Shown one piece after another: positions 1 through 64,000 of a stretch of DNA of 64,000 bases. The DNA is from Gammaproteobacteria bacterium. GTDB lineage: Bacteria; Pseudomonadota; Gammaproteobacteria; GCA-001735895. The notes under the pieces are model-generated. The model worked only from the letters and a program-made list of their open reading frames with translations, was not told the DNA's origin and ran no database searches. The DNA lies in NCBI GenBank assembly GCA_022340305.1, contig JAJDOF010000124.1:6396-70395 (forward strand). The letters are read 5' to 3'. Numbering within the stretch: the stretch's first letter is position 1; each line of letters starts with the position of its first letter. The translations under genes were made by a program, and so were the position numbers.

Positions 1-616
1 CATTGGTATTCTCGCGGTAGACCCGGCCGGCGCCGCCGGTGGCGAGAATGACCGCCTTTGCCTGGATAAACGTGAACCTGCCCGTCGCGACCTCGATAGC
101 GACCACGCCCTGGCAGCGGCCGTCCTCTACCACCAGATCGGTACAGAAGTATTCGTCGAAACGGCGGATCGAAGGGTACTTGATCGAGGTTTGAAACAGG
201 GTATGCAGCATGTGGAAACCGCTGCGATCGGCGGCGAACCAGGTACGTTCCACCTTCATGCCGCCGAAAGCCCGCACATTGACATGGCCGTCCGGTTTAC
301 GGCTCCAGGGGCAGCCCCAGTGCTCGAGCTGGGTCAGGCTGGCAGCGCAGTGGGCGACGAAATACTCAACCACGTCCTGGTCGCACAACCAGTCACCCCC
401 GGCGACCGTGTCGTGGAAATGGTAATCCAGGCTGTCGTCGTCGCGCACGACACCCGCAGCCCCCCCCTCGGCAGCCACCGTATGGCTGCGCATCGGGTAG
501 ACTTTCGAGATCAACGCCACGGAGAGCGACGGATCGGCCTCAACCGCCGCGATCGCTGCCCGCAACCCGGCACCTCCGGCACCCACGATCGCCACATCGG
601 CTTTGAATACTTCCAA
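1..616 (-). CDS. frdA: Fumarate reductase flavoprotein subunit, N-terminal part (runs off window edge)
   Basis: Manual minus-strand translation from TTG at 616: [24 protein letters not shown]...[13 protein letters not shown]...[43 protein letters not shown], closely resembling E. coli FrdA; SD-like AGGGGT upstream. Confidence 0.93.
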
Positions 617-703
617 TTGGTCACCCCTGATGAGAGTTCGAGCCGCCAACCCGAATTTTTTTCGCATATAGCGATAACCATATCCACTGGCGTCCCAATT
701 AAC

Positions 704-717
704 ATGACGCGCATCAA
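704..717 (-). promoter_or_regulatory. FNR-like box upstream of frdA
   Basis: TTGAT-GCGC-GTCAT on minus strand, 8/10 match to TTGAT-N4-ATCAA, about 90 bp upstream of an anaerobic respiration gene. Confidence 0.5.
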
Positions 718-1252
718 CTGGGAGGGGAAAATTTGTAACCGCATGATACAAATCGGATCCTGCGCCGGGATCTTCGATCCGTGTGCTCGCTGGCAATAAG
801 GATCAGGAGAAATTCACCTCCTGTTCGGCTGCGATGTATGGGCCCGTAAGATAGCCAGGGATAAGAATAGGATAGATCGGTTGGGACTGGATCCTGCAAA
901 CCAGTTACCGGGTGCACGGTGCTCTGGAACATTGCGACTGGCAGTATTGCGGCTGTTTAGCATCCCAGTGCTCGGTGGCATGGATTGTTGCCAGGCTGGT
1001 CGATCGAAATTCGGCCGCATCGGCAATCCGCTACGTGGCACCCGTTGGCGAACAGGAAGCGGCTGTGATCCATGGTATGTCGATAGTGACGACATTTATT
1101 CAATAACCTTAAACTTCGGCGGTATGAATACTAAATTCATCCCGGACCGGGTGGTGTCAAAACTGTTTATCGAATTGAGTACTGTGCCCCGGGAATTGAG
1201 GCCAGCAGGTTCCAGGCCATCGGGCAGGGCGATAATAATTGCAGGCTGACGC

Positions 1253-2326
1253 CTATTCGGGCATTTGCTTGATGTAGAGATCGTGCTTGGAATAGGGGAT
1301 TTCGATCTTGTCTTCGATGAAACGCTTGTACACCTTGCAATTGAGGCTGTCGAGCACGCGTCCGCGTAATACCGGCTGGTCGATCCAGCACAGCAGTTCG
1401 AAATCGAGGCTGGACGCACCGAACTGGCGAAAGCGAACGCGTGGTTCGGGATCTGCGCAAACCTCTTCGTCATTGAGTGCGATGTCCATCAGAATCTCCC
1501 GGACTTTATCGATGTCCGAGCCGTAGGCCACCCCGACCGCTACGCGAATGCGAAACTTTTGATACGGGCCACCCGATTCATTGATGATCTTGGTGTTGCC
1601 CATCACCGAGTTGGGCACAGTCACTTCGACGTCGTCGCGCGTTTTCATGCGCGTACTGCGAATGCCGATGTGGGTGACTTCGCCTCTTTCGCCGCTGTCC
1701 AGCACCACGAAATCGCCAATCTTGTAAGGCGAATCGGCCATGATGAAAACGCCGGAAAACAGGTTCGCCAGCGTATCCTTGGCGGCGAAGCCGACGGCGA
1801 TACCGATGATGCCGGCCGACGCCAGCCACGCGGTCATGTCGATATTCCAGGCGGTGAAAATGACGTATACCGATATCACTACAATGAGGATCAGGGCGAT
1901 ATTCTGGAACAGCGGCAGTGTCTGGGGGTTGATTGCCGAAGGGCCGCGGTTACTGGCCGCAATGGCACCGAGCAGCGCGCGCGTGGTACGAATCAGAAAC
2001 AACGACCAGATGATATAGCCGATCGTCAGCAGAATCGAAAAGACGATGCCATCGAAGGGCTCGCCGAGTTGCAGCAGGTTGACCGCTAACGCCAGCCCGA
2101 CCAGCAGTAGCGTAAGGTATATCGGTCGGTGCAGGTGCTCGATCAGGTAATCGTCGAGGCTGAAGCGGGTACGAGCAGCCAGCTTGCTGAGTACACCACA
2201 AATGACGCGATCGAATATCAGCGCAACGACCAGCGAGCCGATCACGGCAACCAGCGCCTGCAGCCACGGGTTATTGCCGAAAAACCCGAGATAGGGGCCA
2301 AGCCAGGTCTGCAGATCGCCTAACAT
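1253..2326 (-). CDS. MscS-family mechanosensitive ion channel
   Basis: Several TM helices then [40 protein letters not shown] motifs. Confidence 0.93.
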
Positions 2327-2333
2327 TGCAGAC

Positions 2334-3713
2334 CTAGCATTCGATAATGTTCACCGCGAGCCCTCCGCGCGCGGTTTCCTTGTACTTGGTTTTCATGTCG
2401 GCACCGGTTTCACGCATGGTCTTGATGACCTTGTCGAGTGACACGTAGTGCTGGCCGTCGCCGCGCATCGAGATTCGCGCCGCGTTGATGGCTTTTACTG
2501 CAGCCATCGCGTTGCGTTCGATACAGGGTACCTGCACCAGGCCGCCGACCGGATCGCAGGTCAACCCGAGATTATGCTCCATGCCAATTTCAGCGGCGTT
2601 TTCGACCTGCTCGGGCGTACCGCCGAGTACTTCGGCGAGAGCGCCGGCGGCCATCGAGCAGGCGCTACCTACTTCGCCCTGGCAACCGACCTCGGCGCCC
2701 GAGATCGAGGCGTTTTCCTTGTACAGGATACCGATGGCGCCGGCGGTCAGCAGGAAACGCACGATACCGTCTTCGTCGGCCGCCGGGTAGAAGTGATGAT
2801 AGTAATGCATGACCGCTGGAATGATGCCGGCAGCACCATTGGTGGGTGCGGTTACCACGCGCCCACCGGCGGCGTTTTCCTCGTTCACCGCGAGTGCCCA
2901 CAGGTTGACCCAGTCGAGGCACATTAACGGGTCCTTGTAGGTGAGACCGGGCTGACTGCGCATCTTGCGCGATAATTCTGCCGCACGGCGCTTCACTTTC
3001 ATGCCACCCGGCAATATACCCTCCTTTTGGCAGCCATTCTTGACGCAGTTGCGCATCGCCTTCCAGATCCCCAGCAAACCACTGCGAATCTCCGCTTCAC
3101 TGCGCCAGGCTTTTTCATTGGCCAGCATCACGTCACTGATTGATATATTGTGTTTTGTGCAGTGAATCAGCAGATCGACCGCGCTTCGAAACGGATACGC
3201 CTGAGGCGTGTCGTCCACGACAATTCGGTCGCTTCCCTGGGCGCCTTCGTTGACGATAAAACCGCCACCGACCGAGTAGAAGGTTGCCTTGCGAATTTCG
3301 CTCTCGCTGCTATCGAAGGCACGAAAAGTCATACCGTTGGAGTGAAACGGCAGGCTCTCGCGCCGATGCATGATCAGGTCTTTCTTTTCGTTGAAGGCGA
3401 TCGCATGTTCGCCAAGCAGTTGCAGCTGACGTGCACCACGAATCTTCTCGAGGCGGGCGTCGACGGTTTCGGTGTCAACCGATTCCGGCAGCTCGCCTTC
3501 AAGCCCGAGCATGACCGCCTTGTCGCTACCGTGGCCCTTGCCGGTGGCGCCGAGCGAACCGTACAAATCGGTTTTAACCCGGGTGACCCGCGATAACAGG
3601 CCTTCCTGCTGCAAGTTATCAGCGAATTGCTGCGCAGCGCGCATCGGCCCGACGGTATGCGAGCTCGATGGGCCGATGCCAATCGAAAACAGGTCAAATA
3701 CGCTGATAGCCAT
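2334..3713 (-). CDS. sdaA: L-serine dehydratase (Fe-S type)
   Basis: [62 protein letters not shown]. Confidence 0.97.
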
Positions 3714-3803
3714 CGCGTTGCTTATCCAAGCGGTGAGAAGTGGCGCAGCATAGTATATTTAGACTGCCACCATGCAGCGTCAATGCGCCCTGTTTGTGCC
3801 TGC

Positions 3804-6689
3804 TTACGCATCTTCTTCGGCATAGGACGCAAGCGGTGGGCAGGAGCAGATCAGGTGCGTATCGCCGTACACATTGTCGACCCGACCCACTGGCGACCAG
3901 TACTTGTAATTGCGCAACGATGCGATTGGATAAGCGGCCTGTTCGCGACTATAACCGTGGCTCCATTCATCAGCACACACCATGTCGACGGTGTGGGGCG
4001 CATGTTTCAGCGGATTGTCAGCCTTGTCCATACGGCCTTCCTCGATTTCGCGAATTTCCCCGCGAATCGCAATCATCGCCTCGCAAAAGCGGTCGAGTTC
4101 TTCCCTGGATTCCGACTCGGTCGGTTCGATCATCAGCGTACCGGGAACCGGGAAGGACATGGTCGGTGCGTGAAAGCCGTAATCGATCAGGCGCTTGGCG
4201 ATATCGTCAACGGTGACGCCGCTGCTGTCCTTGACCACGCGCGTATCGATGATGCACTCGTGCGCCACGAGACCGTTGGGCCCGGTATACAGGATCGGGA
4301 AATGTTCGTTGAGTCGCTTGGCAATATAGTTCGCGTTCAAAATCGCCGTCGCGGTTGCCTTGGGGAGCCCGTGACGTCCGAGCAGTGAAATATAGGCCCA
4401 GCTGATTGGCAGTACGCCGGCGCTGCCGAAGGGTGCCGCAGCGACCTTGTTGATGCCGCCGTTGCGATTCTGGCGAGTCGACGGCAGAAAAGGCTTGAGA
4501 TGCGCCTTGACGCCGATCGGGCCAACGCCTGGACCACCACCGCCGTGGGGAATGGCGAAGGTCTTGTGCAGGTTCAGATGCGAGACATCGCCACCGAACT
4601 TGCCCGGAGCACAAACACCAACCATTGCGTTCATATTGGCGCCATCAATGTAGACCTGGCCGCCATGCTGGTGAACCAGTTCGCAGACTTCGGTGACATC
4701 GTCTTCGAATACGCCGTGCGTGGAGGGGTAGGTAATCATGATGGCGGCGAGATTATCGCTGTGCAGCTCACACTTGGCCTTCAGGTCTACCATATCGATA
4801 TTGCCGGTCCTGGCGGTACCGACAACCACCACTTTCATACCTGCCATCTGTGCCGAGGCCGGGTTGGTGCCATGCGCCGAAGCCGGGATGACACAGATGT
4901 TGCGGTGTCCCTCATCGCGGCTTTGATGGTAGGACTTGATGGCGAGCAAACCCGCGTACTCGCCCTGGGCGCCTGAATTGGGCTGCAACGAAATGGCGTC
5001 GTAGCCGGTGCAGGCGCACAGCATTTGTTCGAGCTCGGTGATCAGTTGCTGATAGCCCTGGGCCTGATCCAGTGGCACGAAGGGATGTATGCGCCCGAAG
5101 CCCGGCCAGGTGACCGGAATCAACTGGGTCGCGGAGTTCAGTTTCATGGTGCAGGAACCGAGCGGGATCATGGTGCGGTCGAGTGCCAGGTCCTTGTCAG
5201 CCAGTTTACGCATGTAGCGCATCAAGTCGGTTTCTGAATGGTGGCTGTTGAATACCGGGTGAGTCAGGAATTCGCTTTCACGCACCAGCGTCGGTGGCAG
5301 GCTGCTGGTGGCCTTTGCGTCCAGCTCGGTGATGGATACTTCGTCGCCGTGGTCGTGGGTAAAGACGTTGAACAGTGTTCTGACATTGGCCTGGGTAGCG
5401 ATTTCGTCGAGCGAGATACCGACGGTATCGTCATCTACCTGGCGCAGGTTGATTTTTTCGGCGCGCGCCGCGGCGAGAATGAACTCGGTGGCGTTGCCGG
5501 TCTTCACGGTGATGGTGTCGAAGAAGTGCCGCGTTTGCACATCAAGACCGAGATCGCGCAGACCTTCGGCGAGTACCACGGTTAGCCGATTGATGCGCTG
5601 TGCAATGCGGCGCAGTTCGCCGGGCCCATGATAAACCGCATACATGCCGGCCATGATGGCAAGCAGTGCCTGCGCGGTGCAGATATTGCTGGTCGCCTTC
5701 TCGCGGCGAATGTGTTGCTCGCGAGTCTGCAGGGCCAGGCGCAATGCCGGTTGTTTGCGGGAATCTTGCGATACACCGATCAAACGGCCTGGCAAGGAGC
5801 GTTTGTAGGCCTCGCGCGTGGCCATGAAGGCCGCATGCGGCCCACCGTAACCGAGCGGTACGCCAAAACGCTGCGAGGTGCCAACGACGATGTCGGCATC
5901 GAATTCACCCGGTGGCTTGAGCAGTGTCAGGCTGAGCAGATCGGTAGCGACGGCCACCAGGGCCTGCTTTTCGTGGATCTTTGCAACCAGCTCGGCATAG
6001 TCCTGAATCTCGCCGGTAGAACAGGGGTACTGTAACAGTACGCCACACAGTTCCGGATTTCCGGGGGCGTCGAAGGGATCGCCGATGACGCATTTGATTC
6101 CCAGGTGCCGGGCACGATTAGTAATTACCTCTATGGTTTGCGGATGACAATTTTCAGCGATGTAGAAGACATCGGACTTGCTCTTCGCGAGGCGATGACA
6201 CATGGCCATGGCCTCGGCTGCGGCGGTTGCCTCGTCGAGCATCGAGGCGTTGGCCATATCCATGCCGGTCAGGTCGCTGATCATGGTCTGGAAATTGAGC
6301 AATGCCTCGAGGCGGCCCTGTGAAATTTCCGGCTGGTAGGGTGTATAGGCCGTATACCAGGCCGGATTGCGCAGCAGGTTGCGCTCGATTACCGTTGGCG
6401 TATGGGTATTGTGGTAACCCAGGCCGATAAATGATTTGAACAATTGATTGCGAGTCGAAATCTGGTAGAGGCGGTTCAATACCTGGCGTTCCGACAGACT
6501 GGCTTTGACCTCGAGTTCCTTGCGCCGCCGAATCGATTCCGGCACGACCTTGTCGAGCAGTTCGTCGATGCTCTGCATGCCCAGTTCAGCGAGCATCGCC
6601 GCTTCATCTTCGTCACCGGGACCGATGTGGCGACGAATGAATCCGTGGAAGATATCGAGATCCTGCAGCTTGAGGTCAAGATTTGGCAT
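3804..6689 (-). CDS. gcvP: Glycine dehydrogenase (decarboxylating), single-chain P protein
   Basis: 961 aa; [38 protein letters not shown] lysine motif. Confidence 0.98.
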
Positions 6690-6872
6690 GGCAATGTCCT
6701 GGGTCGGGGATGATGGTTAGCCCGCTGGCCCAGCAGGATTCTCCAGCTGTGTCGCGTGCCTGTTTTGCGGGATATGTTACCACTATTAATCCTGCGACAA
6801 TATATGCCCTGGCACAGAAGTCCTGGCTATAGCGGTTATTGCCATCAGGGGTGAATAAGCGCCAGGCCCGGG

Positions 6873-7658
6873 TCAGAAATCGCCCAGGCGAGTTACCAGT
6901 TGGTCGCTGATCCATTGCTTGAGTAAGCCGGCCGCCGTCAGCGCCACCTGTTCGGCATCAATCCATTCGAGCAGGCCTTGGCAGATGTCGGCGAAATTCG
7001 CGCCGTTAACCGCTTGCTGCAACGCCCAGGCTTCATGCACCTCGAGCGAACGCCAGTAAGTCTTGAAGTCACGGCGCCACAACAACCAGCGTAACGGGAA
7101 CTCGCTGCGATGCTTGTCAGGCACGGACTCGCCGCTATCCAGTGCGTGCTCGATCTGCGGCACATTCCAGTAGAGATCGAGCCATTGCATCGCCGGTTTG
7201 AACGCGAAAGTCAAGGCTGGCCATGTTTCCGCACCGATCTGTGCCATGTCTTCGAGTTGCACCAGCGTCGGGCTGTCGGCTGCATCGAAGACGATGGTCT
7301 GAAGCCATTCATATTGCGCCAGTTCGTGCACGAATTCGGCATCCCCGGCATGGTTGAATCGTGCCAGGTATTCTGGTAGATGCTGACCGAACCAGCGCAC
7401 CGAGGGCCGCGTGGAAGGGTGATGCAGCAGGTAATCGAGCGTCAGGTTTTCGAAGGATTCACGCCCCAGGTAGTGCTCCAGTGCGGAAAAATCCACCGCA
7501 AGAGAATCGATCAGGCGAATTCGATAGGCGTTGTAATAAGTGCCGAGGCGGTGCTCCGCGAGTGCATTTTCGGTGCTGACAATGTCTTCCTCGATCGCTC
7601 GCGAGCCATCGATAAGGTAGTCCTGGAAGCGTAGTTGCAGATCACGTAAATGCGACAT
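6873..7658 (-). CDS. bufC: DUF2063 (BufC/HvfC-like) partner protein of MNIO enzyme
   Basis: LQLRFQDYL...RLGTYYNAYRIRLIDSLAVDF pattern; directly downstream of DUF692 gene. Confidence 0.85.
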   Translation of the reverse strand: MSHLRDLQLRFQDYLIDGSRAIEEDIVSTENALAEHRLGTYYNAYRIRLIDSLAVDFSALEHYLGRESFENLTLDYLLHHPSTRPSVRWFGQHLPEYLARFNHAGDAEFVHELAQYEWLQTIVFDAADSPTLVQLEDMAQIGAETWPALTFAFKPAMQWLDLYWNVPQIEHALDSGESVPDKHRSEFPLRWLLWRRDFKTYWRSLEVHEAWALQQAVNGANFADICQGLLEWIDAEQVALTAAGLLKQWISDQLVTRLGDF

Positions 7659-7660
7659 GA

Positions 7661-8494
7661 TCAGGACTGGTAGTAGGGTGCGGCGATACGTCGCGCCTGC
7701 TCGAGCTCAGCCAGCACCTGGTCGAGTTCGGGGATATTGCCGTCGCGCTCGATCATCGTCGACACCGGACCGAAACGTTTGGCGGTTTCTGCGTAAAGCT
7801 GCCAGACCGGATCGATCACGTCGTGATCGTGAGTGTCGATGATCAGGTTGCCGTCATTGGTATGTCCGGCGAGGTGATGCTGCCACACCCGCTCTGCGGG
7901 AACGCCATCGAGATAGTCGAGGGGATCGTAATGATGATTGAAGCTGCTGACATAAATATTGTTGACGTCGAGGAGCAGGTAACAATCGGCGCGCTCGGCA
8001 ATGGCGCTGAGAAATTCCCATTCGGGCATCGCATCTTCGCAGTAGGTGATATAGCTCGAGAGATTCTCGATCAGCATTTGCCGGCCGATAAAATCCTGCA
8101 CCCGAGAAATTCGATCAGCGACGTGCACGATCGCCTCATCGGTATAGGGCAGGGGGAGAAGATCGTGCATGTTCTTGTGGTCCACCCCGGTCCAGCACAG
8201 GTGATCGGAAAACCAGCGGGGTTCTATCCGCTGGATTAGAGCCTTGAGTTGGCCGAGGTAGTTGAAATCGAGCTCGTCGGTGCTGCCCAGTGACATGGAG
8301 ACGCCGTGCATTACCATCGGGTAGTCCTGGCGGATGGCGTCCAGGAAGTACAGCGGCTTGCCGCCCTCGATCAGGTAATTTTCGCTGAGAATTTCGAACC
8401 AGTCGATATTCTGCGGTTTGCGCTCGAGGATGTCCTGGTAGTGTTCTGCACGCAATCCCAGGCCAAATCCGAGAAATGGTTTAGCTTGCGTCAT
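7661..8494 (-). CDS. bufB: DUF692 multinuclear non-heme iron-dependent oxidative enzyme (MNIO, BufB/MbnB family)
   Basis: GFGLGLRAEH, WFEILSENY, HGVSMSLG, SDHLCW, IENLSSY, LLDVNNIY, HLAGH, IDTHD, IERD motifs. Confidence 0.95.
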   Translation of the reverse strand: MTQAKPFLGFGLGLRAEHYQDILERKPQNIDWFEILSENYLIEGGKPLYFLDAIRQDYPMVMHGVSMSLGSTDELDFNYLGQLKALIQRIEPRWFSDHLCWTGVDHKNMHDLLPLPYTDEAIVHVADRISRVQDFIGRQMLIENLSSYITYCEDAMPEWEFLSAIAERADCYLLLDVNNIYVSSFNHHYDPLDYLDGVPAERVWQHHLAGHTNDGNLIIDTHDHDVIDPVWQLYAETAKRFGPVSTMIERDGNIPELDQVLAELEQARRIAAPYYQS

Positions 8495-8539
8495 CGGGGC
8501 TCGTCAGCTGTATATCAGGGTGGATTGTAACGATCGGGC

Positions 8540-8573
8540 AAAAAAAATGCACCGACCCGGTCGGTGCATTTTT
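8540..8573 (-). terminator. Intrinsic terminator between precursor and DUF692 genes
   Basis: Perfect 14-bp inverted repeat AAAAATGCACCGAC-ccg-GTCGGTGCATTTTT; 8 U follow the GC core on the minus strand, 20 nt after the precursor stop. Confidence 0.85.
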
Positions 8574-8592
8574 CTAACTTAATGGTTACAAC

Positions 8593-8844
8593 TCAGGCTT
8601 CGAATTTACCACCGGCGCCTTCACACTCACTCTTGGTGCGCTTGACCCAACCTTGACCGGCACAGGAATTCTGACCGGCGCAGCTGGTGGTAGCGGTGGC
8701 GCAGGCGCTGGTGCCTTTGCAGGAATTCACGTTGAAGCATTTGCCGGCTTTTTCAGCCGCGTTAGCACTCATCGGTGCAACGGCGAACATGGCAGCTGCG
8801 GCGGCAGCGAGGGCGATCCCGGTAGTCTTCTTGGCTGTAATCAT
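8593..8844 (-). CDS. bufA: Exported six-Cys RiPP precursor, bufferin BufA2-like
   Basis: 83 aa; Sec signal (predicted ANA|AE cleavage); Cys36/42/48/55/61/74 with NSCKG and NSCAGQG motifs; SD GAGGA; adjacent to DUF692-DUF2063. Confidence 0.88.
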   Translation of the reverse strand: MITAKKTTGIALAAAAAAMFAVAPMSANAAEKAGKCFNVNSCKGTSACATATTSCAGQNSCAGQGWVKRTKSECEGAGGKFEA

Positions 8845-8904
8845 TGGTAATTCCTCAAGTTAATTAAGTGGTTGGCTCGCACGGATTTTTTCCGTTACGC
8901 CAGC

Positions 8905-8932
8905 TTAGAGGCCGCGTTTTTGCAGAAAGTTC
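8905..8932 (-). promoter_or_regulatory. Putative sigmaE/AlgU-type ECF promoter for the precursor gene
   Basis: GAACTT-N17-TCTAA on minus strand. Confidence 0.6.
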
Positions 8933-8998
8933 ACCAAAAACGGGCCAAATCGAAGAATTTATAAAAATGTTAGATTTGCGGGTTTTTGCTGTGGAGCA

Positions 8999-9511
8999 CT
9001 ATTGATAATGTCGAATGAGCAAATTATTGCCGCGTTGTACCAGTTCGAAATGCTTGAGTACGTTCATGCCGAGCAGAACCTCGTCGACAGCCATGCCCTG
9101 GACGATACTGGCTTTGACGTCGTGGAGCTCGATGTCACCCAGTGCGAGATGCTCGAGACGCGTGAGGTACGCGGTGGTAACGCCATTGGCAGTCGATACC
9201 GAGGTAGCCGGACCTGCCTGTAACCCCAGGCTTTGCTGCAGATGGGCTGGAATCGAAGTCATGGTAGCGCCGGTATCGACCAGGAAAGTAACCTTTTGGT
9301 GGTTGATTTCACCGTCAAACACGTAGTGGCCATTGCGGCTTCGCTGCAATACGATTTCCTGGGTGCCTGCCCCCTGCACGGTGGCGATCGACTGATTGGG
9401 GTTGTATTGCTGATCGAGGATGTTGCCGAATACCAACACCAGCAATAAAAAGCCCAATATCCAGCCCGCTGCAGTGAACATCATGCCGAGTTTTTTAGTA
9501 GAATGGGTCAT
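8999..9511 (-). CDS. Clan AA (retropepsin-like) aspartic protease, TIGR02281 type
   Basis: N-terminal [19 protein letters not shown] catalytic motif, LLGMNVL. Confidence 0.93.
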
Positions 9512-9561
9512 TGCAACCTAATTGGGTGCAAATTCGATTCATTTCAATGCAGGGCGGGCTC

Positions 9562-10662
9562 ATGTCGGGAAACAGTTTCGGCAAATCATTCGTAGTGACT
9601 TCATTCGGCGAAAGCCACGGTAGTGCGATCGGCTGTATCGTCGATGGCTGCCCGCCAGGGCTTGAGCTCGATGAGGACGATTTGCAACAAGACCTGGATC
9701 GTCGCAAGCCGGGCACTTCGCGCCACACCACGCAACGGCGTGAAGACGACGCTGTGCAAATCATGTCGGGCACGTTCGAAGGTAAAACCACCGGCACGCC
9801 GATATGCCTGCTGATCCATAATAAAGATCAGCGCTCAAAAGATTACAGCGACATCAAGGACCTGTTTCGCCCGGGTCATGCCGATTACAGTTATCACCAG
9901 AAATACGGATTCCGCGACTACCGCGGTGGCGGTCGTTCATCGGCGCGCGAAACCGCGATGCGGGTCGCCGCAGGCGGTATCGCCAAGAAATACCTGGCGA
10001 ATCATTGCGGGATTCAGGTGCGTGGTTACCTGTCGCAACTGGGTCCGCTGAAACCGCTCAATTTTGACTGGGACGAGGTCAATAACAATCCCTTCTTTTG
10101 TCCCGATGCCGCGATGGTGCCGGAATTGGAGAAATACATGGACAGGTTGCGTAAGGAGGGGGAATCGATTGGCGCGCGAATTTCGGTGGTAGCAAGCGGT
10201 GTGCCGCCCGGGCTTGGGGAGCCGATTTTCGACCGTATCGACGCCGACATCGCGCATGCGATGATGAGCATCAACGCGGTCAAAGGTGTTGAGATTGGTG
10301 CGGGTTTTGGCAGTATCGAACTCAAGGGTACGCAGAATCGCGACGAAATTACCCCCGATGGATTTCTGTCGAACCACGCGGGCGGCACCCTGGGTGGGAT
10401 TACCTCGGGCCAGGATGTACTGGTCAGCATTGCGCTCAAGCCGACCTCGAGCATTCACCTGCCCGGTCGCAGCGTTGATATCAACGGCAAGGCAGTGGAG
10501 ATTCGCACCAAGGGTCGGCACGACCCCTGTGTCGGCATACGCGCCACACCGATTGCCGAGGCCATGCTCGCAATCGTACTGATGGATCATTTTCTGCGTA
10601 ACCGTGCGCAAAACGCCGATGTGGTGCGCAATACGCCGATCATACCTGCAAGCCCGGGTTGA
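9562..10662 (+). CDS. aroC: Chorismate synthase
   Basis: MSGNSFG...[30 protein letters not shown]; start moved to ATG 9562. Confidence 0.98.
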
Positions 10663-10709
10663 ACTCACCTGCCCGTGCCCTTACCTCTTGCATCTGTGCC
10701 CCTGTTTAG

Positions 10710-10832
10710 CGTCAATCCCGCGCAAGCGGGATTCTGGATCCGATTTTCTTTTTCCTGTCGGGGCCTTCGCGAGATTCCCGCTTGCGCGGGAATGACTTTA
10801 AAATAGGGCGCGGGAATGACACCGGAATGACG
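10710..10832. repeat. Cluster of CGTC-type palindromic (REP-like) repeats
   Basis: CGTCAATCCCGCGCAAGCGGGATTC (10710-10734), inverted copy ATTCCCGCTTGCGCGGGAATGAC (10774-10796), truncated copies 10809-10820 and 10823-10832, between convergent aroC and yjgA. Confidence 0.8.
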
Positions 10833-10837
10833 CTGGT

Positions 10838-11344
10838 TTAATCGAGCGACTGTTTGATTTCTTTATAAAGCAAACGTGAGTGCTGGATTCGTTTGGCGTC
10901 ACTTTTGGCATGCTGGTAGTTGCGCCACAGTTGGCGCAGTTTCTGGCGATCGGCGCGTTCGATTTCGGCTATCAATGCTTCTATTGCATCGATGCCCTGT
11001 TCGATGATGCGATCACGCCAGCGTTCGGCGCGATGATGTTTTTGAATCGAGTGCTGACTTTCGTTGTCAATTTCGTTCAATGCGGCGACTATAGCGTCGG
11101 TGTCGCGTGCGCGCAGCAGCTTGCCAAGAAACTGGTAATGCCGTTTAAGCGCGCTGCGTTTGTTTTGAATGCGGTGGGCAAGAGCAATAGCTTCCAGTAC
11201 CGGTTCGTCCAGTGGGATTCGCGCCAGGTGATCGGCAGGTAACGCTGCCAATCGCTTGCCGAGATCCTGGATCGCATGGCTGTCGCGTTTAAGCTGACTC
11301 TTGCTAACGACTTCGATTTCATCAAACTCTGCTTCGTTTTGCAT
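10838..11344 (-). CDS. yjgA: Ribosome biogenesis factor YjgA/DarP (DUF615)
   Basis: SKSQLKRD, KRHYQFLGKLLR, AERWRDRII, RQKLRQL. Confidence 0.93.
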   Translation of the reverse strand: MQNEAEFDEIEVVSKSQLKRDSHAIQDLGKRLAALPADHLARIPLDEPVLEAIALAHRIQNKRSALKRHYQFLGKLLRARDTDAIVAALNEIDNESQHSIQKHHRAERWRDRIIEQGIDAIEALIAEIERADRQKLRQLWRNYQHAKSDAKRIQHSRLLYKEIKQSLD

Positions 11345-11368
11345 AACTGTCTGGGATAAAATGTACCG

Positions 11369-12724
11369 ATGAACCTTGAAAAAAACAGTATCTTATCACC
11401 TGGCAACGTCGATTCATTTAAAAACATCGTTGCTGATACTCTCGAACTAGCCAGGGCGGGTGGCGCCACGCAGGCCGAAGCCGGCCTGTCGGTGTCGCAG
11501 GGGCTTTCGGTCGCAACCCGCATGGGCTCGGTGGAGACGATCGAGCATCAGCAGGACAATGGACTCGGTATCAGCGTCTATTTTGATGGCCATAAAGGCA
11601 GCGCCAGCACCTCCAACCTGGATCTCGAGGCGATACGCAAAACGGTGGAGGCCGCCTGTAACATCGCGCGCTACACCTCGGAAGATCCCTTCACAGGTCT
11701 TGCCGACGCCGATTTGATGGCTACCGATTTTCGTGACCTGGATTTATATCATCCCTGGGGTATTCAGCCGCAGGAAGTCATCGACCTGGCGCTGGAATGC
11801 GAAAATTCGGCGCTGGATTACGATGCGCGTATCGTCAATTCCGAGGGTGCGTCGGTGGATCTGAATGCCGGCTTGTCGGTGTACGGCAATTCGCATGGCT
11901 TCCTGCAGGCAGAACGCAAGACGCGCCACGGTATCAGCTGTGCGGTCGTGGCCGAGTCCAATGGCAATATGCAGCGTGACTACTGGTATGACGTAAGCCG
12001 CCATCCCGAGCGCCTTGCAACTGCCCGCAGCATCGGTGAAAAGGCGGCGGAGCGTACCCTGCGCCGCCTGGATGCGCGTAAACTTAAAACACAACAGGCG
12101 CCAGTGCTGTTTGCCGCCGAGCTTGCGCGCGGCATTATTTCCAGTTTTACCTCCGCCATTGGTGGCGCGGCGCAATATCGCAAGGCGAGCTTTTTACTCA
12201 ACGCCCTCGGTGAACAGGTATTCCCGGATTTTGTACAACTGCGTGAGCAACCCTTTCTGCCGCAGGCGTTGGCCTCGGCCAACTTCGATGCCGAGGGCGT
12301 GGCGACCAGCGATGCCAGCCTGGTTAGCGATGGAGTGATCCAGAGCTATCTGCTCGACAGTTACTCGGCCCGAAAACTGGGTTTGCGCTCGACCGGCCAC
12401 GCCAGCGGAATCCACAATCTCAGTGTCGCCAGTACCGGTAAATCCTTCGATGAATGCCTGCAGGGTATGCACCGTGGATTTCTGGTCACCGAATTGATGG
12501 GTCACGGCGTTAATACGGTAACCGGTGACTATTCGCGCGGCGCCGCCGGGTTCTGGGTTGAAAACGGCAAGCTTGACTATGCCGTTGAAGAGGTGACCAT
12601 TGCCGCCAACCTGCGCGACATGTTCAAGGGGATTGTCGATATCGGTAATGACGTGGATTACCGTGGTGGTATCCATTGTGGTTCTATCCTGATCGACAAC
12701 ATGACGATAGCCGGGACCGATTGA
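11369..12724 (+). CDS. pmbA: Metalloprotease PmbA (TldE)
   Basis: MQRDYWY, FDAEGVAT, YLLDSYSARKLG, TGDYSRGAAGFWVENG. Confidence 0.95.
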   Translation: MNLEKNSILSPGNVDSFKNIVADTLELARAGGATQAEAGLSVSQGLSVATRMGSVETIEHQQDNGLGISVYFDGHKGSASTSNLDLEAIRKTVEAACNIARYTSEDPFTGLADADLMATDFRDLDLYHPWGIQPQEVIDLALECENSALDYDARIVNSEGASVDLNAGLSVYGNSHGFLQAERKTRHGISCAVVAESNGNMQRDYWYDVSRHPERLATARSIGEKAAERTLRRLDARKLKTQQAPVLFAAELARGIISSFTSAIGGAAQYRKASFLLNALGEQVFPDFVQLREQPFLPQALASANFDAEGVATSDASLVSDGVIQSYLLDSYSARKLGLRSTGHASGIHNLSVASTGKSFDECLQGMHRGFLVTELMGHGVNTVTGDYSRGAAGFWVENGKLDYAVEEVTIAANLRDMFKGIVDIGNDVDYRGGIHCGSILIDNMTIAGTD

Positions 12725-12725
12725 T

Positions 12726-13184
12726 ATGTCGCGGCTCCCGGCTGGGATCAGCTTACTATTGCTGTGTGGGTTGCTATTGCCGGGAATGTTCTCTGGCACC
12801 ACCTTGTTGCATGCCGAATCGCGGGCGAATGGTTACGTGTTCAGTGTTACCGTAACCTCGGCCAGGGAACTCGATGTGGTACTGGACCGCGCCGAAGATT
12901 TGCGCGAATTGTTCGACCCGGCCGAGCACAGCCGTATCGCTATCGTGCTGCATGGCGACGAATTGCATTTATTTCAACGCCGGAACTATTCGACAAACCA
13001 GTCCGTGGTAGAGCGCGCGCGATTGCTAGACCAGGATAATATCATCGATATAAAGGCTTGCCAGACGATGATGCGCACCCTCGAGATCGGGCAAAGCGAA
13101 CTCCCCAGCTTCATCGAACAGGTCCCGTTCGCGCCGGCTGAAATTGAACGCCTGCAACGGGAGGAGGGGTTTACCCGGTTATGA
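12726..13184 (+). CDS. Exported DsrE-like protein
   Basis: Signal peptide; IAIVLHGDELHLF and IDIKACQTMM (single Cys), QVPFAPAEIERLQ typical of DsrE-fold proteins. Confidence 0.65.
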   Translation: MSRLPAGISLLLLCGLLLPGMFSGTTLLHAESRANGYVFSVTVTSARELDVVLDRAEDLRELFDPAEHSRIAIVLHGDELHLFQRRNYSTNQSVVERARLLDQDNIIDIKACQTMMRTLEIGQSELPSFIEQVPFAPAEIERLQREEGFTRL

Positions 13185-13925
13185 TCGCCACTCGACTTCG
13201 CGCAGCTTCAATGTACTCGATGAATCGTCTGCATCGCGTGTTTCGATGAGCAACGGTAACAGCGGGTTTTGTACGTCGTAATAATACTTGATACGCGTTT
13301 TTGATCCGGTGATGGTCTGCTCGAATATACGCGCATCGGTATCCTTGCCGTCGATTTTTACCGAACCCTTGCCGCGATAGATCAGCCTGGATTCGACCAG
13401 TTTACCCTTTTGATACAAGCGCAACGTCGTATTTTCAAGTTGTTGTAACTGCATCGCAGCGGCGAGCAAATGAATGCTCTGATAGTCGTATACACCCCCG
13501 GCCAATGGTACCCTGGAGGGTTTTCCCTTGCGCATGACCTCCATATAGCCGTTGTTCCAGTCGAAACTGGCGGACTCGTACTTATCCTTGTTGTTTTCGT
13601 CCGAGATCAGGATCTGCTGTAAGCGCACCTGATCCGGGTTGTGGCTGAAGGTCGTCTCGGAGTAGGGTTTCTTGTTGATAAACATCGAGTAAATACCGCG
13701 TGCCCGCGTGGTCAGTCGCCAGCGCCACAAATCCTTGACTGGCTCGAGGGTCAGTTTGGCAATGCCGAGGTTCATCCCTTTCGTGGTCAGATCATAGCTG
13801 GCGGTGAAGGCGCGTAACGGAACTTCACCAGCCTTGACAGTCACGCTCAGGCTGAGTACCAGGCTGAGTACCAGGCTCAGCCACAAACGCTGAGCCAGCC
13901 GCTGAACCGGGTCCAGCTTAGGCAC
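13179..13925 (-). CDS. DUF3108-family exported protein
   Basis: Signal peptide, FTASYDL, DYQSIHL, YYDVQNPLLPLLIE; habitual position downstream of purN; GTG start inferred. Confidence 0.75.
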   Translation of the reverse strand: MPKLDPVQRLAQRLWLSLVLSLVLSLSVTVKAGEVPLRAFTASYDLTTKGMNLGIAKLTLEPVKDLWRWRLTTRARGIYSMFINKKPYSETTFSHNPDQVRLQQILISDENNKDKYESASFDWNNGYMEVMRKGKPSRVPLAGGVYDYQSIHLLAAAMQLQQLENTTLRLYQKGKLVESRLIYRGKGSVKIDGKDTDARIFEQTITGSKTRIKYYYDVQNPLLPLLIETRDADDSSSTLKLREVEWRS

Positions 13926-14565
13926 TAAACTGCAGTGGATTGTCGAGCAAGGTCTGATCATGGTGTATTTGACCATGGTCATCGATGATTAGTTTATTTT
14001 CGCTAATCCAGCGCAGTACCGTCGGATACATCTGGTGTTCGAGGCGCTGACCCCTGGTGCGCAGGTCAGCGACGCTGTCGCCGTTTTCGATGGGGTAGCT
14101 TGCCTGCAGGAGAACCGGGCCATCGTCCAGTTCGGCGGTCACCAGGTGGATACTGACGCCGTGTTCGGTTTCGCCGTTGTCCAGCGCCCGTTGATGCGTG
14201 TCGAGACCTTTATACGCGGGTAGTAATGCCGGGTGGATGTTCAGGATACGGTGCTCAAAGGCACGCACGAACTCTGCACTGAGGATGCGCATGTAGCCGG
14301 CGAGCACGATGTAGTCGGGCGCGATCGCCTCCAGCCGCCGGCGCAGTTCGGCATCGTATTGTTCGCGGCTCGGATAGCTCCGGTGATCGATGATCTCGAC
14401 AGGCAGGCGGTGCCGGGTGGCACGCTGCAAGCCGTAGGCGTCTGGGTTGTTACTGAGGACACAGGCAATTCGGGCGTTGAGTGTGCCAGCCTCGATGGCA
14501 TCGATGATGGCCTGCAGGTTGCTGCCACTGCCGGAAATCAGCACCGCCAGGACGAGTTGACTCAT
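13918..14565 (-). CDS. purN: Phosphoribosylglycinamide formyltransferase
   Basis: [27 protein letters not shown]. Confidence 0.98.
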
Positions 14566-15611
14566 GTAAAAATAACCGGTTCCTGATCGCCTCGCTCGAC
14601 GACGTCGCCGATTAACCAGGCGCTTTCACCGAGGGCCTGTAATTTCTCGACTACCGGATCGGCCAGCCCGGCATCGATCGCGAGTATCATGCCGACGCCG
14701 CAGTTAAAGGTACGCAGCATCTCTCTCTGTGCAATATTGCCGGTTTGTTGCAGCCAGTCGAAAACCGGGGGAAGTTGCCAGCTATTCAAATCGATTCGGG
14801 CGCTGAGCGCTTCCGGTAATACGCGCGGCACATTCTCCACCAGGCCGCCACCGGTGATATGGGCGATGGCGTTTATCTGAAACTCGGCGTTGAGCGCCAG
14901 CAGGTTTTTTACGTAGATACGGGTTGGCCTGATCAGTGCTTCGGCTAGGGACTCGCCACCGCAATCGAGCGATAGCTGGCTACCCGATACTTCGATAATT
15001 TTACGTACCAGCGAAAAGCCGTTGGAATGCACGCCTGATGACGCCAGTGCGATCAGCCGATTTCCTGCCTTGACCCGGCTACCGTCGATAACGCGATCCT
15101 TTTCGACAATGCCGACACAAAAGCCGGCCAGGTCGAAGTCGCCGCTTTGGTAAATGCCCGGCATTTCCGCGGTTTCACCGCCTATCAGCGCGCAACCGGC
15201 CTGCCGGCAGCCATCAGCGATTCCCTTGATCACTTTTTCAGCCTGCGCTACCTCAAGTTTTCCAGTTGCATAGTAGTCGAGAAAAAAAAGTGCTTCGGCA
15301 CCGAGTACCGCGATATCATTGGCGCACATTGCCACCAGGTCGATGCCGATGCCGTCGACGATATCGAGATCGATGGCGAGCCTGAGCTTGGTGCCGACGC
15401 CATCGGTGCCGGACACCAGTAACGGACTCCGGTAGCGATGCAGCGGAAGTTCGAACAGTCCGCCAAAACCTCCGATGCTGCCGACACAGCCCTCGCGGTG
15501 CGTCGATTTGATGGCCGGCTTGATGCGTTCTACCAGTTCGTTTCCGGCGTCGATATCGACGCCTGAGTCGAGATAACTCAGGGATGCCTCGGGGGATGCT
15601 TCGGAATTCAT
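14562..15611 (-). CDS. purM: Phosphoribosylformylglycinamidine cyclo-ligase
   Basis: [40 protein letters not shown]; start moved to ATG 15611. Confidence 0.98.
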
Positions 15612-15694
15612 GGTTTGCAGGTTCAGGAAACAATAGTGGTGTGCTATTTTACACGCCTTGCGGGCAAATGTCCGTCGATGAAGATAGGGAAGCA

Positions 15695-16795
15695 ATGAAG
15701 TCGTTGAAAGTTTTCGTGCCCGTTTTAGCACTGTTCGGATTTTGGCAGTCACCGCTGTGGGCGGTGACCGTGGATGATTTGTATACAGTTGAATTGCCGG
15801 TCGCCGATCAGACGACCAGTATACGGCTGGAATCCTTCAGCGAGGCCTTCAAGCAGGTTATCGTCAAGGTCAGCGGCTCGGGCGATGCGCTCGCGAGCCC
15901 GGGATTCGAGCGACCTATTGAAAATAGTGCGCGCTACGTAAAGCAGTTTCGTTACCTGAGCCGCAGCCTGTCTGGCGGTGACGAGTTCGACAGCACGAGG
16001 TTGTTACTGCGCATCGATTTCGATCAGCAATTGATCGAGGCGTTGTTACGCGAGCAGAATTTTCCGGTGTGGGGGCGTGAGCGGCCGAGTACCTTGTTGG
16101 TCATATCCTACGACGTCAATGAAAACATCAAGCTGGTCTCCGATGATGCGACCCCGGACCTGGTGGAAGCCCTTGACCGCGCGGCTTCGATTCATGCAGT
16201 ACCGGTATTGTTCCCATTGATGGATCTCGAAGATATTGCGTTGGTCAGTATCAGTGATATCGCCTCGCGGCAATACGAGAATATCAACACCATGGCCCGG
16301 CGCTACGCGCCAAACGCGATGATGGTGGGACAGATAGTGGGTCGCAGCGGGCAGGGCTGGCAGGGCGATTGGGAGGTTCGTTTCGATGAGCAGGTCTTCA
16401 AATGGACCTTCAAGGCACCTTCCAAGCAGGCGGTGATCGACCAGGTCATTCAGCACCTGGCGAAGATTCTCGCCCTCGAATACGCGTTGGAGGATCATCG
16501 CCGTGTCGAACAGTCGCTGTTGCTGAGCGTGTCTGAAGTGGAAGGTATCGACAAATTGATCAAGGTGCAGCGCTACCTGGAATCCCTGAACGTGGTGGAC
16601 AGTGTGCGCGTCGCGATGATCAGCAAGGATGTCGTCACCTATCGCCTGAAACTGCGCAATGATCCAGCAGATTTACAGCGCCTGATTGAATTTGGCGAAG
16701 TGCTCGAGCAAGAGGATTTTCCCCAGCTCAGTACCCAGGGCGAGGAGTTGATTATTCTCAATTACAGCTTCATTAACCGTGGAGCCAGTAATTAA
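15695..16795 (+). CDS. DUF2066-family exported protein
   Basis: Signal peptide, [28 protein letters not shown]; divergent from purM as usual; start moved to ATG 15695. Confidence 0.85.
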
Positions 16796-17482
16796 ACAAA
16801 TCGCGTTACCGCTGTCGCTGGATCGCCAGTTCAGTTTCGACAATTTCGTTGCGGACCGCGCCGGACTCATTCTCAGCAGCCTGCAGGCGCTGATTCTTGG
16901 CAAGGGTGAAAACCAGCTCGGATTATGGGGTGCAGCGGCCACCGGCAAGACGCATCTGCTCAATGCCAGCGCTGATTTTGCCCGAAAAAATGGCGTGGTG
17001 CTGCAAATTTACGATGGTGCGCAACTGTGCCGCTGCGAGGCCGATGAATTCGAGGGATTCAGTCACTGCGATGTACTGGCGATTGATAATCTCGATGCAA
17101 TTGCCGGACATACTGCCTGGGAAGCCTGTTTTTACCAGGTGATAAATCGTTGTCGCGCGGGTGAGTTCCGGCTGCTGTTCGCGTTGAGCGCAAAGCCTGA
17201 CGCGCTGGCAACGCAACTGGGTGATTTTCGCTCCCGCCTGCAATGGGGCCTGTTGCTGCAACTGCCGCAAAGTGGTGATGACGAAATTCGCAAGATCTTG
17301 CGTCGTCGTGCACAGCTGTTGGGTATCGATTTATCCGATGAAGTGATTTCCTACCTGATGACCCATCATGCACGCGACCTCGGCGAGCAGATCAGCATTC
17401 TGCGACGTCTGGACGGAATTTCGCTATCGCAGCAACGCCGGGTTACCATCCCCCTGGTCAAGCAGTTGCTCGCTGAATCGAG

Positions 17483-17486
<4 letters not shown>
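16779..17486 (+). CDS. hda: DnaA regulatory inactivator Hda
   Basis: QIALPL clamp-binding motif, FSFDNF, GAAATGKTHL, DFRSRLQWG. Confidence 0.93.
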
Positions 17487-18768
<1,282 letters not shown>

Positions 18769-19046
18769 GCTACGCGCTCTGACGGCTGAAATTGCGCTTG
18801 TTGTACAATAACCCTCCTGCCTTGGCAATAGCCGTGATCGACTGTTAGCGGGAAATCGATTGAGGATTGATTTAAGCGCTTGCGGGAAAAGAATGAAATC
18901 TAGGCTATAATCACTCTTGATTGAGTAATATTTACATTAAAAACTTGCTCTAAAGGGTTGATCAATGTAGGCTTCTTGGCAAAATAGGCTATCAATAATC
19001 ATTCCACAAAACCTAATTTAGATAAGTTCCTCGGAGAATAAAATAG

Positions 19047-19703
19047 ATGAAACCAATAGCACTCCTCAAGGTCACTGCACTTGCAGTGTTGACCTCAGGC
19101 TTTATGGTCGGCTGTCAGCAAAGTTCAACTGAAGACATGCCTGCTGAACCAACAATGGCGGAAGATACCTGTGAAGGCGCTACGCCTGAAGTTCGCAACG
19201 CAATTTACGCGGCCAAGCTGAAAAATGCGCGTGCCAGAAACCTTGGTGCTGACTGGGAAGAAAACGCAAAGATAATCGAGGAAGCTGAAAAGGCTGCCGC
19301 CGATTGTGAAAACGTGCGTGCCAAGGTTCTTGCCAATAAGGCCGAAGCCGCCGCTGCTGCAGCCATCAAGGCGATGCAGATGGCTCCGGTCGAAGAGGTC
19401 GCTGAGCCAGCCCCCGTCGAAGAGTCGCCCTACCTGGGTGGTTATCTCGTCGTCAGCGGTGACAACCTGTGGAATATCGCGGGCCAGGATACGGTCTACA
19501 GTAATCCTTTCATGTGGCCGCTGATCTACAAGGCAAATTCGGGCCAGATCAAGGATGCCGACCTGATTTATCCGGGACAGTATTTCTATATTCCGAAGGC
19601 TAAAGGCAACGAGCGTGCCGCTGCGATGGAGCACGCCAAGAACCGTGGCGCGTGGACATTGGGTGAAACCGAGGCATCCGACCTCGATTACCTGTCGCAA
19701 TAA
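19047..19703 (+). CDS. LysM-domain lipoprotein
   Basis: Lipobox MVGC; YLVVSGDNLWNIA..YSNPFMWPLIYKAN..IKDADLIYPGQ. Confidence 0.9.
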   Translation: MKPIALLKVTALAVLTSGFMVGCQQSSTEDMPAEPTMAEDTCEGATPEVRNAIYAAKLKNARARNLGADWEENAKIIEEAEKAAADCENVRAKVLANKAEAAAAAAIKAMQMAPVEEVAEPAPVEESPYLGGYLVVSGDNLWNIAGQDTVYSNPFMWPLIYKANSGQIKDADLIYPGQYFYIPKAKGNERAAAMEHAKNRGAWTLGETEASDLDYLSQ

Positions 19704-19724
19704 CGGATTAGCACCTGATTAAAG

Positions 19725-19750
19725 AGCCCGCCGAGTGCGGGCTTTTTTTT
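19725..19750 (+). terminator. Intrinsic terminator
   Basis: AGCCCGC-cgagt-GCGGGCT followed by T tract. Confidence 0.9.
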
Positions 19751-19923
19751 GACCTTGAGATACTTTACTGCCTCTGCACCGGGCGCAGCCTGGCACCGCA
19801 CCCCGGTTGCAATTAGTCTTCGGCCGCAGCGCGACCGTGGAAAGATGAAGTGGCAACAGCGGAACTTAATGGTTATTTCATCCTCCTAGTGCATATGTTT
19901 TCGATCCGTTTTTGAGTGAATCT

Positions 19924-20388
19924 ATGAAGCGATACCTGCCCGCCCTGTTACTGTTGCTGACCCTGCCGGTGTTCGCGCAGCCCATAGATATGCCGCTGAC
20001 TGCGATGGATGGCAGCAAGGATAATCTCAGTCGCTATCAGGGCAAGTGGTTAGTGGTGAATTACTGGGCGACCTGGTGCCCACCGTGCATCGTTGAAATG
20101 CCCGAACTGCAGTCGTTTCATGATAAGCATGTGGACAGCGATGCGATGGTTGTCGGCATCAACGCTGAAAATATCGGTCAGCAGCGCTTGCAGGCGTTTC
20201 TCGATGACTATTTTATTACCTACCCCAATTTCATGTCGGGGCCTACACAGCAGTCCGAGCTCGGTTTGATCCCGGGGCTACCAACTACCTTTCTGGTGAC
20301 GCCCGAGGGGCAGGTCGTAGCACGGCAGGTCGGAGCGGTGACGCGCGAGATGCTCGAACAGTTTATCCAGAAGTGGCAACCCAAGTAG
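19924..20388 (+). CDS. TlpA/ResA-family exported thiol-disulfide oxidoreductase
   Basis: Signal peptide; VVNYWATWCPPC, GLPTTFLV. Confidence 0.92.
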   Translation: MKRYLPALLLLLTLPVFAQPIDMPLTAMDGSKDNLSRYQGKWLVVNYWATWCPPCIVEMPELQSFHDKHVDSDAMVVGINAENIGQQRLQAFLDDYFITYPNFMSGPTQQSELGLIPGLPTTFLVTPEGQVVARQVGAVTREMLEQFIQKWQPK

Positions 20389-20464
20389 GCTTCAACGGCT
20401 AATCGGCAATGCAAGTGGCTGATTTCCTGCTAATATGCTGGAAAAACAATACAGATAATGAATT

Positions 20465-22231
20465 TTGACTGAACCCGCTTGCACCCTGGACTGGATACTC
20501 GAACAGCTGGTATCGCAGGATATCGTCGAGCAGGATAAGGCGCAGATGATCAGTACGCTGGTTTCCGCCAGTGACCGAAAATTTGTACACCCCCTGGAAA
20601 TACTTGCCAATCGGCAATGGAACAATAAATCTCTGCCCGACCAGGTGCTGACACTTGACGTCATGACCGATTGGCTGGCCGAGCAAGCCGGGCTGGCGCG
20701 ATATCATTTCGATCCACTGAAAATGGACGTGGCAGCCTGCACCTCGATCATGTCCTACGCCTACGCATCGCGCTTCAATATCCTTGTGGTCAAGGTAACG
20801 CCAGCAGCCGTGGAAATTGCCGTTGCCGATCCGTTCAACCTCGAATGGAAGAACGAGATCGAACGGATAGTCAAGCGGCCGATCACTACGGTGCTGGCGA
20901 ATCCACAGCAGTTAAAGAGTTACCTGGTTGAGTTTTACAGCGTCAGCAAGGCGATGGATGGCGCGGGCAGCATGTCGAGCGGCCAGTTGCCTGGGAATAT
21001 CCAGAATCTCGAGCAGCTGATTGAGCTTGGCAAGTCAGGCAAGGTCGATGCCGAGGATCAGCATATCGTCAGTATTGTCGACTGGTTGATGCAATATGCG
21101 TTCAGCCAGCGCGCCAGTGATATTCATATTGAACCGCGACGCGAATATGGCAAGGTTCGATTTCGAATCGACGGTGTTATGCACCAGGTCTATGAAATTC
21201 CCTCGACGATAACTCCTGCCGTGGTGAGTCGTATCAAGATCATGGGACGCCTCGACGTCGCCGAAAAGCGTAAACCGCAGGATGGTCGCATCAAGACGCT
21301 GTCGCCTAACGGGCAGGAGATCGAGTTGCGCCTTTCGAGCATGCCGACCGCCTTTGGCGAGAAGCTGGTATTGCGAATATTTGATCCGGAAGTGCTGGTC
21401 AAGAATTTTGCAGCACTGGGCCTGGAAAAGACCGAATCGGATATCTGGAACGGTATGATCAGCAGACCTTTTGGCATCATTCTGGTGACCGGGCCAACGG
21501 GTTCCGGTAAGACCACGACGCTGTATACCAGTCTAAAACAGCTTGCCCGCCCAGAGGTCAATGTTTGTACCATCGAAGATCCGATCGAACTGGTGGAGCC
21601 GAGCTTTAACCAGATGCAGGTGCAGCACAACATTGGTCTCGATTTTGCAACGGGGGTAAAAACGTTGTTGCGCCAGGATCCGGATATCATCATGGTCGGC
21701 GAGATTCGCGATCATGAAACCGCGGAAATGGCAGTCCAGGCCGCGCTCACGGGCCACCTGGTGTTATCGACGCTGCACACCAACGATGCGCCCGCCGCTA
21801 TTGCGAGGTTGATCGAAATTGGGGTACCTGCCTACCTGATTAACGCCACCCTGATCGGGGTCGTGGCACAGCGCCTGGTGCGAAAACTGTGTCCGCACTG
21901 CAAGCATGATGCCGACCTTGACCCGCTCGACTGGCAAGCGCTGATCAAGCCCTGGACTACATCGCCGCCGGACAAAATATCGCATTCTGATGGCTGTCTT
22001 GAGTGTCGCCAGACCGGGTTTATCGGGCGCATCGGCATTTATGAAATGATGCCGATAACCGATACCCTGAAACGTGAAATCACGGACAATTTCGATCTGG
22101 TTAAATTTCGCAAAGCCGCCATTCGCCAGGGTATGAAACCGCTCAACCTCGCCGGTGCGCAAAAGGTGGCACGCGGTTTGACGACTATCGAAGAAGTCCT
22201 CAAGGTAGCACCGCCGCGTTACGATATTTAA
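20465..22231 (+). CDS. GspE/PilB-family secretion ATPase
   Basis: RASDIHIEP, KRKPQDGRI, Walker A GPTGSGKT, IEDPIE, LRQDPDIIMVGEIRD, CPHC/CLEC Zn motif. Confidence 0.95.
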   Translation: MTEPACTLDWILEQLVSQDIVEQDKAQMISTLVSASDRKFVHPLEILANRQWNNKSLPDQVLTLDVMTDWLAEQAGLARYHFDPLKMDVAACTSIMSYAYASRFNILVVKVTPAAVEIAVADPFNLEWKNEIERIVKRPITTVLANPQQLKSYLVEFYSVSKAMDGAGSMSSGQLPGNIQNLEQLIELGKSGKVDAEDQHIVSIVDWLMQYAFSQRASDIHIEPRREYGKVRFRIDGVMHQVYEIPSTITPAVVSRIKIMGRLDVAEKRKPQDGRIKTLSPNGQEIELRLSSMPTAFGEKLVLRIFDPEVLVKNFAALGLEKTESDIWNGMISRPFGIILVTGPTGSGKTTTLYTSLKQLARPEVNVCTIEDPIELVEPSFNQMQVQHNIGLDFATGVKTLLRQDPDIIMVGEIRDHETAEMAVQAALTGHLVLSTLHTNDAPAAIARLIEIGVPAYLINATLIGVVAQRLVRKLCPHCKHDADLDPLDWQALIKPWTTSPPDKISHSDGCLECRQTGFIGRIGIYEMMPITDTLKREITDNFDLVKFRKAAIRQGMKPLNLAGAQKVARGLTTIEEVLKVAPPRYDI

Positions 22232-22242
22232 ACGGCGCGCGC

Positions 22243-22707
22243 GTGAAACCATTTTATCGGACAATTCTGATAACCCTGTTATTGCTGCTGGTGCAAGCCT
22301 GTAGTGATGACGGCTCGCCGGAAGATCAGATCCGACACTTGATCGACAGCGCGGTGCAGACCGCCGAAGATCGCAGCCTGGATGACCTCAATGACCTCCT
22401 GCACGACGATTTTATCGACCAGTACGGCAACAACCGTCGGCAATTAGCCAGATTGCTGCGCGCTTATTTTTTCCGTCACAAGAGCCTACACCTGTTTGTC
22501 CGCACCGATAGTATCGAAATGCTATCCGCCAACCAGGCCAGCGTCAGTCTTCACGTCGCCATGGCCGGTACGGTAATTTCCGATGTCAGTGCGCTGACTT
22601 CCTTGAGTGCGCGCATATATCGATTCGAGCTACAGCTGGTCAAACAGGGAGACTGGCTATTGCGTCATGCGAGCTGGGAACCAGCCAGCATCGGTGTCTT
22701 CGAGTAG
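22243..22707 (+). CDS. Hypothetical lipoprotein, probable NTF2-like fold
   Basis: Lipobox LVQAC; LLHDDFID, YRFELQLVKQGDWLL pattern. Confidence 0.65.
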   Translation: MKPFYRTILITLLLLLVQACSDDGSPEDQIRHLIDSAVQTAEDRSLDDLNDLLHDDFIDQYGNNRRQLARLLRAYFFRHKSLHLFVRTDSIEMLSANQASVSLHVAMAGTVISDVSALTSLSARIYRFELQLVKQGDWLLRHASWEPASIGVFE

Positions 22708-22745
22708 GCCGAGGATGAGCGCGTGCTGACCGCGATCAATCGCCC

Positions 22746-23402
22746 TTGAGCCACCACCCCTACCTCAAGCTCACAGTGATCGGGTTGTTGATCCTGGTCG
22801 GTGTTAGCCTGGAGCTGTCCGGACTCCTCGATGTGCGTGAGTTGGTCGCCATTGCCCGTGAATACAGCCAGCACTGGTGGTTAATTATCGTATTGATTCT
22901 GTTACAGGCGTTATTGTTCAGTTTTGCCCTGGCGGGCTCGTTGTTTCTGTGGATAGCGGCTCCACTTTACCCGCCGTCGATGACTACTTTTATTCTGGCG
23001 ATCGGGGGTACGCTTGGAGGATTGGGGGCATACCTGTTATCCCGATATCTGAGCCTGGAGTGGCGACAGAAAATCGAAAACACGCACGGTTATCGATTGT
23101 TGCAGTCACAGGATAATTTTTACACGCTGTTTGCGCTACGCGTTTTTCCCGCCTTTCCACACGCGATTATAAATTACAGTGCTGGCTTGCTGGGTGCCAG
23201 GCTGAGTCATTTTATTATCGCGGCGTTGCTGGGTATTAGCATCAAATCTTATCTTTATGCCGGGGTGATCCACAGCGCGAGCAACGAGCTGTCCGTTGAT
23301 TTACTGCTCGACTTCGGCGTCATCGGCCCACTGATCCTGCTGTCGCTGGTGAGTGCGCTGGCCGTGTACTTGAATTATCGCCTGGCTAATCAGCATACCT
23401 GA
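22746..23402 (+). CDS. DedA/VTT (TVP38-like) membrane protein
   Basis: GGTLGGLGAYLLSR, FALRVFPAFPHAIINYSAG. Confidence 0.8.
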   Translation: MSHHPYLKLTVIGLLILVGVSLELSGLLDVRELVAIAREYSQHWWLIIVLILLQALLFSFALAGSLFLWIAAPLYPPSMTTFILAIGGTLGGLGAYLLSRYLSLEWRQKIENTHGYRLLQSQDNFYTLFALRVFPAFPHAIINYSAGLLGARLSHFIIAALLGISIKSYLYAGVIHSASNELSVDLLLDFGVIGPLILLSLVSALAVYLNYRLANQHT

Positions 23403-23431
23403 TACTGAACCGCCCGGGCGCAACAGGCAGG

Positions 23432-24100
23432 TTAATCTAAAATATCGGCGCCAAAAAAGAAAACTGCCAGTGGCACTGGCGCAACCGCCAGGGCGATTGT
23501 TAGCAGGTAAGCGCTCACCGAGTAGAGACGGCTGACTCCAGCGAACAGGGCTATACCTCCACCGCCACCGATCAGGTAATTGCCGGGTATGTTAAGCGCG
23601 ACCGCCAGCGCCAGGTAGCGGTATCGCAGCAGCAGGGGGATGAATCGCTTTGGCGCTCGATCGACCAGCAGGGCAAGTCGTTGCTGCTTGCTCATCGGCT
23701 CGATTTCCCTGAGCAGACGGCTGGTGCGCTCCAGCTTGATGTCCCTGCTGAAATTGGCCAGTACCGACAGTGGCAGCAGGCGCCCAAGTACAAACGCGAT
23801 GCAAAGACCGCTGACAGTACACAGATAAACCAGTAATGCGATAGGCGGGCCGAGCATGGCCATCAGCCCGATTCCGATTTCAGCACCGGGTACGAACGGG
23901 ACAGCCAGCAGGATGGTATAAAGTGTAGCCGAAATCATGATGGCGCGGTTTACAGCGTCTTCATTGCCGGGCCGCACTGTAAAGTTGAGCGTTTCCATGA
24001 AGTGGCGCGCAACCAGGTTGGCAGCAACCAGCACAATGATTAAACCTACCAGTCGTACGATGGCGCCCCAGCGTATGTTGGGTGGCTGGTTAGCGGGCAT
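23432..24100 (-). CDS. Divergent DedA/VTT-like membrane protein
   Basis: LLAVPFVPGAEIG, IAFVLGR, LNIPGNYLIGGGGGI. Confidence 0.6.
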   Translation of the reverse strand: MPANQPPNIRWGAIVRLVGLIIVLVAANLVARHFMETLNFTVRPGNEDAVNRAIMISATLYTILLAVPFVPGAEIGIGLMAMLGPPIALLVYLCTVSGLCIAFVLGRLLPLSVLANFSRDIKLERTSRLLREIEPMSKQQRLALLVDRAPKRFIPLLLRYRYLALAVALNIPGNYLIGGGGGIALFAGVSRLYSVSAYLLTIALAVAPVPLAVFFFGADILD

Positions 24101-24101
24101 G

Positions 24102-24569
24102 TTAATCTGGGCTGGCCGTGGCTGGAGACTCCGTTTGCAGACTGCCTTCGAACTTGAAAGTGTTTTCGACAGTCCAGTACCAGCGCTTGTCGACCCAGGT
24201 GGATTTACCCGTTAATTTGTCACCCTCGATAGTGCCTCGCCAGACCATAGTTGCATCCTTGTAGGGACATTTGGTTTCGCTGCTAAACTCGGTCTTGTCG
24301 CCGTTGTGGCGTGCGCAGTAGGGACGTGCGGGGTACTGGCAACGAAGTTCACATTCCCTGGAAACAAAATTGCCGTTTTCGAAGACAAACAGACCGGGAA
24401 TGTCTTTCGGTTTGCCGTCTGGACCGAGTGCACCGCGGAAGCTCAGGCCGTCGAGCGGCCCCGCTACCGTTGTGGACGCAGCATCGTGGCCAGCGGCCAG
24501 CAAGGTACCGCTCGTCCAGCAGGGCAACGAAAAAAAACAGGAAATGAAAAGTAATCGGTAGCGGGGCAC
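24102..24569 (-). CDS. Hypothetical exported protein
   Basis: Signal-peptide-like N terminus from GTG 24569; Trp/Cys-containing beta-rich C-terminal half. Confidence 0.6.
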   Translation of the reverse strand: MPRYRLLFISCFFSLPCWTSGTLLAAGHDAASTTVAGPLDGLSFRGALGPDGKPKDIPGLFVFENGNFVSRECELRCQYPARPYCARHNGDKTEFSSETKCPYKDATMVWRGTIEGDKLTGKSTWVDKRWYWTVENTFKFEGSLQTESPATASPD

Positions 24570-24725
24570 GGCTATTCTCAATGCAATAATAAACTGCGGC
24601 CTCAGGATTCGAAAATGGCACTTTCGATTCCATACACGACATTTACAGCAGCGACAATAGCGCCAGTTGACGAAAAGATCAAAACCTCGGCCTTTTCCCT
24701 GGCCCATGCGGACGGGTAGAGAATT

Positions 24726-25304
24726 TTATTGTTTAAACCAGTTTCTGTGCAGTGCCTCGATTACCTTGTTAGGGTAAATCGTACGACCGAGACTGCCATT
24801 ATAGCGTGCCAGTGCACGCCCGAGGTCGTTGGGCTCCATGTCCATGTAATAACGCAATATGGTGCAACCCATGCGTAGATTGGTACGAATCTTGAACAAA
24901 TTCTTATCCGATATGCCGATTTCATCCAGCCAGAAAGGCATCACCTGCATCAGGCCGCGCGCGCCTGCCACCGAGATAGCAAACTCATCGAAGCGGCTTT
25001 CAACCTCGATCAGGGCCAGCACCAGTTCAGGTTCAATATCGGCGCGCGTCGCTTCGTAGTGAACCTGTTTGAGCATTTCGATCCGTGTCTTCGGGTCCAC
25101 CACAAATTTTTCCAGTCGTCGTGACATGTCGAGCAGCCAGACCTGTGCATCGAAGCGGTCGTCGAACCCTGATTCGGTTTCGATCGCATCCTTTAACAGG
25201 CGCCTGAGTTCGGGATCGGTGCTGGCCTGCGTTGTGGGTGGCACCGCGAGGGTCAGCAGGATCAGGCCTGCGAGTGGAGCTTTTGTCAGTGGGAAGAGTC
25301 GCAT
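24726..25304 (-). CDS. Lytic transglycosylase (SLT domain)
   Basis: [28 protein letters not shown]; downstream of proS. Confidence 0.93.
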
Positions 25305-27013
25305 GGCTCGGAACCCAGCCTGGCAAGCAGAGCGGTTAATTCGGCCAGCGGCAGTTCCTGTGCGTCCTGATCGCGTCTGCCCTTATATTCGAATTGCTGT
25401 TCGCCGAGGCCGCGGTCACTCAACACTATGCGATGCGGTATGCCGATCAGATCCATGTCGGAAAACATCACCCCGGGGCGCAGTGCACGATCATCGAGCA
25501 GTACGCTGAGCCCTTGTGTTACGCATTGCTGATATAGATTCTCGGCGGCTGCTTTGACCGATTCCGACTTGTGGTAATTAATCGGGCAAATGACGAGCAT
25601 AAACGGCGCCAGCGCTGCCGGCCAGATGATGCCACGCTCATCGTGGTTCTGTTCGATTGCTGCCGCGACCACGCGCGTCACCCCGATACCGTAACAGCCC
25701 ATGTATGGCGCTACCGTCTTGCCCTGAACGTCGAGGACCTTCGACTGCATCGACTCGGAATACTTCTGGCCAAGCTGGAAGATATGGCCGACTTCGATAC
25801 CACGTAATATACGCAGTTGTCCGTTGCCGTCCGGACTCGGATCGCCATCGACGACGTTGCGCAGGTCAGCTACCGCCGGCTCCTCGCAATCCCGACCCCA
25901 GTTGACGTTCTGCAAATGCTTGTCGTCCTGATTCGCACCACAGACGAAATCGCTCAGAAGCGCAGCGCTGTGATCGACATAGCTTTTGATACCGAGCCCC
26001 ACGGGCCCGATTGAACCGACATCGTTACCGAGAATCTGTTTGATCCTGTCGCGCTGCGCCATGCGTAACGGGCTTGTGACACCCTCCAGGCGTTCGGCCT
26101 TGAGGGTATTCAGTTCGTGATCACCACGCAGGATCAGTGCGATCAGGGTATCTTCCTCGGCCTCGACGATCAGTGTCTTAAGGCACTGTTGTGGCGCCAC
26201 TTTGAGCCCCCTGGCCAGCGCATCTATGCTGTGCATGCCTGGCGTGTCCACGGCCTGCATCGACTTCGTGGGAGCCGCGCGCTCGATCTCGGGAGGCAGC
26301 GCTGCGACGGTTTCGATATTGGCGGCGAAGTCACCCTCGCTGGCAAACGCGATAGCATCTTCTCCGGAATCTGCGAGTACGTGGAATTCCTGTGATGTAC
26401 TTCCACCGATGGCACCGGAATCGGCGTTTACCGCGCGATAGTCAAGCCCGAAGCGATCGAAAATGGCAATGTAAGCCTGGTCCATGATGTCGTAGGAGGC
26501 TTGCATACCATCCTTGTCGATATCGAATGAATAAGCGTCCTTCATGATAAATTCCCGTGAGCGCATCACCCCAAAGCGTGGCCTTATCTCATCGCGAAAC
26601 TTGGTCTGGATCTGGTAGAAATTCAGTGGCAGCTGACGATAGCTGTTGACCTCGCGACGAAAGATGTCGGTGACGATTTCTTCGTGTGTCGGACCGATGC
26701 AAGCCTCGCGATTATGGCGATCGGTGAGGCGCAGTAGCTCCGGTCCAAAATGATCCCAGCGGCCCGATTCCTGCCATAATTCGGCTGGCTGAAATGACGG
26801 CATGAGTAATTCCAGCGCGCCCGCACGATCCATTTCTTCGCGGATGATTTGCTCAACTTTGCGCAGCACGCGCAGCCCAAGCGGTAGCCAGCTGTAGATG
26901 CCCGCGGCGTGTCGACGAATCATGCCGCTGCGCAACATCAATTGGTGGCTGACAATCTCGGCGTCGACCGGGTTTTCCTTCAGTGTGGCCAGGTGGTAGC
27001 GGGAAGCTCTCAT
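25286..27013 (-). CDS. proS: Proline--tRNA ligase
   Basis: [36 protein letters not shown]; start moved to ATG 27013. Confidence 0.98.
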
Positions 27014-27161
27014 AGGATTCGATTCGCGACGATATCGCGTCAGGTTAGTATGCGGGGCATTATAGATGAACCACTGTTCAATGCCATGCCGGCATTGCCT
27101 GGTCGGCAACAGGCTAGTGGGTCAACTGCCCCGTAGCTTCGCGTCGACAAGCGCAGCCGGG

Positions 27162-27584
27162 TTAGTTACAGAATTGATCGACTTCGGCCTGGGAATCGGC
27201 CCTGCGCTGCTCAATTTCCTCTTTGCTGAGGTAGCGAACGCTGCCGTCCGCCTGTCTTAGCTTGATGCGACTGCTGGTGCTGATGACTTCCAGATCCTGG
27301 CGAGCGAGTTTGCAGATTTCGCTGGCCTCATCGACTGGTAGCTTTGGCTCATTGCCCGCCGCCGCCTGGTTGGCGGCTTCGGGGGAAGTCAGCCGGGGCA
27401 GGGCTTTGCCGGGATTGCTGGGTGCGGACTGTACGCGGATATTTTCACTCTTGGTCTTAGCCGGAGGTGCATCGCTGTAATGGACGCTGCCATTCTCATC
27501 AACCCACTTGTGAATCGTGCCCGCGGATAGCGATGACGAAACCACCAGTATCAGGCCCAATATAGGGTATATCGAATAGCGCAT
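27162..27584 (-). CDS. DUF4124-domain exported protein
   Basis: Signal peptide, IHKWVDENGSVHYSDAPP. Confidence 0.88.
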   Translation of the reverse strand: MRYSIYPILGLILVVSSSLSAGTIHKWVDENGSVHYSDAPPAKTKSENIRVQSAPSNPGKALPRLTSPEAANQAAAGNEPKLPVDEASEICKLARQDLEVISTSSRIKLRQADGSVRYLSKEEIEQRRADSQAEVDQFCN

Positions 27585-27790
27585 TGTTTTCCCTGCTTTG
27601 GACGATAATTTTACAGTTTACGAGTCCAAAGAATAGTTGTCATCCCAATATTTTCCATATTTATTTATTCATACCCGCTGTCTTGGCAAAAGGGCCAGCA
27701 GAGTATCTCATCAAACAAATTTATCTCGTCTGTCGAATTGCATAAAAATATTATATAATCAGCGCCCGTTACTATGGGTGTGCGCACACG

Positions 27791-28693
27791 ATGAGTGATC
27801 GCCGTCTCAAGGTCTTCCATGCCGTTGCCCGACTGCTTAGCTTCACTAAAGCGGCTGAGGAACTGCACATGACCCAGCCAGCGGTAACCTTTCAGGTCCG
27901 CCAGCTCGAAGAATACTTCAACACGCGATTGTTCGATCGTACTCATAACAAGGTTAATTTGACTCCGGCAGGGGAGCGTGTCGCCGAGTTTGCCGAGCGC
28001 ATATTTGACCTTTATACGGAAATGGAAAACCGCGTGCGTGACCTGACGGGTGAGATCTCCGGTGCGTTGACTATCGGCGCCAGTACCACCATCGCCGAAT
28101 ACATGCTGCCGGCGCTGCTAGGTGAGTTTAAAAACCGCTATCCCGATATCAATCTGCGCCTCAAGGTTTCGAATTCCGAAGGTATCGTGTCAATGGTTGA
28201 GCACAACGTCATCGATCTCGGTGTGGTCGAGTCTCCGGTCAACAACAAGAATCTGATCGTTGAAGTTTGCCATAACGACCAGCTCGTGGTGGTGGCTGCG
28301 CCGGATCACGAATTGGTCAAGCGCGGCGGCAAAGTCAGTGCCAGCGATATCGTACGTTATCCTTTTGTCAGTCGTGAAGAGGGCTCGGGTACGCGCGATG
28401 TGATCATGCACTACCTGATGGAGCAAAAAGTCACCCCGTCCGACATGAACTTCAGCCTCGAACTGGGTAGCCCCGAGGCGATCAAGGGCGCGGTTGAAGC
28501 CGGCATGGGAATTACCATTCTGTCGCGCGCCATTATTGGCAAGGAGTTGAAATTAAACATGTTGGCGGAACTGGAGCTCGACCCGCCGCTGAGCCGATCG
28601 TTCTCGTTCGTGCGTCAGCGACAAAAGTTCAGGGTAACGGTAATGGAAAAATTACTTGAATTTGCACAATCCTATTTTAAAAATAATGCCTAG
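27791..28693 (+). CDS. LysR-family transcriptional regulator (CysL-like)
   Basis: SFTKAAEELHMTQPAVTFQVRQLE HTH; IGASTTIAEY, REEGSGTR. Confidence 0.93.
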   Translation: MSDRRLKVFHAVARLLSFTKAAEELHMTQPAVTFQVRQLEEYFNTRLFDRTHNKVNLTPAGERVAEFAERIFDLYTEMENRVRDLTGEISGALTIGASTTIAEYMLPALLGEFKNRYPDINLRLKVSNSEGIVSMVEHNVIDLGVVESPVNNKNLIVEVCHNDQLVVVAAPDHELVKRGGKVSASDIVRYPFVSREEGSGTRDVIMHYLMEQKVTPSDMNFSLELGSPEAIKGAVEAGMGITILSRAIIGKELKLNMLAELELDPPLSRSFSFVRQRQKFRVTVMEKLLEFAQSYFKNNA

Positions 28694-28728
28694 AGTATTT
28701 TTTCGTCCCGTGAACGAATCCGCGCATC

Positions 28729-29802
28729 ATGCTTGATATTCTACAACAATGGTATCGCCGTCATTTCACCGATCCGCAGACGGTGATTTTCACCTTTATT
28801 CTGCTCGTCGGCGCGTTGCTGATTTTCGTATTGAATGCCCACCTGATGCCCATCCTGGTAGCCATTATTATTGCCTACCTGGCAGAAGGCATGGTGGTCT
28901 GGTTACACCGTATCAATCTTGGTCGTACGGTGTCCGCAAGTGTCGTCACAGCCCTGATGATTACCACGATTCTGCTGGTTTTTTTCGTATTGTTGCCGCT
29001 GTTGTCGAGGCAAATCAGCGATCTTTTCCGGGAAATGCCAATAATGCTCGCCAAGGGTCAACGACTATTGCTGCACTTGCCAGAAGAATATCCCGATTAT
29101 GTCTCGGCGCAGCAGATCGAGGAGATCCTGACCCTCGTGCGTACCGAACTGGCGTCTCTGGGTCAACGCGTGGTGAGTCTGTCGCTATCCTCGGTGGTCG
29201 GTGTCATCACTTTCCTGGTCTACATGATCCTGTTACCGCTGATGGTGTTTTTCTTCCTCAAGGATAAGGAGATGATTCTTGGCTGGCTTGCCAACTTCCT
29301 GCCTGAAGAACGCCGTCTGTTGCGCACCGTGTGGGCCGAGCTCGATATAAAAATTGCCAGCTACGTGCGCGGCAAAGTCATTGAAGTGCTGATTATCTGG
29401 GTGGCGAGTTACATTGCGTTCGTATTGATGGGGCTTAACTTTGCGATGCTGTTGAGCCTGGCGGTTGGTCTTTCGGTAATTATTCCCTATGTTGGCGCGA
29501 CAGTCGTTACAATACCGGTTGCACTTATTGCATTCTTTCAATGGGGGTTTACCTCCGAGTTTGGCTGGTTGATGGCGATCTATGGACTGATCCAGTTTCT
29601 CGACGGAAACCTGCTGGTGCCGTTGCTTTTTTCGGAGGTGGTTAATCTGCATCCGGTCGCGATTATTGTCGCCGTGGTTTTCTTTGGTAGCCTGTGGGGT
29701 GTGTGGGGTGTGTTTTTCGCGATTCCCCTGGCAACCCTGGTCCAGGCCATACTCAAGGCCTGGCCGGCAGCCGCAATTGCACGCGAGGCGGCGGGCGATT
29801 AA
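28729..29802 (+). CDS. AI-2E family transporter (PerM-like)
   Basis: Polytopic membrane protein; YVRGK, IPYVGA, QFLDGNLLVP, LHPVAII. Confidence 0.92.
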   Translation: MLDILQQWYRRHFTDPQTVIFTFILLVGALLIFVLNAHLMPILVAIIIAYLAEGMVVWLHRINLGRTVSASVVTALMITTILLVFFVLLPLLSRQISDLFREMPIMLAKGQRLLLHLPEEYPDYVSAQQIEEILTLVRTELASLGQRVVSLSLSSVVGVITFLVYMILLPLMVFFFLKDKEMILGWLANFLPEERRLLRTVWAELDIKIASYVRGKVIEVLIIWVASYIAFVLMGLNFAMLLSLAVGLSVIIPYVGATVVTIPVALIAFFQWGFTSEFGWLMAIYGLIQFLDGNLLVPLLFSEVVNLHPVAIIVAVVFFGSLWGVWGVFFAIPLATLVQAILKAWPAAAIAREAAGD

Positions 29803-30031
29803 GATTCGATCTTTTCCCTGATCGGGCTGGTCACCCGATCCGGCAGCCCTCAACAGGACCAGGCAGTTAGCGATTAATTACCCGGCAGTGTGATCCCTGG
29901 CAGCGCGCGCGGCGCCAGGATGCAGCATTCGTTGACAGAAGATGCCGGCAGGCACAGGAATCACTTCAAAAGGGGTGGTTTTCTTTATAACATACGCCCC
30001 TTGATTAGCCATGGGCAGGCAGAGGTAAACC

Positions 30032-30907
30032 ATGTTTAAAGGCAGTATCGTGGCGTTGGTGACTCCAATGCTGAGCAATGGTGACGTCGATTTTTCGCAA
30101 CTCGAGGCATTGATCGATTTCCATGTCGACCAGGGCACACAAGCGCTGGTGATTGCCGGGACCACCGGGGAGTCCGCGACCTTAAGCCACGCCGAACATT
30201 GCGACTTGCTGAATAAAAGCTACGAGATGATCAAGCGACGTCTGCCAATGATTGCCGGCACCGGGGCCAATTCGACGGCGGAAGCCATCGAACTGACCCG
30301 CTGCGCGGGTAAATGTGGCGCCGAGGCGGCGTTGCTGGTTACGCCTTATTACAACAAGCCCACCCAACGAGGGTTGTTTTTACACCACCAGGCGATCGCT
30401 GCAGCGGTTGATATTCCACAGCTATTATATAATGTGCCCGGGCGTACCGCCTGTGATATGCAGGCTGATACCGTAGCCGAGCTGGCGAAGCTGCCTAACA
30501 TCGTTGGCATTAAGGAAGCCACCGGCAGTATGGACAGGCTCGCCGATATCAAGCGGCAGGTGGGCAAAGATTTTGCGCTACTAACCGGCGATGATTCGAC
30601 CACCTGCGAATTCATTCTGAATGGTGGCCACGGTGCGATATCGGTAACTGCTAACGTCGTTCCGGCGAAAATGGCGCGGATGTGCGAACTCGCGCTTCAG
30701 GGCAAAGCCGCTGAGGCGCGCGCCGCCGATGCTGAAATTGCCGAGCTGCACCGCCTGTTATTTATCGAGTCCAATCCGATTCCAGTCAAATGGGCTGTTT
30801 CGCAAATGGGTTACGGTGATTTGCATCTGCGTCTGCCGATGACAGTGCTCGACGAAAAATACCAGCAACCCCTGAAGCAAGCATTGCTTGCCTGTGGTGC
30901 TCTGTGA
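30032..30907 (+). CDS. dapA: 4-hydroxy-tetrahydrodipicolinate synthase
   Basis: GTTGES, VTPYYNKP, YNVPGRT, GIKEA, ESNPIPVK. Confidence 0.98.
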   Translation: MFKGSIVALVTPMLSNGDVDFSQLEALIDFHVDQGTQALVIAGTTGESATLSHAEHCDLLNKSYEMIKRRLPMIAGTGANSTAEAIELTRCAGKCGAEAALLVTPYYNKPTQRGLFLHHQAIAAAVDIPQLLYNVPGRTACDMQADTVAELAKLPNIVGIKEATGSMDRLADIKRQVGKDFALLTGDDSTTCEFILNGGHGAISVTANVVPAKMARMCELALQGKAAEARAADAEIAELHRLLFIESNPIPVKWAVSQMGYGDLHLRLPMTVLDEKYQQPLKQALLACGAL

Positions 30908-32004
30908 GGCATCTGCGTTTCACGCCACTGCTGATCATCATCCTGGCGCTGATCGCCTGCGAAGGATCCAATACCGGCCAGCGCTATCTCGATGTGTCTT
31001 TGGGGAAGTCCCTGGAGGTGCCACCTGACCTGGTTGAGTTCGACGCCGAATCCGTCTTTGATCTGCCTGAGGGTTTTTCAGGTGACGATCAAACAGTACG
31101 TGGCAAAATACCGGTACTGGCTAAAGTCGACACGCTGCAATTACAGGGTAGCGGTGATTTTTACTGGCTCAGTGTCGAAGAGCCGGTGGCAAATCTGTAC
31201 CAGCAGGTCAAGAATTTCTGGGCCCTCGAGGGTTACGGGCTGGTCGTCGATGAGCCGGTCATCGGTATTCTGCAGACCGAGTGGGTATACACGGAAGAGG
31301 GTGGTCGAAAGAAAAACCAGTCGTGGTGGCAAAGTCTCCTGGGCAGCGGAAATTATTCCGCCAGCCAGGACCAGTTCACAACGCGCATCGAGCGCGATCC
31401 AACGGGTCGGGCCAGCAATCGTATCTATATCGCTCATCGCGGTACTGAAATCGTGCAGGAAATACGTGCTGGAAATCAGAAAGAGGACGATATCGGCACC
31501 AACGACTGGCATTTTCGTCGTAGCGAACCCGAGCTTGAAATCGAGATGTTGTCGCGGCTGATGATTTTTCTCGGCCTGCAGAATACAGAGGTCGACAAGC
31601 AGTTGTTACAGACCCGACTGTTCAAACCGCGTGCCGTGCTGGAGTTTGATGCCGATGAAAAGGCAACTTTTCTGATACTCCAGGATCCCTACCATATTGC
31701 CTGGAATCGCGTTCATCACCTGCTGCAGCGTATGAACTTCGAAATTGTGGTCGCGGAATTCAAGGGCCCGCTGTCTGGAAGAGGCGTCATCACTGTTAAT
31801 GCCGAGATCGTGGAAACCGTTGAAAACAAAGGGTTCTTTGCTTTCGGTGATTCGGATAAGCGTAAAGTGCGAAAATTCGAGCTGATCCTGTCTGAGGAGA
31901 CCAACCAATCGACCCGCGTGATCCTGAGGAATCCGAAGGGCGAACTGGATACCTCGCCCGAAGGCGAGGAGTTTCTGTCGCTGTTGTTCGAGCAGATTAA
32001 ATAA
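30904..32004 (+). CDS. bamC: Outer membrane protein assembly lipoprotein BamC (NlpB)
   Basis: Lipobox LIAC, LEVPPDL, GILQTEW; overlaps dapA stop. Confidence 0.8.
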   Translation: MRHLRFTPLLIIILALIACEGSNTGQRYLDVSLGKSLEVPPDLVEFDAESVFDLPEGFSGDDQTVRGKIPVLAKVDTLQLQGSGDFYWLSVEEPVANLYQQVKNFWALEGYGLVVDEPVIGILQTEWVYTEEGGRKKNQSWWQSLLGSGNYSASQDQFTTRIERDPTGRASNRIYIAHRGTEIVQEIRAGNQKEDDIGTNDWHFRRSEPELEIEMLSRLMIFLGLQNTEVDKQLLQTRLFKPRAVLEFDADEKATFLILQDPYHIAWNRVHHLLQRMNFEIVVAEFKGPLSGRGVITVNAEIVETVENKGFFAFGDSDKRKVRKFELILSEETNQSTRVILRNPKGELDTSPEGEEFLSLLFEQIK

Positions 32005-32009
32005 GCGAG

Positions 32010-32765
32010 ATGCGTATCGCATCACTCGGCAGTGGCAGCAAGGGTAACGCGACGCTGGTTCAGCACGGCGAGACCACGCTGCTGGTAGACAACGGCTTTT
32101 CACTGCGAAAATTTACCCAGCGATTGGAACGATTCGAAATCGATCCGGGCACCATCGACGCAGTGCTGCTTACCCATGAGCATGGCGACCACAGTGGCGG
32201 TGTCGAGCGCCTTTGTGCGACTCACTCGATTCCACTGTGGACTGCCGTAGGTACGGCGCGCGCGGTACTCTCCGCGCAATTTGAGTATCACCGGCTGGTC
32301 GCTGGTCAGCGCATTACCATCGGCGATATCGAAGTGCTACCGGTTACCGTGCCGCATGATTCAAATGAACCCCTGCAATTCATTTTCCATCAGCTCGACA
32401 ACGGCAAACGCCTCGGCATTTTGACCGATACCGGCCACATAACCCGGCACATCGTCGACGCCTTCAGCTGCCTGGATGCGTTGCTGCTGGAGTTCAATTA
32501 CGATGTGGACATGCTGGAAAGAGGACCCTATCCTGACCGGCTCAAGCAGCGAGTTGGCGGTAGCCATGGTCACTTATCGAACGAGCAATCGATGGACCTG
32601 TTGCGTCGCATCGACACCAGCAGCCTGAACTGTTTGATTGCGGCGCACATTTCCGAGAAAAACAATACTGCGGATATCGTCGATCGACTGATTCGCGAGC
32701 TGGGCTCGGTGCCGGCCCCGGTTCTGGCTGACCAGGAAGCCGGCTTCGACTGGATTGCGATCTAA
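32010..32765 (+). CDS. MBL-fold metallohydrolase (YycJ/WalJ-like)
   Basis: SLGSGSKGNA, THEHGDH, VPHD, TDTG, GHLSNEQ. Confidence 0.93.
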   Translation: MRIASLGSGSKGNATLVQHGETTLLVDNGFSLRKFTQRLERFEIDPGTIDAVLLTHEHGDHSGGVERLCATHSIPLWTAVGTARAVLSAQFEYHRLVAGQRITIGDIEVLPVTVPHDSNEPLQFIFHQLDNGKRLGILTDTGHITRHIVDAFSCLDALLLEFNYDVDMLERGPYPDRLKQRVGGSHGHLSNEQSMDLLRRIDTSSLNCLIAAHISEKNNTADIVDRLIRELGSVPAPVLADQEAGFDWIAI

Positions 32766-32812
32766 CGTTACTCGCCCCCCGGGCGCTGTGGCTACAAAGC
32801 CGCGCAGCGCCG

Positions 32813-33628
32813 TCAGTCGGTGTCTTTGTCGAACTCGATCAAGGCATAAGCCGAGTGGTTGTGGATCGATTCGAAATTTTCGGACTCGAGGGTATATTGA
32901 CGTATGCGGTCATCCTTGTTGAGCTCGCCCGCGATATCTCGCACCATGTCTTCAACGAATTTCGGATTGTCATAGGCGCGTTCCGTCACGTATTTCTCAT
33001 CGGGTCGCTTGAGTAGCCCGTAGAGTTCGCATGACGCCTGCTTCTCGACAACGTCGATGATTTCTTCGATCCAGATGAAGCCACTGGTGCGTGCGTCTAC
33101 GGTTACATGCGATCGTTGATTGTGCGCGCCATAGTCGGAAATGGACTTTGAACAGGGGCACAGGCTGGTGACTGGTATCTGCACCTTGATGCGGATGTTG
33201 CTGACACCGTCATTGATTTCGCCGATCAAAGATACTTCGTAGTCAAGTAGCGATTCGACGCCGGATACGGGTGCTTTCTTGTTAACGAAATAAGGAAAGT
33301 GCATTTCGATATAACCGGATTCGGCTTCGAGCAACACGGCCATTTGCTGCAGCATTTCGTTGAACGAGTGATAGGAAATTTCCTTTTCGTTGTCGTTCAG
33401 TATCTTCACAAAGCGCGACATGTGTGTGCCTTTGAACTGGTGCGGCAGGAATACGAACAGGCTGCAGGTAGCGATGGTATGCTGCTGGCCATTGGAGCGA
33501 TCCTTGACGATCACCGGGTGTCGAATATCCTTGATGCCGACCTTGTTGATGGCTAGCTTGCGGGTATCGGCTGCACCCTGGACATCCGGTATGGTCGAAG
33601 CCGTGTTGCGGGCTGGTTCTCCGTTCAT
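32813..33628 (-). CDS. folE2: GTP cyclohydrolase IB (FolE2)
   Basis: [44 protein letters not shown]. Confidence 0.97.
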
Positions 33629-33731
33629 TATTTAGTCCTGTTACAAACGCTGGTCGTGCAGCGAGCTGTCAATCGTGAGAAAAATAAGCCAGGCAATCTT
33701 CCTGACCAATAACCGAGTAAAATGGTCGGTT

Positions 33732-33759
33732 ATTATACTGTGCAGGTTCATTTAGGCAA
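33732..33759 (-). promoter_or_regulatory. Putative sigma70 promoter for folE2
   Basis: TTGCCT-N16-TATAAT on minus strand. Confidence 0.55.
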
Positions 33760-33963
33760 ATACCGTAATGATAAATTATCCCATTAACTTTCCGGGATAG
33801 CGATAGCGAGGTCAGGTGCTACCGGTCGAGTGTCGTATGACAACCCGGCACCTGGCGGACGGTGTCGCCGCGTAGCTGAACCAGCGCGATGGCCGGTTAC
33901 TGGGCGTTGTTCAGGCCTATAATTCGGCTAACCCGGCTATATACCTGGTTTCCGGGTTAATAA

Positions 33964-34173
33964 TCAAGCGGGGCAGACGTCTTCGGCCTGTGGGCCCTTG
34001 GCGCCGTCAGTGACCTTCATGGTTACGCTCTGGCCTTGCTGCAGGGTTTTGTGCCCCTCGGCCTGGATAGCGCTGTAATGAACAAAAACGTCTTTGCCAC
34101 CCTCTTGTGAAATAAAACCATAGCCTTTGGCATCGTTAAACCATTTTACCGTGCCTGTTACTGTTTCAGACAT
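33964..34173 (-). CDS. Cold-shock protein (Csp family)
   Basis: [29 protein letters not shown]; start moved to ATG 34173. Confidence 0.96.
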
Positions 34174-34291
34174 AAGATTAACTCTGTAACTTGTTGATAT
34201 GTGACGAATTCTCAATTCGACAAACGATATTGTAGGATAAAGGTTGGTCGGAAGCCATGAAATCTAGCCGCGGAGATGGCCGATAGTGTCG

Positions 34292-34331
34292 AAAAACTAG
34301 CGATAAAACGACATTTTTGACGTTTTATCGC
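34292..34331 (-). terminator. Intrinsic terminator after dxs
   Basis: 11-bp stem GCGATAAAACG / CGTTTTATCGC followed by TAGTTTTT on minus strand. Confidence 0.7.
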
Positions 34332-34339
34332 CGCATAAT

Positions 34340-36226
34340 TCAGGGCCGAATGAAATCTGCAATCGTTTTTCGAATCGACACAGGGTCTAATCCGTACTCT
34401 TCCAGTACCTGCTCGCGACTACCCTGCGACGGGAAATAATCGTCCAGCCCGAGTCGTAATAATGCGGTACGAATGCCCTGATCGCTCAGATACTCGAGCA
34501 CCGCGGATCCTGCACCACCGACGATGCTGGCGTCCTCCAGGGTGATCAGGTAGTCGTGGTCCGCCGCCAGCGTCGTGATCAGACCCTCGTCCAGTGGCTT
34601 GATGAAACGCATGTTGACCAGACTGAGATCTAATTCCTCGGCGATCGGCATGGCGAGGTTGTAGAGGCTGCCAAATACCAGCAATGCAGCACGCTTACCT
34701 TTGCGGGTCTGCAGCGCTCGACCGATCTCTACACAATCGTCGATGTTGACGGTTGCGGGTTGCGCAACACTGTCGCGTGGGTAGCGCACCATCGCGGGGC
34801 CCGGATACTGGTAGGCGGTATTGAGTAAACTGAACATTTCTTCGCCATCTGCCGGCGCCATCAATATGACATTGGGAATGCATCGGCTGAAGGCGATGTC
34901 GAAATTACCAGTATGTGTCGCACCGTCGGCGCCGACAATGCCGGCACGATCAATGGCAAAGGTGACGTCAAGATTCTGCACCGCGACGTCGTGAATAAAC
35001 TGGTCATAAGCGCGTTGCAGAAAAGTCGAGTAGATCGCGACTACCGGCTTCAGGCCTTCACAGGCCATACCGGCAGCCAGGGTAACCGAGTGTTGCTCGG
35101 CAATCCCGACATCGTGATAGCGTTCAGGTAATTCTGCGGAAAATCTCACCAGCCCGGAACCTTCACGCATAGCCGGTGTGATGGCATGCAGGCGACTGTC
35201 CTGCTGGCCCTTGGCGACCAGCCAGTCCGAAAATATATTGGTGTAAGACTGCATCCCGGTTTTACCCGAGGGTTTGACGATACCCGTTTCCGGGTCAAAG
35301 GGCCCGACGCCGTGGAACTTGCAGGCGTCTGCCTCGGCCGGCGCATAACCTTTGCCCTTGCGCGTTACGATGTGCAGCATCCGCGGTCCGGATAATTTTT
35401 GCAGATTACGGATCAGCGAGAGCAGGTCGGCCAGGTTGTGCCCGTCGATGGGGCCGAAATAGGAAAAACCCAGTTCTTCGAACAGCGTACCCGGCGTCAC
35501 CATACCCTTGACGTGTTCTTCGGCCCGTCTGGCCAGTTCCCAGGCACTCGGAATGCGTTTCAATACTTTTTTGCTGCCGGAGCGCAGGCTGGAATAAATC
35601 TTGCCTGACCAGATACTCGACAGGTACTTCGACATGGCACCGACATTCGGCGAAATCGACATTTCGTTGTCATTCAGAATCACCAGCAGGTCGGTATCTA
35701 TGGCGCCGCCGTGGTTGAGCGCTTCGTAGGCCATACCGGCGGTCATGCCGCCATCGCCTATGATGGCAACCGTCTTGTTGTCCAGCCCCTGTGATTTGGC
35801 GGCAATCGCCATGCCGAGCGCAGCGCTGATCGACGTACTCGAATGCCCTGCGCCAAAATGGTCGTATTCAGATTCAGTGATCTTGGGAAATCCCGAGAGT
35901 CCGCCTTTTTGGCGTAATCCTGCCATCTGATCGCGTCTTCCAGTCAGAATTTTATGTGGGTAACACTGGTGACCGACGTCCCAGATCAATCGATCTTTAG
36001 GCGTATCGAAGAGGTAGTGCAGCGCGATGGTGATTTCGACGGATCCAAGCCCGGAAGCCAGGTGGCCGCCGGTTTTCGACAGGCTCTGCAGCAGGAAGTC
36101 GCGCAGCTCGCTGGCCAGTTCGGGCAACTCGTCTTCGTCGAGTTCACGCAGGTCGTCGGGGCTTTCGATGCGCGCCAGGATCGGGAATGATGAGTCTGAA
36201 TTATTCATTGAGTTACTATCTGGCAT
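34340..36226 (-). CDS. dxs: 1-deoxy-D-xylulose-5-phosphate synthase
   Basis: GGHLASGLG, WDVGHQ, GHSSTSISA, GDGGMTAG, GIAEQH, DGATH. Confidence 0.98.
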   Translation of the reverse strand: MPDSNSMNNSDSSFPILARIESPDDLRELDEDELPELASELRDFLLQSLSKTGGHLASGLGSVEITIALHYLFDTPKDRLIWDVGHQCYPHKILTGRRDQMAGLRQKGGLSGFPKITESEYDHFGAGHSSTSISAALGMAIAAKSQGLDNKTVAIIGDGGMTAGMAYEALNHGGAIDTDLLVILNDNEMSISPNVGAMSKYLSSIWSGKIYSSLRSGSKKVLKRIPSAWELARRAEEHVKGMVTPGTLFEELGFSYFGPIDGHNLADLLSLIRNLQKLSGPRMLHIVTRKGKGYAPAEADACKFHGVGPFDPETGIVKPSGKTGMQSYTNIFSDWLVAKGQQDSRLHAITPAMREGSGLVRFSAELPERYHDVGIAEQHSVTLAAGMACEGLKPVVAIYSTFLQRAYDQFIHDVAVQNLDVTFAIDRAGIVGADGATHTGNFDIAFSRCIPNVILMAPADGEEMFSLLNTAYQYPGPAMVRYPRDSVAQPATVNIDDCVEIGRALQTRKGKRAALLVFGSLYNLAMPIAEELDLSLVNMRFIKPLDEGLITTLAADHDYLITLEDASIVGGAGSAVLEYLSDQGIRTALLRLGLDDYFPSQGSREQVLEEYGLDPVSIRKTIADFIRP

Positions 36227-36237
36227 GACGCCCCGCT

Positions 36238-37143
36238 TTAATGTGTGCGCTGGATAAACCAGGCGGAAATATACCTTAAAATGTCAGCCTCCTCAGCAAA
36301 TATCGAAAGTGCCTGTAATGCCTGCTGGTGCAATTCGAGCGCTTTCTCCTGCGAAGCCTGGAGTCCGATGATCGATGGAAAGGTTGGCTTGTTGCGAGCG
36401 CTGTCGGAACCCTGGGTCTTGCCGAGTGTTGCTGTATCGCCGGTGACGTCGAGGATATCATCCTGTACCTGGAATGATAGGCCTATGCATTTCGCATAAG
36501 AATCCAGAGCCGTGAAGTCGCTATCGCTGAGCTTGTCGGCGCTTAGCGCCGCAAGCTGAATACAAATGCGGATCAGGGCTCCCGTCTTATGGATGTGCAT
36601 GGTTTCCAGTTCGGCGATGTTGAGACTCTTACCCACTGATTGGAGGTCGATAGCCTGTCCACCCGCCATGCCGCGCGATCCGGAAAACATGGCCAGGTTT
36701 GTGATCATGGTCAGACGCGCACGCTCCCGCTGCGTCATTTTCGGGTCGTGACTGATGATGTAAAATGCAAGTGCCTGCAGCGCATCCCCAGCGAGAATCG
36801 CGGTGGCTTCATCAAATTTTCGATGGCAGGTAGGTCGGCCACGGCGTAAATCGTCGTCATCCATGGCCGGAAGGTCGTCGTGAATCAACGAGTAGGCATG
36901 AATGATTTCCACCGCACAGGCCGCGCCGTCAACCTTGTCGAGTTCAATGCCAAGCGCCTTTGCTGTTGCGTAAACCAGGATTGGGCGCACTCGTTTACCG
37001 GGCGCCAGCACCGCGTAGCGCATCGCCTGATGCAGCCGCATCGGGTTTACCGAGGTCGCAGGCAGCCAGTAATCAAGTGCGGTATCTACTCTCTGCTGGA
37101 ACTCTGCAACAAGAGATTCGAAAACCTGTTCATTAATCTTCAT
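36238..37143 (-). CDS. ispA: Farnesyl diphosphate synthase
   Basis: GKRVRP, HAYSLIHDDLPAMDDDDLRRG, FQVQDDILD; start moved to ATG 37143. Confidence 0.96.
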   Translation of the reverse strand: MKINEQVFESLVAEFQQRVDTALDYWLPATSVNPMRLHQAMRYAVLAPGKRVRPILVYATAKALGIELDKVDGAACAVEIIHAYSLIHDDLPAMDDDDLRRGRPTCHRKFDEATAILAGDALQALAFYIISHDPKMTQRERARLTMITNLAMFSGSRGMAGGQAIDLQSVGKSLNIAELETMHIHKTGALIRICIQLAALSADKLSDSDFTALDSYAKCIGLSFQVQDDILDVTGDTATLGKTQGSDSARNKPTFPSIIGLQASQEKALELHQQALQALSIFAEEADILRYISAWFIQRTH

Positions 37144-37378
37144 CAAGGTCTTCGAAGGGGACGGTCTGCTGCAGGCCATTCTTTTCGATTAATTGCTCGA
37201 CGCGGAACTCGGCGTTGGCCAGGGTATCCTGGCAGGTTCTGGCCAGCTTGATGCCATTTTCAAATTGTGCCAGCGACTCTTCCAAACCCAGCTCACCTGA
37301 TTCCATGTGGCTGACGATTTTTTCGAGCTGTTGCAGCGATTTTTCAAAATCCTTGAGATTGTCTTTGTTGTCAGCCAT
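37133..37378 (-). CDS. xseB: Exodeoxyribonuclease VII small subunit
   Basis: FEKSLQQLEKIVSHMESGELGLEESLAQFENG; start moved to ATG 37378. Confidence 0.95.
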   Translation of the reverse strand: MADNKDNLKDFEKSLQQLEKIVSHMESGELGLEESLAQFENGIKLARTCQDTLANAEFRVEQLIEKNGLQQTVPFEDLDED

Positions 37379-37406
37379 GTTATTACCTGCGATCAGAAGC
37401 ACGTCA

Positions 37407-38765
37407 TTATAATGCATCAAGGGTATCAGCTAAATGACTGACAGGAATTAACTCCATATCTTTGTATCGCGATGACTTGGGCATATTGGCGCGTGGGATA
37501 ATGGCACTTTCGAATCCATGCTTGCTGGCTTCGCGCAATCGCTCTTCGCCGTTGGGCACCGGCCTCACTTCGCCCGAGAGTCCGACCTCACCGAAAACCA
37601 GCCGGCGTCGGTTTAACGGGCGATCGCGATAACTCGACAGTATGGCGAGAATGATGGCGAGGTCTGCACCGGTCTCGGCGATACGTACCCCGCCGACCGC
37701 ATTGATGAAAACATCCTGCTGGTAAAGCGGTATATCGCCGTGGCGCTGCAATATCGCGATCAACATGGCCAGCCGATTCGACTCCAGACCCACGCTGATG
37801 CGCCGTGGTTGTCCGCCATGCGATTCGCTCACCAGTGCCTGCACCTCGACCAGCAGGGGGCGGGTTCCCTCCCGCGAAACCATGACCACGCTGCCGGATA
37901 CCGGTTGATCGTGCTGGGCGAGAAATATCGCCGATGGATTGCCGACCGGTTTCAGCCCTTCGTCGGTCATCGCGAAAATCCCCAGTTCGTTGACCGCGCC
38001 GAAACGATTCTTGACGGCACGAATTACGCGGTAGCGCGTCGACGAATCGCCTTCGAAGTACAGCACGGTATCGACCATGTGTTCGAGCACGCGAGGTCCC
38101 GCAAGCTGGCCTTCCTTGGTGACATGACCCACCAGGAATATGGCGGTGTTAGCCTGTTTGGCGAAACGCACCAGTAGCGCCGTGCTTTCGCGAATCTGGC
38201 TTACCGAACCGGGTGCAGATTGCAGGCTGTCACTGAATATGGTCTGGATCGAATCGATGACCATCACCGCGGGTCGCAACTTGCGCGCCTGGGCAATGAT
38301 TTCTTCTACGCAGGTGGTGCTCAACAGCTTCAGGTTGTCCGCGGGAAGTTTGAGGCGCCGTGCGCGCAGGCTGATCTGTTGCGGAGACTCTTCACCGGTG
38401 ACATAAAGCGCTTCGCGTTGCTGACTGATCAGCGCCAGGCATTGTAACAGGATGGTTGATTTTCCAATGCCCGGATCCCCACCGAGCAATACCACCGATC
38501 CTTCCACCAGGCCGCCACCGAGTACCCGGTCCAGTTCGTCGATCTGGCTGGTAAAGCGGGGTGTTGCGCTGGTGGGTACGCGATCCAGGGTAAGCACCTC
38601 GCTCTGCCCCTTGCCGTGCCAGTTGACCCTCGCCCCCGGAGCCGATGTCGTGGCCGGAATCTCGTCGACGCTGTTCCATCCTTTGCATTCAGGGCATTGC
38701 CCTGCCCACTTGGATAGCAGCGTTGCGCATTCGCGGCACTGAAACTGCGGGCTAAGCCTGGCCAT
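37407..38765 (-). CDS. radA: DNA repair protein RadA/Sms
   Basis: C4 zinc finger, GGDPGIGKST, KNRFG. Confidence 0.98.
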   Translation of the reverse strand: MARLSPQFQCRECATLLSKWAGQCPECKGWNSVDEIPATTSAPGARVNWHGKGQSEVLTLDRVPTSATPRFTSQIDELDRVLGGGLVEGSVVLLGGDPGIGKSTILLQCLALISQQREALYVTGEESPQQISLRARRLKLPADNLKLLSTTCVEEIIAQARKLRPAVMVIDSIQTIFSDSLQSAPGSVSQIRESTALLVRFAKQANTAIFLVGHVTKEGQLAGPRVLEHMVDTVLYFEGDSSTRYRVIRAVKNRFGAVNELGIFAMTDEGLKPVGNPSAIFLAQHDQPVSGSVVMVSREGTRPLLVEVQALVSESHGGQPRRISVGLESNRLAMLIAILQRHGDIPLYQQDVFINAVGGVRIAETGADLAIILAILSSYRDRPLNRRRLVFGEVGLSGEVRPVPNGEERLREASKHGFESAIIPRANMPKSSRYKDMELIPVSHLADTLDAL

Positions 38766-40059
38766 CTACCTGCCCGTCGGATAATACGAGCGTCGGATCA
38801 CCGCTTTGCAATAGCGAAATCCGTGCCGTCTTTACCATGTTGTTTTTCACCTGCATGATTTCGATCGGGTAGCCGCTGATCTTCATACTGGTGCCCGCCT
38901 CGGGAATGAATTCCATGTGCTCCAGTATCAGCCCGTTCAGGGTGCGTGGGCCGCTGTTTGGTAATTCGATATTGAGGTTGCGATTGATTTCCCGAATATG
39001 GGTCGAGCCATCGATCAGGAAGCTGCCATCGACATCCTGGAAGAAGTCCTGGTGCAGGGCCGTTGGATCGGTGGTGAATTCACCTACGATTTCCTCGAGG
39101 ATATCCTCGATGGTAACCAGTCCCTGTATGTCGCCGTATTCATCGACAACAAAACCGATGCGGCGCTTGTTTTTGCGAAAATTGATCAGCTGCGTCGTGA
39201 GGGGGGTACCCTCGGGGATGAAGTAGCCCTCGCGGGTCAGATCCACCAGGCTGTCAGAGTCAAACTCGTCCTTCATCAACAACGGCAGGATTCTGCGCAG
39301 CATCGCGGTGCCGACCAGGTTGTCGATATTGCCGGAATAAATGGGAATGCGGGTGTAGGACAGGTTGGTGATCAGTTTTAGCGTGTCGTGCCATTCATCC
39401 TCGAGGTCGATGCCGATGATTTCACTGCGCGGCACCATGATGTCATCGACGGTTACCTTTTCCAGATCGAGAATGCTGAGCAGCATGTCGCGGTGCGAAT
39501 CGGGAATCAGACCACTGGTCTCGTTGACGGCTACGCGCAGCTCTGCCGAATTGAGCGCGTCGTTATCGCTGCCTTTGCCGGATAACAGAAAAAGCCTCAG
39601 GATCAGCTTGGCAAGCCAGTCGATTATGGCTACCAGGGGAAATAACAGCTTCGACAGCGGCTGGTACACGTAGGCCGCCGGGAAGGCGATTTTCTCTGGA
39701 TTGGAGGCCGCCAGTGTTTTCGGCGTAACCTCGGCAAACAACAACAGTACCAGCGTCAGAAAACCGGCGGCGATCGCAATACCGGCGTCGCCGTACAGGC
39801 GGTAGCCAAGGTAGGTGGCGAGCTGGGTAATCAGGATGTTGATGAAATTATTGCCGAGCAGAATCAGGGTGATTAATTTGTCAGGACGTTGCAGCAGTGC
39901 CACGGCGCGCAAGGCCCCACCATGATTCTTGGCGGCCAGATGTTTGAGTCGATAGCGATTCAAACTCATTAACCCGGTCTCCGAGCTGGAGAAAAAACCG
40001 GAGAGCAGAATCAGCGTAACGAATGCGATCCAAAGCCAATATAGCGGGACGTCGTTCAA
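38752..40059 (-). CDS. CNNM/CorC (HlyC) family transporter, YfjD-like
   Basis: SGFFSSSETG, ILLGNN, FAEVTPK, CBS pair, VDEYGDIQGLVTIEDILEEIVG; TTG start inferred. Confidence 0.92.
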   Translation of the reverse strand: MNDVPLYWLWIAFVTLILLSGFFSSSETGLMSLNRYRLKHLAAKNHGGALRAVALLQRPDKLITLILLGNNFINILITQLATYLGYRLYGDAGIAIAAGFLTLVLLLFAEVTPKTLAASNPEKIAFPAAYVYQPLSKLLFPLVAIIDWLAKLILRLFLLSGKGSDNDALNSAELRVAVNETSGLIPDSHRDMLLSILDLEKVTVDDIMVPRSEIIGIDLEDEWHDTLKLITNLSYTRIPIYSGNIDNLVGTAMLRRILPLLMKDEFDSDSLVDLTREGYFIPEGTPLTTQLINFRKNKRRIGFVVDEYGDIQGLVTIEDILEEIVGEFTTDPTALHQDFFQDVDGSFLIDGSTHIREINRNLNIELPNSGPRTLNGLILEHMEFIPEAGTSMKISGYPIEIMQVKNNMVKTARISLLQSGDPTLVLSDGQVDGQA

Positions 40060-40060
40060 A

Positions 40061-40849
40061 TTAAAGAATGAACTCCAGCACCAGTTTGCTGCCAAAAAAC
40101 GCCAGCATCAGGAAGGCGAATGCTGACAGGGTCCAGCGAAGCGCGGTTTTACCGCGCCAGCCGAACTTGAAACGACCAAACAGCAACACGCCGAGAATGA
40201 ACCAGCCGACAATCGAGAGCACTGTCTTGTGCACCAGGTGTTGGGCGAAAATATCCTCGAGATAGACAAAACCGGTCAATAGAGAGGCACTAAGACAGAG
40301 GAAACCGAAACCGAGAAATTGAAACAACAGGGTTTCCATGTCATGTAACGGCGGCAGGAAGCGAATAAATCCACCCGGATGGTGTTGCCTGATCGATCTA
40401 TCCTGGTAGGCGAGTAATCCAGCCTGAAACGCGCCCAGCGTGATCAGGCTGTAGGCGATGACCGACACCATGATATGCCCTTGCACGGCTTGATTGCTGG
40501 TAGTTATCAGGTGGTCGGAAAGATGCAGGTCAGCAATCAGGCCGGACAGGCCGCTGACCGGAAAGGCCACGATTCCGAGGCTTTCGATACGCCGGTACAA
40601 ACTGCTGAGCAGTATCTGGATCGAGATTAGCCATGCTATCAGTGAGAAAGAGGCGAAAAATCCAAGGTTGAGCCCGTCGGGCTGGATAATCAAAACATTA
40701 AGCACGGCCGCCTGTAACATTACCGCGAGCAGCGCGGGTGTAAGGGCGACCCAGCGTTGATGCTGTGAGCTGCCGAGCTGTTTATATATCAAAAAGGCAG
40801 ACAGGCAGTAGAACAGGGCCGCGAGCGCGCTTGCGATGGTGGGGAACAT
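40061..40849 (-). CDS. ypjD: Inner membrane protein YpjD (CcsA-like)
   Basis: LPPLHDMETLLF, HKTVLS, GRFKFGWRG, FFGSKLVLE. Confidence 0.9.
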   Translation of the reverse strand: MFPTIASALAALFYCLSAFLIYKQLGSSQHQRWVALTPALLAVMLQAAVLNVLIIQPDGLNLGFFASFSLIAWLISIQILLSSLYRRIESLGIVAFPVSGLSGLIADLHLSDHLITTSNQAVQGHIMVSVIAYSLITLGAFQAGLLAYQDRSIRQHHPGGFIRFLPPLHDMETLLFQFLGFGFLCLSASLLTGFVYLEDIFAQHLVHKTVLSIVGWFILGVLLFGRFKFGWRGKTALRWTLSAFAFLMLAFFGSKLVLEFIL

Positions 40850-41131
40850 GGTTTTCGGTCAGTGGCTCAAGGGCTTAAGTGTAACTGAAAATCGGTGCTG
40901 TCGCACTAATGCTAAGCACTCGCGGGGGCGCGGTTTTTTGGCCCAAATGGGACAATTTCGGCGCGAAATTATTGTCGGTCGGTATGAAATTCGCGGACGA
41001 TGCCCGCTCCCTGGGCTAGTAATCAGGGTTAAGCGGGTAAATAATAATGCCAAAATCGTGGCGGTTTGCTATAAAACGGCCTGGGAGTTTGGATTCTTTC
41101 AAACTGATTCGCAGAAAACCACTTCAATAAC

Positions 41132-41896
41132 ATGCAAATAAAAATACTCGGATGGGCAGGTGGTATCGGGGCAAACCTGCGAACTACCTCCTTTCTTGTC
41201 GATGATGACCTGTTGATTGATGCCGGTACCGGATTGGGCGACTTGCCGCTCAATCAGATGACCGGTATTCGTCATATATTCCTGACGCATTCGCATATGG
41301 ATCACGTCGTCGGCCTGCCTTTGCTCGCCGATAGCATGTTTGGTGTGCACGCTGAGCCGATCATGGTTCACGCCCAGGAAAAAACGATTCAGGCGATCAA
41401 GGATCACATTTTTAACTGGGTTATCTGGCCCGATTTCTCGGAATTACCGACCCGGGAAAATCCGTCGATTCATTTCAAGGTCATGAAACCGGGCGACAAG
41501 GTCTCGATCCGCTCGCGTGAAATCGAAATGATACCGGTCAATCACACCGTTCCCGGGGTTGGCTATTGCCTGTCATCGCGTCGCGGCACCGTCGCCTTCA
41601 GTGGTGATACCACCACCAATGATAGTTTGTGGGAAGTCCTCAATGGCTATGACAACATCGATTTGTTGTTCGTCGAATCGGCTTTTTCCAATAACGATGT
41701 CGAGATTAGCAAGCTATCGAAGCATTACTGTCCGAGTTTACTGGGACAGGACATATTGAAAACCAGGCACCGCCCCGATGTCTGGCTGACCCATTTCAAG
41801 CCGGGTGAGGAAGAGTTGATCTACCAGGAATGCGTCGACGCCATGCCCGATTTCAAGGTACACCAGCTCCGGGGCGGCGAAGTCTTTAAATTCTGA
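41132..41896 (+). CDS. MBL-fold class II cyclic nucleotide phosphodiesterase-like protein
   Basis: DAGTG, THSHMDH, IKDHIFNWVIWPDF, NHTVP, FSGDT. Confidence 0.82.
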   Translation: MQIKILGWAGGIGANLRTTSFLVDDDLLIDAGTGLGDLPLNQMTGIRHIFLTHSHMDHVVGLPLLADSMFGVHAEPIMVHAQEKTIQAIKDHIFNWVIWPDFSELPTRENPSIHFKVMKPGDKVSIRSREIEMIPVNHTVPGVGYCLSSRRGTVAFSGDTTTNDSLWEVLNGYDNIDLLFVESAFSNNDVEISKLSKHYCPSLLGQDILKTRHRPDVWLTHFKPGEEELIYQECVDAMPDFKVHQLRGGEVFKF

Positions 41897-41945
41897 GCCC
41901 GGCGCGGCTTAGCCTGCATTCAGCACTTTTTCACAGGCGCTACGC

Positions 41946-41954
41946 TGTTATAAT
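41946..41954 (+). promoter_or_regulatory. Extended -10 promoter for ffh
   Basis: TGtTATAAT 30 nt upstream of ffh ATG. Confidence 0.6.
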
Positions 41955-41984
41955 GTCGGCTTTGCGTATTAGCGAGACCCTTCG

Positions 41985-43349
41985 ATGTTTGAAAGTTTAA
42001 CCGACCGGCTTTCCCGAACCCTGAAAAACCTGCGTGGCCAGGGGCGTCTCAGCGAAGATAATATCCGCGACAGCCTGCGCGAAGTGCGCATGGCCTTGCT
42101 CGAGGCGGATGTGGCGCTGCCGGTGGTCAAGGACTTTATCGAGGCCGTGCGTGTCAAGGCGCTGGGCAAGGAAGTCATCTCCAGCCTGTCGCCTGGTCAG
42201 GCGCTGATCAAGGTGGTTAACGACGAGTTGGTCGCGATTATGGGTGAATCCCAGGAGACCATAGACCTCGATCGTAAACCGCCGGTCATCGTTTTGATGG
42301 CGGGTCTGCAGGGTGCGGGCAAGACTACCACCGTGGCCAAGCTGGCGCGCCGCTTGCGCGAGCTCAATAAGAAGTCGGTCATGGTTACCAGCACCGACGT
42401 CTACCGTCCGGCGGCAATCGAACAGCTGAGAACCCTGGCACAGGAAGTCGGCGTCGATTTCCATGCCAGTAACATCGAGCAAAAGCCGGTAGCGATCGCG
42501 CGCGAGGCTGTGGCCGCGGCGATTCGCACTGGCGCCGAGGTGCTGATCGTCGATACTGCGGGTCGGCTCGCTATCGATCAACAGATGATGGATGAGATCC
42601 GGGCAATTCACGAGGCCATCGACCCGGCCGAAACCCTGTTTGTAGTCGACAGCATGACTGGCCAGGATGCTGCCAATACTGCCAAGGTGTTTAACGACAC
42701 CTTGCCATTAACCGGCGTGGTGCTCACCAAGACCGATGGTGATGCGCGCGGTGGCGCGGCCCTGTCGGTACGTCATATTACCGGCAAGCCGATCAAGTTT
42801 ATCGGCTCGGGAGAAAAAACAGATGCACTCGAAGCTTTTCATCCGGATCGCATCGCCTCGCGTATTCTCGGCATGGGCGACATTCTGTCGCTGGTCGAGC
42901 AGGCCCAGGAACATGTCGATCAAGAGAAAGCTGAACGCCTGGCGCGCAAGGTTCGCAAGGGCCAGGGATTCGATCTCGAGGATTTACGCGATCAGTTCAC
43001 CCAGATGGAAAACATGGGTGGTCTGGGCAAGCTTGTCGACAAGTTACCCGGCATGGGATCCGGTGTTGCAGAAGCCATGCAGAATCCGGCACATAGCAAA
43101 CAGATGAAGCGCATGGTCGCGATCATCGACTCGATGACACCGCTGGAACGGCGTCGCCCGGAAGTCATTAACGGTTCGCGCAAGCGCCGCGTTGCGCAGG
43201 GATCGGGAACCCAGATTCAGGACGTCAATCGGCTGCTAAAGCAACATAAACAAATGCAGCGCATGATGAAGAAAATGGGCAGCAAGGGTGGAATGGCGAA
43301 CATGATGCGTGGTCTGAAGGGCAAGTTACCTCCCGGTATGTCGTTCTGA
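41985..43349 (+). CDS. ffh: Signal recognition particle protein
   Basis: GLQGAGKTTT, DTAGR, TKTDGDARGG, Met-rich M domain. Confidence 0.98.
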   Translation: MFESLTDRLSRTLKNLRGQGRLSEDNIRDSLREVRMALLEADVALPVVKDFIEAVRVKALGKEVISSLSPGQALIKVVNDELVAIMGESQETIDLDRKPPVIVLMAGLQGAGKTTTVAKLARRLRELNKKSVMVTSTDVYRPAAIEQLRTLAQEVGVDFHASNIEQKPVAIAREAVAAAIRTGAEVLIVDTAGRLAIDQQMMDEIRAIHEAIDPAETLFVVDSMTGQDAANTAKVFNDTLPLTGVVLTKTDGDARGGAALSVRHITGKPIKFIGSGEKTDALEAFHPDRIASRILGMGDILSLVEQAQEHVDQEKAERLARKVRKGQGFDLEDLRDQFTQMENMGGLGKLVDKLPGMGSGVAEAMQNPAHSKQMKRMVAIIDSMTPLERRRPEVINGSRKRRVAQGSGTQIQDVNRLLKQHKQMQRMMKKMGSKGGMANMMRGLKGKLPPGMSF

Positions 43350-43482
43350 TTATAGCGATTTGGTGCCGGCGCACGGATCGCCGGCTGCGCCCGCGATTGA
43401 CCGGATTTGCGTCATTCCTGCTAATTCCACCCCATAAAACCAGATTTCTCTGAATATCCCCTTAAATATCAGGCTTGCGGAC

Positions 43483-43510
43483 TTCACAGGCGGCTTTATT
43501 TAGGTACAAT
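43483..43510 (+). promoter_or_regulatory. Putative sigma70 promoter of rpsP operon
   Basis: TTCACA-N16-TACAAT. Confidence 0.55.
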
Positions 43511-43541
43511 ACGCGGTCTTCTGACCCCACGGTCAGCGTTA

Positions 43542-43704
43542 GCAGTCTGACGGACTTAGGAATAATCTACTGCGGCGGTGGGAAATCGGCCCATTTTCCC
43601 GATCTTTTTCGTTGCGCAGTTGCGACTATGCGCCGCAAAAGATCGAAAAAATGGGCGCGATTTCGAACGCGCCCCGCTACGATTCCCTCAGTCCGGCAGA
43701 CTGC
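43542..43704. mobile_element. Degenerate 163-bp MITE-like hairpin element
   Basis: Imperfect terminal IRs GCAGTCTG(a/c)CGGACT, further nested inverted segments (GAAATCG, GCCCATTTT, CGATCTTTT), TA at left flank only, non-coding. Confidence 0.7.
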
Positions 43705-43774
43705 CTGACTATTGCCTGATGGCTAAAAATCGATGATGAGTCGATTTGAGTCGACTTTTTTGTGGAGATTTTTT

Positions 43775-44026
43775 ATGGTTTCAATTCGATTGGCACGCGG
43801 TGGCTCCAAGAAGCGCCCGTTTTACCACGTTGTGGTAAGCGATAGCCGCAGCCCGAGAGATGGCCGCTACATTGAACGCATCGGTTTCTACAATCCCCAG
43901 GCCCGTGGCCAGGAACAGGAACTGCGTATCGATGATGGCCGTGTCGACTATTGGGTTTCTCAAGGTGCGCAACCCAGTGAACGAGTGGCTAACTTGATCA
44001 AGGGAGCTCGCAAGGCTGCGGCTTAA
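43775..44026 (+). CDS. rpsP: 30S ribosomal protein S16
   Basis: [27 protein letters not shown]. Confidence 0.98.
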
Positions 44027-44032
44027 GCAGGG

Positions 44033-44542
44033 ATGGACCAACACCAGGATGATTTAGTCTGTGTTGGGCATATCCTCGGGGCGCAGGGAATAAAGGGCTG
44101 GGTCAGGGTATTTTCCAATACCAGTCCGCGCGACAACATTGTAAATTACAGTCCCTGGATCATCGAGCAGGGAGATGAACGCAAAGCGGTGAGCATCACT
44201 GGACGCTCACAGGGTAAGAATGTTATTGCCAGGCTGGAAGGCTGCGAGGATCGCAGCGCGGCAGAAGCCCTGACAGGATGTCGGATTCTGATAAGTCCGG
44301 AGCAATTACCCGGTCTGCAAGCCGGCGAATATTACTGGTCCGACCTGATAGGTTTGCAGGTAGAGTCATTGCAGGGCGAAGCGCTTGGTGTGGTTGCGTC
44401 GATGATTGAGACCGGCGCGGATGATGTGATGGTACTGCAGGGAGATCGGGAGCGCCTGATACCGTTTGTGATCGATGACATCGTGCATGAAGTCGATCTT
44501 GAGCGAAAGCGTCTGGTGGTTGACTGGTTGCCCGATTATTAA
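44033..44542 (+). CDS. rimM: Ribosome maturation factor RimM
   Basis: [30 protein letters not shown]. Confidence 0.97.
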
Positions 44543-44543
44543 G

Positions 44544-45293
44544 ATGCGGATAGACGTTATCACCTTGTTTCCGCAGTTCGTGCAACAGGTGATCAGCTGT
44601 GGCGTCGTTGGTCGCGCCGCCGAGCAGGGTTTGCTCGAATTGCATTGCTGGAACCCGCGTGAATATACTGCGGACAGGCACCGAACGGTCGATGATCGGC
44701 CTTACGGTGGTGGTCCCGGGATGTTGATGAAGGTCGAGCCCTTGCAGGATGCAATCGGAGCGGTACGCGCAAAAAATCCGAATGCGCGCCTGGTGTATTT
44801 AAGCCCGCAGGGCAGGCTACTGAAGCAACGTATGCTGGCGGACCAGGCGGCACTGGGAACAGTGATTTTTTTATGCGGTCGCTACGAAGGCATCGATGAG
44901 CGATTGATCGAGCAGGAAGTGGATGAGGAGTGGTCGCTGGGTGACTACGTCATTAGCGGCGGCGAGTTGGCGGCAATGGTGTGTATCGATGCGATGACAC
45001 GGCTGTTGCCGGGAGCGCTGGGAGATGACGAATCGGCGCAACAGGATTCGTTTAGTGAGGGATTGCTGGACTGCCCGCACTATACCCGGCCCGAGGATTA
45101 TCGGGGTGATTGCGTGCCAGCGGTATTGATGAACGGTAATCACCGTGACATTAATGCCTGGCGCGAAAAGCAGGCGCTGGGACGCACCTGGCAGCGACGT
45201 CCTGACTTGTTGGAGGCAACCCGCCTGGATGACAGGCAGCAGGAGTTGCTGGATGAATACATTGCCGAGTTCGAGCGAACCCGGAAGCGATGA
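44544..45293 (+). CDS. trmD: tRNA (guanine-N1)-methyltransferase
   Basis: [32 protein letters not shown]; start moved to ATG 44544. Confidence 0.98.
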
Positions 45294-45331
45294 AGTGCAT
45301 CGCAACGAACACGATTTATTGAGGATTTAAA

Positions 45332-45676
45332 ATGAGCAACATAATTGCACAACTTGACGCGGAGAATATGAAGACTGATATTCCCGCTTTTTCTCCAGGG
45401 GACACCGTGGTCGTGCAAGTGCGCGTCCGTGAAGGCACGCGTGAGCGTTTGCAGGCTTACGAGGGTGTTGTTATCGCCAAGCGTAACCGCGGCATCAATT
45501 CCGCTTTTACAGTGCGCAAGATATCCCATGGTGAAGGTGTGGAACGTGTGTTCCAGACGCATAGCCCGCTGATCGCGGAGATCAATGTCAAACGCCGCGG
45601 CCGGGTTCGCCAGGCGAAGCTTTACTACCTGCGTGGACGCACCGGCAAAGCGGCGCGTATTCGGGAAAAGCTCTAA
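45332..45676 (+). CDS. rplS: 50S ribosomal protein L19
   Basis: [33 protein letters not shown]. Confidence 0.98.
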
Positions 45677-45704
45677 CCAGCCCGGTTGCGTAATTAGCCA
45701 GGCG

Positions 45705-45740
45705 AAAAGCGTGCCAGTTTTTGCTGCACGCTTTTTTTTT
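45705..45740 (+). terminator. Intrinsic terminator of rpsP operon
   Basis: AAAAGCGTGC / GCACGCTTTT stem with long T tract. Confidence 0.85.
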
Positions 45741-45760
45741 GAGGTTCAGTTTTTGTAGCC

Positions 45761-47542
45761 ATGTCTTTGCAGCGATATTCAGTATTAGCTCACAAGGTAC
45801 ATCTGGCAATATTGCTGGTCGCTGGTCTGGGCATGAGCCAACCTCTACTGGCTGACGAACGTCTCGATCTGCTGAAGAATATTTCGGCGGCGGGTGCGCC
45901 CCTGCTGACCTTGAAGATGCTCGACCAGGCGCAACCTGGAATCGACCAGAACCTGTACGAATGGATACTGTGGGAGCAGGAACGGCTGGAGATACTCACC
46001 CAGTGGCGACAATGGGATCAACTGTTAATTCGCATCGAGACTCTGCCGGCCGACATTCCCGATCAATTCAAACAACAGGTAGCGACCTTCAAGGCCAGGG
46101 CCTATCTCGAACTCAAGCAAACGGCAAGCGCACGCCAGGTATTACGCGAGCGCTTATGGCTTGATCTGGCGCAGGAATCCAGCAATTATGAGATCTGGCG
46201 TCGCCTGGTAATCGAAAGCTACATTGATGACGGCCGCACTGAAGATGCGCGTGTAGCAATGTTGCGTTTCGACCAGGACTTTGACACCACCGACCTGAGC
46301 TGGCTCTTGTTGCGCGCGCGCGTGCTGATCGAATCGGGTCGCTACCAACAGGCGGTTCGAGTTTTACAGGGGCGCGATGAATGGCAGGCCCGGCTGACCA
46401 GCATGCTGGCGAGTTTTCGACAGCAGCGTATCGATAAAGCTGAACTTTGGCGCCAGGTAAAAAAATACAGCGAAGATACCGGGCTTACTGGTGCAGAACG
46501 CAGCAGCCTGTGGGCGCTGGGTTATTTTGCCGCCCAGCAGATGTCGCCGGTGGACCGGGTGGTAGCGCTTGAATCACTATTTCGCAGTGAGCAAACGTCG
46601 CCGCTGAAATTGTTTCAGCTGCCGGTCGATTTACTCTGGGAAGCCTATGTCGAGTATGCCGAACTGGTTGGCAACCGCTCTGAAATCCTGCTCGGTGCCG
46701 ATGAAAAATGGCTCGAACTGGCAAGCTCTGCGAGCAAGTTGACCCCGGTTAAATCACGTGCGCTCTACGCCATGTTGATGTTGCGTTCCGCGGATCTGGA
46801 AGTCAGTAACCGGGCCGCCGCCGGTTACATGGAAACTTTCGCCGAAGTCGATGAAGCCGAGCGCAGGCTACTGGAAAACCTGTTTAATCACAGCCAGACT
46901 TTCTCCGATGCTCATAACATACCTGCAGGAATCCGTTTTCAACTGGTAGATCTGGCACTCAAGTCGGTCGATATCGAGGAGGCAACGCGGTTGATGTCGG
47001 GCCTTACGACAGTGCCGCCGGGTACTGCTCGACTCGACTGGCAATTGCGTCAATCGAGGGTGTTGATCCTGGGCGGCCGCTATGACGAGGGTAACCAGGT
47101 GTTGCAGGGCCTGATCGCCGAGTACCTCGAACCAAAACCCGAGTCGACTGATCGCATACTGCAGGTTTTGTTCGATCTGCAGACGGTTGGCCTGCATGCA
47201 CAGGCGATCGATCATTTCGGGCACCTGTTGCAACTCGACATCGACCCCAAACGTCGACGCGAGATTCTTTACTGGATCGGAGATTCTTATCGAGGCCTGG
47301 AAAAATATCAACAGGCCGCCTTGCTTTACTTGCAGTCGGCGATGATGCCGGCGCCGGATTCGATGGACCCCTGGGCACAGACTGCAAGATTCAACGCTGC
47401 TGAAAGCCTGCAACTCGCTGGGCTGGTCGATGATGCGCGGCGCATTTACCAGGCATTGCTGCAGATCGCCGAGGATCCCGCGCGCCGCTCGGTCTTGAGT
47501 CACAAGATTCAGCAACTTTGGTTAAATCAGGCCGCACAGTAA
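45761..47542 (+). CDS. Large exported helical-repeat (TPR-like) protein of unknown function
   Basis: 593-aa ORF, signal-like N terminus, TPR-like repeats ([22 protein letters not shown]; [26 protein letters not shown]). Confidence 0.75.
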
Positions 47543-47580
47543 GCCGGTTAGAGTCAGTACTTCGCAACCCGCCCGCAGGC

Positions 47581-47609
47581 CTTGAAAAACCGGGTATAAA
47601 ACCGCATAT
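47581..47609 (+). promoter_or_regulatory. sigma32 (RpoH) promoter of htpG
   Basis: CTTGAAA-N14-CCGCATAT versus consensus CTTGAAA...CCCCATNT. Confidence 0.75.
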
Positions 47610-47649
47610 AGTTTCGTTAAATCAACATTGTCAATGGAGACAACCAGAG

Positions 47650-49548
47650 ATGACAACTGCCAGTAATACTGAGACCCGCGGCTTCGAAACCGAAGTCAAT
47701 CAATTACTCGATTTGATGATTCACTCGCTTTACTCAAACAAGGATATTTTCCTGCGAGAGTTGATTTCAAATGCCTCCGATGCCTGCGATCGCCTGCGAT
47801 TCAATGCGATCTCAAACGCTGATCTTTATGAGCAGGATATCGAACTCAAGATTAAAGTTTCCTATGACGAGGAAAAGCGTACCGTCACCATTAGCGATAA
47901 CGGTATTGGCATGACGCGTGATGAAGTCATCGATCACATCGGTACCATTGCAAAGTCTGGAACCCGCGCCTTTTTCGATTCGATTACCGGTGACGAGAAG
48001 AAAGATGCGCGTCTTATCGGCCAGTTTGGTGTTGGATTTTACTCATCATTTATCGTTGCCGAGGAAGTCACCTTGCGTACGCGCAGGGCTGGCGAGGCTG
48101 CTGACCAGGGCGTCGAGTGGATATCCAAAGGCAAGGGTGAATACAGTATTGCATCGGTTGAAAAATCGACGCGCGGGACCGAGATTACCCTGCAATTGCG
48201 CGAAGGTGAGGACGAATACCTGAATGACTGGAAATTGCGCTCGATTATTACCGAATATTCTGATCACATCGGATTTCCGGTGATGATGGACAAGAAGATC
48301 GAAGCCGATGCGGATGAAGGCGAGACAGTTATCGAGGAAGAAACGGTCAACCAGGCCTCGGCGTTGTGGGCGCAGGAGCGTTCGGAGATCAAGGATGAAG
48401 AGTACATCGAATTTTACAAGCACGTTGCGCATGATTTCGAGGATCCCCTTTGCTGGAGCCATAATCGGGTCGAGGGCACCAATGAATACACCTCGCTACT
48501 CTACATTCCAGCGCGTGCGCCCTATGATTTATACGACCGTGAGTCGGCCCATGGCCTCAAACTCTACGTGCAGCGTGTATTCATCATGGAAGACGCGGAA
48601 AAGCTGATGCCGCGCTACCTGCGTTTCGTGCGCGGCCTGATCGATTCGAATGATCTACCGCTGAACGTATCGCGCGAAATGCTGCAAGGAAGCAAGGTCA
48701 TTGACAGTATTCGCAGTGGTTCGGTGAAGAAAGTCCTCGGCATGCTGGAAAAGATGGCGAAGAACGATCCGGAGAAGTATCAGAAATTCTGGACCGAGTT
48801 CGGACGGGTGCTGAAGGAAGGACCGGCTGAGGATTTCGCCAATCGTGACAAGATTGGCAAGCTGCTGCGTTTTGCTTCTACTCACAACGACGCCGCGGAT
48901 CAAACGGTTTCCCTGGATGATTACATCGGCCGGATGCAGGAAGGCCAGGACAAGATTTACTATGTCGCCGCGGATACCCACGCTGCAGCGAAGAGCAGCC
49001 CGCATCTCGAGATATTCCGCAAGAAAGGCATCGAGGTGCTATTGCTTTCGGATCGTGTCGACGAATGGTTGACCGCGCACTTGATGGAACATGAAGGCAA
49101 GAAACTGCAATCAGTCGCCAAGGGAGAGCTTGACCTGGGCGATGATGAGGCTTCCGAGAAGGAACTGGAAAAGAAGGCGAAGTCGGCAGAGAAGTTGCTA
49201 AAGCGCATGAAGAAATCGCTCGAAGACCGGGTCGCGGACGTGCGCGTGACTAATCGGTTAACCGATTCACCGGCGTGTATCGTGTTGAACGAGCAGGACA
49301 TGGCGATGCACATGCAACGCATACTCAAGGAAGCGGGGCACGAGATGCCGAGCACCAAACCGATACTTGAAATCAACCCGGATCATCCCATTGTGAAGCA
49401 AATGGATGGCGAAAAGTCGAAGAAGAAGTTTGACGACTGGTCTGCTATATTATTTGATCAAGCGCTGCTTGCTGAAGGCGGTCAACTCGAGGATCCGGCA
49501 GGTTTTGTTGCAAAACTTAACAAGATGTTGGTGGCCATTGCCCGATAA
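47650..49548 (+). CDS. htpG: Chaperone HtpG (Hsp90)
   Basis: [37 protein letters not shown]; start moved to ATG 47650. Confidence 0.98.
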
Positions 49549-49984
49549 CACGACGATAAGAAAATTCATCCGCCACCCGGTAGACATGCCGATCCAGGTG
49601 ACTAATAACTGGGTGGAGGATGAAAATGACGAGACTATCGACCAGACGATCACCAATGTCAGCCTCGGTGGCCTCGCCTTCATCTCACCAAAACCACTGG
49701 AAATTCTCGATCGCGTGCGGGTCTCTATTCCCGTTCTGGATCGTGACGACAGGCTGATCGGCAATGTCGTATGGTGTGAAAAATCGGCCAGCGGTAACGG
49801 TTATGAAATTGGAGTCGAGTTCGAAAAATCGCGGGATTTTTTCCGTTTGCGAATGATTGAACAAATTTGCCACATCGAACACTATCGCAGGGAGACCCTG
49901 CGTATTGAAGGTCGTAAGTTGAGCCCCCAGCAAGCCGCCAGCGAATGGATTGCGAAATACGCCGACGATTTTCCAGCACTTTAA
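49538..49984 (+). CDS. PilZ-domain protein
   Basis: RKFIR (RxxxR) and NVSLGG (NxSxxG) motifs; TTG start overlapping htpG end inferred. Confidence 0.85.
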
Positions 49985-49987
49985 TTT

Positions 49988-50992
49988 GTGGACAAAAAGC
50001 CTTCAGTCGCCATCATCGGTGCCGGACTGGCGGGCCTTACCTGCGGTACTGCGCTGCAGGGGATGGTCGACAACATCCGTATATTCGAGAAGAGCATTTT
50101 CGCTGGCGGGCGTATCGGGCGTTTTCGTGCCGGGGAGTATGAGTTCAACCATGGCGCACAATATTTCACTGTCAATAACTCCTTGTTCTGGAATATCGTT
50201 TCCGCCTGGCAAAGTGAAGGCGTAGTCCGGCCCTGGGACGGCTGGATCGTCGAATTGCAAAAGGGGCAGATCATCAACAGTGATATGTCGACTCAACGAT
50301 TTGTGGGCGTGCCGCGCATGCTGGAAATCGTCGAAAACCTGGCCAGGCGCTGTGACTTGGTGACTTCGGTAAACATCGCCGAGCTGGAACATCAGGAATC
50401 CGGCGGCTGGCGTCTGTTCAATCAAAGGGGTGATTACCAGGGGTTGTTCGACATCGTAATCGTCGCCACAGCCGCGCACCAGGCAGCCGAACTTTGCCGG
50501 CCCGTGAAAAGGATTAGTAAGGCGGCGGCCAATGTCGACATGACGGTTTGCTGGAGTGCGATGTTCGCTTTCGAGCGTAGGCTCGATCTGCCTTACGATG
50601 CCGCTTTCGTGCTGGATTCACCGTTGTCCTGGATTTCGCGCTACCAATATGCCGAGCCTGGACACGATGTCGATTGCTGGGTTTTGCATGCTACGCCGGA
50701 ATGGTCTCAACAATACGTCGCCAGTTTTCGCGGAAGAGTAATGAATGCCTTGCTGGATGCCTTCTGGGAAGCGACCGATATCGCCGTAGCTAAACCCCTG
50801 TCTGCGTCGGTACATTGCTGGAAACACGCGCAGCCGATTAACCCGATTGGCGAAGACTCACTGTTTGATGAAGCAAAGGCGCTCGGTGCCTGTGGTGACT
50901 GGTGCACAGCCCCACGTATCGAGGGTGCGGTATTGAGTGGATTTTCAATGGCGGACCGGGTGATGAAATACGTGCGTAAAAAATATGCCTGA
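49988..50992 (+). CDS. Renalase-like FAD/NAD(P)-dependent oxidoreductase
   Basis: IIGAGLAGL, FNHGAQYFT, HCWKHAQP, GACGDWC, IEGAVLSG. Confidence 0.9.
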   Translation: MDKKPSVAIIGAGLAGLTCGTALQGMVDNIRIFEKSIFAGGRIGRFRAGEYEFNHGAQYFTVNNSLFWNIVSAWQSEGVVRPWDGWIVELQKGQIINSDMSTQRFVGVPRMLEIVENLARRCDLVTSVNIAELEHQESGGWRLFNQRGDYQGLFDIVIVATAAHQAAELCRPVKRISKAAANVDMTVCWSAMFAFERRLDLPYDAAFVLDSPLSWISRYQYAEPGHDVDCWVLHATPEWSQQYVASFRGRVMNALLDAFWEATDIAVAKPLSASVHCWKHAQPINPIGEDSLFDEAKALGACGDWCTAPRIEGAVLSGFSMADRVMKYVRKKYA

Positions 50993-51016
50993 AGCGTTGC
51001 TAGCGCTGCGGTTACC

Positions 51017-51403
51017 ATGAACGAGGAAAATGTTCGACTCGACAAGTGGCTGTGGGCCGCGCGATTCTTCAAGACCCGGGCGCTGGCCGCCGGCGCGGTG
51101 AGCACTGGCAAGGTTCATTCTGGTGGCCAGCCCGTGAAGCCCTCGCGCGGAGTCAAAATTGACGACTGTTACGAAATTCGACGCGGTTACGAAAACTTTG
51201 AGATTGTAGTCAAGGCGCTCAGTGAACACCGGGGTTCGGCGACGACGGCACAGTTGTTGTACCGTGAAACCGAGAGCAGCGTCACCAGGCGCAAAGGCGA
51301 AGCCGAGAAGCGCAAGCTGGCGATGATGGCGCGCCCGCAGTCTGTGGGACGACCCGATAAAAAACAGCGCCGCCAGATTCGGCGCTTTATTGATAAGCCA
51401 TAA
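51017..51403 (+). CDS. hslR: Heat shock protein 15 (S4 domain)
   Basis: VRLDKWLWAARFFKTRALA, RPDKKQRRQ. Confidence 0.95.
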   Translation: MNEENVRLDKWLWAARFFKTRALAAGAVSTGKVHSGGQPVKPSRGVKIDDCYEIRRGYENFEIVVKALSEHRGSATTAQLLYRETESSVTRRKGEAEKRKLAMMARPQSVGRPDKKQRRQIRRFIDKP

Positions 51404-51440
51404 CCGGGCGTATGCGGCGGACCATGGCAAGGCCATCGCC

Positions 51441-52007
51441 ATGAACAGAGTATTTGTTTACGGCACACTAACCCGCATATCTCACCGAATTCCTCGGCAA
51501 TTGCTCCTGCATTGCTCTACCTCCGGCATCCCTGCAGTCGTACTGCGGGCGTCGTAAAGCGCACTGTGACGGGCTGTACTCCCGACGGCCGGCTTGACCT
51601 AGTGTCGACTACACGCTGCACCGACCGCTGGTCCGTGCCGCACGCCACAGCGTCTTTACGACGCCCTCGCTACGTAAATCGGTGAGATATGCGGGTTAAA
51701 GCGCGGCCAGGGTAATTCCCATTACCTTCAGACCGCGGAATTCGTCGGCACATTCAGCACCGAGTCGGTTTTCTCGATGTACGCCTTCGACGACTATCCC
51801 GCGCTATGCGAACAGGGTTGTCACGCGATTCATGGCGAAATTTATCATGTCAGCGATATCCCGTTTCGTTTGCTGGACGAACTCGAATGGTACCCGGATT
51901 TTTATCAGCGAATCGTAATCCCCACTCGGTACGGCGATGCCTGGATGTATATCGTCAAGGCTGCATTGTGTCACGGGAGACCATTGCTCCCGGGTAGCTG
52001 GCCCTGA
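51441..52007 (+). pseudogene. Gamma-glutamylcyclotransferase (YtfP/AIG2-like) gene interrupted by a MITE
   Basis: MNRVFVYGTL (51441-51470) resumes as KRGQGNSHYL...HGEIY...LDELEWYP from 51699; insertion carries in-frame TAA at 51555-51557. Confidence 0.92.
51471..51696. mobile_element. 226-bp MITE with 18-bp perfect terminal inverted repeats and TA target duplication
   Basis: ACCCGCATATCTCACCGA ... TCGGTGAGATATGCGGGT, flanked by TA (51469-70, 51697-98); internal 13-bp perfect IR 51547-59/51654-66. Confidence 0.92.
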
Positions 52008-52032
52008 TCGACAGCACAGGTATGGTTGTTGA

Positions 52033-54462
52033 TCAATACGGGGTGGTCTTGACGATTGACAGGATGCTGCTGCGTACCTCGGTGCTAAGCAGGTTGCGCA
52101 GGTCGAGGCTGACGAAGTCGAAGTTTGCAGCAAACTCGAGTTGTTGCTCGCTATTTCGCAGCAGGTACTCGCGCTCGATCATGGTGTCGATGAAGTCACG
52201 GAATAACAAACGGTCGAAAAAATCGGGCGAGTTGATGCCGTATAGCATCGAAATTTTCTGCGCCAGCAAGTGACAGCGATGCTCGAGCTCGCTTTCCTCA
52301 AGCGGTGTGGGCGAGGTTTGCCAGAGCAGGATAAAAGTCATGTAATAGCGTTCGAGGATGGGTTGTACGATGTGCGCGAGCCGCAGAAGTAGCACGAAGT
52401 TGTGGTGACTGCGGCGTGGACGCCGCAGATCGTTACCCAGGGGCTCGAGTAGCGCTTCATCGATCAGGCCGTCGATAAACTCATCGACGATCGCGTGGAG
52501 AGTCGCACCTGGCCATTCGAGTTGTAATTCGGATTTCAGAAACGGGTAGAGCAAGGCTATTTTGCGTTGCACACGATCGCGCGAGAGCCGGCGTACATTG
52601 CTAAAGCAGCAGGCGATCAGTGCAGGGATGACCAGCGTATGCAGACTGTTGTTGCGATAGTAGCCGAGTAATACCGAATCTTCGGGCTTGAGGTAGACGA
52701 TATCACCAAGTTCGTGATGGCGGATATGAATGATTTTCTGGCGGGCAACTCGCTCGATCTGCGTCCGCTCAAGCTTGCCTTCGATGCGAATCGACGCCAG
52801 GCAGGGAGCAGCGCGAATCAGGCGATGATGCAAGTCGATCTGGGTGATCAATTCCTCGATTTCGATACTCTGGCGCGGTGTGGCGAGTACTACCGTCGCG
52901 ATCGAATTGATCGGGTTGACGACGCAGGCGCGGCCGATACCCTGCATGATTTCAGCCCCTAGCTGTTGCAGGCTGGCCTGGTACCAGTCAGGTTTGTGCT
53001 GTATCTGTTCCGCCTGCTGCTCCCAGTTCGCGCAATGCCGGTGCAGCAGATCGCCCAGTATGATGGGTTCACCGAAACTGGCGGTAACCTTGCCGAAATG
53101 CCCCTTCAAGTGGAAAATAGCGCTAAGCGCGCCGAGAGTAGATTCCTTTTTCTTTTTGCCTCCGTAGAGTTCGCCGAGGTAAGCTTTGCCCTCCAGCAGC
53201 TTTTCGTAGCCGATGTAAACCGGGACGAATGCCAGCGGTCTTGCCCGGGTCCTGATGTACGCGTCAACCGTCATGCCGAGCATGCCGAAACGAGGCTTTA
53301 GCATTCTGCCGGTGCGGCTGCGTCCACCCTCGACAAAGTACTCCAGCGGCACCCCCAGCTTTACCAATTGCATCAGGTAGGCGCGCATGATGGCACCGTA
53401 GAGTCGATTGTCGCGAAAACTGCGGCGAATGAAAAATGCGCCCCCACCGCGCAGGATGCGGCCGATGAACGGAATGTTGAGGTTATCGCCGGCGGCGATG
53501 TAGGGTATTGCCAGGTTCTGCTCGTAGATGACGTAGGACAGCAGCAGGTAGTCGACGTGACTGCGATGGCAGGGAACATAGACCAACTGGTGGCTGAGTG
53601 CCGTTTCGCGCACTCGATCGGCATTATATACCTCGATGCCGCTGTAAAATCGGTTCCAGAAGCTGCGCAGCAGGCGCAGCATGACCTCGATGGTCAGTTG
53701 CGTAGAATCGGCAAAGATTTCCCGGCAATAGCGCCTCGCCCTGCGCTGGACACGCGCCTCGCCATCCCGCGCGCCGGCAATTTTCCGCTGCACCGATTCA
53801 TCGGCGATTACTTTTTCCACGAGCTGCTTGTGACTGGTGATTTGCGGCCCAAAGGTCGCCTCTCGCTGTTGCTGAAGCAGCGTCGTCAGCTGTTCCTGCA
53901 ACTGTTGTTCGTCATACCCGCTGTGCGCGAGAAGTTCGCGGAAGTCGAGTGTCTGCGAAAAGATCAGGCGCGCGTTGCGCCCGTGAATCAACAGAGTAAA
54001 AAAGCGGCGACTACGTCCCGCCAGTGCCCAGGTATCGGCAAACAGCACCTGTAGCCAATGCTTGTAACGCGCTAGCGGGCGTCCCCAGAACACCGATACC
54101 GCTACGATCTGCAGGTCGAGTTGGGGGTTGTTGGCGAAGGCAGCGACGAAATCACTCAGCATTGGCGAGCGCTTGCGCCGGCGTTTTATCCAGTCGGTAA
54201 CGGGGTTACGCGAGGCAATGCTGTATACCGAGTGATAGCGGTGCAGTTCCGCAATGGGAGTCCGCAGCAACGGATCGGGCATTCCGTGACGTCGGGTCGA
54301 CTCATTCAGTACCAGCAGGTCACTCAAACCGCGATCGGCAAGCACGTAGAGCACCGGTCGCGATGGATCGATGCCGACGGTCGGATCGGGTTGAGGGAAA
54401 ATCTCAACCTTGACCCACAGAAACAATATCCAGCGCAGTAGTCGATTGATCTGTTTTTTCAA
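52033..54462 (-). CDS. plsB: Glycerol-3-phosphate 1-O-acyltransferase
   Basis: PCHRSHVDY, GAFFIRRSF, FVEGGRSRTG. Confidence 0.96.
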   Translation of the reverse strand: MKKQINRLLRWILFLWVKVEIFPQPDPTVGIDPSRPVLYVLADRGLSDLLVLNESTRRHGMPDPLLRTPIAELHRYHSVYSIASRNPVTDWIKRRRKRSPMLSDFVAAFANNPQLDLQIVAVSVFWGRPLARYKHWLQVLFADTWALAGRSRRFFTLLIHGRNARLIFSQTLDFRELLAHSGYDEQQLQEQLTTLLQQQREATFGPQITSHKQLVEKVIADESVQRKIAGARDGEARVQRRARRYCREIFADSTQLTIEVMLRLLRSFWNRFYSGIEVYNADRVRETALSHQLVYVPCHRSHVDYLLLSYVIYEQNLAIPYIAAGDNLNIPFIGRILRGGGAFFIRRSFRDNRLYGAIMRAYLMQLVKLGVPLEYFVEGGRSRTGRMLKPRFGMLGMTVDAYIRTRARPLAFVPVYIGYEKLLEGKAYLGELYGGKKKKESTLGALSAIFHLKGHFGKVTASFGEPIILGDLLHRHCANWEQQAEQIQHKPDWYQASLQQLGAEIMQGIGRACVVNPINSIATVVLATPRQSIEIEELITQIDLHHRLIRAAPCLASIRIEGKLERTQIERVARQKIIHIRHHELGDIVYLKPEDSVLLGYYRNNSLHTLVIPALIACCFSNVRRLSRDRVQRKIALLYPFLKSELQLEWPGATLHAIVDEFIDGLIDEALLEPLGNDLRRPRRSHHNFVLLLRLAHIVQPILERYYMTFILLWQTSPTPLEESELEHRCHLLAQKISMLYGINSPDFFDRLLFRDFIDTMIEREYLLRNSEQQLEFAANFDFVSLDLRNLLSTEVRSSILSIVKTTPY

Positions 54463-54651
54463 TGGAATGCTGTTACATCGGCCAGGGTCACGGAATGATA
54501 ACCCCCATCTGCGCCGCAGATGAAGAAAATCGCGCGCGAATTTGCATTATCGAATGCTGTCACCCTGTCAGGATTGCCTGGATAGTCGATAGCTACCCGT
54601 TGGTACGCCCTGCAGAATTGATCCGCAAGTCGCCACCGGGCGGGTAGCCTT

Positions 54652-55611
54652 TCAGTAGGAGCGGCTGAGTCGCAGGCCGAAACTGATGTCGGGTGCTGAT
54701 CCGACGAGGATATCTTCCGAGAAAAACAGATCCAGCCGATGATTGTCAATCAGCTTCAGAAAACCGAGCCCGAACTGGGCCTGTAGTGAATTTCCAAATG
54801 CCTTTAACTCACTGTTCTCGATGCTGCGTGAGTGCAGGTCGAATTGCAGCGTGCCCACAATTGACGGATCGAAGCGATAGTCTAAACCGACCTGGGCTAC
54901 CCAGATCTGGTCGACGAGTAAACCTTCCAGGTGGCCACCGTCACCGGGAAAGCTGACACCGAGTAAGGCAAATGTCCCTGTTTCCGCACCGACCTTGTTC
55001 TGATAACTAAGCCAAAACGCGGTATCGATGGCTTCATTGCCGCTGAAATCGGCGGCATCTCCGCTCGGCAGTTCGACTCCGACGAAGTAGGCAAACCTGT
55101 CATCCGCCTGGTAACCGACGGCCAGCGCGATATCGCCGAGTCCGCTGCTGGGTCTGTCCTGGTGATATACAACGGATCCGTCGCGTTGATAATCGATGTT
55201 GATGTCGTTGCGCGGAAACTTGTCGCGCCTGCCATCGGGTAAGCCGAAGAACTGATGCCAGCTATCGATAGTACTGTCAAGTTGCCCTGCCGAATTGCTG
55301 ACAAAAGGTAGATCCAGACGGGCCAGCCATCTATCCTGGCGATATCTCAGGCCGAGTTCATAACGATAGTTCTCGACGTCGATGATCAGGCTTTCGTCGC
55401 CCCTGGTGATTTCCTGCAGGGTATTGGTGATGTAGATGCTATGGTCTATTTTCCAGCCGTTTTGCGGATTGAAGGTAGCGAGCGTCGGCAGATAGATGGG
55501 TTGTAATATCGGGTTCAGGTCGCGGGTTGCGAAGCCGCCGTCGGCGCTGGCCTGGCCGCAGCTGAGTACAGCACCTAGCCAGGCAATCGCAACAGTTTTA
55601 GCCGGATTCAT
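54652..55611 (-). CDS. DUF3187-family exported (outer membrane-like) protein
   Basis: Signal peptide, [27 protein letters not shown]...APDISF; start uncertain (55611 or 55635). Confidence 0.75.
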
Positions 55612-57193
55612 GATCGCCGTGTTCACGGGTTGCAAGAAATTCGATTTCTGGCCAACGTTCCTGCGTCATTGTCAGGTTCACCCGCGAGGGCGCGACATAG
55701 GCCAGGTCGCCAGCGTGGTCGAGGGCGAGATTACTGCGCAGCTTGTTTTTGAACTCTTCCAGTTTCTTGCCGTCTTTACTGCTTATCCAGCGCGCGGTGT
55801 TGACGTTGACTGCTTCAAACAGGCAATCGACGCCGTATTCGTCTTTGAGCCGATGCGCAACCACGTCGAACTGCAGGATACCGACCGCACCCAGGATCAG
55901 GTCGTTATTGGCGATCGGCCTGAATAATTGCGTTGCCCCTTCCTCGCACAGTTGGGTGAGGCCTTTTAGCAGCGCTTTCATTTTAAGTGGATCCTTGAGG
56001 CGGGCGCGACGAAACAACTCGGGCGCAAAGTTCGGCACGCCGGTGAAGGCGAGCTGCTCCCCCTGCGTGAAGCTGTCGCCTATGCGGATGGTGCCGTGAT
56101 TGTGGATGCCGATAATATCTCCGGCATGCGCTTCCTCGACGTGTCCCCGGTCAGCGGCGAAGAAGGTCAGCGCATCAGGAATTTTCATATCCTTGCCGAT
56201 ACGAACATGAAAAACTTTCATGCCGCGAGTGTACTTGCCGGAGCAAATGCGCATGAAAGCGATGCGATCGCGGTGTTGCTTGTCCATATTGGCCTGAATC
56301 TTGAACACGAAACCGGTCAGCTTATCCTCTTCTGGTTCGACCATGCGAGTTTTACTGGGGCGCGCTGTCGGCGACGGTGCAAAGTTATTAAAGGCGTCAA
56401 GCAGTTCGGCCATGCCGAAATTGTTAATTGCCGAGCCAAAGAATACCGGGCTTAATTCCCCGGCCAGGTAACGTTTGAGGTCGAAGTCGTCGGAAGCGCC
56501 GCGTACCAGCTCGATTTCCTCACGAAATTCAGCCGCTAGCGGGCCCAGTAATTCGTCCAGTTTCGGATTATCGAGCCCCTGTATGACTTCGCCAGCACTG
56601 ATCTTGTCAGCGGCGCTCGCCGAAAACAGGTGTACCGAATCGTTCAGCAGGTGAAACACGCCTTTCAGGCTTTTGCCCATACCGATAGGCCAGGTAATCG
56701 GGGCGCAGCGAATGTTGAGCACCGCTTCCACTTCGTCGAGCAATTCAATCGGATCGCGACCCTCGCGATCGAGTTTGTTGATGAAGGTGATAATCGGCGT
56801 GTCACGCAGGCGGCAGACCTCCATTAACTTGATGGTACGCTCCTCGACACCCTTGGCGCAGTCGATCACCATCAGCGCAGAATCGACTGCAGTCAGGGTG
56901 CGATAGGTATCTTCGGAAAAATCTTCGTGTCCGGGCGTATCCAGCAAGTTGATGATGCTGTCGCGATAGGGGAACTGCATCACCGACGAGGTCACCGAGA
57001 TACCGCGTTGCTTTTCCAGTTCCATCCAGTCGGAGGTGGCGTGCCTCGACGCCTTGCGACTTTTTACGGTACCGGCCATCTGGATGGCTTTACCAAACAG
57101 CAGCAGCTTCTCGGTGACCGTGGTTTTACCTGCGTCTGGATGCGAAATAATCGCAAAAGTGCGGCGCCGACGCATTTCATCAATGTCTGACAT
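55598..57193 (-). CDS. prfC: Peptide chain release factor 3
   Basis: [32 protein letters not shown]. Confidence 0.98.
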
Positions 57194-57209
57194 TATTTAG
57201 GAATACCTG

Positions 57210-57701
57210 TTAATGAGGTTGGTCAGTGTCGGGTGCATCGCCTGCCGGGGAAATTTGCTTCGCAAACAGCAGTGCATCTTCGCGTCCAGTGGGTGCGGGG
57301 TAGTAATCTTTACGGCATCCGATCTCATTAAAACCCGCGTCATTATAGCAACTTATCGCCGCCGTATTACTGGGTCGAACTTCGAGCAGCATGGTTTGCG
57401 CTTGTTTTACTCGGGCCTCGTCGATCAGGAAATCGACGAATTGGCGACCATAACCTTTACCCTGATGGGCACGTGCAATCGACAGGTTGAGCATGTGGCT
57501 TTCGTCGCCGACGACACTGATGACCGCATGACCGATCATGGTTTGCTGTTGCAGACCGATCCAGCAGTAATAGCCCACACGGATACAGTCGCTGAAAATC
57601 TGTTCGCTCCAGGGGAACTCGTAAACCTCGCGTTCTACCTTCATCACCTGCCCGAGGTCGTCCAGCGTCATGCGTCGAAAGCGCAGCTCGGATTCCATCA
57701 T
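57210..57701 (-). CDS. rimI: Ribosomal protein S18 alanine N-acetyltransferase
   Basis: FPWS, LEVRPSN, RKDYYP..GREDA; start moved to ATG 57701. Confidence 0.93.
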   Translation of the reverse strand: MMESELRFRRMTLDDLGQVMKVEREVYEFPWSEQIFSDCIRVGYYCWIGLQQQTMIGHAVISVVGDESHMLNLSIARAHQGKGYGRQFVDFLIDEARVKQAQTMLLEVRPSNTAAISCYNDAGFNEIGCRKDYYPAPTGREDALLFAKQISPAGDAPDTDQPH

Positions 57702-58489
57702 TGCAGCATGCGGTGCAGCAGTTTCAGATCCTGCCAGGCGATTGCCTTGGCTGCCGGGCTGCGCAGTAAATAGGCAGGATGATAGGTTACCTTGACGGGT
57801 ATCTCGGTACCCGGTAGCTGGTGGATTTGCTGAATTAACTTGCCCACCGGCAAGTTGCTGTCGAGCAGGGTTTGCGCCGAGACGCGACCCACCGCAAGGA
57901 TGACCTTCGGCGCGATCTGTTTGATCTGGGCGTCCAGGTAAACCCGGCATTGTTGCGCCTCTTCAGACTTCGGGTCGCGATTGTTGGGGGGACGGCACTT
58001 GACGATATTGGTGATGTAAACCTGTTCGCGTGCGATACCGATAGCGGCCAGCATGCGATCGAGTAATTGTCCCGAACGGCCGACGAAAGGTTCGCCGCGA
58101 ATGTCTTCATCCTGGCCCGGCCCTTCGCCGATGATGAGTAGATCTGCCTCGCGGTCACCGACTCCAGGGACCTTCTGGGTACAGTTCTGCGACAGTTCAC
58201 AGGCACTGCATTGCTGTATCGCACCAATGATGGCATCCCAGTTGTCGAGTGGCGGAAGTTCGTAGGCTTGCGCAGGCACTGGCTGATCGGGGGCAGGGGC
58301 TATGCCTGCGAGACTTGACCGAGTCAACTTGAGTTCGCTGGTTGGTGTCGCGCTCGCTGCAAGCATGTCTGCGACAGCGGGTGCCGTTACCTGCGTGACA
58401 GCGCGCGAGCTTGCCTCAGCGGAGCTTCGATTGCACCACGATCGAATCCCGATGCCTTGCAGGCATTGCTGTTGTCGCAAGCTTAGCAT
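57698..58489 (-). CDS. Family 4 uracil-DNA glycosylase
   Basis: CSAC Fe-S motif, GEGPG, PFVGRSG, NIVKCRPP, YHPAYLLR. Confidence 0.95.
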   Translation of the reverse strand: MLSLRQQQCLQGIGIRSWCNRSSAEASSRAVTQVTAPAVADMLAASATPTSELKLTRSSLAGIAPAPDQPVPAQAYELPPLDNWDAIIGAIQQCSACELSQNCTQKVPGVGDREADLLIIGEGPGQDEDIRGEPFVGRSGQLLDRMLAAIGIAREQVYITNIVKCRPPNNRDPKSEEAQQCRVYLDAQIKQIAPKVILAVGRVSAQTLLDSNLPVGKLIQQIHQLPGTEIPVKVTYHPAYLLRSPAAKAIAWQDLKLLHRMLQ

Positions 58490-58495
58490 CGAAGA

Positions 58496-60043
58496 CTAGA
58501 CATCCCCGCGTTGCGGATGGGTGCGGCCACCGCTATTGATGACTTTGTTGAGCGCATTGATGTATGACTTGGCCGAGGCGATGACAATATCGGTATCGGC
58601 GCCCTGGCCGTTGACGACCTGACCGTTTTTTTCAACCCTGACGGTGACTTCGCCCTGTGAATCGGTGCCCGTGGTAATCGCATTGACCGAGTAGAGTTGC
58701 AATGCAACACCGACTGCGGTGAGTTTTTCGATCGCCTTGAAGCAGGCATCGACCGGACCATCGCCGATGGCCTCGGACTGTTGCTCGCTGCCATCGATGT
58801 TCAGTGTGATGCTGGCGCGCGGCACTTCGCCGGTTTCACTGCATACCCGCAGACTGACCAGTTTAATGGTTTCGTTTTCGTTTTCGAAAGTCGCCTCGTT
58901 CACCAGCGCCAGCAAATCCTCGTCAAAGATATCGTGCTTCTTGTCCGCCAGCGTCTTGAAGCGCGCAAACACTTCATTCAATTCTTCTTCGGAGTCGAAC
59001 TGAAAGTTCAATTCCGCCATGCGCGATTTAAAGGCGTTGCGTCCCGAATGCTTGCCGAGCACCAGTTTGTTAGTGCTCCAGCCCACGTCCTGGGCACGCA
59101 TGATTTCGTAGGTTTCACGCGATTTTAATACGCCGTCCTGATGAATGCCGGATTCATGAGCGAAGGCATTGGCGCCAACGATTGCCTTGTTGGGTTGCAC
59201 GCTGAAACCGGTAATCCCGGATACCAGTTTGGAGCAGTTCATGATCTGCGTGGTGTCGAGATCGCTGTCGCAGGGAAATACGTCCTGGCGGGTTCGCACC
59301 GCCATGACGATTTCCTCGAGCGAGGCATTGCCGGCGCGCTCACCCAGGCCGTTAATCGTACATTCGACCTGGCGCGCTCCGTTGATCACCGCCGATAGAG
59401 AATTACCGACCGCCAGGCCGAGGTCGTTATGGCAGTGCACCGAGAATATTGCTTTGTCAGAATTTGGAACACGTTCTATCAGGTCGCGGATCAGGTCGCC
59501 AAACTGGTGCGGCAGGTTGTAGCCAACGGTATCGGGAATATTGATCGTAGTCGCACCTGCGGCGATCACCGCTTCGATTACCCGGCAAAGAAAATCGGGT
59601 TCCGAGCGGCCCGCATCTTCGGGTGAAAACTCGATATTATCGGTGTATTGACGCGCCATGCGCACGGCCGCCACCGCGGCTTCGACCACCTGGTCCGGCG
59701 ACATACGCAATTTTTGCTGCATGTGAATCGGCGAGGTCGCCAGGAAAGTATGGATACGCCCGGAATTGGCGGAGCGGATCGCTTCGCCGGCACGTTCGAT
59801 GTCTACCTGCTTGGCGCGCGCCAGGGCGCAGACCGTGCTGTCCTTGACAATTTTGGCGACTGCTTTGACCGATGCGAAATCACCGTCGCTGGCGATCGGA
59901 AAGCCGGCTTCGATGATGTCGACTTTCATCAACTCAAGCGCGCGGGCGATGCGGACTTTTTCATCACGAGTCATGGATGCGCCCGGGCTCTGTTCGCCAT
60001 CGCGCAGGGTGGTGTCGAATATTATTAGCTTGTCCTTGTTCAT
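58496..60043 (-). CDS. leuA: 2-isopropylmalate synthase
   Basis: [32 protein letters not shown]. Confidence 0.98.
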
Positions 60044-60090
60044 CGCTGTCTCTTTTGTTGAGTCCCTGGCAGAAATCTACTGTGGTTTAG

Positions 60091-60216
60091 CTATTCGTCA
60101 TACGTTTTCGTGCCAGCTTCAGGGCAGCAGAGGGGTGGCAGGGGTTGTGGTCCTGGTTCAGGCACTGCTTCAGACCGGCTGTGAACACAATGCAAAGGTC
60201 GCAGTAGCAATTGCAT
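60091..60216 (-). CDS. Putative leucine-rich leader peptide (41 aa) upstream of leuA
   Basis: MQLLLRPLHCVH...; Leu codons TTG CTA CTG at 3-5 and TTG at 8; stop 47 nt before leuA ATG. Confidence 0.5.
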   Translation of the reverse strand: MQLLLRPLHCVHSRSEAVPEPGPQPLPPLCCPEAGTKTYDE

Positions 60217-60223
60217 GGCTGGA

Positions 60224-60252
60224 AATATAGCCAAGTCCGCGAGGCTTGCCAA
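60224..60252 (-). promoter_or_regulatory. Putative sigma70 promoter of leuA leader
   Basis: TTGGCA-N17-TATATT, 7 nt upstream of leader ATG. Confidence 0.6.
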
Positions 60253-60266
60253 GCAAAATCTTGAGC

Positions 60267-61067
60267 TCAGGGTTCGGCTTTCGATTCCCCGCCGGATTCC
60301 GCCAGGCGCATGCGTTTGCGGTTCCAGCGAAACAGGGAGGTAACCGGCCCCGACATCATGTACAGGAAGAAAAAAGCAAACAGTACGGTGGCCGGGCGCA
60401 GCGACAGAAACACGAAAACCAGGATCGCCGCGAGCAGCGTGACAAAAGGCACCTTTTCGCGCAGGTCCAGATCCTTGAAGCTGTAATAGGAAAAGCGGGA
60501 CACCATGAGCAGGCCCGCGGTAAGCGTTAGCAGCAGCGCGCCGTAAGTAACATCCGTTCCGCGAATATGGTAACTCTCACAAAACCACACCGCGCCCATC
60601 ACCACGGCGGCGGCAGCCGGACTCGCCAGGCCCTGGAAATAGCGCTTGTCGGCGGTACCTATCTGGGTGTTGAAACGCGCCAGTCGCAACGCGGTCGCGG
60701 TGGCGTAGATGAAGGCTGCCATCCAGCCGATTTTACCCATGAAGTTGGATACATCGCGCAGGTAAACCAATGACCACATATAGACGACGAGTGCCGGTGC
60801 GACACCGAAAGATACCATGTCGGACAGGCTGTCGAACTCGGCACCGAAAGCTGACTGGGTATTGGTCAGGCGCGCCACGCGACCGTCCAGGCCATCGAGT
60901 AATCCGGCGATGAATATTGCCGTTGCGGCGATTTCAAAGTGGCCATTCATCGCCGCGATGATCGCGTAAAAGCCGGCAAACAGCGCACCCGTGGTGAACA
61001 GGTTAGGCAGCAAGAATATGCCCCTGGGCATATTCTTGCGTGTTTCTTTAGGATTGCTATCGTCCAT
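60267..61067 (-). CDS. pssA: CDP-diacylglycerol--serine O-phosphatidyltransferase
   Basis: LPNLFT, DGLDGRVAR, DSLSDMVSFGVAP, LRLARFN. Confidence 0.96.
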   Translation of the reverse strand: MDDSNPKETRKNMPRGIFLLPNLFTTGALFAGFYAIIAAMNGHFEIAATAIFIAGLLDGLDGRVARLTNTQSAFGAEFDSLSDMVSFGVAPALVVYMWSLVYLRDVSNFMGKIGWMAAFIYATATALRLARFNTQIGTADKRYFQGLASPAAAAVVMGAVWFCESYHIRGTDVTYGALLLTLTAGLLMVSRFSYYSFKDLDLREKVPFVTLLAAILVFVFLSLRPATVLFAFFFLYMMSGPVTSLFRWNRKRMRLAESGGESKAEP

Positions 61068-61143
61068 TGGTATCGCCTGTCAGCACCGCTTGTTCAGATC
61101 GTCGGTCACTAGAGCCCGGGATCGGGACTCGGTGATAATGCGA

Positions 61144-62199
<1,056 letters not shown>

Positions 62200-62230
62200 T
62201 TAAAGTCGTAACTGGAATATCGTAAAGGGA

Positions 62231-62725
62231 TTACAGGGTCAGCGCTTTTTCACCGCGAAGTATACCCATCGAGCCGGAACGTACCACTTCGACGATGTTG
62301 TTTTCGTGCATCGCCTTGATGTAGGCGTCGAGCTTGTCGCCGGAACCGGTTAACTCGATGCAAAAGGTGGTATCGGTAACGTCAATGATGCGTGCGCGAA
62401 AAATATCGGACAGGCGATGAATTTCTGCGCGCTTGGATTCACCATCGGCCTTTACCTTGACGAACATCATTTCACGTTCAATGAAATTGCCTTCGGTCAT
62501 GTCCTGCAATTTGACCACGTCGACCAGCTTGTTCAATTGCTTGGTAATCTGCTCGATAATGCGATCCGAACCGGTGGTGATGATAGTCATGCGCGATAGC
62601 GTGGAATCCTCGGTAGTCGCCACGGTCAGCGACTCGATGTTGTAACCGCGCGCGGAGAACAGACCCGATATGCGTGATAGTGCGCCGGCCTCGTTTTCGA
62701 CCAGCAGGGAGACGATATGCCGCAT
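62231..62725 (-). CDS. ilvH: Acetolactate synthase small subunit
   Basis: VENEAGALSRISGLFSARGYNIESL. Confidence 0.96.
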   Translation of the reverse strand: MRHIVSLLVENEAGALSRISGLFSARGYNIESLTVATTEDSTLSRMTIITTGSDRIIEQITKQLNKLVDVVKLQDMTEGNFIEREMMFVKVKADGESKRAEIHRLSDIFRARIIDVTDTTFCIELTGSGDKLDAYIKAMHENNIVEVVRSGSMGILRGEKALTL

Positions 62726-64000
62726 TAGACCAGTTCTCCTTTAGCCTTCAGCGAAGCCTGTTTCAGTTGCTGTAGTGGTGATATATCCATTTCATTGTGG
62801 GCCTTGCCCGCCGAAATCATCGGGTAAACGTTGGCTTCCTGGTCGGTAATGATGTCGAGGAAGACGGTACGATCCTTCAGCTTGAACGCCTCTACCATCG
62901 CGTCGTGTAAATCCGCTGGTTTATCGACCTGTATGCCGACGTGGCCATAGGCCTCTGCCAGCTTGACAAAATCGGGCAACGAATCCATGTACACATGCGA
63001 ATAACGTTTCTCGTAAAAGAATTCCTGCCACTGGCGCACCATGCCGAGATAGCGATTGTTGAGGTTGATAATTTTTACCGGGGTTTTGTATTGCAGGCAG
63101 GTGGACAATTCCTGTATGCACATTTGTATGCTGCCTTCGCCGGTAATGCAGGCCACGTCCTTGTCTGGAAAGGCCAGCTTGACCCCCATCGCCGCGGGCA
63201 GGCCGAAGCCCATGGTACCGAGACCGCCGGAATTGATCCAGCGACGCGGCTTGTCAAACGGATAGAACTGCGCCGCGTACATCTGGTGCTGGCCGACATC
63301 CGAGGTGATATAGGCATCGCCCTTGGTGACCCGGTAAAGCTCTTCTACCGCGGCCTGGGGCTGGATCAGTTCGCTGGTCTTGTCATAGGCAAAGCTGTCC
63401 TGCGATTGCCAGGCGGCGATTCGTTTCCACCAGGCATCGATTGCGCTCTTGTCGATCTTCAGCTCGGTCTTGTCGAGTGCCTTGAGCATCTCGGTGAGCA
63501 CTTGCCTGGCACCGCCTACGATCGGCACATCGGCATTAATCGTTTTGGATATCGAGGCGGGATCGATATCGACGTGAATGATCTGTGCATAAGGACAGAA
63601 CTTGCTGGTGACGCCGGTAATGCGGTCATCGAAGCGTGCACCGATACAAAATAAAACATCGCATTCGTGCATCGCCATATTGGCTTCGTAGGTTCCGTGC
63701 ATGCCGAGCATGCCGATAAACTGCGGGTCTGTGCCGGGAAAAGCACCAAGCCCCATCAGGGTTTGCGTGATCGGATAGCCGAGCTTGCGTACGAATTTGC
63801 GTAATTCCTCGGAGGCCTCTCCCATGATGATCCCGCCCCCGCTATAAATCATCGGACGCTTGGCGCCGAGCAACAGTTCGAGCGCGCGTTTGATCTGGCG
63901 CGGATGCCCTTTGAAATTGGGATTGTAAGAGCGCATCTCGATCTTTTCCGGGTAAACATAGGGGATCTTGATGTGTGGCGCGGTGATGTCTTTGGGAATA
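62725..64000 (-). CDS. ilvI: Acetolactate synthase large subunit, C-terminal part (start beyond window)
   Basis: GMLGMHG, GARFDDR, SDVGQHQM, SGGLGTMGFGLPAA, GMVRQWQ. Confidence 0.97.
   Translation of the reverse strand, partial: IPKDITAPHIKIPYVYPEKIEMRSYNPNFKGHPRQIKRALELLLGAKRPMIYSGGGIIMGEASEELRKFVRKLGYPITQTLMGLGAFPGTDPQFIGMLGMHGTYEANMAMHECDVLFCIGARFDDRITGVTSKFCPYAQIIHVDIDPASISKTINADVPIVGGARQVLTEMLKALDKTELKIDKSAIDAWWKRIAAWQSQDSFAYDKTSELIQPQAAVEELYRVTKGDAYITSDVGQHQMYAAQFYPFDKPRRWINSGGLGTMGFGLPAAMGVKLAFPDKDVACITGEGSIQMCIQELSTCLQYKTPVKIINLNNRYLGMVRQWQEFFYEKRYSHVYMDSLPDFVKLAEAYGHVGIQVDKPADLHDAMVEAFKLKDRTVFLDIITDQEANVYPMISAGKAHNEMDISPLQQLKQASLKAKGELV

Follow-up and report, generated by a model that had tools for sequence, protein, structure and literature searches.

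Buf2 bufferins, products of MNIO-dependent RiPP clusters found in 864 complete genomes (PMC12452194), have their type operon in Caulobacter vibrioides, where buf2 (CCNA_02999-03001) consists of bufABC without bufD (PMC11626156). In the Caulobacter Buf2 product, CysI and CysVI are unmodified and the four central Cys residues each lose 4 Da, the overall mass change being -18 Da (PMC11626156). DoxX is dispensable for both the modification and the function of Buf1 (PMC11626156), and sigma/NrsF genes, which occur in Buf1 clusters, are unreported for Buf2 (PMC12452194). Here, we compare with these systems a locus from an uncultured marine gammaproteobacterium, located in a window of 64,000 nucleotides (GenBank assembly GCA_022340305.1, contig JAJDOF010000124.1, positions 6,396 to 70,395 of the forward strand).

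Results and discussion

Genomic context of the locus

The minus strand of the window carries three co-oriented genes encoding a precursor, an MNIO enzyme and a DUF2063 partner (Table 1), situated between gcvP and an aspartic protease gene exactly as the original prediction had placed them. The downstream gcvP is separated from bufC by 183 nt with no obvious terminator between them, and this neighborhood is found in 26 related genomes, not in more distant ones. An Rfam scan of the whole window returned no match, and neither a glycine riboswitch nor any other known RNA was found near the operon.

On the other side, about 40 genomes of the clade retain the aspartic protease gene upstream of bufA. 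It was considered as a dedicated bufferin protease and rejected because bufA has a predicted promoter of its own in the interval separating the two genes, because inserts of 1.6-4 kb occur in this interval, and because the TIGR02281 protease is absent from bufABC loci outside the clade. This gene is syntenic within the clade and probably external to the bufferin system.

The genome contains one MNIO gene, and no second MNIO gene or second bufA2 was found in the assembly, which is 86% complete, so that negative results for the rest of the genome are provisional. Orphan bufA2 paralogues are frequent in relatives.

Table 1. Features of the bufABC locus and its neighbors (positions within the window)
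Feature	Position	Strand	Basis or detail
gcvP (glycine dehydrogenase), neighbor	3804..6689	-	PF02347, E=6e-196
bufC, DUF2063 partner (PME type 1) with C-terminal RRE-like domain, 261 aa	6873..7658	-	PF09836
bufB, MNIO (DUF692) bufferin maturase, 277 aa	7661..8494	-	NF050167 and PF05114
TACAAT hexamer just after the terminator	8524..8529	-	(G)ATACAAT kept in most close relatives
Intrinsic terminator or attenuator, bufA-bufB interval	8540..8573	-	10-bp G+C-rich stem, 3-nt loop, U8 tail
bufA2, precursor gene	8593..8844	-	NCBIfam NF050166 BufA2
RBS GAGGA, 7 nt ahead of the bufA ATG	8852..8856	-	TGAGGA conserved in nearly all relatives
5'-leader stem-loop CGTA-ACGGA / TCCG-TGCG	8878..8899	-	Per-sequence folds
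Sigma-E (RpoE/AlgU, ECF02)-type promoter, GAACTT-N17-TCTAA	8905..8932	-	GAACTT 8932-8927, TCTAA 8909-8905
Clan-AA aspartic protease, membrane-anchored, neighbor	8999..9511	-	TIGR02281, 98.4 bits

The precursor and its modification enzymes

The 83-residue precursor scores 77.7 bits against the BufA2 model (cut-off 60, E=5.7e-22), with residues 10-81 covered. It has 199 homologues at E<=1e-3, and none of its six Cys residues (C36, C42, C48, C55, C61, and C74) varies in a 19-sequence homologue alignment. By inspection, a Sec-type signal peptide spans residues 1-29, with a KK n-region, an Ala-rich h-region and an ANA|AE cleavage motif, features that are conserved in the homologues, and cleavage is predicted to release a core peptide of 54 residues containing all six Cys. 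A Pfam search with the precursor gave no match at E<=0.01, including to PF10048 (DUF2282). The AF2 prediction for the precursor reached a pLDDT of only 54.6, too low for use, and the disulfide and fold considered below are therefore taken from the literature alone.

BufB reaches 382.7 bits with NF050167 (cut-off 310), matches PF05114 with E=1.5e-112 and aligns with PDB 3BWW with E=3e-49. Residues H63, D97/H98, E143, D176/N179, H207, D220/H222, and E249 align with the HG, DH, EN, DxxN, HxAG, DTH, and ERD motifs of MbnB, respectively, and the metal-ligand motifs are kept relative to both MbnB and 3BWW. BufC matches PF09836 with 64.3 bits (E=1.3e-17). Sequence and profile searches of the PDB with this protein yielded nothing useful, and the fold search alone was informative: using an AF2 model with a pLDDT of 89.9, Foldseek retrieved 3DEE (NGO1945) as the best match in the PDB (E=3.4e-6, TM 0.75), followed by TglI and then by the lasso-peptide RRE proteins 6JX3_B and TbiB1. 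The bufC gene starts 2 nt past the bufB stop codon, and its translation is probably coupled to that of bufB.

Taken together, the BufA2 and BufB scores above their curated cut-offs, the DUF2063 match, the fold of BufC, the ligand motifs of BufB and the six invariant Cys make it very likely that the cluster, bufA2-bufB-bufC, is a canonical bufferin operon of the Buf2 type. The original prediction of a bufferin-type MNIO RiPP cluster thus holds, the profile searches it had proposed (DUF692, DUF2063, and BufA2) having all produced matches. The locus is a further member of a large, published family whose dedicated NCBIfam models would name the genes automatically.

Signals in the bufA upstream region and the bufA-bufB interval

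Upstream of bufA, conservation of the TGAACT and CTCTAA elements reaches 80% or more in about 40 related genomes whose flanking sequence diverges. GAACTT/TCTAA with a spacer of 16 or 17 nt is present in 37 of 41 aligned upstream regions, the close clade having the longer spacer and the farther one the shorter. The leader stem-loop, which begins near the predicted transcription start, was judged by per-sequence folds, because the MAFFT alignment displaces the stem by one column when sequences are distant. A hairpin that starts at a conserved GTA is seen in most of the 27 related leaders, with stems that differ (CGG/CCG, TGG/CCA, AATC/GATT, and TATGG/CCATA), and the folding z score averages -1.9, with values below -1 for 22 leaders. 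Such a structure would stabilize the mRNA. A SigF-type GTAAC in the leader was rejected since the conserved CGAA does not follow it and relatives have GTAAT instead.

A consensus scan for promoters and terminators missed the minus-strand terminator and gave sigma-70 matches at chance level; folding was used instead. The structure between bufA and bufB has an MFE of -36.5 kcal/mol and a z score of -4.5, and none of 200 shuffled sequences folded as well. Furthermore, nearly all related loci have a hairpin and a T-run at this site, with stem substitutions that keep the pairing. Beyond it, (G)ATACAAT is retained though the adjoining intergenic bases vary. The hexamer may conceivably be the -10 element of a separate bufBC promoter; no convincing -35 partner was found for it.

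Sigma factor assignment and an unlinked doxX gene

The sigma-E consensus of E. coli rpoE P2 and of AlgU-type promoters in Pseudomonas is GGAACTT-N16/17-TCnnA, and the bufA promoter is alike in its -35 and -10 hexamers and in their spacing. The rpoE-rseA-rseB-rseC-degP genes are present in the genome (contig C123), RpoE is present in 20 of 20 relatives, and rpoE itself is preceded by GAACTTT-N16-TCTyT, a promoter of the type seen at bufA, both in this genome and in 15 of the 20 relatives. These similarities suggest that the bufA promoter would be read by RpoE.

There is no DoxX gene at the locus and there are two elsewhere in the genome. One of them, doxX_b, encodes a BufD-like protein that falls below the HvfX cut-off (59 bits against 80) and is preceded by GGTGAACTTTCT...TCCAA, which corresponds to GAACTT-N16-TCAAA in most relatives. 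All 14 orthologues for which upstream sequence was available retain the motif, even those in differing genomic contexts. On the basis of this promoter, doxX_b may be co-induced with bufABC, a common promoter type being no proof of a functional link. The other gene, doxX_a, belongs to a unit with LysR, flavodoxin-like reductase and pirin genes, and lacks a sigma-E motif.

That the Buf2 operon of this clade, whose members are uncultured Gammaproteobacteria of marine or symbiotic origin, and the unlinked BufD-like doxX are both under RpoE, instead of a dedicated copper-responsive SigF/NrsF pair, is a tentative proposal whose chances we place somewhat below even. If true, bufferin production would be part of the core envelope-stress response, and the shared promoter would be regulon-level evidence for a DoxX that works with Buf2 bufferins though encoded elsewhere.

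It is rather unlikely, if still a serious contender, that GAACTT/TCTAA is read by an ECF sigma factor other than RpoE, or that the remote doxX is unrelated and simply belongs to a common stress regulon. In favor of this reading, the strict motif occurs rarely and fails to mark the classical sigma-E targets: genome-wide, GAACTT-N16/17-TCnnA is not enriched (30 occurrences against about 43 expected from shuffles), and motif scans recovered none of the classical targets save rpoE, which renders the regulon and the sigma assignment uncertain. In addition, the genome encodes two further ECF sigma factors, and elsewhere such clusters are driven by dedicated ones (SigF, RpoE7 of S. meliloti, and RpoE2 of H. 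influenzae). However, the ChrR-linked ECF has its own distinct promoter, TGATCC-N16-CGTATA, and the third one, the only other GAAC-candidate, has an orthologue in only 3 of the 20 relatives that keep the bufA promoter; moreover, the rpoE promoter of the clade is of the same type as that of bufA.

Proposed pathway and nature of the metal

The pathway proposed here is derived by homology with Caulobacter Buf2, and its expression from conserved sequence; the chemistry, the metal, the sigma factor involved and the terminator read-through are predictions that build on what was observed, namely the genes present, the families they belong to, the conserved motifs and structures, and the synteny. BufA2 would be synthesized with its Sec signal peptide. 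Prior to export, BufB, as a multinuclear iron oxidase, and BufC would oxidize C42, C48, C55, and C61 to 5-thiooxazoles, with a loss of 4 Da each. After export and removal of the signal peptide, a C36-C74 disulfide would form, and the product would be a 54-residue periplasmic copper-sequestering peptide whose mass differs by about -18 Da from that of the unmodified core. DoxX, normally not part of Buf2 clusters, would not be required. Transcription would proceed from the sigma-E (RpoE)-type promoter, the 5' stem-loop protecting the message and the strong terminator after bufA keeping precursor mRNA in excess over bufBC read-through; alternatively, bufBC would be served by a weak internal promoter. 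The unlinked BufD-like doxX could be induced in parallel.

The copper specificity of this scheme is extrapolated from Caulobacter, and the literature names other metals for some bufferins. The peptide might instead counter a soft metal other than copper, or an envelope stress of the oxidative or thiol type. Such a role would fit the predicted sigma-E (envelope stress) control in place of a copper-sensing system and the absence of any copper-homeostasis gene in the immediate surroundings of the operon, as well as published reports of related clusters induced by gold, HOCl, and H2O2 and of MerC fusions. Nevertheless, the characterized thiooxazole peptides of the class all bind copper, and we judge a non-copper function improbable, sequestration of copper remaining the preferred role.

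The three-gene layout

The original prediction regarded DoxX and SigF as expected parts of bufferin clusters and described the locus as a minimal, stripped variant with a missing or remote DoxX and a different regulation. The genome searches it had proposed detected the two distant DoxX genes mentioned above and, in agreement with a regulation other than by SigF/NrsF, no NrsF in the 86% complete assembly, and the sigma-E-type promoter shared with the unlinked doxX lends some support to a remote partner. In contrast, the absence of DoxX is no anomaly for Buf2, and the notion of a stripped variant does not stand. Among 59 bufA2-bufB-bufC loci from other genomes, 55 are without DoxX in the fetched flanks (up to 7 kb a side), and in only one is DoxX the next co-oriented gene. 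Together with the layout of Caulobacter buf2 and the survey of sigma/NrsF genes, this frequency identifies the three-gene arrangement as the norm of the family.

It follows from the same data that a reduced derivative of bufABCD, functionally distinct or impaired after loss of DoxX and SigF/NrsF, is very improbable. The lack of DoxX and sigma genes at the locus and of NrsF in the genome would agree with such a loss, as would the inclusion of DoxX in the "core" described for bufferin clusters overall (PMC12452194), but the founding Buf2 operon has the identical three genes, and the conservation of the operon and of its regulatory signals across about 40 species argues for an intact system under selection. 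An oxazolin/captophorin (HvfABC) type can be dismissed at the family level, since HvfB, although the second-best NCBIfam match of the MNIO enzyme (291.9 bits), and HvfC, the sole one of BufC (47.3 bits), stay below their cut-offs (360 and 142 bits), and since the precursor lacks the EGKCG motif and exceeds the BufA2 cut-off.

As a discovery, the canonical Buf2 operon described here has little value, and only the predicted RpoE control and the possibly co-regulated remote DoxX are mildly new. Its interest lies in correcting the notion that DoxX and SigF are expected in every bufferin cluster, in offering a prediction for the regulation of Buf2 operons outside Caulobacter (a sigma-E-type promoter with a precursor-proximal terminator), and in providing a candidate unlinked DoxX partner for a Buf2 system.

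Comparison with known systems

The captophorins, namely oxazolin/HvfABC(X), fontiphorin, gonophorin, and bulbicupramide, resemble the present system, by homology, in their MNIO-PME1 pair, in the conversion of Cys to 5-thiooxazole and in copper binding. Their clusters also display stress-induced expression, often via ECF sigma factors, and differ in having precursors made of EGKCG repeats. The bufABCD clusters of Buf1 (DUF2282) likewise combine this enzyme pair with thiooxazole chemistry and lead to a periplasmic copper-sequestering product, as predicted here by analogy. However, the precursors of Buf1 are four-Cys peptides recognized by PF10048, and their clusters usually include DoxX and often sigma/anti-sigma genes, which this locus does not. 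With respect to regulation, bufferin genes are not known members of the described sigma-E regulons, and sigma-E control of bufA is a prediction of this study.

The closest counterpart is buf2 of Caulobacter vibrioides (BufA2/BufB2/BufC2; BUF_6/12Cys). While transcription of that operon depends on SigF/NrsF, whose genes lie at another place in the Caulobacter genome, the operon studied here has a GAACTT-N17-TCTAA promoter, and its core peptide has 54 residues as compared to 61. Both systems share the three-gene layout without bufD, a precursor that carries a Sec signal and six conserved Cys, and an MNIO enzyme with a DUF2063/RRE partner.

Assignment to the Buf2 family

The original prediction placed co-oriented genes for a precursor, a DUF692 enzyme (MNIO) and a DUF2063 partner between gcvP and an aspartic protease gene, an arrangement on which the ORF map, Pfam and NCBIfam agree. 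The bufB product matches MbnB_TglH_ChrH (MNIO; E = 1.5e-112) and the bufC product, whose ATG lies 2 nt past the bufB stop, matches DUF2063 (E = 1.3e-17). The HMM search suggested with that prediction bears out membership in the bufferin-type family, the precursor exceeding the cut-off of the NCBIfam BufA2 equivalog (77.7 bits versus 60) and the enzyme that of BufB (382.7 bits versus 310). The precursor has a typical Sec signal peptide as judged by eye (MITAKK, an Ala-rich core, an ANA/AE cleavage motif), and its six Cys are invariant among homologues. Because ORF positions, model matches, Sec signal and invariant Cys concur, the observation is confirmed; the cluster is a Buf2 family member, every testable defining feature being present.

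The NCBIfam models for Haemophilus-type HvfB and HvfC score under their cut-offs. An oxazolin-type identity failed on its defining features, and a Buf1 identity on DUF2282, bufD and SigF/NrsF alike.

BufB aligns to the DUF692 structure 3BWW (E = 3e-49) and to MbnB, and its conserved metal-binding motifs are complete (H63, D97/H98, E143, D176/N179, H207, D220/H222 and E249), with ligand roles as in MbnB. The AlphaFold model of BufC, built with 29 orthologues as input, is confident (pLDDT 89.9); its top PDB match is 3DEE, a Neisseria DUF2063 partner protein (E = 3.4e-6, TM 0.75), and TglI and RRE proteins of lasso-peptide pathways are further best matches. These fold matches identify the modelled BufC as a type-1 MNIO partner with a predicted RiPP-recognition-like domain at its C-terminus. 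The precursor model is poor (pLDDT 54.6) and fits the published strand/helix description only loosely.

Coordinates of the buf operon, its regulatory elements and related features (window positions unless a contig or a fetched locus, L, is named)
Feature	Position	Strand	Remarks
bufA2 precursor ORF	8593-8844	minus	83 aa (ORF map)
bufB, MNIO ORF	7661-8494	minus	277 aa (ORF map)
bufC, DUF2063 ORF	6873-7658	minus	261 aa (ORF map)
gcvP	3804-6689	minus	downstream neighbour of bufC
clan-AA aspartic protease, TIGR02281	8999-9511	minus	upstream neighbour of bufA
bufA promoter	GAACTT 8932-8927, TCTAA 8909-8905	minus	conserved motif, N17 spacer
terminator, bufA-bufB gap	8573-8540	minus	10-bp stem, U8 tail, -36.5 kcal/mol, z = -4.5
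TACAAT	8529-8524	minus	conserved, directly downstream of terminator
doxX_b	contig C23, ~23000-23520 (= L005:5995-6471)	minus	just past valS
doxX_a unit	contig C107 (= L004:4851-7714)		
ECF sigma and ChrR-like pair	contig C111:53728-55100		
promoter region of one close relative	L010:1528-1577		leader hairpin missing
second MNIO/DUF2063-like/DoxX set	L077:4697-8970		alphaproteobacterial MAG
tandem bufA2 copies	L054:4989-6135, L056:7001-8072, L072:4432-5101, L078:6705-7712		

Genome and neighbourhood

The assembly (4.35 Mb, 169 contigs, 86% complete) holds one MNIO gene and one bufA2; the genome search for DoxX and SigF/NrsF, also suggested beforehand, returned from this 86% complete assembly two DoxX genes, both away from bufABC, and no NrsF. 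Uncultured marine Gammaproteobacteria, the Olavius algarvensis Gamma3 symbiont among them, are the nearest relatives. The order aroC / protease-bufA-bufB-bufC-gcvP, with aroC divergent on the far side of the protease gene, is kept in 26 species-level genomes and, minus gcvP, in several others. The protease probably does not belong to the bufferin system, because the bufA promoter sits between the two genes, inserts of 1.6-4 kb part them in two relatives (L038, L053), and bufABC loci from outside the clade are without it. No terminator-like structure is evident in the bufC-gcvP gap (6690-6872), the two genes adjoin in 26 relatives, and stress-promoter transcription may possibly run on into gcvP-sdaA.

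In many relatives with syntenic bufABC, one or two further bufA2 paralogues (57-65% identity) stand as orphans, away from any MNIO gene (L034, L043, L046-L049, L051, L052, L057, L063, L068 and L074), the match lying near locus position 7001 or elsewhere in the locus. Cocleimonas/Thiotrichaceae loci carry two to three tandem bufA2 copies ahead of bufB, and at least one copy in each of L056 and L078 bears a signal sequence with a lipobox-like LAGC, in keeping with the published share of lipoproteins among Buf2 precursors (~16%).

Three-gene layout

The cluster had been regarded as a stripped variant, a claim that finds no support because the three-gene layout is the standard architecture of the family and thus usual for Buf2. 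The Caulobacter buf2 operon (CCNA_02999-03001) is itself without a bufD1-like gene, and Buf1 modification and function proceed without DoxX, which is dispensable (PMC11626156); sigma/NrsF genes are reported from Buf1 clusters, not from Buf2 (PMC12452194). From 550 precursor relatives in species-representative genomes, the best 80 loci were fetched, and bufA2-bufB-bufC was present in 59 of these. Every ORF was searched with an iteratively built DoxX profile, cross-checked with Pfam, and 55 of the 59 loci had no DoxX in the fetched flanks (up to 7 kb a side). Although these loci are skewed to close relatives of our precursor, the result agrees with the literature. DoxX is the next co-oriented gene past bufC at a single locus (L083), and in three (L050, L066, L077) it adjoins a second, separate MNIO gene. 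In L077 this second set lies immediately upstream of bufA2BC, forming two bufferin-type clusters back to back, and in L050 and L066 the extra MNIO gene and DoxX are a few kb off.

Promoter, leader and terminator

The region upstream of bufA is divergent in an alignment of ~40 genomes, but the motifs TGAACT and CTCTAA are conserved, and so is the ribosome-binding site, TGAGGA. The close clade has a GAACTT-TCTAA spacer of 17 nt, the more distant clade one of 16 nt, and the motif fits the RpoE/AlgU-type consensus. The genome encodes rpoE-rseA-rseB-rseC-degP, with GAACTTT-N16-TCTTT upstream of rpoE (motif in 15/20 relatives). The ECF sigma paired with a ChrR-like zinc anti-sigma is preceded by its own promoter, TGATCC-N16-CGTATA, which resembles the singlet-oxygen ECF11 type, and among 20 relatives with the bufA promoter just 3 have an orthologue of a third ECF sigma. 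RpoE occurs in all 20 relatives and its gene has a promoter of the same type; on this combined evidence we assign the bufA promoter to RpoE with moderate confidence. Across the genome, the strict sigma-E motif is rare, with no enrichment, and motif scans recovered no classical sigma-E targets apart from rpoE. The expectation of different regulation finds some support in the lack of NrsF and the conserved sigma-E-type promoter, the naming of RpoE itself being less firm.

In folding, most of 27 leaders place a short stem-loop right after the predicted start, with stems that vary yet pair (CGG/CCG, TGG/CCA, AATC/GATT, TATGG/CCATA), and which looks like a 5' stabilising hairpin. One close relative (L010) keeps the sigma-E-type promoter and ribosome-binding site and has lost the hairpin, apparently through deletion. 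The bufA-bufB terminator is conserved in position at nearly all related loci, stem changes preserving pairing; a consensus terminator scan missed it, and the negatives of that scan are not trustworthy alone. Through this terminator, precursor transcript is likely to exceed enzyme transcript, a common RiPP arrangement, and TACAAT may supply an extra weak bufBC promoter.

Remote DoxX

Scanning the genome for GAACTT-N16/17-TCnnA upstream of ORFs gave 11 sites, of which 5 are intergenic, including that of doxX_b (GGTGAACTTTCT...TCCAA, 37 nt ahead of the start), whose -35 region has 12 identical bases in common with the bufA promoter. Orthologues of doxX_b occur in 15 of 20 relatives, and GAACTT-N16, then TCAAA or a near variant of it, precedes all 14 that have upstream sequence, also where the neighbour is not valS. 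Its product is 32-40% identical to the MNIO-adjoining DoxX of L066 and L077, which that of doxX_a is not, and with the HvfX model it reaches 59 bits, short of the cut-off of 80. These features are suggestive of an unlinked BufD-like DoxX co-regulated with the buf operon. A missing or remote DoxX had been foreseen; none lies at the locus and an unlinked gene shares its promoter type, the functional link being only suggestive. The other gene, doxX_a, shares a unit with a pirin gene and one for a flavodoxin-like NAD(P)H reductase; this unit, associated with and divergent from a LysR regulator gene, has the look of a quinone/oxidative-stress module with no relation to the bufferin operon.

Predicted product and comparison with known systems

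In Caulobacter Buf2, a disulfide joins the otherwise unmodified CysI and CysVI, each of the four central Cys is 4 Da lighter, and the product as a whole is shifted by -18 Da and absorbs near 305 nm; related MNIO-PME1 products contain 5-thiooxazoles and bind copper. On the strength of this homology, the product would be a 54-residue periplasmic peptide (unmodified core ~5393 Da) with a disulfide between C36 and C74 and thiooxazoles predicted at C42, C48, C55 and C61, and the mature peptide would sequester copper. In the literature searched, we found no description of an RpoE-type promoter on a bufferin operon or of a co-regulated unlinked DoxX for bufferins. These two are the only leads of modest novelty; ECF-sigma control is known for such clusters, by SigF in Caulobacter, RpoE7 in S. 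meliloti and RpoE2 in H. influenzae.

Follow-up and report, generated by a model that had tools for sequence, protein, structure and literature searches.

Two small elements with unrelated terminal repeats share a conserved hairpin core

Two hairpin elements in the 64,000-nucleotide stretch of gammaproteobacterial DNA analysed here (the window), element 1 of type A and element 2 of type B, carry one homologous core between unrelated ends. Their left motif, apex and right motif are homologous parts of this common core, and both elements are very probably MITEs of one superfamily. The core is a DNA-level palindrome of 110–135 nt, broken by an invariant asymmetric internal loop and a conserved apex. 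Finding one core on different transposon ends is unusual, because such elements are normally defined by their ends. The best overall explanation, and in our view a probable one, is a single hairpin-core MITE family whose members are mobilised in trans by end-recognising DDE transposases.

The two elements and their insertion sites

Both elements are below 300 bp (161 and 226 nt), have terminal repeats of 18–19 nt at 89–96% complementarity and contain no conserved open reading frame. Target-site duplication or empty sites were found for both, together with multiple dispersed copies, all of which are defining features of MITEs. Both families are scattered over many contigs and lie outside cassette arrays. 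The features of each element are listed in Table 1.

Table 1. Positions of the two elements, their parts and the interrupted gene, numbered along the window
Feature	Position	Strand	Basis
Element 1, type A hairpin MITE, 161 nt, family F1, MITEPye1-like, IS1182-type ends	43543–43703	+	repeats, alignment, fold
Element 1, left flank TTAG	43539–43542	+	presumed left copy of 4-bp target duplication, or T plus TA on a 2-bp reading
Element 1, left terminal inverted repeat, CAGTCTGACGGACTTAGG	43543–43560	+	repeat search, 89% complementary to 43686–43704
Element 1, left core motif, CTACTGCGG	43567–43575	+	motif searches, end-selected copies
Element 1, apex, CGTTGCGCAG-TTGCGA-CTATGCGCCGC	43610–43638	+	type A alignment
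Element 1, right core motif, CCCCGCTACG	43672–43681	+	alignment
Element 1, right terminal inverted repeat	43686–43703	+	repeat search
Element 1, right flank CCTG, decayed copy of target duplication	43704–43707	+	filled-site length compared with empty sites
GGACT/AIG2-like gene split by element 2	51441–52007 (halves 51441–51470 and 51699–52007)	+	joined translation
Element 2, left TA of target-site duplication	51469–51470	+	removal of 51471–51698 restores frame VFVYGTLKRG
Element 2, type B hairpin MITE, 226 nt, family F2, inside GGACT (gamma-glutamylcyclotransferase-like) gene	51471–51696	+	repeats, fold, frame restoration
Element 2, left terminal inverted repeat, ACCCGCATATCTCACCGA	51471–51488	+	repeat search, 96% complementary
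Element 2, extra 49-nt module, left repeat to left motif	51489–51537	+	copy comparison
Element 2, left core motif, GTACTGCGG	51540–51548	+	family form CT[A/G]CTGCGG
Element 2, apex, CCTAG-TGTCGA-CTACACGCTGC	51598–51620	+	type B alignment and RNAalifold
Element 2, right core motif, CCCTCGCTACG	51664–51674	+	alignment
Element 2, right terminal inverted repeat	51679–51696	+	repeat search
Element 2, right TA of target-site duplication	51697–51698	+	frame restoration

Element 1 belongs to a family with about 7 loci in this genome and aligns with type A elements from 27 other genomes. As single-stranded DNA it folds at −49 kcal/mol (z = −8.7). Its position, after the ffh stop and ahead of the rpsP start, is 3' of the conserved promoter-like stretch, in the rpsP operon leader. 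The insertion was absent from all 10 aligned same-genus loci, where the empty sites read GCG-NNNN-ACT and are exceeded in length by the filled site by 161 + 4 nt. Type A flanks are overwhelmingly CTAG...CTAG, a palindrome in which 4-bp and 2-bp duplications look the same, and element 1 has TTAG and CCTG in their place. The family consensus of its left terminal repeat is GAGCCTGTCGGACTTAGG, and 10 of the 13 positions of its own end, CAGTCTGACGGAC, agree with the type A consensus GAGCCTGTCGGAC.

Element 2 represents a larger family, with about 35 loci in this genome, and has a single-strand DNA fold of −62.2 kcal/mol (z = −7.5). It is flanked by a TA duplication and is a recent insertion into the GGACT gene: removal of the element and one TA yields a 112-aa GGACT protein that matches PF06094 (E = 9.6e-21). 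A TA rather than a 4-bp duplication also fits five of the six informative F2 copies in this genome, read by eye, the fitting copies showing TA plus a complementary terminal base. One same-genus genome gave 146 matches to the end sequence of element 2, and about 20 others gave none. Its 49-nt module is present in a minority of family copies (e.g. C104:1392, C149:4845 and C78:26388), and most members lack it.

The shared core and its structure

An earlier, sequence-only reading of the window had proposed that the two elements, lying in the same orientation, form a superfamily marked by positionally fixed motifs. The orientation and the positions hold. TACTGCG starts at 43568 in element 1 and at 51541 in element 2, and CGCTACG starts at 43675 and 51668, its end lying 22 nt from the right end in each element. 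The 14-mers near the apex were also placed correctly (CGACTATGCGCCGC at 43623 and CGACTACACGCTGC at 51606), but this exact 14-nt pattern proved private to the two elements and is absent from all other F1 and F2 copies in this genome. What is conserved is a looser apex, composed of RTAG, a 5–6 nt loop, CTAY and then (N)CGCC. The corresponding family forms are CGTTAAATAG-N5-CTATTCGCCTC for type A and CGTAG-TGTCRG-CTACGCCTTCG for type B. Apex columns of the type A alignment have a mean identity of 0.90, and the apex is present in nearly all type A copies selected by their ends. Sequence selection never drew on the apex, so its conservation supports one family.

The left and right motifs have the family signatures CT[A/G]CTGCGG and CC(C)TCGC[T/G]ACG; element 1 departs by one change from the right motif form CCTCGCTACG. 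Among type A copies chosen by their ends alone, CT[AG]CTGCG was exact in 42 of 58 left ends and CGT[A/C]GCGAG was present in 44 of 61 right ends (both counted from the listing). Family-2 copies found with nhmmer in this genome carried the left motif in 18 and the right motif in 16 of 29 cases, allowing at most one mismatch. The same core recurs with at least eight unrelated end sequences, at a fixed 22–25 nt from the terminus. Measured from the left motif to the TA, the distance in type B is 22–23 nt across at least eight unrelated ends, and it is 24–25 nt in type A.

Searches with the motifs in fixed order gave counts far above those of the controls. In this genome, 15 left-then-right motif pairs had complementary outer flanks, compared to 0–1 for each of four controls with reversed, swapped or symmetric motifs. 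In an evenly drawn sample of 401 Gammaproteobacteria, the pattern CTRCTGCGG-N90-120-CCTCGCKACG was found in 41 genomes of 33 genera, with up to 142 copies per genome; the reversed-motif control over the same genomes produced about 9 matches in total, against hundreds for the true pattern. At least 12% of the sampled Gammaproteobacteria have the hairpin core. It extends to other phyla, with the motifs found in Myxococcota, Acidobacteriota, Planctomycetota and others. Chance or convergence between two unrelated MITE families would agree with the unrelated terminal repeats and with an exact 14-nt apex match confined to elements 1 and 2. The control counts already refute it, and types A and B agree in the order and spacing of their motifs, in the geometry of the internal loop and in the apex, leaving it wholly implausible. 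The controls and the shared loop instead bear out a superfamily whose constant features are the three motifs and the hairpin architecture.

In the asymmetric loop, left CT[A/G]CTGCGG lies opposite right CC(C)TCGC[T/G]ACG. The "CT bulge" previously drawn by pairing TACTGCG with CGCTACG is one possible rendering, but RNAalifold draws another, with an invariant C-G pair, a 4x3 internal loop (TRCT opposite KAC), three G-C pairs and a G.T pair. This arrangement is identical in the two types. On the suggested check, whether motifs stay fixed while stems covary, terminal repeats and stems were found to vary through compensatory changes. Double changes occur in 44 of 57 pairs of the type A alignment, in which 92.7% of cells are paired, a level reached by none of 500 shuffles (slid controls, 36–47%), and in 45 of 52 pairs of the type B alignment. 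Compensation extends into the outer stem of type A, at 14 of 17 pairs. G.T and A.C mismatches occur at similar frequencies, with no G.U excess on either strand, and orientation relative to flanking genes is unbiased (10 in the same direction, 9 opposite); both observations indicate a DNA-level palindrome. On the type A top strand, pyrimidine-pyrimidine mismatches outnumber purine-purine mismatches by 44 to 14.

These data bear on whether host-level selection instead keeps the core, carried by MITEs, as a functional RNA (a small RNA, a terminator or a stabiliser) or as a host-factor site. The sequence islands conserved across phyla would suit such a role, as would sites mostly 3' of genes (14 between convergent genes, 2 between divergent genes), the place of element 1 within the rpsP operon leader and the transcript effects suggested by the authors who described MITEPye1 (PMC11578231). 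However, there is no bias of orientation with respect to transcription and no G.U excess over A.C, single genomes hold as many as 142 copies, and inserted copies interrupt genes. Rfam 15 covariance models gave no match at gathering score over the window, and at E values up to 10 returned only spurious microRNA-like hairpins. We regard an RNA or host-level function as highly unlikely.

Terminal repeats and candidate transposases

The ends of type A match those of IS1182-family insertion sequences. Two complete IS1182 elements, CTAG|GAGCCTGTCCGAGAAC...|CTAG in genome G339 and CTAG|GAGGCTGTCCGAGAA...|CTAG in genome G177, are identical to type A2 MITE ends over 15–16 nt, the G177 ends matching a MITE variant of G339. 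Among the IS1182 elements found, none had exactly GAGCCTGTCGGACTTAGG, the type A1 end and the variant to which element 1 belongs. In neither of the two matching elements do the left and right motifs adjoin the repeats, and the core therefore did not arise from them by simple deletion. IS1182 was detected in 16 of the 41 element-bearing genomes compared to 33 of the 360 others (odds ratio 6.3, p = 2.5e-6), and in 9 of 23 type A genomes; a strong IS1182 match was missing in 25 of the 41. The single IS1182 gene of this genome has an internal TAG stop. From the shared ends and the co-occurrence, we infer that an IS1182 transposase probably moves type A.

For type B, an IS630/Tc1-like enzyme is the leading guess, though a tentative one. 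Searches of this genome, its genus and the sampled class turned up no autonomous element with type B ends. This genome has no DDE_3 domain, and IS630 elements of the same genus have ends that differ from those of family F2. G071 and G267 hold other type B subfamilies, whose ends have a core of only 9–12 nt, GCAGTTGAA/GCAGTTGGA, in common with the IS630 elements resident there. The IS630 DDE domain was absent in 10 of 15 copy-rich genomes, including G128, which holds 29 near-identical copies. The sequence-only reading had held that its superfamily would fall if each family mapped to its own IS630-type transposon; type A comes close to this in spirit, with IS1182 in place of IS630, but type B does not.

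Five diverged derivatives of 50–57 nt retain the ends and the left motif and have lost the right motif and apex, and G071 contains several mini-forms of 44 nt. These short forms suggest that the ends suffice.

How the core may be used, and related elements

Taken together, elements 1 and 2 are best explained as non-autonomous MITEs from one ancient hairpin-core family, whose terminal inverted repeats are recognised by DDE transposases acting in trans. Element 1, about 159 bp with GAGCCTGTC-type ends, lands in CTAG, with a duplication that the literature reads as 4 bp, and uses ends of the IS1182 family; element 2 holds the same core between unrelated ends and duplicates TA. The core may be kept by selection on the element itself rather than for a host function, for example by aiding synapsis or the formation of a cruciform or hairpin during transposition.

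End recognition alone does not account for the constant 22–25 nt spacing from terminus to left motif, kept with unrelated ends, or for the strongly conserved asymmetric loop. A possible, though doubtful, extension treats the core as a functional module that the transposition machinery, or a host factor, reads when the DNA is folded (cruciform or single-strand). The module would have acquired new ends repeatedly, from IS1182-type elements with CTAG flanks and from at least one family that duplicates TA. If so, this would be a modular element of a core plus exchangeable ends, spread across bacterial phyla, in which the core and not the ends sets evolutionary success.

A rival reading, in which an enzyme, or a transposase acting on folded DNA, reads the asymmetric loop and apex and cuts at a fixed distance, would make the terminal repeats an outer stem that is free to vary, as at attC or IS200/IS605 ends. 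The constant left-motif distances in both types, the outer-stem compensation and the excess of pyrimidine-pyrimidine mismatches would follow from it, and type B is matched to no transposase. It would also suit the polar asymmetry of the elements, as left-left and right-right arrangements essentially never occur (one chimeric exception). Against it, complete IS1182 elements without the core have ends identical to those of type A, co-occurrence with IS1182 is significant, and several diverged copies dispense with the right motif and apex. The target duplications are clear (TA or a 4-bp CTAG-type flank) and are not made by HUH single-strand transposition. Moreover, the five Y1_Tnp (RAYT) genes of this genome, its HUH loci, have flanks that match neither F1 nor F2 and lack the left and right motifs. 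Such structure-based recognition is unlikely, and the analogy to attC sites, or to recognition of structure by an HUH nuclease or recombinase, finds no support; type A ends are ordinary IS1182-family ends. Integron attC sites are likewise imperfect palindromes of variable sequence with conserved structure and a few unpaired bases. However, they sit in cassette arrays beside an integrase, have RYYYAAC/GTTRRRY boxes and produce no target duplication, none of which applies here; R/L boxes with GTTRRRY were found in neither element 1 nor element 2.

REP/REPIN sequences resemble the elements in being abundant extragenic palindromes, with a conserved GTAG/CTAC tetranucleotide at the hairpin foot, and the motifs here contain CTAC, but REPs are 20–40 nt hairpins that flank a RAYT gene and lack target duplication. 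MITEs derived from IS630/Tc1-mariner elements (RUP, ERIC; PMC2229807) share TA duplication, a preferred CTAG/YTAR context and a DDE transposase that binds the repeats in trans; the difference is that no IS630 element with F2-matching ends was found. ERIC-bearing E. coli genomes gave no BLAST match to type A.

Type A is closest to MITEPye1 of Paracoccus yeei (ISfinder; Front Microbiol 2024), a non-coding element of 159 bp with 18-bp repeats like those of the IS1182-family ISPye18 (PMC11578231). It is intergenic, has 4-bp direct repeats and a predicted long stem-loop, and was attributed to IS1182; it is known from one alphaproteobacterial species at 1–3 copies per chromosome (PMC11578231). Type A, including element 1, is of the same length class (159–161 bp between CTAG flanks) and has IS1182-type ends, a likeness drawn from the published length, repeats and duplication of MITEPye1. 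The left, apex and right motifs, the cross-phylum spread and a sister branch with other ends do not appear in that paper (PMC11578231). Type B is comparable to the Correia elements (NEMIS) of Neisseria, hairpin MITEs of 100–160 bp with repeats of ~25 bp, TA duplication, high copy number, a functional interior and no identified transposase. Correia elements differ in that their repeats and interior are unrelated in sequence, they are confined to Neisseria, and the signals in their interior are an IHF site and promoters in place of this loop and apex.

A hairpin core common to two element types

MITEs are usually classed, and their transposases assigned, by terminal repeats, with the sequence between them regarded as filler. 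In the present family it is this inner sequence that is conserved, as an asymmetric loop plus an apex that recur from Gammaproteobacteria to Myxococcota, Acidobacteriota and Planctomycetota. The left, apical and right motifs that the sequence-only reading had noted are present where it placed them and in the same orientation in element 1, a type A hairpin of family F1, and element 2, a type B hairpin of family F2. Its proposal that both belong to one superfamily, defined by the core rather than the ends, is borne out by the junction, motifs and hairpin that the two types share.

Type A, which includes element 1, has a left-to-right span of 113–116 nt and measures ~159 nt between CTAG flanks, with ends GAGCCTGTCGGACTTAGG or GAGCCTGTCCGAGAATAG and the apex TTCGTTAAATAG-N5-CTATTCGCCTC. 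Type B, which includes element 2 and a copy on contig C57, spans 130–137 nt and has the apex CGTAG-TGTCRG-CTACGCCTTCG; it carries at least eight unrelated ends, among them GCCCGCATATCTCACC, TCCTAAATTCCGCAGTTGA, ACCCGGATTATCCATTAG and AGCACTCCCTGTTCACCAG, with TA flanks in all. The ends are thus unlike in sequence, and unlike in type of duplication too if the flanks are read as TA versus CTAG. Independent of the end sequence, the left motif starts 22–23 nt (type B) or 24–25 nt (type A) from the terminus. Element 2 represents a sister branch that differs in its ends and in its duplication; no published description of this branch was found.

The left motif CT[AG]CTGCG, followed within 30–300 nt by the right motif CTCGC[TGA]ACG and bounded by complementary outer flanks, occurs 15 times in this genome. 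Four controls gave 0–1 matches, and no pair was arranged symmetrically, as left-left or right-right. Other end types are among the 15 pairs (C57:38096-38222, C52:2972-3082 and C36/C111). Among 401 evenly drawn Gammaproteobacteria, CTRCTGCGG-N90-120-CCTCGCKACG was found in 41 genomes of 33 genera, some with 142, 64, 58, 29 or 23 copies, against ~9 matches in total for the reversed control. With eight end-selected genomes that have no exact left/right pair, carriers come to at least 49 of the 401 (12%); the element is thus abundant, reaching ~140 copies per genome. A weakened pattern, scanned collection-wide, returned mostly chance matches in GC-rich genomes, and true elements at 16 of 120 loci. 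These lay in Anaeromyxobacteraceae, Myxococcales, Thermoanaerobaculia, Sulfomarinibacteraceae, Planctomycetota, a Spirochaetales MAG, Riflebacteria, Rhodocyclaceae and a Polaribacter MAG, and among Gammaproteobacteria in Endozoicomonas ascidiicola, Ca. Sororendozoicomonas and Steroidobacteraceae.

Because the left/right pattern served to gather alignments A1 (type A) and A2 (type B), the invariance of those columns in them proves nothing. The apex played no part in selection, and its mean column identity is 0.90 in type A and 0.77 in type B; the stem columns average 0.70 and 0.56. Selecting type A by its ends only (GAGCCTGTCSGA-N122-150-TCSGACAGGCTC) retrieved 22 genomes, with no control matches. 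By hand count of the listing, the exact left 8-mer was present in 42 of 58 left ends and the exact right 9-mer in 44 of 61 right ends, most of the remainder being one base off. One genome (G108) holds a divergent type A subfamily of 21 copies with CGGCTGCAA and CGAAGCGAA. Of the F2 copies recovered by nhmmer in this genome, 18/29 kept the left motif and 16/29 the right. The apical motif fared less simply: the exact 14-nt pattern shared by elements 1 and 2 is found in no other copy of either family in this genome and is a coincidence of two copies, while a looser apex is genuinely conserved.

RNAalifold consensus structures consist of one long hairpin each, with 57 pairs from 28 type A sequences and 52 pairs from 24 type B sequences. 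The motifs are mostly kept in the motif-blind sets, and compensatory double changes occur at 44/57 pairs in type A and 45/52 in type B. In the type A hairpin 92.7% of cells pair, compared with 36–47% in slid controls, and 0 of 500 shuffles reached any measure. The junction does not differ between the types: a C-G pair that never varies is followed by a 4x3 internal loop (TRCT opposite KAC), by G-C, C-G and G-C pairs, and then by G.T. The CT bulge described earlier for both elements is an alternative drawing of this internal loop.

Substitution patterns indicate a palindrome at the DNA rather than the RNA level. With the invariant G.T pair left out, G.T and A.C mismatches make up ~2% and 4% of variable pairs in type A and 4% and 5% in type B. 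G.T is thus no commoner than A.C, and the tolerance of wobble pairs that an RNA should show is seen on neither strand. Between co-directional genes, 10 elements run in the same direction and 9 in the opposite one; 14 intergenic placements are convergent versus 2 divergent. Rfam holds no matching family. On the type A top strand, unpaired or mismatched positions are pyrimidine-rich (44 vs 14), and the right arm has repeated GCCTC/CCTY bulges.

A third hairpin type in this genome (C52:2972-3082) also has the left and right motifs. Its apex is occupied by an IS110-family insertion sequence encoding a 346-aa transposase (PF01548 + PF02371), with the boundary ...AACTCC/GCTTTG...; in C52 a 33-nt apex-left copy adjoins the IS.

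Insertion sites and family size

Positions of the two elements and of associated repeats (G000, source genome; C, contig)
Feature	Position	Context
Element 1	43543-43703	After ffh (41985-43349) and ahead of the rpsP start codon (43775)
Element 2	51471-51696	TA on either side
IS110-family insertion in third hairpin type	G000 C92:1948-3420, C124:9565-10962, C52:3127-3502	Outside the window
GC-rich hairpin repeat in F2-end variants	G000 C92:17126-17300, C56:57400-57562, C149:4845-5100, C80:49700-49903	

The insertion of element 1 is absent from all 10 same-genus loci aligned. The filled site is longer than the empty one by 161 + 4 nt, and the flanks of the element have decayed to TTAG and CCTG. 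As ssDNA the element folds at −49 kcal/mol (z = −8.7 against shuffled controls), and nhmmer places family F1 at ~7 loci in the genome. Comparison across the genus shows a conserved stretch immediately upstream. This stretch is promoter-like (TTTATTTAGGTACAATACGCGG...; window 43470-43541) and is parted by element 1 from the rpsP start codon (3' side, 43704-43777), so that the leader of the rpsP-rimM-trmD-rplS operon gains a ~160-nt hairpin.

When 51471-51698 is removed, the two halves of a gene fuse to encode 112 aa, which begin with the canonical VFVYGTLKRG and match PF06094 (GGACT; E = 9.6e-21). Restoration of this frame marks element 2 as a recent insertion with TA duplication. In five of six informative F2 copies the flanks are better read as TA followed by a terminal base that is complementary than as a 4-bp direct repeat. 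Element 2 has a predicted ssDNA fold of −62.2 kcal/mol (z = −7.5, shuffled controls). Family F2 occupies ~35 loci by nhmmer in the source assembly (4.35 Mb, 169 contigs, 86% complete), of which the window covers C141:6396-70395. Its end sequence is matched 146, 28 and 13 times in three same-genus genomes and not at all in ~20 others, an unevenness that looks like a pattern of lineage-specific bursts. At C123:6733-7176, 2.5 F2 elements lie head-to-tail with a period of 181 nt, adjoining at their terminal repeats. Several F2-end variants contain a separate GC-rich hairpin repeat, GTCATCCCCGCG(G/A)AAGCGGGGA(C/T)CTTG, which we take to resemble the Neisseria dRS3/NIME repeat ATTCCC-N8-GGGAAT. The hairpin-core family breaks assemblies, splits genes (GGACT here) and occupies operon leaders (rpsP here); annotation would gain from a model of it.

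Candidate transposases

The mobilizing enzyme had been called unknown. Half of that gap is accounted for by IS1182, which probably moves type A, to judge from ends and co-occurrence; for type B a partner was not found. Complete IS1182 elements with type A2 ends occur at G339:C666 (CTAG/GAGCCTGTCCGAGAAC...GTTCTCGGACAGCCAC/CTAG) and G177:C104 (CTAG/GAGGCTGTCCGAGAA.../CTAG), ends of this kind reading GAGCCTGTCCGAGAA. A search with NF033551 found strong IS1182 transposases in 8 of 22 copy-rich genomes, this one included (C92:7239-8591; L256:1501-2853; one in-frame TAG). Across the 401-genome sample (E <= 1e-40), IS1182 is present in 16/41 carriers versus 33/360 non-carriers (odds ratio 6.3, one-sided Fisher p = 2.5e-6). 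It is present in 9/23 type A carriers (p = 6e-4) and in 2/9 type-B-only carriers, which is not significant. The complete IS1182 elements of G339 and G177 have no left or right motif internal to their ends, and the core is therefore not a mere remnant of the deletion of their transposase gene. The A1 end variant that element 1 carries was not found in exact form on any IS; a candidate IS1182 end in G332 (L259) resembles it and was rejected as lying off the IS boundary. The 481-aa IS1182-family frames have a single in-frame stop, TAG in this genome and G339:C37 (L254) and TAA in G083:C18 (L286), which could reflect a pseudogene, a two-ORF organization or read-through.

MITEPye1 is a 159-bp element with 18-bp repeats like ISPye18, 4-bp direct repeats and a long stem-loop fold (PMC11578231). 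Compared by published description, type A is like it in length, terminal repeats and stem-loop, and its CTAG flanks are compatible with 4-bp direct repeats; element 1 would accordingly be a MITEPye1-like member of this recently described kind.

The TA duplication and the CTAG context first directed suspicion to IS630. As a general partner it was rejected: a domain search found no DDE_3 in this genome, the IS630 copies of G005, G022, G165, G339 and G332 have ends unlike the MITE ends, and co-occurrence with one IS630 clade was not significant (p = 0.10). An apparent autonomous copy at G267:C15:14155-18096 (L042/L212), ordered as end and left motif, IS630 transposase (345 aa), right motif and end, proved to be an IS630 nested at TA inside a type B MITE. 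The nested IS has its own ends (TA/TTGATCCGGCCAGTTGAAG), with which it recurs in G055 (90% identity) and G219 (75%) without MITE flanks. IS630 is nonetheless linked to AT-rich type B subfamilies, by the ~130 MITE and 35 IS630 copies of the 5-contig genome G071 and by the core GCAGTTGAA/GCAGTTGGA that IS630 ends and local MITE ends share in both G071 and G267. The autonomous element search in this genome, for left-to-right pairs 0.3–4 kb apart, gave only a tandem MITE array.

A RAYT or HUH partner was likewise rejected. This genome has five Y1_Tnp (RAYT-like) genes (C131:13169-13498, C131:45945-46271, C126:12772-13098, C156:4769-5089 and C7:5009-5335; L001-L005). The one on C156 is flanked by a separate ~40-nt REP-like repeat that recurs on C77, C84, C72 and C146.

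Type A had no match in E. coli; among plasmids, type A had one weak match and type B had none, and the motif and end sequences were not found in published papers. YPAL/RU-2 (168 bp) was rejected as the same element, since it lacks TA ends and its duplication varies, and no link could be made to the Thiomargarita MITEs.

Ends, core and mobility

Five diverged F2 derivatives of 50–57 nt in this genome retain the two ends and the left motif, and by eye apparently have the same deletion junction (..GCCGT/AAATCGG..); G071 has several 44-nt mini-forms. A junction common to diverged short forms suggests that these spread once the deletion had occurred, in which case neither the right motif nor the apex would be strictly required. 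The short forms argue against purely core-based recognition and are compatible with a quantitative role of the core. Together with the rejected RAYT/HUH partner and the IS1182-type ends, they leave the attC- or HUH-style mechanism proposed earlier unsupported.

The family combines an asymmetric hairpin core, conserved across phyla, with transposase-binding ends that turn over. If the core aids mobility, it offers a handle on how elements about one persistence length long join their two ends, and on how non-autonomous elements change transposase partners. One type A copy, G205:C12:10936-11094, carries the right-end motif (CGTAGCGAGG) on its left end as well; symmetric chimeras of this kind are rare, the family being otherwise strictly polar.

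Follow-up and report, generated by a model that had tools for sequence, protein, structure and literature searches.

A hairpin MITE with IS1380-like ends divides a YtfP/GGACT-family gene in a gammaproteobacterium

A gene of the YtfP/GGACT family is interrupted near its start by a short hairpin element. It is very probable that this element is a MITE of the IS1380 type which was pasted into a CTAA tetranucleotide, that it nulled an accessory GGACT gene, and that the broken allele is carried by all sampled members of the species. Unless stated otherwise, positions refer to the window, i.e. the whole stretch of 64,000 nucleotides that was analysed; G000 denotes the genome to which it belongs.

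Results

A GGACT-family gene is split within its YGTLK motif

The broken gene and its neighbours comprise the following features.

51017–51403, plus strand: hslR (ribosome-associated heat-shock protein Hsp15), the upstream neighbour (PF01479 S4; NF007673 with E = 2.8e-34, below that model's curated cut-off)
51441–51470, plus strand: codons 1–10 (MNRVFVYGTL) of the YtfP/GGACT-family gene, severed (sequence, PF06094, relatives)
51555–51557, plus strand: first in-frame stop (TAA) inside the element, in the frame of the host gene
51699–52007, plus strand: GGACT-family codons 11–112 and stop, open, with Met36 as the first start of their own (join, PF06094, 1XHS)
51777–52007, plus strand: orphan 76-aa ORF from Met36, the only piece found by gene callers (12 public contigs have it annotated as a GGACT gene of 76 aa)
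52033–54462, minus strand: plsB, convergent with the broken gene (NF003441 PlsB, E = 7e-253)

Starting with the ATG at 51441, the gene runs on the plus strand for ten codons and ends with ...ACA CTA at 51470. Past the insert and a TA at 51697–51698 the frame resumes with AAG CGC GGC and continues to a stop at 52005–52007. A scripted join of 51470 to 51699 produced a 112-aa ORF (MNRVFVYGTLKRGQGNSHYL...LDELEWYP...) whose product matches the Pfam profile GGACT (PF06094) over profile positions 1–118 of 120, with an E value of 9.6e-21 and 75 bits (curated cut-off, 22.8); no NCBIfam model matched the joined product. E. coli YtfP (PDB 1XHS) is the nearest solved structure, to which residues 3–101 align with an E value of 2.9e-18, the YG(T/S)L motif included. 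The broken gene thus belongs to the family of YtfP and of human GGACT (PDB 3JUB) but is split after residue 10, and the division of a GGACT/gamma-glutamylcyclotransferase-like gene within its YGTLK motif is confirmed.

These results bear out the original prediction on the anatomy of the gene. It had held that excision of 51471–51698 restores an uninterrupted 112-aa protein, as the scripted join did, and that a gene of the gamma-glutamylcyclotransferase type is interrupted in its YGTL-K motif, with which the PF06094 and YtfP matches agree. It had also pointed to a TAA at 51555 within a frame-preserving insert, which proved to be the first of four in-frame stops, and had stated that annotation shows only the orphan C-terminal 76 aa; 51777–52007 is indeed the sole listed ORF.

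A terminator-like hairpin (AGCGCCGCCAGATTCGGCGCT, then TTATTGATAA) is located at 51366–51386, in the last codons of hslR and just upstream of the broken gene.

The insert is a member of a multi-copy MITE family

The insert and its flanks are made up as follows.

51471–51696, no strand: MITE of 226 bp with a long hairpin and no long ORF (fold −63.8 kcal/mol, z −8.4; family alignment)
51472–51695, no strand: alternative boundary of the MITE on the 4-bp reading of the target duplication, 224 bp, ends CCCGC...GCGGG
51471–51488, plus strand: left terminal inverted repeat ACCCGCATATCTCACCGA (18/18 arm match)
51679–51696, minus strand: right terminal inverted repeat (TCGGTGAGATATGCGGGT on the plus strand; 18/18 arm match)
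51468–51471, no strand: left target copy, CTAA on the 4-bp reading, with TA at 51469–51470 on the 2-bp reading (empty site ACACTAAAGC in L072)
51696–51699, no strand: right target copy, TTAA on the 4-bp reading, with TA at 51697–51698 on the 2-bp reading (flank comparison)
51493–51542, plus strand: optional module of about 48–50 nt (TCGGCAATTGCTCCTGCATTGCTCTACC...CTGCAGTCG), in the long size class only (alignment columns 27–92; also solitary in other bacteria)

The terminal arms are perfectly complementary over 18 of 18 nucleotides, as originally predicted, and over 23 nt at 96% when the flanks are counted. We calculate that inverted repeats of 18 nt without a mismatch, within 400 bp, would arise by chance about 4e-4 times per 64 kb. 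Inside the 226-bp element there are only chance ORFs of 43–57 aa and no transposase gene. The total inserted length, 228 nt, is a multiple of three.

The closest relative found, a metagenome contig (L072) with 81% nucleotide identity, has an empty site (ACACTAAAGCGC). Across the site it reads TACGGCACACTAAAGCGCG, exactly the predicted join; in the window the insert is bracketed as CTA[A...T]TAA. This establishes that both the insertion and the duplication of its target are real. Seventeen of 19 related loci in genomes of other species encode an uninterrupted protein of 110–112 aa that starts with M(N/I)RVFVYG(T/S)L. Two short homologues, P0119 (76 aa) and P0120 (73 aa), were considered as instances of the same insertion in relatives and ruled out, as their lesions are different.

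Other copies are numerous. In this genome 27 pairs of ends enclose 52–246 bp, nearly all of them flanked by TA; there are also lone ends, each belonging to a MITE that is degenerate or truncated and has no transposase in its vicinity. The 16-nt end core (up to one mismatch) has 41 matches in this genome, 146 in G005 and 28–32 in two others (28 in G001) and is missing from about 40 of the 61 genomes of the genus, and a reversed control pattern had none in any genome searched. G005 contains about 73 paired copies, and no long pairs of ends were found in it. An exact 20-mer occurs in at least 118 metagenome contigs. Within this genome the closest sibling of the window copy is 86.6% identical, the family mean being 77.5%. 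With terminal inverted repeats, a target duplication evident from the empty site, small size, many copies and autonomous relatives that have the same ends, the insert is confirmed as a non-autonomous transposon with inverted-repeat ends (MITE).

A crude ORF survey suggests that the other copies are intergenic or at gene ends. Many of the copies in G000 (e.g. C56:41558, C92:108785, C123:6818) abut the end of a long ORF such that the flank and the first base of the element (TA+G) form its stop codon, and stop codons may often provide the context of the target CTAG/TTAA.

The ends of the MITE match those of IS1380-family insertion sequences

Among 80 metagenome loci, four pairs of ends were 1.55–1.75 kb apart. 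Two of these are IS elements (L208 and L159); the other two (L185 and L218) were ruled out as such since they enclose ordinary genes. In L208 the ends bound a 1705-bp element with a 454-aa ORF for an IS1380-family transposase (PF13701, E = 8e-149; NF033539, E = 2e-116). L159 (1748 bp) has a split gene; its interior shows only 64% identity, but the ends are the same and a terminus of 40 nt is conserved. Two deletion derivatives with the same ends measure 980 bp (L265, from G022 of the same genus, in which the transposase gene begins 95 nt from the end and has an internal deletion) and 781 bp (L146), and in L263 (G074, same genus) an end lies 250 bp past a C-terminal fragment of an IS1380 transposase. 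The ends in the window are identical to those of L208, L159 and L265 at 16–18 of 18 nucleotides. The same termini occur in two full-length IS elements that have diverged, in two deletion derivatives of independent origin and in the partial L263, which makes it very unlikely that insertion sequences had merely landed inside MITEs. Judged by terminal sequence, these comparisons show the MITE ends to be those of IS1380-family (piggyBac-related) insertion sequences.

The closest known elements are insertion sequences of the IS1380 family (IS1380, IS1247, ISPme1, ISEcp1; PF13701, NF033539). Elements of 1.7 kb with a gene for a transposase of this family have the same 16–18-nt ends, and the shorter derivatives link them to the MITE. 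The window element differs from them in having no transposase and in a body that consists of a long hairpin kept by compensatory changes; no internal similarity was found between the MITE and the IS1380-type IS elements. An IS1380-type transposase was not found in the window's own assembly, which is a MAG of 86% completeness. Multi-copy IS elements are often left out of assemblies. The relationship extends to eukaryotic piggyBac, which is alike in its CCC...GGG ends and its TTAA-like 4-mer target (here CTAG, TTAA and CTAA), and for which IS1380 has been used as the prokaryotic outgroup (PMC10813416). Our literature search found no paper on IS1380-derived MITEs.

The original prediction had derived the element from IS630/Tc1 transposons. 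According to this explanation, a TA-duplicating MITE derived from IS630/Tc1/mariner inserted very recently and is perhaps still polymorphic. TA-duplicating bacterial MITEs tied to IS630 do exist, RUP being an example (PMC2229807), and the TA on both sides and the perfect 18-bp repeats speak for such an element. However, a profile search of this genome with PF13358 (DDE_3) gave no hit, and none of 14 DDE_3 loci in the genus has these ends at up to four mismatches, save one chance-level hit with four mismatches (L085). No IS630-type transposase with these ends was found among the 61 genomes of the genus, whereas five IS1380-type elements have them. A search of this genome with PF01359 also gave no hit, but this profile matched none of 14 control genomes either. 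Moreover, a 2-bp duplication is not peculiar to IS630, as elements of the IS5/IS427 group make 2-bp repeats (PMC3281130, Table 2). Derivation from IS630 could thus not be upheld, and we regard this explanation, including its claim of recency (see below), as very unlikely.

The target duplication probably spans four base pairs

How much of the flanking sequence is duplicated was assessed in 67 TA-flanked copies. The base that precedes the left TA is associated, in the manner of a direct repeat, with the base that precedes the right TA (odds ratio 27, p = 7e-4), and the same holds for the bases that follow the two TAs (odds ratio 9, p = 4e-3). Each of two young copies has a sister elsewhere with 97–98% identity; both are flanked by CTAA/CTAA, a perfect and non-palindromic repeat, and depart from the sister exactly at the 'first base' of the element. 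These patterns point to a duplication that is probably the 4-mer YTAR, present here as CTAA and TTAA. IS1380-family elements make repeats of 4–5 bp, and that of ISEcp1 is 5 bp long. IS1247, also of this family, makes a 5-bp repeat and not YTAR (PMC3281130).

A duplication of the dinucleotide TA is the possible, more doubtful reading. At the window site it is perfect and requires no later mutation, whereas the two 4-mers (51468–51471 and 51696–51699) differ by one base. In addition, the bases that adjoin the two ends complement one another in 59 of the 67 copies and so act as an extension of the inverted repeat, whereas the outer bases are variable; among discordant cases, complementary inner bases outnumber complementary outer ones by 20 to 4, and copies that discriminate between the two readings favoured 2 bp by 21 to 4. 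Such an excess is not predicted by a plain 4-bp duplication. It could result from carry-over of the donor flank on a 4-nt overhang or from arm-matching as in the rest of the hairpin. Against the 2-bp reading, and with it the IS630 explanation, stands the direct-repeat signal, which spans four bases. Of the TA duplication originally predicted, then, the TA on both sides stands and lies within the duplicated stretch; the target itself is more likely the 4-mer CTAA/TTAA. A heteroduplex model with whole donor 4-mers was rejected since it predicts equal mosaic classes, and 13 versus 1 were seen.

The hairpin evolves by compensatory changes

Twenty-nine copies from three genomes were aligned and a stem of 65 pairs was drawn by hand. 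This stem is paired in 88.2% of the cells of the alignment. Changes occurred on both sides in 28 of the 65 pairs, as compared with 15.7 ± 2.1 in shuffles, none of 500 of which reached 28, and the covariation score was 0.184 versus 0.035–0.060 when the partners were slid by 1–3 columns. In 27 of the 29 copies folding is more favourable on the complementary strand, with a mean advantage of 9.1 kcal/mol (RNA parameters). The compensation may stem from selection during propagation or, alternatively, from templated correction between the arms.

Similar properties are known from REPINs, hairpins moved by RAYT proteins which often have compensatory changes and occasionally form tandem clusters (PMC3116915). 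It is therefore conceivable that a RAYT/Y1 tyrosine transposase moves the element in single-stranded form, as a hairpin of the REPIN kind, and that the likeness to IS1380 ends is secondary. The strand bias in folding and a tandem array on contig C123 fit this explanation, and the genome has five genes of the appropriate type.

G000:C131:13169–13498, C131:45945–46271, C126:12772–13098, C156:4769–5089 and C7:5009–5335: five Y1_Tnp (IS200/RAYT-like) genes

REPINs, however, adjoin their own RAYT gene and make no target duplication. Here, a search around the five Y1_Tnp loci found no flanking ends of the element at up to three mismatches (two chance-level hits have four), and the empty site demonstrates a duplication. 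Furthermore, the ends are common to DDE-type IS1380 elements, to which a series of deletion derivatives leads. We consider a REPIN-like origin even less likely than descent from IS630. A different short repeat, present in 8–10 copies, flanks one Y1_Tnp locus (L141).

The array mentioned above (G000:C123:6739–7177, outside the window) consists of MITE cores with a period of 181 bp; its two full units and one partial unit are 96% identical and have a single pair of ends.

Copies of the MITE are modular

Copies of the family consist of a core of about 178 bp to which either the 48-nt module near the left end, as in the window copy, or a different hairpin near the right end may be added. The module at 51493–51542 (TCGGCAATTGCTCCTGCATTGCTCTACC..CTGCATCCATGCAGTCG) is 94–96% identical to unannotated multi-copy sequences of Pseudoalteromonas replicons, which are solitary in AT-rich spacers. 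The 48–50-nt module was also seen at L261 (1501–1550), L065, L067 and L069 and is highly repeated in G009 and G013 of the same genus. In a plasmid collection only this 50-nt module had a match, and the MITE itself had none. In L067 the module occupies the equivalent position in a MITE with quite different ends.

A second hairpin element with different ends (GCAGTCTGACGGACTTAGG...) is present in the window at 43542–43704, upstream of rpsP. The G015 copy (L067) that has the ends of this second element carries the 48-nt module after ...AATCTAC, and the two MITE families thus have architecture and cargo in common. At four places in this genome (G000:C92:17126–17320, C56:57400–57562, C149:4846–5100 and C80:49700–49903) lone MITE ends are fused to another repeated hairpin module (..GACGTCATCCCCGCG(C/G)AAGCGGGGA..CTTG..), which shows further mosaic cargo in the MITE family.

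The broken allele encodes no complete GGACT domain

Without splicing, the frame of the host gene runs into the four in-frame stops of the element. Uninterrupted coding for the whole GGACT domain is absent from the window, as the frame stops at 51555 and the rest starts only at Met36. No ATG, GTG or TTG is present between the element and Met36, and a product initiated at Met36 is devoid of profile positions 1–36, among them the YGTLK motif. With no usable start and the YGTLK strand lost, the allele is presumably a null allele from which no functional protein would be made. Since plsB is convergent, the insertion affects no downstream gene.

One may ask whether the gene still works, its open frame being kept by selection: a shortened protein might start at Met36, or the element might be excised from the transcript or bypassed. 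Neither in the window nor in any public assembly are the 102 codons downstream of the insert interrupted, which is unexpected for an old pseudogene, and the length of the insert is a multiple of three. The stops, the missing start codon and the loss of YGTLK from the Met36 product argue against any such activity. An Rfam scan of 51000–52200 at E values up to 1 yielded no match and thus no self-splicing or other RNA. Sampled diversity is merely 0–0.8%, which gives little power to see decay of the remaining codons and is too low for an open frame to imply selection, and relatives lose the gene freely (see below). A gene that still works is less probable again than a REPIN-like origin.

The insertion looks fixed in the sampled members of the species

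Public assemblies (JGI, ENA, Logan) were searched for exact matches to the HslR protein and to the 76-aa ORF. Eighteen contig loci from 14 samples align to 51300–52100 of the window with 99.2–100% identity. The insert is present in 18 of the 18 loci that reach the site, and no empty site was found among them. The HslR look-up, which is independent of the state of the broken gene, recovered the insert in all nine loci with DNA. Three SNPs are located inside the element (51490, 51530 and 51536). In a set of 5.8 billion proteins no intact allele of the same species was found above 80% identity, the best hit being at 80%. The insertion postdates the divergence from the 81%-identical relative and is older than the sampled diversity, and it looks fixed in the sampled members of the species. 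The original prediction of a very recent, possibly polymorphic insertion, which is also the second half of the IS630 explanation, is at odds with its presence at every locus, with the internal SNPs and with a nearest sibling below 87% identity.

That a repeat was wrongly joined into the gene during assembly has a negligible probability: the MAG does consist of 169 contigs, and MITE copies break contigs in the relative G005, but this copy is unique in the assembly, a clean target duplication restores the ORF, and 14 samples processed by different pipelines yielded the same structure independently of one another.

GGACT genes are often lost in the genus

Among the other 60 genomes of the genus, 32 were found to have the GGACT gene. 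G005 has none between hslR and plsB. In several relatives the gene has been damaged by independent lesions: it is deleted after codon 18 and fused to the plsB flank in L048 (3001–3060), is interrupted in L072 (152–268) by about 117 bp of unrelated sequence, which begins roughly 20 nt downstream of where the MITE lies in the window, is 5'-truncated with a 9-bp in-frame deletion in L073 (1–360), and contains a TGA in G063. A distant GGACT paralogue is present in this genome at G000:C68:2005–2292. Being the last gene of its transcription unit and accessory in the genus, the gene is one whose loss is tolerated.

Discussion

The gene studied here is a real but ordinary insertional pseudogene, and its MITE joins the IS1380-type hairpin MITEs. 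We propose the following course of events. A transposase from an IS1380-type insertion sequence that is not present in this assembly, an enzyme postulated on the basis of the shared ends only, would have excised the MITE from another site. The MITE would have been pasted into the CTAA that spans codons 10 and 11 of the 112-aa YtfP/GGACT-type gene, with duplication of the target. As a consequence, the frame of the gene now ends after 38 residues, and the remaining 102 codons are left with no usable start before Met36 and without the first β-strand, which carries YGTLK. The broken allele has spread to all sampled members of the species.

To our knowledge, the mechanism of IS1380-type transposases has not been worked out. 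PiggyBac reportedly has a 4-nt overhang. It is tempting to speculate that a piggyBac-like cut-and-paste reaction carries along the 4-nt flank of the old site and that a single-stranded hairpin stage selects compensatory changes on one strand. A donor-inherited base beside each end at a non-identical YTAR site would account both for CTAA/TTAA in the window and for the 20-to-4 excess of complementary inner bases. This conjecture is rather unlikely to be correct as a whole, and we know of no bacterial insertion sequence for which either flank carry-over or a single-stranded hairpin stage has been described.

With regard to its architecture, the window MITE resembles Correia/NEMIS elements of Neisseria, ERIC of enterobacteria and RUP of Streptococcus pneumoniae, which are 100–200 bp long, have terminal inverted repeats with a terminal 5'-TA-3', duplicate their target and form a long stem-loop, and which are mostly intergenic and occasionally intragenic, as here (PMC2229807, Table 1). 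These families are unrelated in sequence to the window MITE. RUP is tied to IS630-Spn1, whereas the window family is tied to IS1380. Some families of the Correia/ERIC/RUP type hold open frames that fuse to host genes; by contrast, the window MITE puts stops into the host frame.

Two consequences concern annotation and gene content. What public pipelines have annotated as a 76-aa 'GGACT' ORF, in a dozen assemblies or more, is the 3' remnant of a pseudogene, and the species is without this YtfP-type enzyme, like many species of the genus. The MITE itself is one more case of a TA-flanked element that was read as mariner/IS630 and whose parent is IS1380/piggyBac-like. IS1380/piggyBac-like MITEs appear to be common in uncultured bacteria and are easily misfiled. 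Compensatory evolution of the hairpin, its strand bias and the mosaic flanks provide a testable handle on how IS1380-type transposases treat their ends.
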